From: an uncultured Muribaculaceae bacterium
Lineage (GTDB): Bacteria > Bacillota_I > Bacilli_A > RF39 > UBA660
Direction of reading: 5' to 3'
Assembly (NCBI GenBank): GCA_964372175.1
Contig: CAYJPP010000004.1
Span: 1 to 38,932 of the forward strand
Length of the DNA stretch: 38,932 nucleotides
The position numbers and the translations under genes were made by a program. Each line of letters begins with the position of its first letter. Position 1 is the first letter of the stretch. The notes beneath the pieces are model-generated. The model worked only from the letters and a program-made list of their open reading frames with translations, was not told where the DNA came from and made no database searches. This document shows, in pieces, positions 1 through 38,932 of the stretch.

Positions 1-33
1 ACAGCTATATATTTTACATATAGTTTTTTTCAT
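1..33 (-). CDS. 5' end of an unidentified gene running out of the window (MKKTICKIYSC...)
   Basis: cat at 31-33 is an ATG on the minus strand. A GGAGA Shine-Dalgarno (SD) motif lies at 38-42 (minus). Only 11 codons are visible. Confidence 0.3.
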   Translation of the reverse strand, partial: MKKTICKIYSC

Positions 34-117
34 TTAATCTCCATTATTAGTATGTGTTATTTGAAATTACTAATTCATAAAATAGGTTAATAAATAATAT
101 ATTTAATAGGTGATAGA

Positions 118-1005
118 ATGAGGATAGGTATTCCAAGAGGATTATATTACTATTATTATAAAGATTTATGGATAGAGTATTTTAAACAACTTAATTTAGA
201 GGTTGTAATAAGTAAAGCAACAGATAAAGAAATATTAAAATTAGGGGAAATGTACTCCCAAGATGAGATGTGCTTACCTCTTAAAATATACATGGGACAT
301 GTTGCTTATTTAAAAGATAAGTGTGATTATCTATTTATACCAGTATTTCAAAACTTTGGAAAAAATAATCATGTTTGTGGGAATTTTAAGGCATTATATA
401 GTTTAGTCAATAATTATTTTGATTTTGAAATTATTGATTGTGAGATTAATTATTTAAAGAAAATAAACTTAAAAAAATGTTTATTGATTGTAGGAGAAAA
501 ACTAGGATTGACAAAACAGTTTTGTTTAGATGCTTATAACGAGGCATATACCATATATGATAAAAACAATAAACTAAATATAGTTAAGAACAAAGCAAAA
601 TTACAAAGTAGTTTAAAAAAGGTATTAGTTATCGCTCATCCTTATTTAATGTATGATAAGTATTTAACTAATAATATATTAAATAATTTAAAAAAGCATT
701 TTGAAATTATAAATGCAAATTTATTTGAAGAAGAAGAATCTAATTTATATTCAAAACAAATTACCTTAGATTTATATTGGAAGTTTAATAAAGAATTAAT
801 TGGAGCAATCCCACAATGTCATAACGTTGATGGCATTGTTTTTATATCTGCTTTTCCATGTGGGAATGATAGTTTAGTCACAGAATTAGCGATAAAAAAA
901 ATATCTATACCTTATCTTAATTTAATATTAGATGATTTAGATAGTTTTTCTGGTATTGAAACTAGATTAGAAAGTTTTATTGATATTATTAAGGAGGGAG
1001 AATGA
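118..1005 (+). CDS. acyl-CoA dehydratase activase-related protein, DUF2229-like subunit 1
   Basis: N-terminus MRIGIPRGLYYYYY...DEMCLPLKIYMGHV is typical of the uncharacterised domain usually fused to BcrAD/BadFG activases. AGGTGA SD. ATGA overlap with the next gene. Confidence 0.7.
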   Translation: MRIGIPRGLYYYYYKDLWIEYFKQLNLEVVISKATDKEILKLGEMYSQDEMCLPLKIYMGHVAYLKDKCDYLFIPVFQNFGKNNHVCGNFKALYSLVNNYFDFEIIDCEINYLKKINLKKCLLIVGEKLGLTKQFCLDAYNEAYTIYDKNNKLNIVKNKAKLQSSLKKVLVIAHPYLMYDKYLTNNILNNLKKHFEIINANLFEEEESNLYSKQITLDLYWKFNKELIGAIPQCHNVDGIVFISAFPCGNDSLVTELAIKKISIPYLNLILDDLDSFSGIETRLESFIDIIKEGE

Positions 1006-2042
1006 AATTATCTTATCCAGTTATAGGAAACTATGAATTTATAGCATATTACTTTTTCAAAAATGTTTTAAATGTTGAAATAGTAAGACCTACACAAATA
1101 ACTAATAAGACTATCGAACTTGGTAATAAGTATAGTCCAGATTTTATATGTACACCTTTTAAATATACTTTGGGAACAATGATTGAAAACTGTGAAAATG
1201 GCGTTGATGTTATGTTACAGCTAGGTGGAGGGTGTAGGTATGGATATTATGCTGAGTTACAAGAAAAAATACTAAAAGAATTAGGATATAATATAACTAT
1301 ATACAACTTGATTGCAGGTGATATTGAATTTAAAAGAATAGTTAAAATACTAAAAAAACTAAATAAAAAGTTATCTATAATAAAAGTAGTTTATTATTTT
1401 TATATGACTTATTTAATGATTAAATATATGAATAAAGTTGATAGTTATATTAGAAGTAATATGGGATTTGAAATTGAAAAAAACAGTTTTTTAAACATTA
1501 AAGAAAAATTAGAAAATGAATTTTTAAAGATTAATAATCCTATTAAGTTGTATTGGATATATAAAAAATATTTAAAAAAAATAATGCAGGTTAAAATTAA
1601 TAAACCAGAAGCACCTTTGAAAGTGGGGATTATAGGTGAATTATACACATTAATGGAACCACACGCTAATTACGATATGGAAAAAATACTCGCAAGTTAT
1701 AAAATTGATATAACTAGATTTACTGATGTTAGTTATTTGTTGTTCAATAAAAAAAAGGTCTTAAAAAAATCTTTAAAATATAGCAAATATTTACTAGAAG
1801 CTGATGCATCTAGTAATATATATTGGACTAATTATATGATTAAAAATAACTATGATGGTATTATTCATATTAAATCATCTTTTTGTACACCTGAGATAGC
1901 AGATATACCAGTTATAACTAAAATGTGTAATGAGAACAATATGCCAATTATTAGTATGAGTTTTGATGTTAATACTAGTGAAGTAGGATTAAAAACAAGA
2001 TTAGAATCATTTTATGATATGTTAGAAATGAGGAGAAAATGA
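1002..2042 (+). CDS. acyl-CoA dehydratase activase-related protein, DUF2229-like subunit 2
   Basis: Motifs SPDFICTPFKYTLG and GGGCRYGYY resemble the second half of the DUF2229 region. Overlaps both neighbouring genes by 4 nt. Confidence 0.7.
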   Translation: MKLSYPVIGNYEFIAYYFFKNVLNVEIVRPTQITNKTIELGNKYSPDFICTPFKYTLGTMIENCENGVDVMLQLGGGCRYGYYAELQEKILKELGYNITIYNLIAGDIEFKRIVKILKKLNKKLSIIKVVYYFYMTYLMIKYMNKVDSYIRSNMGFEIEKNSFLNIKEKLENEFLKINNPIKLYWIYKKYLKKIMQVKINKPEAPLKVGIIGELYTLMEPHANYDMEKILASYKIDITRFTDVSYLLFNKKKVLKKSLKYSKYLLEADASSNIYWTNYMIKNNYDGIIHIKSSFCTPEIADIPVITKMCNENNMPIISMSFDVNTSEVGLKTRLESFYDMLEMRRK

Positions 2043-2968
2043 ATTGTTATTTAGGGATTGATATTGGCAGTATTTCAACTAAGGCGGTAATTACCAATGA
2101 TGATGATAGAATAATTATTAGTGATTATATATGGACTAATGCTAATCCAATTGAAGCAGTTAGGAAATTAATAACTAATTTAAAAAATAAATTACCAAAT
2201 AAATATATTTTAAAGGGAATAGGTACAACAGGATCAGCTAGAAAGCTAATTGGAATATTATTAGATGCAAATATAGTAAAAAATGAAATTATGGCTCATG
2301 CAGTAGGCACATTATCAAGATATAAAGATGTTAAAACAATTATAGAAATAGGGGGACAAGATTCTAAAATAATTTTACTTAATAATGGTATCATAACCGA
2401 TTATGCTATGAATACACTATGTGCGGCTGGAACAGGAGCATTTTTAACTAGTCAAGCTAAAAGATTAAAAATAGATATAAATGAGTTTGGAAAACTAGCT
2501 AGTAATAGTCCTGTTAAAATAGCTGCCAGATGTACTGTTTTTGCTGAATCTGATTTAATTCATAAGGCTCAAAGTGGATATAGTAAGGAAGACATAATAG
2601 CTGGTCTTTGCAAAAGTGTTGTTATTAACTACTTAAACAATGTTGGTAAGAATAAAAAAATATCCTCACCAATTATTTTTCAGGGTGGAGTATCTAAAAA
2701 TGAAGGTGTGGTTAAGTATTTTAAAGAAATATTAAATGAAGATATTATAATTGATAATGACAGTCATTTAATGGGAGCACTTGGGATGGCTATTTTGGCT
2801 AAAAAAAATAAAACTGATAAAGTTTATAATTTAGATATTAAAGATATTAAATTTAAAACAAAAGGTTATGAATGTTCTAGCTGTGGGAACAATTGTGAGT
2901 TAGTTAATATTTATAGAAATGATAAGCTAGTTGATGTTTTGGGTAGTAGATGTGATAAATTTGTATAA
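2039..2968 (+). CDS. BadF/BadG/BcrA/BcrD-type ATPase (HgdC-like CoA-enzyme activase) with Cys-rich C-terminal tail
   Basis: GIDIGSISTKAV phosphate-1 motif. Cluster cysteines in LCAAGTGAF and ARCTVFAESD. Tail is CSSCGNNCELV...RCDKF. Confidence 0.85.
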   Translation: MNCYLGIDIGSISTKAVITNDDDRIIISDYIWTNANPIEAVRKLITNLKNKLPNKYILKGIGTTGSARKLIGILLDANIVKNEIMAHAVGTLSRYKDVKTIIEIGGQDSKIILLNNGIITDYAMNTLCAAGTGAFLTSQAKRLKIDINEFGKLASNSPVKIAARCTVFAESDLIHKAQSGYSKEDIIAGLCKSVVINYLNNVGKNKKISSPIIFQGGVSKNEGVVKYFKEILNEDIIIDNDSHLMGALGMAILAKKNKTDKVYNLDIKDIKFKTKGYECSSCGNNCELVNIYRNDKLVDVLGSRCDKFV

Positions 2969-2995
2969 AAAAAGACTATCGTTCAGAATGTCTTT
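2967..2995 (-). terminator. candidate intrinsic terminator of the small minus-strand ORF
   Basis: AAAGAC/GTCTTT stem (2971-2976 / 2990-2995) with a 13-nt loop, followed on the minus strand by a T-run. The long loop lowers confidence. Confidence 0.4.
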
Positions 2996-3170
2996 GATGA
3001 ACCATTTGTTTATCAGGTTCTGATTTTTTTGAACCATAAACATATTCTAACGCTGAATGTGCTCTGGTAACATTATTATAGTTTACAGGTAACCCTTTTT
3101 CATTATTTCTTTTTTCATGATCCAGTATCAACATAGCTTCTCTTACTACTTGTCTAATTGTTTCACTCAT
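2976..3170 (-). CDS. small hypothetical protein (64 aa)
   Basis: Strong SD GGAGGTGA 5 nt upstream of the ATG on the minus strand. An in-frame stop lies 8 codons upstream of the ATG. Visibly more G+C than the flanks. A hairpin plus T-run follows. Confidence 0.45.
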   Translation of the reverse strand: MSETIRQVVREAMLILDHEKRNNEKGLPVNYNNVTRAHSALEYVYGSKKSEPDKQMVHQRHSER

Positions 3171-3327
3171 ATTCTCACCTCCGTTAACAACATATTATAT
3201 GCGAGATATAATATATTATTACATATTTTTATAACAGTACTTAAATACTTCTTCCCCTTTTTAGTAAAGGACTTGTATTGTATCATATTAAAAAAACGTT
3301 GTCAAATTAAAATATTTGTGAAATATA

Positions 3328-3356
3328 TTGACATATAAATGATTATAGTGTATAAC
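3328..3356 (+). promoter_or_regulatory. sigma-A-type promoter upstream of topA
   Basis: TTGACA (3328-3333), 17-nt spacer, TATAAC (3351-3356). Lies about 20 nt upstream of the topA SD. Confidence 0.55.
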
Positions 3357-3377
3357 TTATTAATGAGGAAGGTGCAT

Positions 3378-5384
3378 ATGAATTTAATTATAGTCGAATC
3401 TCCTAGTAAAAGTAAAACTATTGAGAAATATTTAGGCTCTGATTACAAAGTTTTATCTAGTAAAGGGCATATTAGAGATTTATCTACGAAAGGAAAATTT
3501 GGATTAGGTGTTGATTTAGAAGACAATTTTAAACCAGATTATGTTTCAATAAAAGGTAAGTCTAAACTAATAACAGAGTTGAAAAAAGAAGTTAAAAATG
3601 CAGATATGGTATATTTAGCAACAGATCCCGATCGTGAGGGTGAAGCTATTTCTTGGCATTTATTTGATGCTTTAGGATTAAAAAAATATGAGCGTATAGT
3701 CTTCAATGAAATAACAAAAACAGCAGTTGTTAATAGTTTTAAAAGCGCGAGGCAAATTGATAATGATTTAGTGAATTCACAAGAAACTAGACGTATTTTA
3801 GATAGAATAATTGGTTTTAGATTAAGTAAACTAATGCAAGCCAAAACAGACGGAAAATCGGCTGGTAGAGTTCAATCAGTTGCTTTAAAATTAATTGTTG
3901 AAAAAGAACGTGAAATAGAAGCGTTTAACGCAGAAGAATATTGGTCTATAACAGGGGAATTTGATTTATTTAACGCTAATTTGTTTCAATATGATAATAA
4001 AGATATTGAGTTAAAAACAGAAGAGCAAGTTGATAAAATAATGAATGTTTTGACAAATAAGTTTATTGTTGTAAGTGTTGATAAAAAAAATAAAGCTAAA
4101 AAAGCGAACCCACCATTTATAACAAGTACCTTACAGCGATTAGCGTCATCTAAATTAGGTTTCAACGCTAAAAAAACAATGATGGTTGCTCAAAAGTTAT
4201 ATGAAGGTATTGAACTAGAAAGTGAAACAACAGGATTAATATCTTATATGCGTACTGATTCTATTAGACTATCAGATGAATTTATAAAAAGTACTTATGC
4301 ATATATAGGAAATAAGTATGGTAAAGAATATATTGGGTATGTAAAACAGAGTAAAAATAAAGATAATGTTCAGGATGCACATGAGGCAATAAGACCAACT
4401 AATATTAATAATACTCCGGAAAGTGTTAAACCTTATTTAAGTGATGATGAATTTAAATTATATCGCATGATTTATTATAGAGCTTTAGCCAGTTTAATGA
4501 ATGATGCTAAAACTGATAACACAACTGTTATATTAGATAATAATAACTATCAGTTCAAAGCAAATGGTCAAGTTATTGTTTTCGATGGTTATTTAAAAGT
4601 GTACAGTGACTATGAAGATACAAAAGAAAATAATCTACCTAATTTTGATAAAGAAATTACTTCAAATGATATTATTAAAGAACAACATTTTACGAAACCA
4701 CCAGCAAGATATTCAGAAGCATCTTTAATTGCTGAAATGGAAAAGTTAGGAATAGGAAGACCATCTACTTATGCATCAACGGTAGATACCTTAAAAAACA
4801 GATCCTATGTTAATATAGTAGAAAAAAGATTTCATCCAACAGAAATAGGTATAGAAATTACTGATAAATTAGCAGAATGCTTCTCTCATATTATAAACGT
4901 TGAATACACAGCTAATATGGAAGAGCAATTAGATGATATTTCAGAAGGAAAATTAGTATGGTATGAAACATTAGACAAATTTTATAAAGATTTCGAACCA
5001 GCTTTAAAAGAAGCATTTGACAAATTGCCTAAAAAAGAAGCACAAAAAACAGGTGAAGTTTGCCCAGACTGCGGGAATGATTTAGTTATTAGAAAAGGGC
5101 GCTATGGGGATTTTACGGCATGTAGTAATTACCCAGAATGTAAGCATGTTAAACAAGAAAAAAAAGAGGAAAAAGAAATAGTTGATTGTCCTAATTGTGA
5201 TGGTAAAATAATTGAAAGAACATCTAAAAGAGGGAAAATATTTTATGGTTGTAATAACTTTCCTAAATGTAAAACAGCTTTTTGGGATCAACCGATAGCA
5301 GAAAAATGTCCGCAATGTAATAGCTTATTAACAGTTAAAAAAGATGAAACAAAATGTTCATCTTGTGAATATATTAAGGTGTAA
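3378..5384 (+). CDS. topA: DNA topoisomerase I
   Basis: Toprim N-terminus LIIVESPSKSKTIEKYLG. Active-site ISYMRTDS. Three C-terminal C4 zinc ribbons. Start moved to the ATG at 3378, which follows GAGGAAGGTG. Confidence 0.95.
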   Translation: MNLIIVESPSKSKTIEKYLGSDYKVLSSKGHIRDLSTKGKFGLGVDLEDNFKPDYVSIKGKSKLITELKKEVKNADMVYLATDPDREGEAISWHLFDALGLKKYERIVFNEITKTAVVNSFKSARQIDNDLVNSQETRRILDRIIGFRLSKLMQAKTDGKSAGRVQSVALKLIVEKEREIEAFNAEEYWSITGEFDLFNANLFQYDNKDIELKTEEQVDKIMNVLTNKFIVVSVDKKNKAKKANPPFITSTLQRLASSKLGFNAKKTMMVAQKLYEGIELESETTGLISYMRTDSIRLSDEFIKSTYAYIGNKYGKEYIGYVKQSKNKDNVQDAHEAIRPTNINNTPESVKPYLSDDEFKLYRMIYYRALASLMNDAKTDNTTVILDNNNYQFKANGQVIVFDGYLKVYSDYEDTKENNLPNFDKEITSNDIIKEQHFTKPPARYSEASLIAEMEKLGIGRPSTYASTVDTLKNRSYVNIVEKRFHPTEIGIEITDKLAECFSHIINVEYTANMEEQLDDISEGKLVWYETLDKFYKDFEPALKEAFDKLPKKEAQKTGEVCPDCGNDLVIRKGRYGDFTACSNYPECKHVKQEKKEEKEIVDCPNCDGKIIERTSKRGKIFYGCNNFPKCKTAFWDQPIAEKCPQCNSLLTVKKDETKCSSCEYIKV

Positions 5385-5388
5385 TATA

Positions 5389-5709
5389 ATGAAAATTAGA
5401 ATTACATTAAATAATGAAAATAAAATTTATGAGTGTATAAAAAATAATCATATTTACAATTATAAAGATGAGGATGTTTTAGTGGCGATTGATGTAGTTA
5501 ACAATGTTATTGTAAGAAAAAGTATTGATTATGAGGTTTGTTTAAAGTTTAAAATAGATGAAGTTACTAACAATAATTGTTTATATAATAATAATGAATT
5601 CGTTTTAGAAGTAAAAACATATGAAATAGATACAGAACCTTATTATATAAAATATGAAATATTAGGTGGAGAAACAATTGAATTAAAATTGGAGGAAATA
5701 GATGATTGA
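5389..5709 (+). CDS. small conserved protein, probably DUF1934/YwiB-like
   Basis: AAGGTG SD lies inside the topA 3' end. Sits immediately upstream of argS and overlaps it, as ywiB does in Bacillus. The sequence resemblance itself is weak. Confidence 0.55.
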   Translation: MKIRITLNNENKIYECIKNNHIYNYKDEDVLVAIDVVNNVIVRKSIDYEVCLKFKIDEVTNNNCLYNNNEFVLEVKTYEIDTEPYYIKYEILGGETIELKLEEIDD

Positions 5710-7390
5710 AAAGTTACAAAAAATATTAAAAAAGAGTTTTAATGAATGTGGATATAATATTGACCCTAAGGTAATTATATCTAATCGTCCAACTTTATGT
5801 GATTATCAATGTGATGAGGCTTTTAAACTAGCTAGTAGTTGTAAAAAATCTCCAATTGAAATCGGTCAAGAAGTAGTTGCAAATATTAATAGTCTTTCTG
5901 ATTTTAATAAATTGTTTAGTAAAGTGGAATTTATAAAACCAGGTTTTATAAATATTAGTTTAAGTGACGATTTTATTAATGAGACTATATCTTCTATGTA
6001 TAATAATGAGTATTTTGATATTAAGAGAACGGATAATCCTAAGAATTATTTTTTAGACTATGGAGGACCTAATGTTGCTAAACCATTGCATGTTGGCCAT
6101 TTACGAACTGCTATAATAGGTGAATCAATTAAAAGGATTATAAAGTTTAAAGGCCATAATACATTAGCGGATGTCCATTTAGGTGATTTCGGATTACAAA
6201 TTGGGCAAGTAATTTATGCTGTTTTAGAAGATGGATTAAAAATAGAAGAAATTGATTTAAAGTATTTAGATGAAGTATACCCTAAAATGAGTAAACTTTG
6301 TAAAGAAGATAAAGAATTACTTGAAAAGTGTGCCTCAATCACTAAAAAATTGCAAGATGGTAACAATGAATATGAACTGATTTGGAAAAAAATATGTGAA
6401 GTATCAGTTGGAGACATTAAAAGGTTGTATAATTATTTAGATGTCGAGTTTGATTTTTGGTATGGTGAGAGTGATGGATATAAATATATAAAAGAAATCA
6501 CAGATTTATTAAATCAAAAGAAATTACTAAAACTTAGCGATGGGGCGCAAATTATTGAAGTTAATGAAGATACAGATAAATTAGAGATACCACCCTTGGT
6601 ATTTCAAAAGAGTAATGGTGCATATTTATATGGAACAACAGATTTAGCCTCTATTTATGAGCGTGTGACTAAGTATGCATCAGATAATATCTTATATATT
6701 GTAGATAACAGACAATCATTACATTTTAAACAATTATTTAGAGTCTGTAATAAATTGGGAATAAATGCTAATTTGCAACATTTACCGTATGGAACTGTAA
6801 ATGGCAGTGATGGTAAACCGTTTAAAACGAGAAGCGGTGACGCATTTAAGTTAGATGACCTGTTTAAAGAAATAAAAGAATTTTTTGTCAATTCAAAAGA
6901 AACAAACAAAGATATGAGCGATGAGGATGTTAATATAATTATAAATTCTATTATTAAATATGCTGATTTACAAAATAATAGAGAAAAAGACTATATATTT
7001 GATATTGAAAAATTTTCAAATGTTGTTGGTAAAACAGGACCATATTTATTATATACATATGTCAGAATGGAAAAAATATTAAAAAATGAAGAATTAAATA
7101 TTGCTAATTTCAATAATATAATATATAATGTTATAGACCGTGATTTAAGAATAAAAATATTACAATTAGAAAACTCTTTTGAACTAGCTTTTAAAGAAAA
7201 AAAACCTAATTATATTGCTGAATATATATATGATTTAGCTGTATGTTGTAATAGTTTTTATCAAGCAAATCATATTAACGGTTTAGAAGATGATGTGAAA
7301 CAACAATGGTTATTATTAATAGATTTAACTAATAAAATAATTAAAGAATTATTAAATTTATTAATTATTGATGTTCCGTCACAAATGTAG
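5702..7390 (+). CDS. argS: arginine--tRNA ligase
   Basis: HIGH-type motif PLHVGHLR. Class I ArgS length and overall pattern. C-terminal DALR-like anticodon-binding region. Confidence 0.95.
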   Translation: MIEKLQKILKKSFNECGYNIDPKVIISNRPTLCDYQCDEAFKLASSCKKSPIEIGQEVVANINSLSDFNKLFSKVEFIKPGFINISLSDDFINETISSMYNNEYFDIKRTDNPKNYFLDYGGPNVAKPLHVGHLRTAIIGESIKRIIKFKGHNTLADVHLGDFGLQIGQVIYAVLEDGLKIEEIDLKYLDEVYPKMSKLCKEDKELLEKCASITKKLQDGNNEYELIWKKICEVSVGDIKRLYNYLDVEFDFWYGESDGYKYIKEITDLLNQKKLLKLSDGAQIIEVNEDTDKLEIPPLVFQKSNGAYLYGTTDLASIYERVTKYASDNILYIVDNRQSLHFKQLFRVCNKLGINANLQHLPYGTVNGSDGKPFKTRSGDAFKLDDLFKEIKEFFVNSKETNKDMSDEDVNIIINSIIKYADLQNNREKDYIFDIEKFSNVVGKTGPYLLYTYVRMEKILKNEELNIANFNNIIYNVIDRDLRIKILQLENSFELAFKEKKPNYIAEYIYDLAVCCNSFYQANHINGLEDDVKQQWLLLIDLTNKIIKELLNLLIIDVPSQM

Positions 7391-7444
7391 ACAATTTTTT
7401 TAATAAAATACATAATATAATTATAGTTAAAGTGGAGGTAATTA

Positions 7445-7849
7445 ATGAAACTTAAAAATATGAAAAAAGAAGAATTAGAGATTATGTCTTATACTGATTT
7501 GACAGAAATGATTTTAAAAGAAGAAAAAAAATCTTTAACAACACCTGATATATTTAAAAAGATTTGTGAATTATTAGAATACTCAGATGATCAGTTTTCA
7601 GAAAAAATAGGAGACTTTTATACTTCTCTAACGCTTGATAAAAGATTTGCATTCTTGGATAATAATAAATGGGATTTAAGAGAAAAGCATGCTGTTGTTT
7701 TATCAATTGATGAAGATGAAGAAGAAATTATTGATGAGGTTGAAGAAGAATTAGAAGAAGAAATCATTGATGAAGAAGTAGATGATTTAAATGATGATAT
7801 GGTTGAAGATTTAACGATAGTAACAGAAGATGAATTAGATGAAGACTAA
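7445..7849 (+). CDS. rpoE: DNA-directed RNA polymerase delta subunit
   Basis: HARE-HTH-like N-terminal half (SYTDLTEMILKE...FYTSLTLDKRFAFLDNNKWDLREKH) plus a poly-acidic D/E tail. GGAGGT SD. Confidence 0.85.
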   Translation: MKLKNMKKEELEIMSYTDLTEMILKEEKKSLTTPDIFKKICELLEYSDDQFSEKIGDFYTSLTLDKRFAFLDNNKWDLREKHAVVLSIDEDEEEIIDEVEEELEEEIIDEEVDDLNDDMVEDLTIVTEDELDED

Positions 7850-7859
7850 TTCTTTTTTA

Positions 7860-7888
7860 TTGACAATTTAAGTATTATAAAATATACT
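7860..7888 (+). promoter_or_regulatory. candidate promoter for the ASCH-PHP-MBL-YaiI operon
   Basis: TTGACA (7860-7865), 17 nt, TATACT (7883-7888). The predicted transcription start falls almost on the SD, so read-through from rpoE is an alternative. Confidence 0.4.
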
Positions 7889-7903
7889 TATAATGAGGTG
7901 AAT

Positions 7904-8296
7904 ATGAAAGTATTGAGTATAAAACAGCCGTGGGCTAGTTTAATAGTAAATGGTTATAAAGAATATGAATTTAGAAGTTGGAAAACAAAATTTAGAGGAG
8001 ATATATTAATTCATGCTTCACTTGGTGTTGAAACAGATGTTATTAATAGTTTTAATGAATATAATTTAGATTACCCAACAGGTGTTATTATAGGAAGGTG
8101 TACAATAACAGATTGCGTAGAAGTTAGTGGAGAGTTTGAAGATAATTTGATTTTAAAAAATGAATTAGTTTATGGATTATCAAAAGGACGAGCAAGTTAT
8201 GGATTTAAATTAGATAATATTAAAAAATTTAATAATCCAATTACAGCAAAAGGACAATTAGGTTTTTGGAATTATGAAGGAGAGTTAGATGATTGA
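7904..8296 (+). CDS. ASCH (PUA-like) domain protein
   Basis: MKVLSIKQPWASLIVNGYKEYEFRSW is the typical ASCH N-terminus. Small beta-barrel size. Confidence 0.8.
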   Translation: MKVLSIKQPWASLIVNGYKEYEFRSWKTKFRGDILIHASLGVETDVINSFNEYNLDYPTGVIIGRCTITDCVEVSGEFEDNLILKNELVYGLSKGRASYGFKLDNIKKFNNPITAKGQLGFWNYEGELDD

Positions 8297-9176
8297 TTTA
8301 CACATGCATACAACATATTCAGATGGAACTGAGAGTGTGGAAGAGGTTCTAAAAAGGTGTGAAGAAAAGAAACTGGAAATTATATCCATAACAGATCATG
8401 ATACGTGTGGTGCGTATTATGAATTAGAAAACAACAAAATTAGAAGTTTGTTTAAAGGTGAAATTTTAACAGGGGTTGAAATCACTACATCATTTGATAA
8501 GCAACGTATTGAATTATTAGCTTATAATTTTAAAAATTATAAAAAAATTCATGAATATTTAAAAGAAGCTAATGACATAGATTTAAAACAAGTTTATGAG
8601 GACGCTAGAAAAAGGTTATTAGGGATTTTTGATGGCTTAGGACTTAAATATGCTGATAAGTTTAAAACAGATTTATATATGGATAAATATGAATTTTATT
8701 TGTATTTATCTGTTCAAGAAAATAACAAGAATGTAAAAGAAGTTATGAAAGACGAATATTGTGAACGAACATCTGCTTTTTTCAGAAAATGTATTAGTAA
8801 CCCTAACAGTATATTTTTTCTTAATTATAGTCAATATCGGCCTGATATAAGTGATATTATTAATATTATTCATGAAGATGGTGGGATTTTATTTTTAGCG
8901 CATCCATTTAGTTATGGGATAGATAATGTCGAAAAATTTATCAATGAGTTATATGATAACTATGATATAGATGGTATTGAAGTTTATCATTCTTTTGCAA
9001 GCAAAGAAAACATTATGTATTTAACTAATTTCGCTAATGAGAGAAACTTATTGATTTCAGGTGGTTCTGATTACCACGGTATTTCAAGACCTCATATAAA
9101 ATTAGGTGAATTATATTCAAGTGATTATTATATTGTGAAAGAAATAATTGATGATTGGAAATGTATAAATGATTAA
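8289..9176 (+). CDS. PHP-family phosphoesterase, TrpH/YciV (RNase AM)-like
   Basis: IDLHMHTTYSDG, ISITDHDT and GGSDYHG metal-site motifs. The 295-aa length matches TrpH-type PHP proteins. 8-nt overlap with the ASCH gene. Confidence 0.85.
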   Translation: MIDLHMHTTYSDGTESVEEVLKRCEEKKLEIISITDHDTCGAYYELENNKIRSLFKGEILTGVEITTSFDKQRIELLAYNFKNYKKIHEYLKEANDIDLKQVYEDARKRLLGIFDGLGLKYADKFKTDLYMDKYEFYLYLSVQENNKNVKEVMKDEYCERTSAFFRKCISNPNSIFFLNYSQYRPDISDIINIIHEDGGILFLAHPFSYGIDNVEKFINELYDNYDIDGIEVYHSFASKENIMYLTNFANERNLLISGGSDYHGISRPHIKLGELYSSDYYIVKEIIDDWKCIND

Positions 9177-9654
9177 ATTTGTTATAGGTATTTTTGTTTT
9201 AATTATATTAAGTAGTTTATTTATACTTTTTAATAATCAAGAAAAATATATTTCATGTATAACATTTAATATGAATCATGTGACTGATATTTCTTTTATC
9301 GAGATGGTAGATATTACATATAAAGGATTACTTAATAAAGAGGTATTGAAAATTAAAACTGTAAAAACATATGATAAAATGAACAGTACTGATTTTCCTG
9401 ATACTGAATATTATGAAATACTAAATAAAGATGGCTTGCGCTATAAAAATGCCCTTAATAATTATCACTATACAGTTATAAAAGATGAACAATTTATGAG
9501 ATATACTTTGAATAGTGAACTTTATTTAAGAGATAACACCTCTGAGCAATTGTCTGCCTCACCCTATAATAATGTTGTTTTAAATAATGAATTAAATTAT
9601 GATAAATTAGTTGAATCGTTTGAAGCAAGAAAATATGAATGTGTAGAAAGTTAA
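9169..9654 (+). CDS. small membrane-anchored hypothetical protein (Cys near N- and C-termini)
   Basis: N-terminal hydrophobic helix FVIGIFVLIILSSLFILF. 8-nt overlap with the PHP gene. No recognisable domain. Confidence 0.6.
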   Translation: MIKFVIGIFVLIILSSLFILFNNQEKYISCITFNMNHVTDISFIEMVDITYKGLLNKEVLKIKTVKTYDKMNSTDFPDTEYYEILNKDGLRYKNALNNYHYTVIKDEQFMRYTLNSELYLRDNTSEQLSASPYNNVVLNNELNYDKLVESFEARKYECVES

Positions 9655-9666
9655 AAGAGGATTTAC

Positions 9667-10890
9667 ATGAAAGTTAAAGTTATAAAAGGAACTAATAAAA
9701 TTGGAGGATGTGTAACGGAAATAAGTAGTGAGTGTACTAGAATAATTATTGATTTAGGAGAAGATTTAGAAGATACAAAAGATAAAAATCCTAATATTGA
9801 TGGTTTGACTATTGGACAACCCTTATATGATGCTGTATTTATAACTCATTCTCATGGTGATCATATAGGTTTAATAAAATATATTTTAACTGAAATTCCT
9901 ATATATATGGAAGAAGAAACTTACACGATTTTTAATTTAACAAATCTTTTTACATTTAAAGAAAGAATAGATAAAAGCAGGATTACATTCATTAAGTTCG
10001 AAGAAGAAATTTGTATAAATGATTTAAAAATCACTATGTATATTGTAGATCATTCAGCATATAATTCAGGGATGATTTTAGTTACAAATAAAGAAAAATC
10101 AATATTACATACAGGAGATTTTAGAACTCATGGAAGAAAAGGGAAAATATTAAAACCAACCTTAGATAAAATTATAAAAAAAGTAGGGGCTATTGATTTA
10201 TTAATAACTGAGGGTACTACATTAAGTAGAAAAGATAGCGATTCTAAAAAGGAAGCGTTATTAGAATACGATATTGCAAAAGTCTATGATAAATATGATC
10301 AAGTATTTATTTTACAATCATCTACTAATGTTGATAGAATAACAACTATGTATAAAGCAAATAAAAATCATAAATTTATATTAGACTTATTTACTGCTAC
10401 TATAACTAAAAATATAAAGGCCAAATTGCCCAAGGTTAGAACTCATAATTTAGGTGTTTATATACCTTTAAAATACCAAGAAAAAAAAGGGAACTTTGAT
10501 AAATATGTAATCAAACCTTTAAAAAAATACATTGATAATAATTTTTATGACGATAAATTTATTTTATATGTTAAATCTTCAATGATAAGCGATATTGAAA
10601 ATATAATGCAAAATGTTAAAAACAAAAACGCATGCTTAATTTATTCGATGTATGAGGGGTACCAAGAAAAAGAAGAACTAAAAGCATTTTTAGATAAAAT
10701 AAAACAGTTGCATATTAAATTTGAATTTATTCATACTTCTGGCCATGCAGATCATAAAGGATTGAAGTTTATGGCAAAACAAACAAAATCAAAAAAACAG
10801 CTTGTTATTCATACAACAGAGAAAGAAAATGCTAAAAAAGTATTTGAAAATCCAATTATACTAGAAGATAATGATGAGATAAATGTATGA
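9667..10890 (+). CDS. beta-CASP-type metallo-beta-lactamase fold nuclease (RNase J/CPSF-like core)
   Basis: HSHGDHIG (motif 2), VDHS (motif 3), HTGDFRTHG (motif 4), LITEGT (beta-CASP A), HTSGHAD (B), VIHT (C). Confidence 0.85.
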   Translation: MKVKVIKGTNKIGGCVTEISSECTRIIIDLGEDLEDTKDKNPNIDGLTIGQPLYDAVFITHSHGDHIGLIKYILTEIPIYMEEETYTIFNLTNLFTFKERIDKSRITFIKFEEEICINDLKITMYIVDHSAYNSGMILVTNKEKSILHTGDFRTHGRKGKILKPTLDKIIKKVGAIDLLITEGTTLSRKDSDSKKEALLEYDIAKVYDKYDQVFILQSSTNVDRITTMYKANKNHKFILDLFTATITKNIKAKLPKVRTHNLGVYIPLKYQEKKGNFDKYVIKPLKKYIDNNFYDDKFILYVKSSMISDIENIMQNVKNKNACLIYSMYEGYQEKEELKAFLDKIKQLHIKFEFIHTSGHADHKGLKFMAKQTKSKKQLVIHTTEKENAKKVFENPIILEDNDEINV

Positions 10891-11315
10891 GAATAATAGT
10901 TGATGCGGATGCAACTCCTGCAATTAGATTAATTGAAGAAGTAGCTAAAAACTATAAAATAGAATGTATTTTAATAGCTGATGATTCACACGAGTTACAG
11001 AGTGAGTATAGTTCTATAATAATAGTTAGTAAAGGTCATAATAGTGCGGACATTTACATTTTGAACAATATAAAACAAAATGATATTGTTATAACGCAAG
11101 ATTATGGGATTGCTTGTGTTGCACTTTCTAAAAAATGTTTTGTTGTTAACACTTATGGATATGAATATACTGAACTAAACATAGATTCTTTATTAATGAA
11201 TAGGTATTTAAATTTAAAATCAAAGAAAAAAATAGGACCTAAAAAAAGAAATATAGAGGATAATAAAAGATTAATTAATACACTTGATTCACTAATTGCA
11301 TTAAATTTAAAATAG
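10887..11315 (+). CDS. YaiI/YqxD family protein (UPF0178, DUF188)
   Basis: MRIIVDADATP..., NSADIYI..., DIVITQDYGIA signature. ATGA overlap with the MBL gene. Confidence 0.85.
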   Translation: MRIIVDADATPAIRLIEEVAKNYKIECILIADDSHELQSEYSSIIIVSKGHNSADIYILNNIKQNDIVITQDYGIACVALSKKCFVVNTYGYEYTELNIDSLLMNRYLNLKSKKKIGPKKRNIEDNKRLINTLDSLIALNLK

Positions 11316-11342
11316 GTGTATGATATAAAAAGAGGTGATGGA

Positions 11343-11819
11343 ATGAGAATATTATATATTATGATTATTTCAATATTGTTAATTATAGGAATTATTTCGG
11401 TTTCAAGTTTTAGCAATAAAAATAAAGATTTATATGAAACCAAGCAAGAAAATGAAGAACTAACAACTGAAATGGTGGAATTACAAGCTAAATATGATGA
11501 ATTATTAGACGTTCATAATAATCCGACGTATTTTGATTGCGAGTATACTATTACTTTAAGTTACCAGGATACATTGGAATTTTTTAGCCAGGATGAAAAT
11601 TATAAATATGTTGCTTTTGGCCAATATCAAGGAGTTAATCCGGTAATTCTGACAACGGAATTGAAAAATGAGTTAATAAAAAATCAATTTTATGAACTAA
11701 GAATAAAAGGTCAAGAAACAATAAACGATAGTTTTTCTAATTCTATTCATGAAATAATTGATATAAAATTAGTTGATAATAATATTGAAAATCATGTTTT
11801 TGAAACATGTAAAAAATAA
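11343..11819 (+). CDS. small membrane-anchored hypothetical protein with short coiled-coil
   Basis: ATG at 11343 follows AGAGGTGATGG. N-terminal helix ILYIMIISILLIIGIISV. No recognisable domain. Confidence 0.6.
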   Translation: MRILYIMIISILLIIGIISVSSFSNKNKDLYETKQENEELTTEMVELQAKYDELLDVHNNPTYFDCEYTITLSYQDTLEFFSQDENYKYVAFGQYQGVNPVILTTELKNELIKNQFYELRIKGQETINDSFSNSIHEIIDIKLVDNNIENHVFETCKK

Positions 11820-11842
11820 ACCTAATTAATAGGTTTTTTGTT
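11818..11842. terminator. bidirectional intrinsic terminator between convergent genes
   Basis: AAACCTA (11818-11824) / TAGGTTT (11830-11836) stem with a 5-nt loop, then TTTGTTT. An A-run lies on the other side. Confidence 0.7.
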
Positions 11843-11856
11843 TGGTAATTAAAACG

Positions 11857-13662
11857 TTATTTTAAAAACTTTGTTACTATTTCATCCAGTTCATTTCTAT
11901 TAATTGGTTTAGATATATAATCATCAAATCCGGCATCTAAGTATTGATTTTTCATTTCTGATAAAGCATTAGCTGTTAAGACTACAACTGGGGTAGAAAA
12001 AGAAGGTTGCTCTTTTAGTTTCTTTAATGTTTCAGTTCCAGTCATTACAGGCATCATGTCATCTAAAAATATCAAATCAAAGTTAGTATTAATTATATCT
12101 AGGCATTCTTGTCCTGATTGTACACTAGTTATCTGGCATTCGTATATAGCTAATAATTTCTCAGCCACTTTTAAATTGATCGCATTATCATCGACTAATA
12201 ATATTTTTTTAGTTGGAAATTTCGATTGCTCTTTAATATTTTTTGATTGTTCTGATTTATTTCCAACAACTATTTTTTGATTTAAAGTTACTATAAATTT
12301 AGAACCTTTATTAAATTCACTTTCTACTTCAATTTTACCATTCATCAACTCAGTTAATTTCTTAGTAATTACTAAACCAAGCCCGGTTCCTTCAATGTTC
12401 ACATTTTTATCTTCATTTAATCTTTGGAATTTATTGAAAAGGTTATTAAGATCGTCTTTCTTTATTCCTTGTCCTGTGTCTTCAACTTCAATAACTAATC
12501 TACAATTATCATTTTTTATTTCAGTTGTTAGACTTATTTTTACAAACCCTTTATCAGTATATTTGATTGCATTTGTTAGTAGATTTAAAATTATTTGCTT
12601 AATTCTTATGTCATCACCGTATAAAAATTCTGGTGTTGATTCATCATAAGAACTGTTAAATTTAATATCTTTTTTTCCTATTTTTGTTTTTGCTAGTTTT
12701 ATAGCTTCTGAGTATACTTTTTTTAACTCATATTCTTTATTTGTTATTTCTAATTTATTGGCTTCTATTTTAGATAAATCTAAAACCCCGTTTATAATAT
12801 CTAATAAGGAATTTGATGCCATCGCTATATCATCTATGTCTTCTTTAATTTGAGATGGAAGATCTTGTTCTTTTAATAATTGACTAAATCCTACAATTGC
12901 ATTTAATGGTGTTCTTATTTCATGTGAGATATTTGATAAAAAATCTGTTTTAGCATTACTTGCTTTCAAAGCTTGATTTTTAGCAATGTTAATTTCTTCT
13001 ATGAGTCTTATATCAGGATTTTCAATTGTGAAAAACATTAATAAAATATTAAATACTAAGGCAAATGTAATAATGGATAAGCTAGGAGTCATTTCTTGGG
13101 TAATCCCTATTAAAATTAATGAAATAACGAACATAAATAAAGGGATTAGTTTTTCTTTTTTAAAATCTTGTTTATCTTTATAAAATCTATATATTATAAG
13201 TAGAATGATCAAAGTTGACCAAAAGCCTAAAACTGTATTTGTAAATGTTTTTAATGTTCCGCTTACAATAATGAGGCTATCTGATAAATTAACGTCAATT
13301 GGTAAAATTATAAAGAATATAGAAATTAGTCCCGAAATATAAAATGTAAATCTAGTTAGTTGTTTTTTTTCTTTATTTGTCATACCACGCGCTACATAAT
13401 AGGCATAGTAGAACATTAATAAGCCTATGGTACATAAAAAAAAGAAATACAGTTTATTAACATAAATAACTAAGCCAATATTAAATTCTAATAAAGTAAA
13501 CGAGGTCGCTACAACATCAATAATAGTCCCTAATAAAGTTGTTACTAATAATACTGAATACAGGTCTGTTTCAGTTGTTTTAACCTTGTTTCGTTTAAAG
13601 TAAACTATATTAAGAGCTGTTATTATAAATAACGCACATATTTGAGTTATTAGTCCATACAT
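11857..13662 (-). CDS. hybrid sensor histidine kinase / response regulator with polytopic N-terminal membrane domain
   Basis: H-box SHEIRTPLNAI. HATPase N/G boxes (LLTNAIKYT, DTGQGI, GTGLGL). C-terminal receiver (LLVDDNAINL...FLDDMMPVMTG...ISKP). About 6 predicted TM helices. Confidence 0.9.
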   Translation of the reverse strand: MYGLITQICALFIITALNIVYFKRNKVKTTETDLYSVLLVTTLLGTIIDVVATSFTLLEFNIGLVIYVNKLYFFFLCTIGLLMFYYAYYVARGMTNKEKKQLTRFTFYISGLISIFFIILPIDVNLSDSLIIVSGTLKTFTNTVLGFWSTLIILLIIYRFYKDKQDFKKEKLIPLFMFVISLILIGITQEMTPSLSIITFALVFNILLMFFTIENPDIRLIEEINIAKNQALKASNAKTDFLSNISHEIRTPLNAIVGFSQLLKEQDLPSQIKEDIDDIAMASNSLLDIINGVLDLSKIEANKLEITNKEYELKKVYSEAIKLAKTKIGKKDIKFNSSYDESTPEFLYGDDIRIKQIILNLLTNAIKYTDKGFVKISLTTEIKNDNCRLVIEVEDTGQGIKKDDLNNLFNKFQRLNEDKNVNIEGTGLGLVITKKLTELMNGKIEVESEFNKGSKFIVTLNQKIVVGNKSEQSKNIKEQSKFPTKKILLVDDNAINLKVAEKLLAIYECQITSVQSGQECLDIINTNFDLIFLDDMMPVMTGTETLKKLKEQPSFSTPVVVLTANALSEMKNQYLDAGFDDYISKPINRNELDEIVTKFLK

Positions 13663-13774
13663 ATATTCATCACCTATTATAATTATAACATGGATTTAAT
13701 GGAACTATAAATAAAATTTTAATTTTATATTTAAACATGTCTAAAATATGATAAAATATAAAGGGAGGTAAGAT

Positions 13775-14206
13775 ATGACAATTTTAGATGTAGCAATATT
13801 TTTATTTATTGTACTGGAAACGCTTAATGTTATTATTATTTATTTTAAACCTGATTTTAAATACGGTAATGGTTTATCTGTTTTTAAAGGTTGGGAAAAA
13901 TCACAGAAGAATGAGGGGTTAAGATTATACTCTAATTATATGGCTAATTGGGTAGGAAATTCTAAATTGATATTTATCGTTCTGTTAGTAGTTATTTTGT
14001 TAACAGGTACTGATTTAACAAAATTAATAACTGTTATGGTGATGGTACCATTAATTGCAGTTTATTATTTAAGGATGCACTTAATAATTAAACAACTTGA
14101 TAAAATAGGGGAATTAAAACAAAAAGGATATTCAAAAACATTATTTAGATTGATAACATGTTTTATAATAATGTTTGTTATGTGTTTAGCTATATATAGT
14201 ATTTAA
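13775..14206 (+). CDS. small polytopic membrane protein (about 4 TM), unknown function
   Basis: GGGAGG SD. Four hydrophobic stretches. No recognised motif. Confidence 0.65.
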   Translation: MTILDVAIFLFIVLETLNVIIIYFKPDFKYGNGLSVFKGWEKSQKNEGLRLYSNYMANWVGNSKLIFIVLLVVILLTGTDLTKLITVMVMVPLIAVYYLRMHLIIKQLDKIGELKQKGYSKTLFRLITCFIIMFVMCLAIYSI

Positions 14207-14215
14207 GGAGCGAAA

Positions 14216-14653
14216 ATGAAGAAAATATTATTGATAGGGTTAATATTATTATTAACTGGGTGTGTAGATGAGACACCAATGGAACCGAAAAAACTAGCAT
14301 GTACAATAGAAATATCAGAAGGGTCTATATCTGAAACTATGCTTGAATTTGACGGGTTAGGAGAAGAACCTAAAAATGTTACAATAAGCACAACTGTTAA
14401 TGTGTTTAAAGATGTTCCAGAAGAATTGGTAGAGGATTTAATTGATCAATTGAATGTTGATGCTTGTCAATCTTATATAAATGAGACTGGTGTTACTTGT
14501 GAGAGTGTTAGAAATGGAGAAAATTTAATAAATATAATTAAATATGATTTATCTAAAACATCAGATGAGTTTTTAGCTAGAGATGGATTTATAAAAGATA
14601 CATATGACAATTTTAAAACTGGTTTTGAAGAAGTTGGATACATTTGTGAATAA
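14216..14653 (+). CDS. lipoprotein, unknown function
   Basis: Signal peptide with lipobox LLLTGC. AGGAG SD. Confidence 0.75.
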   Translation: MKKILLIGLILLLTGCVDETPMEPKKLACTIEISEGSISETMLEFDGLGEEPKNVTISTTVNVFKDVPEELVEDLIDQLNVDACQSYINETGVTCESVRNGENLINIIKYDLSKTSDEFLARDGFIKDTYDNFKTGFEEVGYICE

Positions 14654-15218
14654 TGTCATATTTTGTGAATTTTTAGAAGCTGATTTAGAGTTATTAAAAA
14701 TTAATGATAATGAAAATAATAAGTTTCCTATTATTAAAATTAGTGACAGTATTGATGAGGCTTCTAAACATGATGGGTTTATGGTTATTATAAAAAGTGA
14801 AATTAAAGAAAAAAAATTGAAATATTTTTTCAAGTTATATCATCACAAGTTTAAAAACTATAAGCATATTTTACTGTATAATGAAGATTATGCTCTTGAT
14901 TTGAAAATAAAAAGGTATAATAAGGTTTTATTAGTTAATAATTACTTGTTTTCAAATGATTTTTCATTTTATTTAGACGAACTATATTATAATACTGTTT
15001 GTGTCGAAAAAACATTTAATGCCAATAAACAAACTAAATTAGATACCTTAATAGCGTGGTTAAATGATAAAAAGAATTTTAAAACATCGGATATTGTTCA
15101 TGAGTTAGGTATTACTAAGCGTTCAGTTGAAAGATATCTAGAATCATTATATGACTTGGGGTATAAAATTTACTATGATACAAAAACAAAGTCGTGGTAT
15201 TATATTAAGGGAAACTAA
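14604..15218 (+). CDS. hypothetical protein with C-terminal winged-HTH (HTH_11/DeoR-N-like)
   Basis: TSDIVHELGITKRSVERYLESLYDLGYKI near the C-terminus. The start is uncertain: ATG 14604 overlaps the lipoprotein gene by 50 nt, and in-frame GTG 14646 is an alternative. Confidence 0.6.
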   Translation: MTILKLVLKKLDTFVNNVIFCEFLEADLELLKINDNENNKFPIIKISDSIDEASKHDGFMVIIKSEIKEKKLKYFFKLYHHKFKNYKHILLYNEDYALDLKIKRYNKVLLVNNYLFSNDFSFYLDELYYNTVCVEKTFNANKQTKLDTLIAWLNDKKNFKTSDIVHELGITKRSVERYLESLYDLGYKIYYDTKTKSWYYIKGN

Positions 15219-15238
15219 AAAAAGGTTTCCCTTTTTTT
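15209..15238. terminator. bidirectional intrinsic terminator
   Basis: GGGAAAC (15209-15215) / GTTTCCC (15225-15231) stem, A-rich loop, then T7 run. Shared by convergent genes. Confidence 0.7.
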
Positions 15239-16448
15239 AATCACGATCATATACTCCAAAAATCATTCTTTTAACTGCTAAGTATAAATAAGAAATCTTA
15301 TACCATGTTGTGTAATCAACTATACCAGTTGGGCTTAAATCAAATGTTTCTTGAAAAAATATAACGGCCTCTTTTGTTTGTTCATCAAAGTTTCCATCTG
15401 GGTTTTTAATTTCAATTAAACCTGGGTAGTTTCCTCTGATAATGTTAATTTGATTTTGAAATTTTTTAACTGGTTCACCACAATTTCCCACTTGAAGCGG
15501 AGCGCCGGGAAATGAAGTTGGTAAACCTTCTTTGAAACTAGCTGTTGCTTCTTCTAAATTATTTCCGTAATAATACTTTAAAATATCAAAAGATTTATAG
15601 CCACTATTTCCCAAATCATTTGATCCCCATTGCCAGAGCCAGCCTTCATTTTGTAATGTTGTCCCATCACAGTATTGAGCGAATAGTGGTTCTTCTTTTT
15701 CAGGTCTTTTTATGTAAGTTTGTATTACTTCATCAACTACTTGGGAAATAGTTCCAAATATGGTTCTATCATGAGAATATTTTTGATCATATGCTGTAAC
15801 TGAGGTTATAGTAAATGGATATCCCTTTGATTGATACCATTCGGTATAAACACGATTTAAGGTGAATGATATAATTGCTAAAATATTTGCTTTCAGTGTT
15901 TCGTATGGCCAAGTTGAATATATCTCACTACATGCAACATTTTTGATGTAGTCTATAAATAGGACATTATACTTTGGAGCAGTGTTATCATCTGGAATAC
16001 CATCATGTACTATGATGTATTCTGGAATAAAGACTTCACTAAAAACTATGGGATTAACTGGATTGATTTTTTCGTTATACTTTCCAGAGTAATCACCAGA
16101 TAAGTTTATTGGGGGGATAATTATCTCTTGATTAGTTATTCCAGTCTCATCATTTGAATGTAATGTGACATTTTGAATAGAAACTACTCCTTCGAATATT
16201 TCAATGTTCCTTATTGTCACGGTTGTTAATCCTGGTTTGCTTACTTCAATATCATATGTAACATAAGGAATATTAGTGGGGGTTAATGAATTATCTTTAT
16301 TAACAGTAGATAAGGTAATGCTTCCTGTCTTGCCATTTTCATTAGTTTCGTAGGTCATGTTTGTATTTAATATTTTTACTGTTGCTCCCGTTATAGGTTG
16401 GGAAATATCATCTGCCAAGACATTAACAGATAAATAACCATTATACAT
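15237..16448 (-). CDS. cell-wall protein: carboxypeptidase-regulatory-like N-domain + SpoIID/LytB-like domain + PG_binding_1 domain
   Basis: YIKNVACSEIYSTWPYETLKANILAIISFTLNRV resembles the SpoIID/LytB signature. C-terminal FDEQTKEAVIFFQETFDLSPTGIVDYTTW is a peptidoglycan-binding repeat. Confidence 0.75.
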   Translation of the reverse strand: MYNGYLSVNVLADDISQPITGATVKILNTNMTYETNENGKTGSITLSTVNKDNSLTPTNIPYVTYDIEVSKPGLTTVTIRNIEIFEGVVSIQNVTLHSNDETGITNQEIIIPPINLSGDYSGKYNEKINPVNPIVFSEVFIPEYIIVHDGIPDDNTAPKYNVLFIDYIKNVACSEIYSTWPYETLKANILAIISFTLNRVYTEWYQSKGYPFTITSVTAYDQKYSHDRTIFGTISQVVDEVIQTYIKRPEKEEPLFAQYCDGTTLQNEGWLWQWGSNDLGNSGYKSFDILKYYYGNNLEEATASFKEGLPTSFPGAPLQVGNCGEPVKKFQNQINIIRGNYPGLIEIKNPDGNFDEQTKEAVIFFQETFDLSPTGIVDYTTWYKISYLYLAVKRMIFGVYDRD

Positions 16449-16525
16449 AAAATCAACTCCTTTTTAATTATATTCTAAATATTAATTAATTATTTACATA
16501 TAATTTATTATTGAAAGGAGTATGT

Positions 16526-17638
16526 ATGAATAATAGTTTTTTAAAAGAAGGAGACAGCGGGGAAGAAGTAACTTTGCTACAACAAATGTTAAAAATTAAT
16601 AATTATTTCCCGGGGTCTACTACCGGTGTGTATGGTCCAGATACAGTTTTATATGTAAGTAATTTTCAAAAGGATTTTAATTTGGATGTTACGGGAAATA
16701 CAACCCAAGAAACTTGGGAAATGTTATACAAAATTACGGAACCAGCAATGACTTTTTCTGTTTTAACCAAACCAACTTTGTTTATAGGTGATGAAGGTGA
16801 GGAAGTTAGAGAGGTTCAAATAATCTTAAAAGATTTGTTATATTATGAAGGTGAAATTGATGGTGTTTTTGATCAAGAATTGTATATAGCAGTTCAGTCA
16901 TTTCAGTTCTTAAATAAATTAGTCCCAGATGGAATAGTTGGTAAAAGTACGTGGAGTGCTTTAATTAATTTATATACACCATTAGCTGATTGTGAAGAGG
17001 GCAGTATACCTGATTCTAGTAGTGTGTACACTGTTAAAAAAGGGGATACTTTATACTCGATTGCTAGGCAATTTAATACAACGGTTGATGAAATAAAACG
17101 GTTGAATAATCTAACTAGTAATACATTAAGTATTGGCCAAGTTTTAAAAATAAAGGAAGAAAATTTGGGTGAAAATGATTACGTAACATATACGGTAAAG
17201 GCAGGGGATACATTATATTCAATTGCAAGGAATAATAATATAACAGTTGATGAGTTAAGAAAATTAAACAATTTAACTAGTGATATACTAAGTATTGGTC
17301 AAGTTTTAAAAATAAGAGCAATTAATGTAGAAGAACCTGATGAATTTACTTATACTGTAAAAAGTGGAGATACATTATATTCAATAGCGAGATTATTTAA
17401 TACAACAGTTGATGAAATAAAAAGACTAAACAATTTAACTAGTAATGTATTAAGTATTGGACAGGTTTTAAAAATAAGAGAATCTGAAACAGAACCTGGT
17501 GTTATAACTTATACTGTACAAAGTGGAGATACGCTTTATTCTATTGCTGCTAGATTTAATACATCTGTTAATGACTTGATAATAAAAAATAATTTAACTA
17601 ATACAATTTTAAGTATTGGTCAAGTTTTAAAAATATAA
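16526..17638 (+). CDS. peptidoglycan-binding protein: 2 x PG_binding_1 + 4 x LysM
   Basis: GDSGEEVTLLQQML...GVYGPDT and GDEGEEVREVQIIL...GVFDQEL repeats. Four YTV(K/Q)xGDTLYSIA...LSIGQVLKI LysM modules. ATG 16526 follows AAAGGAG. Confidence 0.9.
   Translation: MNNSFLKEGDSGEEVTLLQQMLKINNYFPGSTTGVYGPDTVLYVSNFQKDFNLDVTGNTTQETWEMLYKITEPAMTFSVLTKPTLFIGDEGEEVREVQIILKDLLYYEGEIDGVFDQELYIAVQSFQFLNKLVPDGIVGKSTWSALINLYTPLADCEEGSIPDSSSVYTVKKGDTLYSIARQFNTTVDEIKRLNNLTSNTLSIGQVLKIKEENLGENDYVTYTVKAGDTLYSIARNNNITVDELRKLNNLTSDILSIGQVLKIRAINVEEPDEFTYTVKSGDTLYSIARLFNTTVDEIKRLNNLTSNVLSIGQVLKIRESETEPGVITYTVQSGDTLYSIAARFNTSVNDLIIKNNLTNTILSIGQVLKI
17027..17635 (+). repeat. four tandem LysM-coding modules (period about 53-54 codons)
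   Basis: Read directly. Modules 1 and 3 are nearly identical in protein but differ at many synonymous sites. Confidence 0.8.
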
Positions 17639-17660
17639 AAAGATGATTTCTCATCTTTTT
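17638..17660. terminator. bidirectional intrinsic terminator
   Basis: AAAAGATGA / TCATCTTTT 9-bp stem with TTTC loop. Overlaps the stop codons of the convergent LysM and tsaC genes. Confidence 0.7.
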
Positions 17661-18673
17661 GTAGTTATATAGTTATATTCACAAGCTCTTAGCAATCTAT
17701 TCATAATAGCGATTCCTAGTCCCTCGTTTTCAACGCCTTCAATAATTATTAAGTCTTGCTTTAACTTATCCGCTTCTCTTAATAAACGGAATATGTTATG
17801 GGCTATCATATTATAATCTTTATTATTTCCATATGATAAGTAAGTCACATTTTTAAAATAATTTTTGTTTTCTTCTGGTCCAATAATAATTGTTTTACCA
17901 ATTACATTTTCTTTTATCATGTGCTTTAATATTTGTTTATTCTCATTATATATTAAAATTGATTTGGTAGTAGGTGCGTAGTGTTTGTATTTTAAGCCAG
18001 GGCTTATTATGGTTTCATTTGATACTTTATCTTTTATAATAACTTCACCAGTTATCTTTTTTATATCATTGGGTGTAATCTTACCGGGTCTTAAAATAAC
18101 TGGTATTTCATTTATTACTTTAACAACTGTTGATTCTAAGCCAATTTGTGATTGCCCACCATCAATTATAATGTCAACTTTATTATTAAATTCATCAATT
18201 ATATCAGTGGGATTAGTACCACTTGGTTTTGAAGATATATTCGCACTAGGTGCGGCTATTGGTAAGTTAGTATATTCTATTATCTTTCTAGCAATTTCAT
18301 TTTCTGGTATTCTAATTCCTATGGTATCTAAATTAGCCGATACTATATTAGGGATTATGTTTTTTTTCTTTAATATTAAAGTAAAAGGTCCTGGCATAAA
18401 AGCGTCAATTAGTTTTCTTTCTATTATAGATATGTCTAATGATATTTCTTCTAACATTTTATTGTTAGCCACATGAACTATTAAAGGATTATCACTAGCT
18501 CTGTTTTTAGCTTTAAATATGTTAGTTACTGCATTTTCATTATAAGCATTCGCTCCAATTCCGTAAACTGTTTCAGTAGGAAATATTACTAATTTACCAC
18601 TTTCAAAACTATTTTTAATTATATTTAATTCATCAATACTTATATTGTTTTTAAAATCTATTATTTTTGTCAT
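17651..18673 (-). CDS. tsaC: L-threonylcarbamoyladenylate synthase (Sua5/YwlC type, with C-terminal Sua5 domain)
   Basis: VIFPTETVYGIGANA...NIFKAKNRASDNPLIVHV signature. Start set at ATG 18673 because the upstream GTG is part of the AAGAGGTG SD. Confidence 0.9.
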   Translation of the reverse strand: MTKIIDFKNNISIDELNIIKNSFESGKLVIFPTETVYGIGANAYNENAVTNIFKAKNRASDNPLIVHVANNKMLEEISLDISIIERKLIDAFMPGPFTLILKKKNIIPNIVSANLDTIGIRIPENEIARKIIEYTNLPIAAPSANISSKPSGTNPTDIIDEFNNKVDIIIDGGQSQIGLESTVVKVINEIPVILRPGKITPNDIKKITGEVIIKDKVSNETIISPGLKYKHYAPTTKSILIYNENKQILKHMIKENVIGKTIIIGPEENKNYFKNVTYLSYGNNKDYNMIAHNIFRLLREADKLKQDLIIIEGVENEGLGIAIMNRLLRACEYNYITTKR

Positions 18674-18792
18674 AAACACCTCTTAGTGATAGTATATCAT
18701 TAATTAAAATAAATATATAGTGGTTTTTTTTATTGAAAAATGTAATCCCTATTGTCACTTGTTGATAATGTTTTTTGTTAAAAAAGCATTTA

Positions 18793-18801
18793 TGATATAA
18801 T
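18793..18801 (+). promoter_or_regulatory. extended -10 element (TGaTATAAT) upstream of the JAB gene
   Basis: TG at 18793-18794, TATAAT at 18796-18801. About 14 nt upstream of the AAGGAGG SD. Confidence 0.4.
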
Positions 18802-18828
18802 ACTTAATTATATTAAGGAGGAAATTAT

Positions 18829-19275
18829 ATGGGACAGAATGTTGTTGTATTTGATGCCGGTATAAAAAACGCTGTAATAAAACATGCTTTTCTTAATCCG
18901 ACAAAAGAAGTTGGTGGATTTTTATATGGAATTGTAGAGATGAATAAAGATTCTAAAATAGTGTATGTAAATGGTATATATTTTGATAAAAATAAAATAG
19001 GTGGAGATTATAATTTTAAATTTGATTTATCCTATTTATTACAAGGTGTTGAAATGACAGAGTATTTAAATATGAGTTTAATTGGTTGTTATCATACACA
19101 TGGTATCTATCCAGCAATTCAATCTTTTGAAGATCGATATTATTTGCATTCTCATTTTGGTGATAATTCAATTAGTGTTATTTATAGTGCGGGTCATAGT
19201 CAATTAGTTTGTGAACTTTTGTCAATAGAAGAAGGTGTTAAAAATTTCCAAAGATGTAAAATTCTCACAAAGTGA
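18829..19275 (+). CDS. stand-alone JAB/MPN (JAMM) metalloprotease-like protein
   Basis: EVGGFLYG (catalytic Glu) and YHTHGIYPAIQSFED, which is H-x-H-x7-S-x2-D. All JAMM residues are present. Confidence 0.8.
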   Translation: MGQNVVVFDAGIKNAVIKHAFLNPTKEVGGFLYGIVEMNKDSKIVYVNGIYFDKNKIGGDYNFKFDLSYLLQGVEMTEYLNMSLIGCYHTHGIYPAIQSFEDRYYLHSHFGDNSISVIYSAGHSQLVCELLSIEEGVKNFQRCKILTK

Positions 19276-19415
19276 TTTTTTTGTAATCATTATAAAAGAA
19301 ATTTCGAAATTTACTAAAACTAGTATAAGAAAATTATAAAACATAGAAAAAATTATAAATTAATAGAAATTTATATAAAAAACTGTAAAAAGCCGAAACT
19401 CAAATGAACATCAAT

Positions 19416-19444
19416 TTGACACGGGGATAAAAGTGTGTTAAAAT
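19416..19444 (+). promoter_or_regulatory. sigma-A-type promoter upstream of secG
   Basis: TTGACA (19416-19421), 17-nt spacer ending in TGt, TAAAAT (19439-19444). Confidence 0.6.
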
Positions 19445-19467
19445 AATAATCACCTAAGGGAGGAATT

Positions 19468-19680
19468 ATGCAAGTATTGCTTATTATTATATCAATCTTA
19501 TTGATTGCTATCGTATTATTACAAGCAGGTAAAGCTGAAAGTGCATCTAGTGTTATTGCTGGTGGGAATGATGCTTTATTTGCTAACCGTAAAGAGCGTG
19601 GTGGCGAATTATTTATAACTAGATTAACAATGGTTTTAGGGGCTATGTTCTTTATAGTTTGTTTAATAATAGGATTTTAA
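19468..19680 (+). CDS. secG: preprotein translocase subunit SecG
   Basis: 70 aa with two TM helices. LLQAGKAESASSVIAGG motif. GGGAGG SD. Confidence 0.85.
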   Translation: MQVLLIIISILLIAIVLLQAGKAESASSVIAGGNDALFANRKERGGELFITRLTMVLGAMFFIVCLIIGF

Positions 19681-19703
19681 AAAGGTGGAAACATCTTTTT
19701 TTT
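19680..19703 (+). terminator. intrinsic terminator after secG
   Basis: AAAAGGTG / CATCTTTT stem (one G-U pair) with GAAA tetraloop, then a T-run to 19703. Confidence 0.7.
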
Positions 19704-19764
19704 ATGTTGGATATGAAAAGGTTATTAAATTAGTTTTTTTTCATATAATTTATTGGGTGATTTT

Positions 19765-20181
19765 ATGAAAATATTTATACCAATAATATTAGGTTTAATA
19801 GTTGGTCTTATTAGTAACAATGATTATAGTAATATAATTAAACCAGAGTTTTATCCACCAGAGTTTTTATTTTCAGTTGTATGGCCTATTTTATATTTAC
19901 TGATGGGTATTTCTTCTTTTATAATAAGTAAGGAAGAGAATAACGAGACAGCAACAAGATTATTTAATTTACAACTTATACTAAATTTATTATGGCCGTT
20001 TGTATTTAGTTCAAATTACTTTCTATCATTTATCTTAATTATTATTTTAATTATAGTTGTGGTATTAATGTTAAAAGAGTTTTATAAACTAAATAAAGTA
20101 GCATTCTATTTACAAATACCATATTTGTTATGGTTAATATTTGCTGCTATACTAAACTATTCGATTTATATGTTAAATTAA
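19765..20181 (+). CDS. tspO: TspO/MBR family tryptophan-rich sensory protein
   Basis: PPEFLFSVVWPILYLLMG and LQLILNLLWPFVFS motifs. Five hydrophobic helices. Confidence 0.8.
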   Translation: MKIFIPIILGLIVGLISNNDYSNIIKPEFYPPEFLFSVVWPILYLLMGISSFIISKEENNETATRLFNLQLILNLLWPFVFSSNYFLSFILIIILIIVVVLMLKEFYKLNKVAFYLQIPYLLWLIFAAILNYSIYMLN

Positions 20182-20203
20182 AATCTGGATATTATAAATA
20201 AAG

Positions 20204-20229
20204 ACTAATTTTAAATAATTGGTTTTTTT
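20204..20229 (+). terminator. intrinsic terminator after tspO
   Basis: ACTAATT / AATTGGT stem (one U-G pair) with a 6-nt loop, then a T7 run. Confidence 0.6.
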
Positions 20230-20265
20230 GTTTGTAATTATGATATAATCAAGGTGGTGGTTAGT

Positions 20266-21786
20266 ATGAAAAAAATAATAAGTATTTTATTTAATCGAGT
20301 TTTTATAGTTTCATTGTTATTAATTGTTCAATTAGCAATTATAGCAGCGTTGTTTTATTCTTATCAAGAGTATTACTTTATTTTCTATATTTTGAATTTA
20401 ATAATTGGATTTAGTATATTATTATATATAATTAATGGTAATATAAATCCTAGCTATAAAATATTATGGACGGTTTTAATATTTACTGTTCCGCTATTTG
20501 GAATTATAATTTATTTTTTATTTGGAGAAAAAAGATATAGTAAAAAAATAACTAATAAGTTGAAAGAAATAAAGGTAAAGAAAATAAAATATCTTCCTCA
20601 AAATTCTCAAATTATGGAATTAGAAAAGATAAACAAAGATGCTTATTTACAGGCTAAATATATATATGATTCAGCGACGTATCCTGTTTATTGCAATTCA
20701 GAGATTAAGTATTTTAAAGTTGGTGAAGAATACAAAGATGAACTGATTAAAGAATTAAAAAAAGCTAAAAAATTTATTTTTATAGAATATTTTATTATTG
20801 AACACGGCGTGTTTTGGGATGAAATATTAGAAATTTTGAAAGAAAAAGTTAAAATAGGTGTAGATGTTCGTGTTATTTATGATGATTTAGGTAGTATTAT
20901 GACGTTACCTAATAAGTATTATAAAAAATTGCAAAAACTAGGTATTAAATGCGTTACTTTTAATAAGTTTATTCCGGTTTTATCATCGAGGTTAAATAAT
21001 CGTGATCACCGTAAAATAACTGTTATAGATGGAGTTGTAGCTTTTACAGGTGGTATTAACATAGCGGATGAATATATTAATGAAAAAGTTAGATATGGTC
21101 ATTGGAAAGACAATGGTATTATGCTTAAAGGTGAAGCTGTTTGGAGTATGACTGTTATGTTTTTAACGACTTGGGATTATAGTAATCATGTCTCAGAAAA
21201 TTATGAAGAATTTAAAGTTGAATCTAATATAAAAAATGATAGTTTTATTATTCCTTATGATGATAGTCCTTATGATGTTGAAGCTGTTGGTAAGAATGTT
21301 TATTTAAATATGATTAACAGGGCTAAAAAATATGTTTATATAACAACACCTTATTTAATTATTGATGATGAGGTTGTTAATGCTTTGTGTAATTGTTCAA
21401 AATGTGGAGTAGAAGTTAAAATATTAGTACCTGGAATAGCAGATAAAAAATTAGTTAATGAAATTACTAAATCACATTATGAAGAACTATTAAAAAACGG
21501 AGTTGAAATATATGAGTATGAACTAGGGTTTGCTCATGCTAAAACTTTTATAGTTGATGATATATATGCCGTTGTAGGTACTGTAAACTTGGATTATAGA
21601 AGTTTATACTTGCATTTTGAAAATGGAGTTCTTATATATAATGATAAGTGCATTAAAGATATTAAGAAAGATTTTGTTGAGACTTTAAAACAATCTAAAT
21701 TAGTTGTTTTAAAAGAATATTTAAATATTAATTGGTTTGTAAAATTAAGAAGAGCGGTCTTAAAAATATTCTCACCATTTTTATAA
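20266..21786 (+). CDS. cls: cardiolipin synthase
   Basis: Two HKD motifs (HRKITVIDG, HAKTFIVDD). Two N-terminal TM helices. ATG 20266 follows AAGGTGGTGG. Confidence 0.9.
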   Translation: MKKIISILFNRVFIVSLLLIVQLAIIAALFYSYQEYYFIFYILNLIIGFSILLYIINGNINPSYKILWTVLIFTVPLFGIIIYFLFGEKRYSKKITNKLKEIKVKKIKYLPQNSQIMELEKINKDAYLQAKYIYDSATYPVYCNSEIKYFKVGEEYKDELIKELKKAKKFIFIEYFIIEHGVFWDEILEILKEKVKIGVDVRVIYDDLGSIMTLPNKYYKKLQKLGIKCVTFNKFIPVLSSRLNNRDHRKITVIDGVVAFTGGINIADEYINEKVRYGHWKDNGIMLKGEAVWSMTVMFLTTWDYSNHVSENYEEFKVESNIKNDSFIIPYDDSPYDVEAVGKNVYLNMINRAKKYVYITTPYLIIDDEVVNALCNCSKCGVEVKILVPGIADKKLVNEITKSHYEELLKNGVEIYEYELGFAHAKTFIVDDIYAVVGTVNLDYRSLYLHFENGVLIYNDKCIKDIKKDFVETLKQSKLVVLKEYLNINWFVKLRRAVLKIFSPFL

Positions 21787-21809
21787 AGAAACAAGGATAA
21801 GGTAATAGT

Positions 21810-23540
21810 ATGAAAGAGTTAAAAGAAACGATTAATAATTTAAAGAAATCATGGAAATTTGTTAGAAATCAAAAACAGAAAATGATTTTGTATTTGATTT
21901 TAATTTTAATTACAGTTGTTATTAGTGTTGTAGTCCCGCTTTTAGCTGCTAATTTAATATTAGGAATTACAGGTGGAATAATAATAGACATTATTAAAAT
22001 AGCTGTTATTATATTCTTGGTTGAATTTACCGGAAATATATGTATGTATTTTGCTGGTAAAATATTTGCCATATATATAAAAGAGACAGTTATAAACATG
22101 CAAATGGAGTTAGCAAGAGAAACTTTAAAATTAGAAGTTCTTGAATTGGATAAAAAATCATCTGGTATTTTTATAGACAGATTAAATAAAGATGTTCCAG
22201 AAATCTCACAAGTATTTATACAACTTACTGATGGAATAACAGAAATGTTAGGGCACATAGGTATTTTGGTTGCAGTTTTTTTTATAAATATTTATATGTT
22301 TTTATTCTTATTGTTTTCGGTAGTTATAGTTTATTTGTTAGAAAAAAGACGTATGAGTTTATTCTTTGATTTAGATAAAAAAAGAAGAAAATTAGAAGAA
22401 AAAAATACGGGGTTGATTTCAGAACTAATTAGAGGATTACGTGATATTAAAGTTCTTAATGTTGATAAAAATTTTTTAAGATTAACAGAGGATAAATTAA
22501 CAGAATCCAATGACAAGATATATGAAATGTCTCAGGTAACATATATTTTTCAATATTGGGTAAATAATGCTCGTAACTTGTTGAGACTATTGTTTGTTTT
22601 ACTGGGAATTTATTTATATAGCATGAGTTTAATGAGTTTAGAGGTATTTGTAATTGTTTATATGTATTATGACAGAATTATATCTTTGCTTAGGTATTTT
22701 ACCTTTGTAGTTGAGAAAACTAAAAAATATAATGTTGCAGCTAATAGAGTGTTTGAAGTTTTGGAGGATAGTTTTGAAAAAGAAAAATTTGGTAATAAAA
22801 TAGTAAAAAAAATTAATGGTGATTTTGAATTCAAAAATGTTTCATTTTCATATGATGGCGAGAGAAGTATTTTAACTGATGTTAGTTTTAAAATTAAAGC
22901 GAATACTAAAAATGCTTTTGTTGGTAAGTCTGGTGGTGGGAAATCAACTATATTTAGTTTGATTGATAAACTATATGAGGTAGATTCAGGAAGTATTTTA
23001 ATCGATAATGTTGATATAAAAGAATTATCTAAAGACTCGATTAGAGATAATATTTCAATAATTACACAAAGTCCTTATATATTTAATTTGACGATAAGAG
23101 AAAATTTAAAATTAGTTAAAGATGATATGACTGATGAGGAAATGATAAGAGTTTGTAAATTAGCTTATTTACATGATTTTATAACTAGTTTAAAAGATGG
23201 TTATGATACGAAAGTTGGTGAGGGTGGCTTAACCTTATCAGGTGGCCAAAGACAAAGGTTAGCTATAGCAAGAGCTCTACTTAAAAATACAGAAATTATA
23301 TTATTTGATGAAGCAACATCCGCGCTTGATAATGAAGCACAAGATTTTATAAATAAAGCTATAAAAAATTTAGAAGGAGAGTATACTATTTTAATAATTG
23401 CTCATAGGTTATCAACTGTTGTTGATTGTGAGAATATTATTCTTATTGAAGGTGGTAAAAACATAGCTAGTGGAAGTCATAAAAAATTATTAAAGGACAA
23501 TATAGAGTACAAAAAACTATATGAAAAAGAATTAGTATAA
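21810..23540 (+). CDS. ABC transporter, fused permease/ATP-binding (MsbA-like exporter)
   Basis: Six-TM N-domain. Walker A GKSGGGKST. Signature LSGGQRQR. Walker B ILFDEATSALD. Confidence 0.9.
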   Translation: MKELKETINNLKKSWKFVRNQKQKMILYLILILITVVISVVVPLLAANLILGITGGIIIDIIKIAVIIFLVEFTGNICMYFAGKIFAIYIKETVINMQMELARETLKLEVLELDKKSSGIFIDRLNKDVPEISQVFIQLTDGITEMLGHIGILVAVFFINIYMFLFLLFSVVIVYLLEKRRMSLFFDLDKKRRKLEEKNTGLISELIRGLRDIKVLNVDKNFLRLTEDKLTESNDKIYEMSQVTYIFQYWVNNARNLLRLLFVLLGIYLYSMSLMSLEVFVIVYMYYDRIISLLRYFTFVVEKTKKYNVAANRVFEVLEDSFEKEKFGNKIVKKINGDFEFKNVSFSYDGERSILTDVSFKIKANTKNAFVGKSGGGKSTIFSLIDKLYEVDSGSILIDNVDIKELSKDSIRDNISIITQSPYIFNLTIRENLKLVKDDMTDEEMIRVCKLAYLHDFITSLKDGYDTKVGEGGLTLSGGQRQRLAIARALLKNTEIILFDEATSALDNEAQDFINKAIKNLEGEYTILIIAHRLSTVVDCENIILIEGGKNIASGSHKKLLKDNIEYKKLYEKELV

Positions 23541-23641
23541 AAGATATGTAAAATGTCTTTTTTTTGTAAATAGAATAGTTTTTTTAGTAAAAAATATTAC
23601 ATTATTTTCTAATTATGGTATAATTGTTAAAGGGTGTTGAT

Positions 23642-24652
23642 ATGAATATATATGATAAAACATTAGAAGAATTAGAAACTTATTTTATAAATAATAATGA
23701 AAAAAAATTTAAAGCTAAGCAAGTGTTTGATTGGTTATATAAAAAAAGAGTAACTTCATTTGATGAAATGAGTAATATAAAAAAAGATATAATTGATAAG
23801 TTAAAGAATGATTTTAATTTTAATTCTTTAAAAATATTAACTAAACAAGAAGATAAAGATGTAGTTAAGTATTTATTTGAACTAAGTGATGGGAATAAAA
23901 TTGAAGCTGTTTTAATGAAACAAGTATATGGGAATAGTTTATGTATTTCTTCACAAGTCGGATGTAATATGGGTTGTACTTTTTGTGAGAGTGGCAGATT
24001 AAAAAAACTTAAAAACTTAGAAGTTCATGAAATGGTATTACAATTATTACAAATAGAAAAAGAACTTAATATAAGAATATCTCATTTAGTATTAATGGGA
24101 ATAGGTGAACCATTTGATAATTATGACAATGTTATAAAGTTTTTAGATATTATTAATCATGATTTAGGAATTGCTCTTGGTAGTAGACATATAACTGTTT
24201 CTACTTGCGGAATTGTTCCTAAAATAAAAGAATTTAGCGAATTAAAAAAACAAGTTAATTTAGCTATCTCACTGCACGCACCTAATGATTTGTTAAGAAA
24301 TAAGTTAATGCCTATTAATAAGGCTTATCCTCTTGATTTATTAATGCAATCAATTAAAGAATATATTGAAATCACTAATAGAAGAATTACATTTGAATAT
24401 GTTTTATTAGATGATATTAATGATTCAAAGGAAAACGCACTACAATTAGCAAAACTATTAAAAGGAATAAATTGTTATGTTAATTTAATACCTTATAACT
24501 CTACTAGTAGTGAGTATAAAAAAAGTAATAAAGTTATGGAATTTTATGATGTTCTTAAAAAAAATAAAATTGAAGTGACGGTTAGAAAAGAGTTTGGAAC
24601 AAATATAGATGCTGCTTGTGGACAATTACGAGCAAATTATAAGGAGGATTAA
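23642..24652 (+). CDS. rlmN: 23S rRNA/tRNA (adenine-C2)-methyltransferase RlmN (radical SAM)
   Basis: CNMGCTFCESG radical-SAM cluster motif. C-terminal DAACGQL. Confidence 0.95.
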   Translation: MNIYDKTLEELETYFINNNEKKFKAKQVFDWLYKKRVTSFDEMSNIKKDIIDKLKNDFNFNSLKILTKQEDKDVVKYLFELSDGNKIEAVLMKQVYGNSLCISSQVGCNMGCTFCESGRLKKLKNLEVHEMVLQLLQIEKELNIRISHLVLMGIGEPFDNYDNVIKFLDIINHDLGIALGSRHITVSTCGIVPKIKEFSELKKQVNLAISLHAPNDLLRNKLMPINKAYPLDLLMQSIKEYIEITNRRITFEYVLLDDINDSKENALQLAKLLKGINCYVNLIPYNSTSSEYKKSNKVMEFYDVLKKNKIEVTVRKEFGTNIDAACGQLRANYKED

Positions 24653-24653
24653 G

Positions 24654-25388
24654 ATGGAATATGCTTACTTAACTGATCCTGGAAAAGTAAGAGATAGAAA
24701 CGAAGATAGTGTTATTATTGTTGAAAATAGGATGAAAGAGGTTTTATTAGCAGTAGCTGATGGAATGGGTGGTCATATTGGAGGCGAAATCGCATCATCG
24801 ATAGTAATTTCTCATCTTGGAAAAAGATTTAGTGAAGCAGGAACAGTTGGTTCGAAAGAAGACGCTAAAAGTTTTATTAGAGAAATTGTTAGCGAAGCTA
24901 ATGTCTTGTTATATAAATATACAATGGAACATAAAGAAAACCAGGGAATGGGTACAACTCTTGTTTTAGCAATTTTAACAAAAGATTATTTACTTTTAGG
25001 AAATATTGGCGATTCATCAGGGTTTGTTATTAAAAACAATAAAATTTATAAAATGACAACTGATCATACATTTGTAGAAATGTTAGTTCAATCGGGAGAA
25101 CTTAGTGAAGAAATGGCTAAGGAACATCCTAAAAAACATATTTTAATGCAGGCTCTTGGAACAGGGACGACAGTTGAAATGGATATTATAGATGTTGAAA
25201 GAAATGTTAGTGGGATATTGTTATGTAGTGATGGTCTTACTAATATGATGGAAGATGAACAAATTTTAAAAGTTATTCATGAAAAAGGAACGGCAACTGA
25301 AAAATTACAAAAACTTATTGCTAAGGCTAATAGTAAAGGCGGAACAGATAATATTTCAATTGCTTATTTGGAAGAAGGTGTTGAATGA
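24654..25388 (+). CDS. stp: PP2C-family Ser/Thr phosphatase (Stp/PrpC)
   Basis: RDRNEDS, ADGMGGH, CSDGL and GGTDNIS motifs. Start at ATG 24654 (MEYAYLTDPG). Confidence 0.9.
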   Translation: MEYAYLTDPGKVRDRNEDSVIIVENRMKEVLLAVADGMGGHIGGEIASSIVISHLGKRFSEAGTVGSKEDAKSFIREIVSEANVLLYKYTMEHKENQGMGTTLVLAILTKDYLLLGNIGDSSGFVIKNNKIYKMTTDHTFVEMLVQSGELSEEMAKEHPKKHILMQALGTGTTVEMDIIDVERNVSGILLCSDGLTNMMEDEQILKVIHEKGTATEKLQKLIAKANSKGGTDNISIAYLEEGVE

Positions 25389-27043
25389 TTACAAAAGGGG
25401 ATAAAATTAATGATAGATATCAAATCATTAAAACAATAGGTGAAGGTGGTATGGCAAATGTTTATTTAGCTAATGATTTAATTTTAAATAGACAAGTTGC
25501 TGTTAAAATATTAAGAGGAGATTTATCTGATGATGAAAAGTTTGTTAGAAGATTTCAAAGAGAAGCGTTATCAGCGTCTAAATTAACTCATCCTAATATT
25601 GTAGAGATGTATGATGTTGGAGAAGATAATGGGAATTATTATATCGTAATGGAATATGTTAATGGAAAAACATTAAAGAATTTAATTAAAAGAAGAGGTG
25701 CATTAACGCTACCAGAAGTAGTTGATATAATGACACAGTTAACTAGTGCTGTTTCTTGTGCTCATGATAGTTTTATTATTCATAGAGATATAAAACCTCA
25801 AAATGTTTTGATTTTAGAAGATGGAACTGTTAAAATTACAGATTTTGGAATTGCAATGGCATTAAATAGTAACGAATTAACTCAAACTAATTCAGTTATG
25901 GGAAGTGTTCATTATTTGCCACCTGAGCAAGCAACGGGAACAGGTTCAACTATTAAAAGTGATATTTACTCATTGGGGATTTTAATGTATGAACTATTAA
26001 CCGGTAAAATTCCTTTTAAAGGTGAAAATGCAGTTGAAATAGCAATTAAACAAATGAAGGATCCAATTCCAAGTGTATGTGCTTCTAAACCAGATATTCC
26101 TCAAAGTATCGAAAATATCGTTTTAAAAGCATGTGCTAAAAATCCTAAAAACAGATATGAAACAGTTAAATTTATGAGTGAAGAAATAAAAAAAGCTTTA
26201 ACTGACGAAGGATTAAAAGAAAAAAAACTAATATATAAATATTTTGAACATGAAGCGGAGGAAGAAAAAGTGACGAAACCAGTTAAAAAGAAAAAAGGAT
26301 TTAAGAATAAATTATTATGGGTAACAGGAATTGTTTTTGCTTTATTAGTGACACTTATATGCATAATTATTATAGTATATCCAATGTTAACAGAAGTACC
26401 GGATGTAGTAGTTCCAGATGTATCATCATTGGGAGTTACAGAAGCAGAAACTATTTTAAAAGAAAACGGGTTAACTGTAGCGAGTGAAGTTGATGAGAAA
26501 AAAAGTGATGAAATTGAACCGGGTAAAGTAATTGGAACTTCACCCCAAGTTGGAAGAACAATAAAAGAAGGAACAGAAGTAACTATTATAGTTGCAGTTG
26601 ATTCAGGTAATGTTTTAGTTGAAAACTATGTTGGTTCAGATTATAAAACCATTGAAGCTAATTTAACTAATGCAGGGTTAAATGTATTAATTGAATCTAA
26701 AAAAATTACCAAAGATGATCAAGATAATTACAAAGAAAACACAATTGTCGATCAAAGTGCGAAAGAAGGAGAAACATTAGAACCTGGGGATACAATAGTA
26801 TTATATTATGCTTCATTTGTTGATGAATACCCTAATTTTGCAGATGGGTATACAATTGATGATGTACATGAATTTGCTGATAAACATAGTATTAATATCT
26901 CAATTAAATATGTAGTTAATGATTCTTATGAAGAAGGAACGATTATAGCTCAAAATAGAACTGGGGAGGTAATTGCTGGTTCAACATTAACAATTACTGT
27001 CACACAACAAACAAAAGAAGAAGTAGAAGAACCTACTGAATAA
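25385..27043 (+). CDS. prkC: Ser/Thr protein kinase with extracellular PASTA repeats (PrkC type)
   Basis: GEGGMANVY, HRDIKPQN, DFG and YLPPEQ motifs. One TM helix, then PASTA-like repeats. Confidence 0.9.
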   Translation: MITKGDKINDRYQIIKTIGEGGMANVYLANDLILNRQVAVKILRGDLSDDEKFVRRFQREALSASKLTHPNIVEMYDVGEDNGNYYIVMEYVNGKTLKNLIKRRGALTLPEVVDIMTQLTSAVSCAHDSFIIHRDIKPQNVLILEDGTVKITDFGIAMALNSNELTQTNSVMGSVHYLPPEQATGTGSTIKSDIYSLGILMYELLTGKIPFKGENAVEIAIKQMKDPIPSVCASKPDIPQSIENIVLKACAKNPKNRYETVKFMSEEIKKALTDEGLKEKKLIYKYFEHEAEEEKVTKPVKKKKGFKNKLLWVTGIVFALLVTLICIIIIVYPMLTEVPDVVVPDVSSLGVTEAETILKENGLTVASEVDEKKSDEIEPGKVIGTSPQVGRTIKEGTEVTIIVAVDSGNVLVENYVGSDYKTIEANLTNAGLNVLIESKKITKDDQDNYKENTIVDQSAKEGETLEPGDTIVLYYASFVDEYPNFADGYTIDDVHEFADKHSINISIKYVVNDSYEEGTIIAQNRTGEVIAGSTLTITVTQQTKEEVEEPTE

Positions 27044-27873
27044 TGGAAGGTAAGATAATTAGAATTATTAGTGATGATTTTACAGTTTTAATAAATGATA
27101 AGAAAATAATTTGTAAAGCTCGTGGTAAATTTAGAAATTTAAATATTGTTCCTGTTGTTGGAGATAATGTTATAATTGATGAAGGTAAAAAAATTATTGA
27201 AAAAGTTTTAAAAAGAAAAAACAGTTTAATAAGACCTGTTGTTGCTAATATTGATCAAGCCATTATTGTTGTGAGTGTTAAAAAACCTGATTTAGATTTA
27301 TATTTATTAGATAAATTATTATGTTTAATTGAATTTAATAATATTAAGCCAATTATTTGTTTTACAAAATTAGATTTACTTGAAGATACTTCTTTTATAG
27401 AGAAAATTAAGTTATATTATAAAAATATCGGATATGATGTTTATTGTAGTTATGAACTTAATGAAATAGAAAAGATATTTGAAAATAAAATTTCTGTTTT
27501 TACTGGACAAAGTGGTGCTGGTAAATCAACTTTATTAAATAATTTGAATTCTGATTTGAATTTAAATACTAATGAAATTTCACTGGCTTTGGGGAGAGGT
27601 AAGCATACTACTAGACATGTTGAATTGTTAAATATATTTGGCGGTATGTGTGCTGACACACCAGGGTTTTCTTCTTTGAGTTTAAAAGAATTAACAAAAA
27701 GTGATATAAGAGATAATATGACTGAATTTAATACATATAGACATTTATGTAAATATAAAGATTGTATGCATGATAAAGAAGATGAATGTGAGATAAAAAA
27801 GTTAGTTGGGAATACTATTTTAGAATCTAGATATACTAATTATTTAAAATTTATAAAGGATGATATTATATGA
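27043..27873 (+). CDS. rsgA: ribosome small subunit-dependent GTPase A
   Basis: Circularly permuted GTPase (FTKLDL then GQSGAGKSTLLN). C-terminal zinc knuckle CKYKDCMHDKEDEC. Confidence 0.9.
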   Translation: MEGKIIRIISDDFTVLINDKKIICKARGKFRNLNIVPVVGDNVIIDEGKKIIEKVLKRKNSLIRPVVANIDQAIIVVSVKKPDLDLYLLDKLLCLIEFNNIKPIICFTKLDLLEDTSFIEKIKLYYKNIGYDVYCSYELNEIEKIFENKISVFTGQSGAGKSTLLNNLNSDLNLNTNEISLALGRGKHTTRHVELLNIFGGMCADTPGFSSLSLKELTKSDIRDNMTEFNTYRHLCKYKDCMHDKEDECEIKKLVGNTILESRYTNYLKFIKDDII

Positions 27874-28469
27874 AAATAGCTGCTTCGTATTTAGGTATTA
27901 AAGAAAATTTAGAAGAAAATTTAATTAAGTTAAGTGAAACTAATATTGATTATATTCATGTTGATGTTATGGATGGATGTTTTGTTGCTAATAAAACTGT
28001 TAATAATATTGATTTATTAAGAAAAATTAATAAACCTCTTGATGTACATTTAATGGTTAAAGATGTTTATAAGTATATAGATGAGTATTCAATTTTGAAT
28101 CCTGTTTATATTACTTTTCATTTTGAACTTGATTGTGATATAATGAAGGTGATTGAATATATTAAAAGTAAAAACATTAAAGTTGGTATTTCAATTAAGC
28201 CATCAACAGATGTGTCTTTAATTACTAAGTATTTACCTTATATTGACTTAGTTTTAATAATGAGTGTCGAGCCAGGCTTGGGTGGACAGGAATATATTGG
28301 TGTTGAAGATAAGATTAACGAATTGAAAAATAAAGGGAATTTTGTAATTGAAGTAGATGGTGGGATTAATGATACGAATATAAAGGGATTAGCTGTTGAT
28401 ATAGCGGTCGTTGGTAGCTTTATTACAAATGGAGATTATCAAACACAAATTAACAAATTGAAGGAGTGA
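27870..28469 (+). CDS. rpe: ribulose-phosphate 3-epimerase
   Basis: HVDVMDG, DVHLMV, MSVEPGLGGQ and EVDGGI motifs. Conserved position after rsgA. Confidence 0.85.
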   Translation: MKIAASYLGIKENLEENLIKLSETNIDYIHVDVMDGCFVANKTVNNIDLLRKINKPLDVHLMVKDVYKYIDEYSILNPVYITFHFELDCDIMKVIEYIKSKNIKVGISIKPSTDVSLITKYLPYIDLVLIMSVEPGLGGQEYIGVEDKINELKNKGNFVIEVDGGINDTNIKGLAVDIAVVGSFITNGDYQTQINKLKE

Positions 28470-28470
28470 T

Positions 28471-29016
28471 ATGATGGATGATATTTTAATTTATGCAGAA
28501 GAAGAAATGGAAAATGTAATTGCTAATATGGAAAAAAGATTTACTAATGTTAGAGCGGGGAGAGCTAATCCTAATATTTTAGACGGAGTTATGGTTAATT
28601 ATTATGGGGTAGATACGCCTTTAAAACAATTAGCTAATATTTCAATTCCAGAAGCTAGGCAACTAGCTATTAAACCTTTTGATAAAGGGGCACTAGGAGC
28701 GATTGAAAAAGGAATACATGAAGCAAATATAGGTCTAACGCCTAATAATAATGGTGAGATTGTTATTTTAAATATTCCCGTTTTAACAGAAGAAACAAGA
28801 AAAGATTATGTTAAACAAGTTAAATCAATAGCAGAAGATGCTAAAATAGGGTTAAGAAATGTTAGACAAGATAGTAATAATGAGGCTAAAAAATTAGAAA
28901 TATCAGAAGATGATATTAAGTATTGTCAAGATCAAGTTCAAGAATTAACTAATAAATATAATAAAATAGTTGAAGAGAAATTAAAAGAAAAAGAAACTGA
29001 ATTAATGAGTGTGTAA
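28471..29016 (+). CDS. frr: ribosome recycling factor
   Basis: FTNVRAGRANPNILD and full-length Frr pattern. AAGGAG SD. Confidence 0.95.
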   Translation: MMDDILIYAEEEMENVIANMEKRFTNVRAGRANPNILDGVMVNYYGVDTPLKQLANISIPEARQLAIKPFDKGALGAIEKGIHEANIGLTPNNNGEIVILNIPVLTEETRKDYVKQVKSIAEDAKIGLRNVRQDSNNEAKKLEISEDDIKYCQDQVQELTNKYNKIVEEKLKEKETELMSV

Positions 29017-29018
29017 TT

Positions 29019-30167
29019 ATGTTTAGAAAAAAAGAAGAATCTAATTTAAATTATACAAGATTAAATAAACTAATTTCTCTTGGACATTCTGTTTTAAAAG
29101 TATTATTTTTTGTTTTAATAGTAGCTGGTATATATGTTGCTACAATTGTTTTACGAGATACAGGTATTATTAAATATTTATTTATAATTTTAGGTATTTT
29201 ATCTCCGTTATTTATAGGAATTGTAATTGCATGGTTATTTGATCCGATCGTTACCTTTTTAAATAAAAAAGGACTCCGTAGAAGCTTTGGGGCAGCAGCT
29301 TGCTATTTAGTTCTATTTATTATAATATTTTTGGTATTAAACTCAATAATTCCATTATTGGCAGATCAAATAAATGAGTTTGTCAGTAATACGATACCGG
29401 GGGTTATAGCGACTTTTGAAACATGGATTAATATTGCTTTTGATGAACTTAAAAGTATTGAAGGTTTTGACGTTGAAGCTTTTCAAGGCAATGCCTTTGC
29501 GCAATTTGAAAATATTATAGGTGGTATAGTAAGTGCTTTACCTGATTTCTTAGTTTCATTTGTAACAGGTTTGTTTTCAGGTATTGGTGTATTTGTAATT
29601 GGTTTAATTATAGGATTTATGTTATTAATTGATTTTGATAAGCATAGTTCGAATTTGTTTAACTTATTTCCTAGAAAACAAAGAAAAAATGCTCGTGAAA
29701 TAGCAGAGGTTATTGATAGCCCACTTAGAAATTTCGTTAAGGGTGCTTTAATAGATAGTTCAGTTGTCTTTGTATTAAGTTCAATTGCATTTTCTATAAT
29801 AGGATTAGAGTCACCAATCGTATTTGCATTATTTTGTGCGATAACCAATATAATACCTTATGCTGGGCCATATATTGGTGGGGCACCAGCTGTTTTAGTA
29901 GGTTTAACACAAAGTATACCAATAGGTCTAGGAGTACTTATTACGGTTGCTGTTTTACAATTTATTGAAGGTAACTTCTTACAACCATTTATTATGAGTA
30001 AAACAACCAAAGTAAATCCAGTTTTAATAATATCAGGTTTATTAGTATTTGGATATTTCTTTGGAATATTAGGTATGATTTTATCAACACCTATTCTTGC
30101 AACAATTAAAGAATTATTTACATATTTTAATAATAAATATGAATTAATAAATATTAAAGTAGATTAG
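29019..30167 (+). CDS. AI-2E family transporter (PerM/YdbI-like permease)
   Basis: Polytopic membrane protein with NIIPYAGPYIGGAP and FIEGNFLQP motifs. Confidence 0.85.
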   Translation: MFRKKEESNLNYTRLNKLISLGHSVLKVLFFVLIVAGIYVATIVLRDTGIIKYLFIILGILSPLFIGIVIAWLFDPIVTFLNKKGLRRSFGAAACYLVLFIIIFLVLNSIIPLLADQINEFVSNTIPGVIATFETWINIAFDELKSIEGFDVEAFQGNAFAQFENIIGGIVSALPDFLVSFVTGLFSGIGVFVIGLIIGFMLLIDFDKHSSNLFNLFPRKQRKNAREIAEVIDSPLRNFVKGALIDSSVVFVLSSIAFSIIGLESPIVFALFCAITNIIPYAGPYIGGAPAVLVGLTQSIPIGLGVLITVAVLQFIEGNFLQPFIMSKTTKVNPVLIISGLLVFGYFFGILGMILSTPILATIKELFTYFNNKYELINIKVD

Positions 30168-30178
30168 TCTACTTTTTT
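30156..30178 (+). terminator. intrinsic terminator after the AI-2E permease gene
   Basis: AAAGTAGA / TCTACTTT stem with TTAG loop, then a T-run. Overlaps the stop codon. Confidence 0.7.
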
Positions 30179-30238
30179 ATTTTAACTTAAATAAAATCAT
30201 ATTTTTTTAATATAACAGTGTACATAAGTTAAAAATTA

Positions 30239-30247
30239 TGATATATT
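30239..30247 (+). promoter_or_regulatory. extended -10 element (TGaTATATT) upstream of the pilin-like gene
   Basis: Read directly. A TGTACA -35-like hexamer lies 17 nt upstream. GGAGG SD follows at about 30272. Confidence 0.35.
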
Positions 30248-30282
30248 TATATAGGATACATAGTTTAAGAAGGAGGAATTGT

Positions 30283-31857
30283 ATGCAAGAAAAAAATGTA
30301 GGTAAGCCTTATAAATCAGCGTTTACATTAATAGAATTATTAGCAGTTATAATAATTTTAGCAATAGTAGCTTTAATAGCAACACCAATAATATTAGATG
30401 TGATAGAAGATGCAGAAAAATCTGCTAATCTTTCAGAAGCGAATTTAATATTAAGTGGAGCAGAAACATTTTACGCAACAAGTAGGTTAACAGAAGAAAA
30501 TGAAGAATTATTTGATGGAAAAGAAAATGTATATGATTTTATGGACCTGACAGGAGAAACATTAGAATATGCAACAATAAAAATTGATAAAGAAGGGAAG
30601 ATAACATTAGCGTTGTGGATAGATAATAAATGTTATGAAAAAGCATCAACAGAAGAAAAAATAGAAATAGATGAAACAGTAACAGAAGGAAGTAGTTGTG
30701 CATCAAAAACAGATGTAACAGAACCAGAAGTGCCATCAACTGAAAATATTACAGTAGCATTACCAACAGGACTAGTACCTGTAAAAATATCATATGATGA
30801 AAATGATTCAGTTGCATCTGGAATAATAACAGTAGCAGATACAAATGAAGAATGGTATGATTATGATAATAGTGAGTGGGCAAATGCAGTTGTAGTGAAT
30901 GATGAAACATACAGAACAGCTGCTGCTGGAACTATAATTCCAACAAGCGCAATAGAACAAATGTATGTGTACATCCCACGATATAAGTACGAAATATTTT
31001 CATCCAACACACCGATAACTGTTAATATTGAGTTTGAAGATAAAGATGTAGATACAAAAGAAGTAGTGCTGTTAACAAGTGATCCAGCAAGTGTAGCAGG
31101 AGAGTGGTTAACCCACCCAGCATTCTCATATACAGAAGAAGATGGAACAACAGTTGAATTAGACGGAATATGGGTAGGAAAGTTTGAGCAGGGATCGGAA
31201 AGTAAAATAATTCCTAATATAAATTCTTATGGCAATTTTAGTATGCATTCTCTATATACACTAATAATAAATGGAAATGGAAAAAATGGATTAAATAGTA
31301 CATCAGATATACATATGTTAAAAAATAGTGAATGGGGAGCTATATTGTATTTATCGCAATCTAATTATGGAATATGCAAAACAGCCCCAAATGAAAATTG
31401 TTCACAATCAATTTCAAATAGTTTAGGTTCAGATGGTTATAAATGGAATACCCCAAATGGAGTTATTGCAAGTACGACGCATAATATAACTGGTATATAT
31501 GATATGGCTGGTGAGAATACTGAATATATGATGGCAGTAGGGAATCAAGAGATAAGTTCTCTTGGAATTGATCCCGCACCAAAACAAAAATACTATGATA
31601 ATTATGAATTAGCGAGTAGTGATAATATATATACATTTGGTTTATTAGGAGATGCAACAAAGGAAATGCAACCAAGTGATAGTAATGTAACATGGAATGA
31701 AAGTGACGCATACTTTATAAATTCAGTGACTGGTTCTTGGTTTAGACGCGGAGGCTTGGGAGATTCAGTTTCAGATTCTGATGCATTCGCATTCCATAAT
31801 AGTGGCGCGTTTAACTCATACAATTCTGGACGTTCAGCCCTTTGGGTAATAGAATAA
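30283..31857 (+). CDS. prepilin-type N-terminal domain protein with large C-terminal FGE-sulfatase/C-lectin-like region
   Basis: KSAFTLIELLAVIIILAIVALIATP is a class III (pilin) signal with Glu+5. C-terminal GIWVGKFE and TGIYDMAGENTEYM resemble the GxYDMxGNVWEW motif. ATG 30283 follows AGGAGG. Confidence 0.75.
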   Translation: MQEKNVGKPYKSAFTLIELLAVIIILAIVALIATPIILDVIEDAEKSANLSEANLILSGAETFYATSRLTEENEELFDGKENVYDFMDLTGETLEYATIKIDKEGKITLALWIDNKCYEKASTEEKIEIDETVTEGSSCASKTDVTEPEVPSTENITVALPTGLVPVKISYDENDSVASGIITVADTNEEWYDYDNSEWANAVVVNDETYRTAAAGTIIPTSAIEQMYVYIPRYKYEIFSSNTPITVNIEFEDKDVDTKEVVLLTSDPASVAGEWLTHPAFSYTEEDGTTVELDGIWVGKFEQGSESKIIPNINSYGNFSMHSLYTLIINGNGKNGLNSTSDIHMLKNSEWGAILYLSQSNYGICKTAPNENCSQSISNSLGSDGYKWNTPNGVIASTTHNITGIYDMAGENTEYMMAVGNQEISSLGIDPAPKQKYYDNYELASSDNIYTFGLLGDATKEMQPSDSNVTWNESDAYFINSVTGSWFRRGGLGDSVSDSDAFAFHNSGAFNSYNSGRSALWVIE

Positions 31858-31858
31858 A

Positions 31859-32851
31859 TTATAATAAAACACTGAAACTTATGGCAATCAATGAAGCGAT
31901 TAGTCCTATAATCCAAAATAGTTTAACTATTTCTGCTTCATTCCAGCCTAGTTTTTCAAATGTGTGATGAATAGGAGTCATTAAAAAGACTCTTTTTTTT
32001 GTGAATTTATAATATATTCTTTGTATTATGCAGGTAGTTGTTTCGATTACAAATACTATTCCAATTAATATTAATAGTAGTTCATGTCTTGTTATGATTG
32101 CTATGGCTCCTAGGGTTGCTCCTAGGGATAATGAGCCGGTGTCGCCCATAAATATTTTGGCTGGATTAACATTAAATACTAAGAATCCTAATATTGAGCC
32201 TACTAATGAAAAACACAATAGGGCTATACTTTCGTATCCTTCTAACCATCCTGTGTTGTATGTTATAATTCCAAAGGTTAAGAAGGCTATTAATGTTAGA
32301 CCGCCTGCTAGGCCATCTAGTCCATCTGTTATATTAACTGAGTTTGATGATGATAACAAGACGAACAAAATAAATAATCCATATACAAAGCCCATTTCTA
32401 TTTTTATATCTAGTGAATGAATCCATAATAGTGGTTCGTTGCCTGATTTCATAAATAGATAGAAAAATATAATGGCTATTATCACTTGGAGTATAAGTTT
32501 TTTTCCTTCTGATAGTCCTTTATTATTATTTTTAATTATTATTAAATAATCATCTATAAATCCTATTAGACCGTAGCTTAAAAATGTAAATATAATAATT
32601 ATTAAATTATATGATATGTTTATTTTATTTGTTATAAGCATTACTAACATTATTATAATGGTTGATGTAATAAATATAAGTCCTCCCATGGTGGGCGTTC
32701 CTATTTTTTTTTGATGGCTTGTTCTTAGGTAATCATTTAGTCTTTGGTTTGCTTTTAACTTTTTTAATATAGGTATTAAGATAAATCCTATCAACATTGC
32801 TAATATAAAACTAGCAAGTAAAACAATAACTGCTTTTGTTAATAATAACAT
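31859..32851 (-). CDS. mraY: phospho-N-acetylmuramoyl-pentapeptide-transferase
   Basis: NITDGLDGLAGG, FMGDTGSLSLG and PIHHTFE motifs. 10-TM pattern. Confidence 0.95.
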   Translation of the reverse strand: MLLLTKAVIVLLASFILAMLIGFILIPILKKLKANQRLNDYLRTSHQKKIGTPTMGGLIFITSTIIIMLVMLITNKINISYNLIIIIFTFLSYGLIGFIDDYLIIIKNNNKGLSEGKKLILQVIIAIIFFYLFMKSGNEPLLWIHSLDIKIEMGFVYGLFILFVLLSSSNSVNITDGLDGLAGGLTLIAFLTFGIITYNTGWLEGYESIALLCFSLVGSILGFLVFNVNPAKIFMGDTGSLSLGATLGAIAIITRHELLLILIGIVFVIETTTCIIQRIYYKFTKKRVFLMTPIHHTFEKLGWNEAEIVKLFWIIGLIASLIAISFSVLL

Positions 32852-34762
32852 TTATTCATCTCCTAACAATAATTTTATGGTATCTCCTTCATATACAAGG
32901 GTATTAGATGTTGGTGTTTGATGTATAACTTTATTTCCAGAACCAGAAAATTCAATTTTAAAATCTTTTAATAGTTTTATTGCTTCTTCAATGTTTATAT
33001 TTGTAACATTAGGTATTCTTATTTGTTTTTTATCGGGATAAACATATTCTTTATCTAATCCGTTTTCTCTTTTTTCTATATTTAATGTATTTATTATGTC
33101 TAACATAACGTTTTTAGCGATAGGCGCAGCTACTGTCCCACCATATTGTGTGACTCCTTTGGCGTTATCTATGGCTATATAAACTACTACTTCTGGATCG
33201 TCTGCCGGTAAGAAGCCGATAAATGATGTTATGTAATTTCCAACTAAATAACTACCGTTTTCAACTTTTTGAGCTGTTCCTGTTTTTCCGCCAACTCTAT
33301 AATCGGCAATATAAGCATTTTTACCTGATCCGTTTGCGACAACTGATTCAAGGGCATATCTTATTTTATCTGAGGTGTCATCAGATATTACTTTTCTAAT
33401 AAGATTAGGTTCTGTACTTTTAATTACGGTGTTTGTTTCAGGTTCATTGATACTTTTAACAATATAAGGGGTATATAATAAACCGCCATTAATAGTTGCA
33501 GAAACGGCTGTTACTTGTTGAATAGGTGTGACTGATACTCCCTGGCCAAAGGCTGTTGTTGCTAGTTCTAGATTATTAACATTATCTAAATTAAATAATA
33601 TTCCTGATGCTTCTCCATTTAAATCGACATTAGTTTTCTCGCCAAAGCCAAAGTTATCAATGTAACTAAATAGTGTTTCTTTCCCTAATTTTAGACCTAA
33701 ATTAACAAAACCTGGGTTACATGAGTTTTCAACTACTTGTAAATATGTTTGATGACCATGGCCTCCATGTTTCCAACAGTGTAGGGTGGTTCCATCAACA
33801 TTAATTGAACCATCATCATAAAATGAGTCGTTATCTAAATCTATTAATTTTTCTTCTAGTGCCGCTGCTAAGGTGATTATTTTAAATGTTGAACCTGGTT
33901 CGTATGTCATCCAAATAGGTAAATTTCTATTGATGACTTCAGTTGTGTAGTTTTGATATTCAGAAGGAGTGAAGGTTGGTCTTGAAGATAAGGCTAGTAT
34001 CTCACCAGTATCAACATCCATAACTAGTCCTAGGGCTTGATCTGGATTATATTTACTTATGGCGTTGTTTAATTCTCTTTCTAATGCTAATTGAATGTTA
34101 TAATCAATGGTTAAATATAAATTCATACCGTTTTGTGGTTGTTCATATACTTCTGCTAGTTCTAGTCTGTTTCCCTTCGCATCACTGAAATATTTAATGG
34201 AACCATAACTTCCTGTTAAATATTCATCATACATTAGTTCTAAACCGGATAGTCCTTGGTTATCTATTCCAACAAATCCTAAGGTATGGGCTAGTAGTTC
34301 ATTATATGGATAATTACGTTTACTTTCTTTTAATAAATAAACACCAGCTAAATTTAAAGCACTTATTTCATCGGCTAATTGATAATCTAATCTTCTTCCT
34401 TCGGGATGAATTCTTTCAATGGATGTTTTTTTAAAGACATGTTCTTCTATTTCTTCGTAAGATACATTTAATTTTTCAGCTAATATTGTAGTTGTGTATT
34501 CTTTATCTATAATTTGGTTAGGTATTAATACTATCGAAGTTGTGGTTATATTATCTGCTAAAACAACACCATTTCTATCATATATAATACCTCTATCTGC
34601 TTCAACAGGTAAGTTTCTACTCCATAAACTAGTTGCTAAATGATTTAAATTATCATAAGATACAACTTGAACATACAATATTCTAACAATTATAGTAATA
34701 AAGAGTATTAATAAAATTAATAATAATATTTTTGTTCTGACATTAATATTTTTTACAAACAT
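32852..34762 (-). CDS. class B penicillin-binding protein (FtsI/PBP2B/SpoVD type) with one C-terminal PASTA domain
   Basis: N-terminal TM anchor. STFK, SCN and KTGTA transpeptidase motifs. AGGTGA SD. Confidence 0.9.
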   Translation of the reverse strand: MFVKNINVRTKILLLILLILFITIIVRILYVQVVSYDNLNHLATSLWSRNLPVEADRGIIYDRNGVVLADNITTTSIVLIPNQIIDKEYTTTILAEKLNVSYEEIEEHVFKKTSIERIHPEGRRLDYQLADEISALNLAGVYLLKESKRNYPYNELLAHTLGFVGIDNQGLSGLELMYDEYLTGSYGSIKYFSDAKGNRLELAEVYEQPQNGMNLYLTIDYNIQLALERELNNAISKYNPDQALGLVMDVDTGEILALSSRPTFTPSEYQNYTTEVINRNLPIWMTYEPGSTFKIITLAAALEEKLIDLDNDSFYDDGSINVDGTTLHCWKHGGHGHQTYLQVVENSCNPGFVNLGLKLGKETLFSYIDNFGFGEKTNVDLNGEASGILFNLDNVNNLELATTAFGQGVSVTPIQQVTAVSATINGGLLYTPYIVKSINEPETNTVIKSTEPNLIRKVISDDTSDKIRYALESVVANGSGKNAYIADYRVGGKTGTAQKVENGSYLVGNYITSFIGFLPADDPEVVVYIAIDNAKGVTQYGGTVAAPIAKNVMLDIINTLNIEKRENGLDKEYVYPDKKQIRIPNVTNINIEEAIKLLKDFKIEFSGSGNKVIHQTPTSNTLVYEGDTIKLLLGDE

Positions 34763-34815
34763 GTTATCACCTGTTTAAATGTATGAAATTATTTATAGTT
34801 TATTATTATTTCAAT

Positions 34816-34837
34816 AAAAAAATCCTTAATTTAAGGA
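34816..34837 (-). terminator. weak candidate intrinsic terminator after the T5orf172-like gene
   Basis: Minus-strand TCCTT-AAATT-AAGGA hairpin followed by T7. The stem is short. Confidence 0.45.
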
Positions 34838-34840
34838 GTT

Positions 34841-35491
34841 TTAACTATTTAATATATTTAACAGATCATTATATAATTTTATTCTAGTCTCAGCATTAAA
34901 ATTAGTATCTAAAACTAAATCATTAGGAAAATCGATATAGTTTTTTCTATCATAATGACTTTTACAATGTTTAATAAATTCATCTTTTTCGCGTAATATT
35001 TCTAAAAGTTCTTCTGGAAGATTTTTCTTATATTTATTTATTAAATCATCTTTTACTTTGTTATAGTCTTTTTTTGTAATGCTTTTTATGGAAGTACTTT
35101 CTTTTATAAATGGGTATACACTGTAACCATCTTCGACAAATTTAATTAATTCATTTTCATTTACTAAATATTCATAGATCAATTTATTAGCGATGTCATA
35201 ATCAATGTTGTAAACTTCTAAATTTGATAATTGTTTATTTTTAAGTTTTTTAATCTCTTTGATAGCTTTATCACATTTATTCATGTTTTTAACTTCAAAT
35301 TTTGTTGCAATTATTTTACCAGTTACAAAGTCACAATAAGGTGTGAAGCCGTGATAAGAGGTTCTTTTATGTTGAACTAATCTATCTTTTTCATTATCTA
35401 TATTTCCTGATTTCCCAATTTTAATAAAATCATTACATGTACCTACTATTAATTTAAATACATATATATATCCTTGTGTATTTTTACTCAT
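34841..35491 (-). CDS. T5orf172 / MUG113-type GIY-YIG-like domain protein
   Basis: GYIYVF (GIY-like), FIKIGKS (YIG-like), a following Arg (DRLVQH) and EVYN (Glu) within the first 100 aa. GGAGGT SD. Confidence 0.65.
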   Translation of the reverse strand: MSKNTQGYIYVFKLIVGTCNDFIKIGKSGNIDNEKDRLVQHKRTSYHGFTPYCDFVTGKIIATKFEVKNMNKCDKAIKEIKKLKNKQLSNLEVYNIDYDIANKLIYEYLVNENELIKFVEDGYSVYPFIKESTSIKSITKKDYNKVKDDLINKYKKNLPEELLEILREKDEFIKHCKSHYDRKNYIDFPNDLVLDTNFNAETRIKLYNDLLNILNS

Positions 35492-35645
35492 ATTTACCTC
35501 CGTATATATATTATAACAATAAATTTTATATAGTTCAATTTTAATTAATAAAGTGTGAACCTAAGTATATTTTTAATTATGTGGAATATCTTTATTATTA
35601 TGGTGATATAAGTATGATAGTTAGAATTAAAAAAGGAGAGATAAT

Positions 35646-36158
35646 ATGACATTTGATTTGTTTGAAAAAGAGCTAGTAAGTGAATATAAAAATATAATTC
35701 TAGGATACACAAAAACTAAAAATCAATTAGTTATTAGAAAATCAGTTTTAGAAGAAGTTATAACAGAATTAGTACCTTATACAAAAAATAAAGAATTAGA
35801 AATATTGAAACAAATGAGTAATCAAGCGCTTTTTATTAGTGATTTACATTTTAAAGTTAAAACAAGACAAGCAATAAACTATTTAAGTACATTAGGTTCA
35901 TATGCTTTGGCAACAACTAGTTTTGAATGTGGATTCTCACCAGCTTTGACAATTTTATTTGTTGGAGGTTCAATAATTGGAGGTAAAAACATTTATTTGA
36001 ATGCTAGTAAACTTAGTAAGTTGCGTAAAATAAAAATGTACACCGATAATCGTGATGTTTTAAAGAACTCTGTAATTACGCCTAACAATGTAACAACTTA
36101 CGAATTAGAACAAATACAAAATAATGTTAAAGCTTTAAAATTAGGAAATTCTAAGTAA
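35646..36158 (+). CDS. hypothetical protein with central hydrophobic hairpin
   Basis: AGGAGAG SD. Two short hydrophobic segments (LSTLGSYALATTSF, ALTILFVGGSIIGG). No recognisable motif. Confidence 0.55.
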   Translation: MTFDLFEKELVSEYKNIILGYTKTKNQLVIRKSVLEEVITELVPYTKNKELEILKQMSNQALFISDLHFKVKTRQAINYLSTLGSYALATTSFECGFSPALTILFVGGSIIGGKNIYLNASKLSKLRKIKMYTDNRDVLKNSVITPNNVTTYELEQIQNNVKALKLGNSK

Positions 36159-36170
36159 ATTTGTAATATA

Positions 36171-36194
36171 AAGGTGATAAAATCATCTTTTTTT
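36171..36194 (+). terminator. intrinsic terminator after the hypothetical gene
   Basis: AAGGTGAT / ATCATCTT stem (one G-U pair) with a 3-nt loop, then a T-run. Confidence 0.55.
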
Positions 36195-36203
36195 AATAAA
36201 AGG

Positions 36204-36232
36204 TTGCTTATATTAGTAATATAGTGTATAAT
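36204..36232 (+). promoter_or_regulatory. sigma-A-type promoter upstream of the DEAD-box helicase gene
   Basis: TTGCTT (36204-36209), 17 nt, TATAAT (36227-36232). Confidence 0.55.
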
Positions 36233-36255
36233 TATCCAGTTGAAAGAGAGAAATT

Positions 36256-37842
36256 ATGGAAAAAAGTTTTAAAAGTCTAGGATTATCTAGCAAGGTTTTA
36301 AGTGCGATTGAGGCACTTGGTTATAATACTCCTAGTGAAGTACAAAGTGAAATTATCCCGTTAATATTAGAGGGAAGAGATGTGATAGGTCAGGCACAAA
36401 CAGGAACTGGTAAAACATTAGCGTTTGCGTCATCTATCTTATCTAAAATAGATATTAAAAAAAATGTTGTTCAAGCGATTATTTTAACTCCAACAAGAGA
36501 GTTAGCAATTCAAGTATGTGATGAGTTTAAAAATTTAAATGATTCATCAAGTTTTGATTTATTAGCTGTATATGGTGGGGATTCGATTGAAAGACAAATT
36601 AATGCTTTAAGAAAAGGTGTTGATATTGTTGTTGGAACACCTGGTAGGGTACTTGATTTAATTAGAAGAGGTAAATTAAAAATAGCTGATATTAAGTATT
36701 TTGTTTTAGATGAAGCAGATGAAATGTTAAATATGGGATTTATTGAAGATATTGAAGAAGTTTTAAAAGCAACAAATGTTGAAAAACAAATTTTGATGTT
36801 TTCAGCAACTATGCCTAAGCAAATTAAAAGATTAGCTGAAAATTATATGACTGATTCAGTTCATGTTGAAATTAAAAAAGATACTGAAACATCTAACAAT
36901 GTCTCACAGTATTATTGTATGGTTAATGAAAAGCATAAAATAGAAATATTATGTCGTATATTAGATTTTAAAGAGTTATTAAAAACTATTATATTTTGTC
37001 AAACTAAAAAAGAATGTGATGAATTAGTTAATGAGTTACAACACAGAGGGTATTCTGTTGAAGCTATGCACGGAGATATTTCTCAAAATATGAGATTACA
37101 AACCTTAGAAAGATTTAAAAAAGGATCATTTAATTTTTTAATAGCTACTGATGTAGCGGCTAGGGGAATTCATGTTGATGATATTGATTTAGTTATTAAT
37201 TATAGATTATCACGTGAATTTGAAACTTATGTTCATAGAATTGGTAGAACAGGAAGAGCTGGAAAAGTAGGAGAGTCGTTAACTTTAATTACACATAAAG
37301 ATTTAAAATTATTAAGTGAATTAGAAAGATTCACAAAATCTAAATTAACAGAAGTAAATATTCCGACATTTAATGAAATAATAGAAACTAAGTATTTATC
37401 AACTATTGAAAAAAGTAAAAAAGTAGAAAATGTAGATAAAGCTTTAGAGTATGTTAGAGATTTAAATAAAGGGGACTTAATTAATTTAGCAGCTTCATTA
37501 CTTAAATATAATGTTGATAAATCAGTTGGGTCACTACATCAAGAAGATATAGTTGTAAAAGATAAAAGAAGTGGTCAAAAAGTAGATAAACATAAAACAA
37601 GAGTATTTGTTACTGTTGGTAAGAAAGACGGAGTTAAAAAAGGTAGTTTATTAGATTATCTAAAAAAAGAAACTAATCTTAACAAAGACAACTTTACTAA
37701 TATTGAAGTTTTAAATACTTATACTTTTATTGATATTGATAAAAAAGTAGTTGATAAATTTATAAAATTAATGAAAAATAAAAGATATAATGGTAGAGAA
37801 GTGAGAATTGAAATATCTAAAAAAAGTAATAAAAATAAATAA
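36256..37842 (+). CDS. DEAD-box ATP-dependent RNA helicase with DbpA/YxiN-type C-terminal RNA-binding domain
   Basis: Q-motif region, AQTGTGKT, DEAD, SAT and HRIGRTGRAG. The C-terminal about 75 aa resemble the DbpA RNA-binding domain. Confidence 0.9.
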   Translation: MEKSFKSLGLSSKVLSAIEALGYNTPSEVQSEIIPLILEGRDVIGQAQTGTGKTLAFASSILSKIDIKKNVVQAIILTPTRELAIQVCDEFKNLNDSSSFDLLAVYGGDSIERQINALRKGVDIVVGTPGRVLDLIRRGKLKIADIKYFVLDEADEMLNMGFIEDIEEVLKATNVEKQILMFSATMPKQIKRLAENYMTDSVHVEIKKDTETSNNVSQYYCMVNEKHKIEILCRILDFKELLKTIIFCQTKKECDELVNELQHRGYSVEAMHGDISQNMRLQTLERFKKGSFNFLIATDVAARGIHVDDIDLVINYRLSREFETYVHRIGRTGRAGKVGESLTLITHKDLKLLSELERFTKSKLTEVNIPTFNEIIETKYLSTIEKSKKVENVDKALEYVRDLNKGDLINLAASLLKYNVDKSVGSLHQEDIVVKDKRSGQKVDKHKTRVFVTVGKKDGVKKGSLLDYLKKETNLNKDNFTNIEVLNTYTFIDIDKKVVDKFIKLMKNKRYNGREVRIEISKKSNKNK

Positions 37843-37846
37843 TTTT

Positions 37847-37873
37847 GAACTATATTAAATAGTTCTTTTTTTT
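37847..37873 (+). terminator. intrinsic terminator after the helicase gene
   Basis: GAACTAT / ATAGTTC stem with ATTAA loop, then a T8 run. Confidence 0.75.
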
Positions 37874-37899
37874 ATTTATAACAATAAATTTAAATAGAG

Positions 37900-38932
37900 G
37901 TGAGCGGTATTAAAAGATTACTTTTATTTAGTATTGTTTTTATATGTATTATTGGTTTAATTATGGTTTATTCGTCTTCTTATATATGGGCAGAGTATAA
38001 ATTTGATGATGCCTTTAAATTCGTTAAAAATCAAGGACTATTTTTTATTATAGGGTTATTTATGATGTTATTTATAAGTAAAATAGATTATAATTTATAT
38101 GAGAGAAAATCAAAATTAATCTTATTTATTTGTGTAATGTTATTGATATTAGTTTTAATACCAGGGATAGGAACTATTAGAAATGGGTCTAGAAGTTGGT
38201 TTGGGTTAGGTTCTTTTGGAATTCAACCTTCTGAATTTGCTAAATTAGGGTTAATTATATTTACAGCTAAGTATTTAGCTAATAAAGAAAAAATCAAATC
38301 ATTAAAAAGTGTTTTACCAGTTTTATTATTAGTATTACTAGTTTTTGGATTAATTATGTTACAACCAGATTTTGGAACCGGAATAATAATTGTGATAAGT
38401 GTTATAGGTATGCTTTTTATATCAGGTGTTGATATGAAGTATTTTATTAGTATGGGAATATTAGGAATAACTTTAATAGTAGGACTTATTATAGCAGCCC
38501 CTTATCGTTTAGAAAGAATTATGTCTTATTTAAATCCTTGGAGTGATCCACTAGGTTCAGGATTTCAAATAATACAAAGTTTATATGCAATTGGACCTGG
38601 GGGGGTATTTGGGTTTGGTATAGGTAATTCAAGACAAAAACATTTTTATTTACCCGAACCACAAACCGATTTTATATTTTCAATTATATGTGAAGAATTA
38701 GGTTTTTTTGGAGCACTATTAATTATTGTTTTATTTGCAACTATTTGTATAATTGGTTTTAAAATTTCGCGAGAATGTGATAATAAATTTGGCAAGTATT
38801 TATCATTCGGGATAATATTTCAATTATCTTTTCAAGCAATATTAAATTTAATGGTTGTTGTTGGTTTAATACCAGTAACGGGTGTAACGTTACCATTTTT
38901 ATCTTATGGAGGGTCTTCTTTATTAATAACTT
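37900..38932 (+). CDS. ftsW: FtsW/RodA/SpoVE (SEDS) family peptidoglycan glycosyltransferase, 3'-truncated by the window end
   Basis: Absent from the ORF track because no stop is reached. The translation reads ...GSRSWFGLGSFGIQPSEFAKL...EPQTDFIFS...GVTLPFLSYGGSS. The start is uncertain (GTG 37900 or ATT 37909). Confidence 0.85.
   Translation, partial: MSGIKRLLLFSIVFICIIGLIMVYSSSYIWAEYKFDDAFKFVKNQGLFFIIGLFMMLFISKIDYNLYERKSKLILFICVMLLILVLIPGIGTIRNGSRSWFGLGSFGIQPSEFAKLGLIIFTAKYLANKEKIKSLKSVLPVLLLVLLVFGLIMLQPDFGTGIIIVISVIGMLFISGVDMKYFISMGILGITLIVGLIIAAPYRLERIMSYLNPWSDPLGSGFQIIQSLYAIGPGGVFGFGIGNSRQKHFYLPEPQTDFIFSIICEELGFFGALLIIVLFATICIIGFKISRECDNKFGKYLSFGIIFQLSFQAILNLMVVVGLIPVTGVTLPFLSYGGSSLLIT

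Follow-up and report, generated by a model that had tools for sequence, protein, structure and literature searches.

Modular type IV pilins have been described in Streptococcus sanguinis, where PilB carries a vWA module and PilC a lectin module (Raynaud et al. 2021, PMC8179133; Shahin et al. 2023, PMC9934059). A prepilin-plus-SUMF architecture (IPR012902-IPR005532, 8 proteins) is also listed in the modular-pilin Dataset S1 (Raynaud et al. 2021, PMC8179133). The gene analyzed here lies in a window of 38,932 nucleotides, the whole stretch of DNA examined, and encodes a 524-aa modular type IV pilin-like protein (P0001). Like S. sanguinis PilB and PilC, this protein combines a class III signal and a small pilin module with a short linker and a bulky, putatively ligand-binding module in a monoderm host, and the extra module is predicted to be filament-displayed. 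Its head, however, is of the FGE-type C-type-lectin (CLec) class rather than vWA or concanavalin-like. Whereas S. sanguinis has two such genes, about 20 occur on one common stalk in the 1.1-Mb genome studied here, and unlike the S. sanguinis pil operon these genes are scattered, with Ala common at position -1.

A second group of relatives consists of the variable proteins of diversity-generating retroelements (DGRs) with an FGE-type CLec fold, among which TaqVP (PDB 5VF4), TvpA, and Mtd have been compared (Handa et al. 2018, doi 10.1101/432187). TaqVP is the best structural match to the head, at a TM-score of only 0.42 and 12% identity from a predicted model, and in both proteins the variable-region scaffold lies at the C-terminus, within the last ~40 residues. 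As with TaqVP-type DGR proteins, homologs in related genomes are accompanied by adenine-specific repeats, Avd, and a reverse transcriptase. Unlike TaqVP, the protein comes from an assembled genome in which no template repeat, reverse transcriptase, or Avd was found, and unlike both TaqVP and Mtd it carries a pilin stalk.

Three further systems share part of this design. The Type V pili of gut Bacteroides have adhesive tips that are diversified by DGRs (bioRxiv 10.1101/2024.11.15.621889), so that there, too, a pilus subunit of a gut bacterium carries a variable lectin domain of the DGR type; those pili are assembled through the lipoprotein pathway in a diderm, whereas the present protein points to a type IV filament in a monoderm, with no DGR apparently acting on this copy. 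In the Sulfolobus bindosome, substrate-binding (sugar-binding) proteins carry class III signal peptides (PMC3047682), and there, as presumably here, many large, non-filament-like binding proteins with a prepilin-type signal rely on a PilB/PilC-like system for surface display. The bindosome is archaeal and serves solute uptake, while the genome studied here encodes lectin, LRR, and glycosidase-like heads and keeps the full pilin fold. FGE itself (T. curvata FGE, PDB 5nyy and 6xtq; PF03781) resembles the head in overall fold and in a partial GxYDMxGNVWEW motif, but the head lacks the copper-binding Cys pair and falls below the Pfam threshold.

Gene and pilin stalk

The coding sequence (30283..31857, + strand), supported by the ORF call, profile matches, and homologs, starts with an ATG at 30283 and ends with a TAA stop at 31855-31857. 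A Shine-Dalgarno sequence, AAGGAGG, can be read at 30270..30276 (+ strand), 6 nt 5' of the start, and the 524-aa ORF reported in the preliminary description is real. That description also gave the gene its own terminator and promoter, which holds only in part. An AT-rich hairpin with a T-run is indeed predicted by folding at 30156..30183 (+ strand; stem 30156-30163/30168-30175), but it is weak: its stem has only two G-C pairs, below the threshold of at least three in the terminator scan, and the loop of the 30156-30175 hairpin contains the TAG stop of the upstream permease. It is probably a weak intrinsic terminator of that permease gene. The promoter-like site TGTACA-17-TATATT with a TG extension (30219..30247, + strand; 9/12 matches) is weak and does not rise above chance, as 15 such sites were found in the region against 15.1 expected. 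Three antisense ORFs reported over the gene are all present on the minus strand within 30539..31916 (30539-30739, 31463-31711, and 31602-31916). Their products are of low complexity, and they are judged spurious given the more than 2,900 homologs of the sense frame.

The N-terminus consists of a 13-residue leader (MQEKNVGKPYKSA; residues 1-13, 30283..30321, + strand), compared with only 3-4 residues in the paralogs, followed by FTLIELLAVIIILAIVALIATP, so that the junction reads KSA/FTLIELLAVIIILAIVALIATP with Ala at -1, Phe at +1, and Glu at +5. Prepilin-peptidase cleavage is predicted after Ala13. Class III signals are defined by a leader that is short and charged and ends in Gly or Ala (-1), by Phe and Glu at +1 and +5, and by ~20 hydrophobic residues, all of which are found here. 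Matches to PF07963 (E 1.3e-6, 28.1 bits, cut-off 21.2) and TIGR02532 (24.3 bits, cut-off 16.3), together with alignment of the N-terminus to the alpha1 helix of solved pilins, show that the prepilin signal proposed earlier is genuine.

The pilin module (residues 14-145; 30322..30717, + strand) is delimited by an AF2 model, matches to solved pilins, and tblastn, and comprises a hydrophobic alpha1 helix containing Glu +5, a beta-sheet of four strands, and a pair of conserved Cys residues. In the model, the helix spans residues 16-70 and the strands lie within 96-130, with pLDDT values of 85-93 over residues 20-140. The predicted stalk is a full pilin fold, in which an antiparallel beta-sheet packs against the long N-terminal helix, and Glu +5 is invariant in the family alignment. 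A low-confidence linker (residues 146-159) and a small beta-rich neck (160-225) follow at 30718..30957 (+ strand), as placed by pLDDT, alignments, and the domain model; pLDDT drops to 54 around residues 145-152, and conserved columns in two alignments give the neck a W-Y-x-Y-x4-W-A-N-A motif. The protein thus has the organization of a modular pilin, in which a pilin module (14-145) is joined by a linker (145-152) to a head (155-524) that folds by itself in the domain model (pLDDT 83.5, pTM 0.90).

Pilus machinery and stalk repertoire

The preliminary description noted that no prepilin peptidase, pilus ATPase, or platform protein is encoded in the window, and A24 peptidase, T2SSE, and T2SSF profiles indeed have no match on the contig carrying the gene. 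When the genome assembly (1.1 Mb, 75 contigs, 91.9% complete) is searched for pilD, pilB, and pilC counterparts, however, all three are found outside the window. Contig C12 encodes a prepilin peptidase PilD (A24; C12:17073-17825; PF01478, 48.5 bits) and a PilC-like platform protein of 619 aa with a T2SSF domain (C12:15204-17063), with PF00482 matching twice on this contig. A PilB/GspE-type ATPase lies on contig C11 (C11:3498-4883; PF00437, 422 bits) beside two minor-pilin-like genes. NCBIfam models place the ATPase nearest GspE/PilB and the platform protein nearest GspF/PilC. Since this is the only pilus ATPase found and no PilT was detected, pilus retraction is unlikely.

The protein is no orphan in its own genome either. 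The N_methyl (prepilin) motif has 27 matches, and among 21 ORFs with a near-identical N-terminus, 13 have Ala at -1, making the residue that had been regarded as unusual the majority form. About 20 genes, encoding proteins of up to 904 aa, share the stalk at 47-59% identity (tblastn of residues 1-154 against the genome), and tblastn finds 10 copies of the head. Other heads on the shared stalk include LRR_5 (BspA-type LRR), DUF4434, Laminin_G_3 (LamG), and an Ig-like domain.

These features suggest that the protein is probably a modular (minor) type IV pilin, processed by PilD and presenting a DGR-type CLec binding head on a filament or stalk, within a lineage-wide repertoire. A distinctly less probable reading, yet the most serious competitor, is that the class III signal, processed by PilD, does no more than anchor the protein in the membrane or mark it for export; the protein would then stay unpolymerised, held on its own helix or released, with a head that still binds ligand. 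Filaments usually hold few minor pilins, a number that the ~20 large stalk proteins far exceed. In this genome and in related ones, two further N-terminal anchors that are not prepilins carry this head as well, the gene is solitary, with no adjoining pilus gene and outside any pilus operon, and the Sulfolobus bindosome is a precedent for such use of class III signals (PMC3047682). Favoring the modular pilin, the stalk is more than a helix, its predicted pilin fold being complete, and the invariant Glu +5 fits filament assembly. In addition to the complete PilB/PilC/PilD set, the genome encodes small candidate major pilins of 116-133 aa, and on contig C1 the closest paralog is immediately preceded by a gene for a 133-aa pilin.

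Codon usage and origin

The preference for A-ending codons that was first noted by eye proves to be a true outlier when checked against the genome. The frequency of A at four-fold sites is 0.646, compared with a genome mean of 0.403 +/- 0.081 (z 3.0, 99.4th percentile, 956 ORFs), and by A minus T at four-fold sites the gene ranks third among 406 ORFs of at least 300 aa (z 3.6); ATA accounts for 35 of 45 Ile codons.

This bias had been counted among the signs of horizontal acquisition. A recent transfer, with an orphan gene retaining the A-ending codons of a foreign donor, now appears unlikely. The bias is extreme for the genome and spans both the pilin part and the head, whereas stalk paralogs with other heads do not share it, and the genome's other A-biased outliers are small accessory genes. 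Phage tail fibres among the structural relatives also make a pool shared by phage and host possible. However, of 78 related loci from other genomes, 77 show this bias when the gene is compared with its neighbors, which makes it a lasting trait of the family rather than the mark of a newcomer. The gene is closest to paralogs within its own genome (48-52% identity, against at most 41% elsewhere), GC3 is ordinary (59th percentile of the genome), the neighboring core gene mraY is equally biased, and no mobile-element genes flank the locus. Homologs form at least 2,949 clusters; within the order, 24 of 41 genomes have matches, with up to 31 in a single genome. The gene is a member of a large, already catalogued family and not a foreign orphan.

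The CLec head and its link to diversity-generating retroelements

The FGE-type CLec head covers residues ~226-524, with the core CLec beginning at ~340 (30958..31854, + strand), as delimited by the domain model, Foldseek, and profiles. It contains HPAF, GIWVGKFE, EWGAILYL, and GIYDMAGENTEY; of the motifs quoted in the preliminary description, GIWVGKFE, EWGAILYLSQSNYG, and TGIYDMAGENTEYM are all present. The FGE-sulfatase/C-type-lectin fold proposed for this region is supported by Foldseek searches with the predicted head model, in which TaqVP (5vf4; E 2e-7, probability 1.0) is the best solved match, followed by PorK, FGE (5nyy, 6xtq, 6s07), EgtB, and OvoA; 14 matches are of the phage tail-fibre type (E <= 1e-3). 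The family profile also matches 5vf4 by sequence (E 2.7e-4 and 4.7e-3), its sole sequence-profile match in the PDB. The FGE-sulfatase profile PF03781 finds nothing in the protein at E <= 1 and nothing above its cut-off genome-wide. It weakly matches 25 of 55 homologs, in four of the five detailed cases only over profile positions ~155-194, and hhalign aligns the family profile with a small set of true FGE domains over 24 columns (the GxYDMxG motif; probability 45%).

The head belongs to a family that is hypermutated by DGRs, a connection missed in the preliminary description. Alignment with DGR-linked homologs and translated template repeats identifies residues 486-521 (WFRRGGLGDSVSDSDAFAFHNSGAFNSYNSGRSALW; 31738..31845, + strand) as the equivalent of a DGR variable region. 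An invariant scaffold of W486, F487, R489, G490, G491, F502, G508, and R517 aligns with the variable regions of these homologs, and the non-scaffold residues fall where related template repeats carry AAC codons. Across 80 related loci, eight have Avd and a reverse transcriptase downstream of the homolog, and six of those eight (6/80) contain template/variable repeats in which 90-100% of mismatches lie at template adenines. The repeat pairs involve the 3' end of the homolog in loci L022, L026, L037, L044, and L059; the pair in L086 lies in another ORF.

In the genome studied here, RVT_1 has no match, tblastn with the related reverse transcriptase and Avd finds nothing, and neither the gene nor any of its paralogs has an adenine-specific template repeat in the 1.1-Mb assembly. 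With no DGR element in the assembled genome, this copy is most likely static, though it may once have been diversified. It is improbable that it is instead an active target, with a reverse transcriptase, Avd, and template repeat on unassembled or unbinned DNA diversifying residues 486-521 in trans. Such a role would agree with the DGR-linked homologs, with the incomplete and fragmented assembly, and with the composition of the tail, which at 0.46 GC is richer than the remainder of the gene (0.32) and lies near the 99th percentile of the genome background, and whose GC3 is 12/40 against 15% (Fisher p 0.019). In addition to the missing DGR components, however, most tail codons end in A or T, whereas the template/variable repeats of active relatives have ~50% GC, and mraY, ending 1 nt past the stop, leaves no room for a downstream cassette.

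The preliminary description also allowed for an enzymatic module. In FGE, the Cys pair after the RGGS motif is copper-binding and catalytic. A surface-displayed FGE-, EgtB-, or OvoA-type oxidase with cysteine or histidine as its substrate would suit a fold of the FGE-sulfatase superfamily with a partly kept GxYDMxGNVWEW motif, but is highly improbable, as the RGGS[FY]LCH..[FY]CKRY of true PF03781 proteins is replaced by RRGGLGDSVSD, no Cys follows residue 373, TaqVP and phage fibres, which match best, are binding proteins and not enzymes, and relatives are hypermutated exactly there, which is incompatible with a fixed active site. With the catalytic cysteines absent, the part of the earlier proposal that stands is binding, and the protein most likely displays a binding module on a pilin stalk.

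As a modular pilin, the protein would be processed by the PilD encoded on contig C12, which would remove the 13-residue leader after Ala13. The alpha1 helix, with its Glu +5, and the pilin fold of residues 14-145 would then allow uptake by the single PilB/PilC-type filament machinery of the genome, and the C-terminal head would be presented extracellularly by a filament or a short membrane-anchored stalk. The last ~40 residues may form the ligand-binding face of the head, which would act as an adhesin or receptor rather than an enzyme, and in some relatives an adjacent DGR rewrites the tip of the head. As one of ~10 head paralogs alongside ~20 stalk genes, the protein appears to be part of an expanded repertoire that extends across a lineage of small-genome gut Bacilli.

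Prepilin signal and pilus machinery

The gene under study runs on the plus strand from an ATG at 30283 to a TAA at 31855-31857, with AAGGAGG 6 nt before the start, and encodes a 524-aa product. Its N-terminus, which reads MQEKNVGKPYKSA up to the predicted cleavage site and FTLIELLAVIIILAIVALIATP after it, scores above the Pfam N_methyl threshold (E 1.3e-6), also matches TIGR02532, and aligns with alpha1 in the solved structures of type IV pilins, S. sanguinis PilE1 among them. A scan of the product against Pfam and NCBIfam returns nothing beyond this N-terminal motif. The internal motifs quoted in a preliminary description of the region are present in the product, and the three antisense ORFs reported over the gene exist. 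The putative upstream terminator is recognizable as a hairpin followed by a T-run, but it is weak, and the proposed promoter-like element matches no better than chance. Synteny was compared, with an insertion in mind, in 13 relatives that have the orthologous permease; no pilin gene and no mraY is present within 1.5 kb of it, so conservation of gene order does not extend over that distance.

The gene had been called an orphan, a label that a search of the whole genome (1.108 Mb assembly, 27% GC, 75 contigs, 91.9% complete) contradicts. Contig C12 encodes a prepilin peptidase (PilD; 17073-17825), and the gene immediately upstream codes for a 619-aa platform protein of the PilC/GspF type, while a 461-aa PilB/GspE-type ATPase is encoded on C11, adjoining two small pilin-like genes. 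The genome contains 27 N_methyl motif matches, and tblastn recovers the 140-residue pilin module about 20 times and the C-terminal module 10 times. Twenty-one ORFs begin almost alike, with MKKAFTLIELLAVIIILAIVALIATPIILDVIDE; residue -1 is alanine in 13 of them and glycine in 8, so that alanine at this position, initially regarded as unusual, is the norm in this genome. The roughly 20 stalk-bearing genes occupy about 3% of the genome, and the other heads carried on the stalk include BspA-type leucine-rich repeats, DUF4434, a LamG lectin and Ig-like domains. In 61 genomes from this order (0.7-1.6 Mb), the number of N_methyl matches per genome lies between 0 and 35, and homologs of the target are found in 24 of 41 genomes, with a maximum of 31 matches in one.

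The product is probably a modular minor pilin: PilD would process the prepilin, the one type IV filament system of the genome would present its binding head of C-type-lectin (CLec) fold, and this copy would be a static representative of an expanded repertoire that diversity-generating retroelements (DGRs) have diversified in some relatives. A less likely alternative is that the pilin-like N-terminus serves as a membrane anchor or export tag and does not polymerize; the large number and size of the stalk-bearing proteins favor it, as does the presence of the same CLec head behind other anchors.

Two such anchors precede CLec heads at C15:14353-15711, at C43:1703-3481 and in eight related loci from other genomes (L020, L041, L042, L052, L053, L056, L058 and L066). 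One is a hydrophobic start of the type 'KGFAISG...' with no Glu at +5, and the other is a transmembrane helix ending in '...VGYSALNT.L.ISG'. On contig C1 (44504-47200, minus strand), the closest paralog (551 aa) immediately follows the gene for a 133-aa ComGC/GspG-like pilin, a candidate for the major pilin of the clade; that gene is itself preceded by one for an acidic tail-anchored protein. An 860-codon gene on C30 (10797-13379, plus strand) shares the architecture of a paralog on C7, with a pilin stalk, an Ig-like region and a CLec head. Its reading frame is broken by one in-frame TGA at codon 326, which may be a read-through site or an assembly error, or may make the gene a pseudogene. Encoded in tandem at C18:6911-12387 (plus strand) are two pilin-stalk proteins, each about 900 aa long. 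Both combine a glycosidase-like DUF4434 with a C-terminal domain that carries a more canonical FGE motif, NIYDIAGNLREWTNE ... GFRAVLF.

A-ending codon usage across the family

The reported preference for A-ending codons is borne out by genome-wide comparison. Four-fold sites in the target end in A in 64.6% of cases, against a genome mean of 40.3 +/- 8.1% (z 3.0), and among the 406 ORFs that are 300 aa or longer, only two exceed it in A minus T (z 3.6). ATA accounts for 35 of its 45 isoleucine codons. Both halves of the gene are A-biased, and its GC3 is ordinary. Expression level was rejected as a cause, as EF-Tu, ribosomal proteins, RpoB, enolase and GAPDH all fall mid-distribution. Strand was also rejected: on the target's contig, C4, minus-strand genes are more A-biased, yet the target lies on the plus strand.

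The preliminary description had drawn partly on this bias to suggest horizontal acquisition; a recent acquisition is improbable. Of 78 related loci from other genomes (among L014-L093), 77 have a homolog whose A bias exceeds that of its flanking genes (mean difference 0.34, Wilcoxon p 2e-14). The bias therefore belongs to the family as a long-standing trait and does not indicate that the gene reached this genome recently. The neighboring core gene mraY (31859-32851, minus strand), which converges on the target across a gap of 1 nt, is equally biased (0.63 A at four-fold sites, second of the 406 long ORFs), which also counts against a simple foreign-gene reading. Within the genome, the bias is common to the closest paralogs on C7, C1, C30 and partly C33, and is absent from stalk paralogs with other heads and from more distant head paralogs. 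Both pilin genes of the C1 locus are strongly A-biased, and the gene upstream of them is mildly so (A minus T 0.11). One possibility is that a gene pool shared with phages lies behind the family-wide bias.

The C-terminal head and retroelement-diversified relatives

Sequence searches place the target in a family of at least 2,949 homolog clusters, mostly proteins of 510-530 aa with a prepilin motif from metagenome-assembled genomes (MAGs) labelled 'Bacilli bacterium'. The 80 related loci come from gut MAGs of human, mouse, rabbit and other sources, often with several per genome. Pfam matches FGE-sulfatase weakly in 25 of 55 homologs, and in four of five homologs examined in detail the match is limited to the GxYDMxG motif. 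PF03781 gives no match above the cut-off in the whole genome, and hhalign against five true FGE domains aligns a 24-column motif alone.

Outside the pilin region, the family profile has one match in the PDB: TaqVP, a DGR variable protein from Thermus aquaticus (5VF4). TaqVP is described as having an FGE-subtype CLec fold, with a variable region that comprises the last 40 residues (doi 10.1101/432187). A Foldseek search with the full-length target model gave noise only (best E 0.5), so the head was modelled alone (73 sequences; pLDDT 83.5, pTM 0.90). This model retrieves TaqVP as the top match (E 2e-7, probability 1.0, TM 0.42), followed by PorK, FGE, EgtB and OvoA, in agreement with the FGE-sulfatase/C-lectin-like region originally proposed. 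Against viral models, it matches 14 tail-fibre-type proteins at E <= 1e-3.

Of the 80 related loci, 8 encode a reverse transcriptase and Avd downstream of the homolog, which has a prepilin N-terminus in four of the eight. Repeat pairs of 116-158 nt, with 90-100% of mismatches at adenines of one copy, occur in six loci. The other copy forms the 3' end of the homolog in L022, L026, L037, L044 and L059, and lies in a different ORF in L086. The template copies contain AAC codons in series, which translate to Asn runs, as in NPWFIRGGNYNNGSNTGVFNFNNNTGGVNSNNSFRLVLTP. The L026 cassette comprises a 551-aa prepilin-type variable protein, the template repeat, a 123-aa ORF, an Avd-like 118-aa ORF and a 350-aa reverse transcriptase. 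Apparently complete DGR cassettes adjoin homologs at L026:5998-9989 and also in L022, L037, L044, L057, L059, L068 and L086. L026 also has a homolog of the permease gene of the window, located just past the cassette.

The target keeps the scaffold of the variable region, with different residues at the Asn positions. Its tail has a GC content of 0.46, against 0.32 for the rest of the gene (about the 99th percentile of the genome background; GC3 Fisher p 0.019), which at most hints at an old retroelement imprint. Searches of the target's own genome for a DGR, by RVT_1, by tblastn with the related reverse transcriptase and Avd, and by adenine-specific repeats, gave no match. Since mraY ends 1 nt past the target stop, there is also no room for a cassette downstream, and together these findings lead to the copy being read, from its sequence context, as static. 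That it is the active target of a DGR acting in trans is highly improbable. A 57-nt repeat on contig C2 (2895-2951 and 3446-3502) has 10 mismatches, eight at adenines of the first copy, and is too short for calling a DGR pair.

An enzymatic head, the other role initially suggested, is very unlikely, because the cysteine pair of the true FGE-type sequences retrieved (RGGS[FY]LCH..[FY]CKRY) is missing from the target, which reads RRGGLGDSVSD at this site and has no Cys further on. The readings considered here overlap and were judged separately, and their likelihoods need not sum to one.

Modular pilins in small-genome gut Bacilli

Modular pilins were defined on S. sanguinis PilB and PilC, and their catalogue includes prepilin-plus-SUMF-domain (8 proteins) and prepilin-plus-DUF1566 architectures (Raynaud et al. 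2021, PMC8179133). The target thus adds a member to a kind of protein that is known and catalogued but experimentally untouched. Its distinctive features are how large the repertoire is for such a small genome and how the codon bias extends across the family. Bacteroides Type V pilus tips are diversified by DGRs (bioRxiv 10.1101/2024.11.15.621889). DGR surveys name pilin-type targets in passing only, and we found no detailed description of type IV pilins as DGR targets in the literature, only passing mentions.

A broader and more tentative proposal extends to the whole order of gut Bacilli with 0.7-1.6 Mb genomes. Their single type IV filament machinery might act as a general display platform for swappable modular pilins, about 20 in this genome, in which one stalk bears CLec, BspA-type leucine-rich repeat, glycosidase-like DUF4434 or LamG heads. 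DGRs would render the CLec heads hypervariable in some members, the target would be a frozen former variable copy, and A-ending usage would mark a pool shared with phage tail fibres.

For annotation, a solitary prepilin gene should be called an orphan only after a whole-genome search, and a codon-usage outlier whose bias is family-wide everywhere is not evidence of transfer. Modular pilins are far commoner than domain databases suggest: Pfam overlooks the head of the target and, among the homologs scanned, matches fewer than half (25 of 55), at best weakly and over the motif alone. Gut Bacilli with small genomes are abundant and uncultured, and they presumably rely on partners or the host. Around 20 pilin-borne binding heads, some of them retroelement-diversified in relatives, would be the main adhesion toolkit of these bacteria and a route to their ligands.

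Follow-up and report, generated by a model that had tools for sequence, protein, structure and literature searches.

Two functionally independent accessory genes probably make up the short block that lies between a class B PBP gene and a DEAD-box helicase gene in the window, the whole stretch of 38,932 nucleotides that was analysed. In this reading, to which a probability of about 0.55 was assigned, the first gene (p216) would be a stand-alone mobile T5orf172 gene and the second (p170) an extra paralogue of a family of small membrane proteins. The reading draws on the domain identity of p216, the patchy distribution of its relatives, an empty site in a close relative of the host, and the failure of the two families to co-occur.

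The host assembly comprised 1.1 Mb in 75 contigs, with a GC content of 27.2%. The gap from the start of the PBP to the start of the helicase corresponded exactly to positions 34763-36255 and contained two ORFs. The features of this locus were as follows.

32852-34762, minus strand: class B PBP of 636 aa; mraY is the next gene after the PBP
34785-36185, no strand: accessory block of about 1.4 kb (global alignment against the congener G009)
34816-34837, minus strand: weak terminator-like hairpin UCCUUA/UAAGGA followed by U7, 3' of p216 (RNA fold)
34841-35491, minus strand: p216, an ORF of 216 aa, predicted T5orf172 domain plus family-specific C-terminal domain
34844-35137, minus strand: putative C-terminal domain of p216, residues ~119-216 (block of pLDDT, conserved residues)
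35138-35491, minus strand: predicted T5orf172 (GIY-YIG clan) domain of p216, residues 1 to ~118 (Pfam PF10544, Foldseek)
35492-35645, no strand: AT-rich divergent spacer of 154 nt, holding the promoter-like site for p216
35538-35510, minus strand: promoter-like site for p216 within the divergent spacer, TTGAAC-17-TATAAT with TG before it
35646-36158, plus strand: p170, an ORF of 170 aa with a GGAG Shine-Dalgarno, divergent extra paralogue of an unnamed two-helix membrane-protein family
36170-36194, plus strand: terminator-like hairpin AAAGGUGAU/AUCAUCUUU followed by a U run, 3' of p170 (RNA fold)
36256-37842, plus strand: DEAD-box helicase; an ftsW-like gene is next after the helicase

Both p216 and p170 are real genes with homologues. 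A preliminary description of this DNA had reported two divergent ORFs of 216 and 170 aa around a 154-nt AT-rich spacer, and the coordinates were confirmed, as was a Shine-Dalgarno sequence belonging to p216 itself, read from the sequence as GGAGGT. The further statement that each gene has its own terminator was upheld in part. A hairpin with a U run was present after both genes, but these signals were weak: the AU-rich hairpin of p216 (6 bp and U7) was no better than shuffled sequences (z -1.39), and a consensus terminator scan called neither gene's hairpin. The hairpin of p170, also AU-rich (9 bp, -7.2 kcal/mol), did beat shuffled sequence (z -2.65). The GC content was 22.1% for p216 and 25.5% for p170. 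Rfam and tRNA scans of the region gave no matches.

In the nearest congener, G009, a PBP and a helicase each 82% identical to those of the window were present as divergent neighbours, with 153 nt between them and conserved flanks. When the window was globally aligned with this locus (L012), similarity ended at position 34784 and returned at about 36186-36194, which left about 1.4 kb (34785-36185) here against an unrelated spacer of about 65 nt in G009. Neither p216 nor p170 was present at the G009 junction, and the differing block contains these two genes. The alignment supports an accessory block with an empty-site-like junction in G009, as had been proposed when the pair was described as an accessory insertion in a core locus. 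The helicase orthologue was confined to a small subclade (G009, G019, G003 and, more distantly, G042), and in G019 and G003 other genes were found upstream of the helicase. No outgroup with the PBP/helicase junction was found that would polarise gain against loss; the event was presumably a gain here rather than a loss in G009. Searches for terminal inverted or direct repeats and for target duplications at the block borders returned only background-level matches in this AT-rich DNA, a 17-nt inverted pair at 34761/36167 being one among 123 such pairs. The G009 spacer carried a duplicated start/RBS-like motif. The favoured explanation, at the probability given above, includes the PBP/helicase gap as a rearrangement-prone intergenic site.

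The PBP of the window is the second class B PBP of the genome, placed before mraY. In the preliminary description, mraZ-rsmH-ftsL had been expected before this PBP, and the two genes were said to occupy that slot. This premise proved mistaken, since the module was found intact before another PBP on contig C22, where mraZ, rsmH, a 93-aa FtsL-like gene and a 781-aa PASTA-bearing class B PBP were contiguous. Displacement of the module from the PBP slot by an inserted island was thereby ruled out. The gene upstream of the mraY-side PBP was different in nearly every congener, and these upstream genes included one with an adenosine-deaminase-like N-terminus (recognised by eye), an AbiEii gene (confirmed by Pfam), an rplT-like gene and an infC-like gene. 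The second PBP and its surroundings form a mobile-DNA hotspot in the genus, and the picture of the locus is corrected accordingly.

The combined sequence and model comparisons support the N-terminus of p216 as a T5orf172 domain of the GIY-YIG clan, at the level of family and predicted fold. On its own, p216 scored 17.8 bits against Pfam PF10544 (E 0.0049, profile positions 1-95 of 101), just below the Pfam cut-off of 20 bits for T5orf172. When five family members (42-45% full-length identity) were aligned, T5orf172 was matched by four of them, with a best E of 4.1e-8, and MUG113 by three; membership of p216 itself would thus come through transitive homology. An AF2 model of p216 made from the five-sequence alignment had a mean pLDDT of 81.8. 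In a Foldseek search of this model against BFVD, the N-terminal ~110-120 residues matched many viral T5 Orf172-domain proteins (best figures: probability 1.0, E 1.5e-4, TM-score (target) 0.76), and the search of the whole model against the PDB gave chance-level matches only (best E 0.49). These results agree with the earlier T5orf172/GIY-YIG assignment, and the elements it had named were located at residues 7-12 (GYIYVF), 23-28 (IKIGKS), R37 and E92. The core residues present in p216 were G7-Y8-I9-Y10, K24-I25-G26, R37, E92 and N95. Across nine homologues Y10, K24, G26, R37 and E92 were invariant, Y8 was either Y or F, and N95 was kept in eight. This residue pattern agrees with that described for T5orf172, a GIY-YIG subfamily for one member of which the catalytic Glu has been experimentally shown (PMC10448857); the positions of p216 were equated with catalytic residues by motif pattern and this published description, not by structural superposition.

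The remainder of p216 is predicted to form a second domain. Its model had a pLDDT of 87-92 over residues 141-216, after a linker of low confidence (~131-140), and C176, S178-H179, N184, L194-D195 and R203 were conserved in the family. This half had been called unrecognisable, and it remained so: its sequence matched nothing in the PDB, it gave no Pfam match with any consistency, and no DNA-binding signature was seen. Nine C-terminal halves, scanned against Pfam in isolation, returned scattered noise, including a GAD-like match in three of the nine (E 0.01-0.05 over ~27 residues). No DUF4041, other Pfam match or hydrophobic segment was detected in p216, and PADLOC, NCBIfam and PHROGs gave nothing significant for either p216 or p170. 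Both genes had been presented as functionally undescribed, and no described function was found for either.

The p216 family is rare, and is found in mobile or defence contexts. Among 5.8 billion proteins there was one other cluster of homologues, at 44% identity, and nine homologues were found in genome collections. Within the order, the family was present in 5 of 401 genomes, all from different genera. A search of congeners gave matches in 2 of 24, one of them full-length; the weaker match (G004, E 4e-4) covered residues 52-133 only and lay within a 1324-aa frame. The carriers of the homologues were labelled as uncultured Bacilli, uncultured Tenericutes, Erysipelotrichaceae and Candidatus Coprovivens, and the host analysed here presumably belongs to a gut lineage of Bacilli with a reduced genome. 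No match was obtained when p216 was searched by tblastn against phage and plasmid collections, nor in a scan of viral contigs.

For seven of the nine other loci, the p216 homologue was the first gene opposite a divergent XRE-type HTH gene and was followed by membrane proteins. Small serine recombinases were present a few kb from these loci where the contigs reached that far. The two other homologues had no XRE gene. One of them (L045) was located after a type II N6-methylase and a 403-aa unknown protein, and the other (L082) before a gene with a NERD-like motif, recognised by eye. No neighbour was conserved across these contexts, the upstream proteins of 403 aa (L045) and 402 aa (L082) being unrelated to each other. 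Of the neighbour genes tested, which included membrane proteins and others on the flanks, none was present in the genome analysed here, apart from a 30-aa similarity to one of them. With such varied contexts and no conserved neighbour, p216 behaves as a single-gene module that appears to have landed here alone.

The second gene, p170, is a divergent and rapidly evolving additional copy of a small membrane protein specific to the lineage. A paralogue with 26-27% identity was found on contig C13 of the same genome, and a word-based search with p170 gave no match. A profile made from these two copies and searched exhaustively against 1.8 billion representatives retrieved 15 proteins at E <= 1e-3, 14 of which were 161-235 aa in length. 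Three conserved blocks were apparent in the family: an N-terminal FILGY..I..N.III...PYSKE.E..IL..ME.Q, two hydrophobic helices, and a K.LKK.KLYL.N ... ITIN.ID..S...LK tail. No member had a Pfam domain or an informative name, and a sequence-profile search of the PDB with the family found nothing. The central two-helix hydrophobic hairpin previously noted in p170 was recovered incompletely in the protein itself, where residues 95-111 were strongly hydrophobic but residues 76-93 marginal. Two clear hydrophobic segments were present in 12 of 13 aligned relatives. Two membrane helices are probable in most family members, and both ends of p170 are probably cytoplasmic. The AF2 model of p170, made from a two-sequence alignment, had a pLDDT of 49.7, too low for structure searches.

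Genes of the p170 family were detected in 12 of 30 congeners, mostly as one copy. Their neighbourhoods were chromosomal and of housekeeping type, with yigZ and a radical-SAM gene, a transketolase-like gene (recognised by eye) or dnaJ. The C13 paralogue occupied the yigZ/radical-SAM neighbourhood that is syntenic in this subclade. One family gene was present near yigZ in each of G019 and G003, and two in G009, and none of these three genomes had a p170-family gene at a PBP/helicase junction. On the family tree, p170 had a very long branch and was loosely joined to the other members from its subclade (90/89 support).

The known genes most similar to p216 in organisation are those of lytic phages. 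T5orf172 genes occur as free-standing homing endonuclease genes in ICP1, T5-like and other lytic phages, where a nuclease domain at one end of the protein is combined with a DNA-binding domain, and where the genes vary in their presence and are clustered close to essential genes (Barth et al. 2023, PMC10448857). In p216 the T5orf172 domain is likewise terminal in a small protein, the remainder of which is taken up by a second domain. The gene also resembles the phage genes in being variable between close relatives, intergenic beside conserved genes of essential type, and a single-gene module. In contrast to them, p216 is chromosomal, in a presumed reduced-genome gut Bacilli lineage rather than in a lytic phage; its second domain is not CapR, DUF723, a DUF4397 zinc-finger or RepA_N, and matches nothing known; and it gave no BLAST match in the phage and plasmid collections searched. 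A related case is that of the ICP1 nuclease Odn and the PLE repressor CapR, both derived from T5orf172 (PMC8263062, as reported in PMC10448857). In these, a T5orf172 fold combined with a swapped targeting domain gives either a site-directed nuclease or a DNA-binding regulator, and these are the two candidate roles of p216. They have no sequence similarity to p216 beyond the core domain, and p216 has neither RepA_N nor a zinc finger.

Under the favoured explanation, the N-terminal domain of p216, in which Tyr10, Arg37 and Glu92 are conserved, would cut or at least bind DNA, and the family-specific C-terminal domain would probably pick the target. The gene would have come without the other components of the integrative elements or methylase-linked operons that house its few relatives. 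It may have been copied into a cut site next to conserved genes by a homing-type process, or it may be the last surviving fragment of a mobile element. Its variable presence, the unrelated contexts of its homologues and its intergenic position near conserved genes fit what has been described for free-standing homing endonuclease genes (PMC10448857). Homing of one gene alone would be insufficient to account for the block, because the G009 junction lacks both genes.

The main rival to this explanation is that p216 is a DNA-binding regulator without nuclease activity, similar to Bro proteins or antirepressors, which a decayed integrative element left behind in inert or domesticated form. The original description of T5orf172 domains was as DNA-binding modules in regulators of the Bro type. 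As seven of the nine homologues have a divergent XRE repressor-like gene immediately upstream, and the elements concerned have serine recombinases, a regulatory role in mobile elements would be equally natural for this family. CapR, itself derived from T5orf172, is a transcriptional repressor (PMC10448857), and none of the tested genes of such elements was found to remain in the genome analysed here, apart from the 30-aa similarity. However, the Tyr, Arg and Glu are kept across homologues of 42-45% identity to p216, which exceeds what a DNA-binding scaffold would require on its own, and the p216 gene is intact, with a strong Shine-Dalgarno and a promoter-like site. The two homologues in methylase and NERD contexts without an XRE gene also do not fit a regulator of this type, and the regulatory reading is considered rather unlikely. 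A more improbable alternative is that the lineage of this genome and G009 had the block from the start and that G009 lost it by deletion, with p170, and perhaps p216, as residents of the locus. The loose grouping of p170 with family members from its subclade and its GC content (25.5%), near the genome value, would be compatible with residence. No outgroup was found to share the PBP/helicase junction, which is compatible with either direction of change, and the duplicated start/RBS-like motif in the G009 spacer might be the scar of a deletion. Against an ancestral block stand the low GC of p216, the restriction of its family, within the order, to 5 of 401 genomes, the mobile contexts in which it otherwise occurs, and the location near yigZ, never at the PBP/helicase junction, of the p170-family genes of G019, G003 and G009.

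It had also been suggested that the two genes form a two-gene system of a nuclease and a membrane protein, and an abortive infection system, a toxin-antitoxin pair or a split membrane-tethered nuclease defence might be envisaged. The divergent arrangement around a common 154-nt spacer, the absence of both genes from the G009 junction, and the methylase or NERD genes adjoining some p216 homologues could be read in favour of such a pair. The principle of a membrane-anchored GIY-YIG nuclease in defence is established by SNIPE (PD-lambda-1) of E. coli (PMC13190303), which links a nuclease of this type to the membrane in the way that a pairing of p216 with p170 would. SNIPE is, however, a single protein in which a transmembrane segment and DUF4041 are combined with a nuclease at the C-terminus, whereas the nuclease-type domain of p216 is N-terminal and p216 has no DUF4041, no transmembrane segment and no PADLOC model match. 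A p170-family gene was found in none of the nine other p216-family loci, and at the 16 other loci of the p170 family (17 genes) none of the ORFs nearby stood out as T5orf172-like, as judged without a p216-family or T5orf172 profile. The sample for co-occurrence was small because both families are rare. The preliminary description had named a lack of co-occurrence elsewhere as refuting the pair, and within this available sample the two families co-occurred at no other locus and the pair reading fails. The lack of a PADLOC match for either protein, and the housekeeping contexts of the p170 family with its syntenic chromosomal copy, also argue against a functional pair, which is considered very unlikely. 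The more specific form of the idea, by analogy a SNIPE split into two proteins in which a p170-type protein would keep a T5orf172 nuclease at the membrane, or gate it there, and so confine its cutting to incoming DNA, is more doubtful still, although if true it would provide a first function for the unnamed p170 family. The explanation favoured here, of two independent genes, accordingly includes p170 as probably not a partner of p216.

Stand-alone T5orf172 genes are now being tied to homing and to phage-host conflict. To these p216 adds a rare compact architecture, in which a predicted T5orf172 domain is joined to an unmatched C-terminal domain of ~100 aa, from poorly studied reduced-genome gut Bacilli. 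Current understanding is left unchanged by this addition, and p216 is a candidate for a simple test of nuclease activity and target specificity. The relatives of p170 define an unnamed family of small membrane proteins for which there is no Pfam model. A role of p170 as a cell-division protein was considered and dropped, as the mraY-ftsW setting represents one context in about sixteen; it is the setting of a single family member, which sits between mraY and ftsW.

In several congeners, the PBP, mraY and ftsW genes were colinear (window 31859-38932 compared with loci L019-L021 and L040). In the genome of the window (G000) and in its nearest congener, G009, the PBP-mraY pair was inverted relative to the helicase-ftsW pair, which places the accessory block at an inversion junction. 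A canonical mraZ-rsmH-ftsL-PBP module was located on a different contig of G000 (locus L078, G000:C22:5000-14500):

L078, 3871-7868, minus strand: genes of the mraZ-rsmH-ftsL-PBP module, encoding an FtsL-like protein of 93 aa and a PBP of 781 aa with PASTA

As this module lies on a separate contig, the cell-division cluster of G000 is divided between two class B PBP genes.

In another congener, G006, about 4.1 kb of inserted DNA interrupted the gene orthologous to the window's PBP gene (32852-34762) at approximately residue 418 (locus L079, G006:C6:22300-29300). The following genes were present in the insert:

Insert in the G006 PBP gene (L079): large serine recombinase, 553 aa
Insert in the G006 PBP gene (L079): AbiEii, 283 aa
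Insert in the G006 PBP gene (L079): AbiEi-like gene, 200 aa

At least 15 further congeners had a contig end within the PBP gene, at approximately residues 296, 352 or 415, a pattern suggestive of mobile or repeated DNA frequently lying inside the gene. The PBP gene has the appearance of a recurrent integration target, and it may be dispensable or switchable.

The spacer of G009 (locus L012, G009:C31, 3409-3480) contained a duplicated CATATAATCACCT motif, comprising a start codon and a ribosome-binding site on the minus strand. A mini-ORF of 16 codons was also present in this spacer, with a stop codon overlapping the PBP ribosome-binding site. A leader peptide is one possible reading of this feature, a scar another.

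A member of the family of the 170-aa block protein, 283 aa in length, was encoded between mraY and ftsW in the cell-division cluster of another genome (locus L049, GCA_947600015.1, CANQFX010000014.1, 4001-4852); a 549-aa protein with no Pfam match was encoded between PBP and mraY in the same cluster. In two congeners, G014 and G015, a gene of this family adjoined a sigma-70-factor-like gene, as read by eye:

L066 (G014:C36), 2135-3544: family gene beside a sigma-70-like gene
L071 (G015:C15), 2216-2914: family gene beside a sigma-70-like gene

One of these two sigma-70-like genes was downstream on the same strand and unusually long (at least 469 aa, running off the locus), and the other was divergent from the family gene.

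Homologues of the 216-aa T5orf172-domain protein were found in a recurring uncharacterised element of gut Bacilli (loci L041-L044 and L083-L085). In L041-L044 a divergent XRE HTH gene came first, followed by the homologue and then by a membrane protein of roughly 440 aa, whose Peptidase_C1-like end was confirmed in L042. Next came several unknown genes and, in L041 and L042, a small serine recombinase. The core of XRE gene and homologue was common to L083-L085, where the membrane proteins were different from, and smaller than, those in L041-L044.
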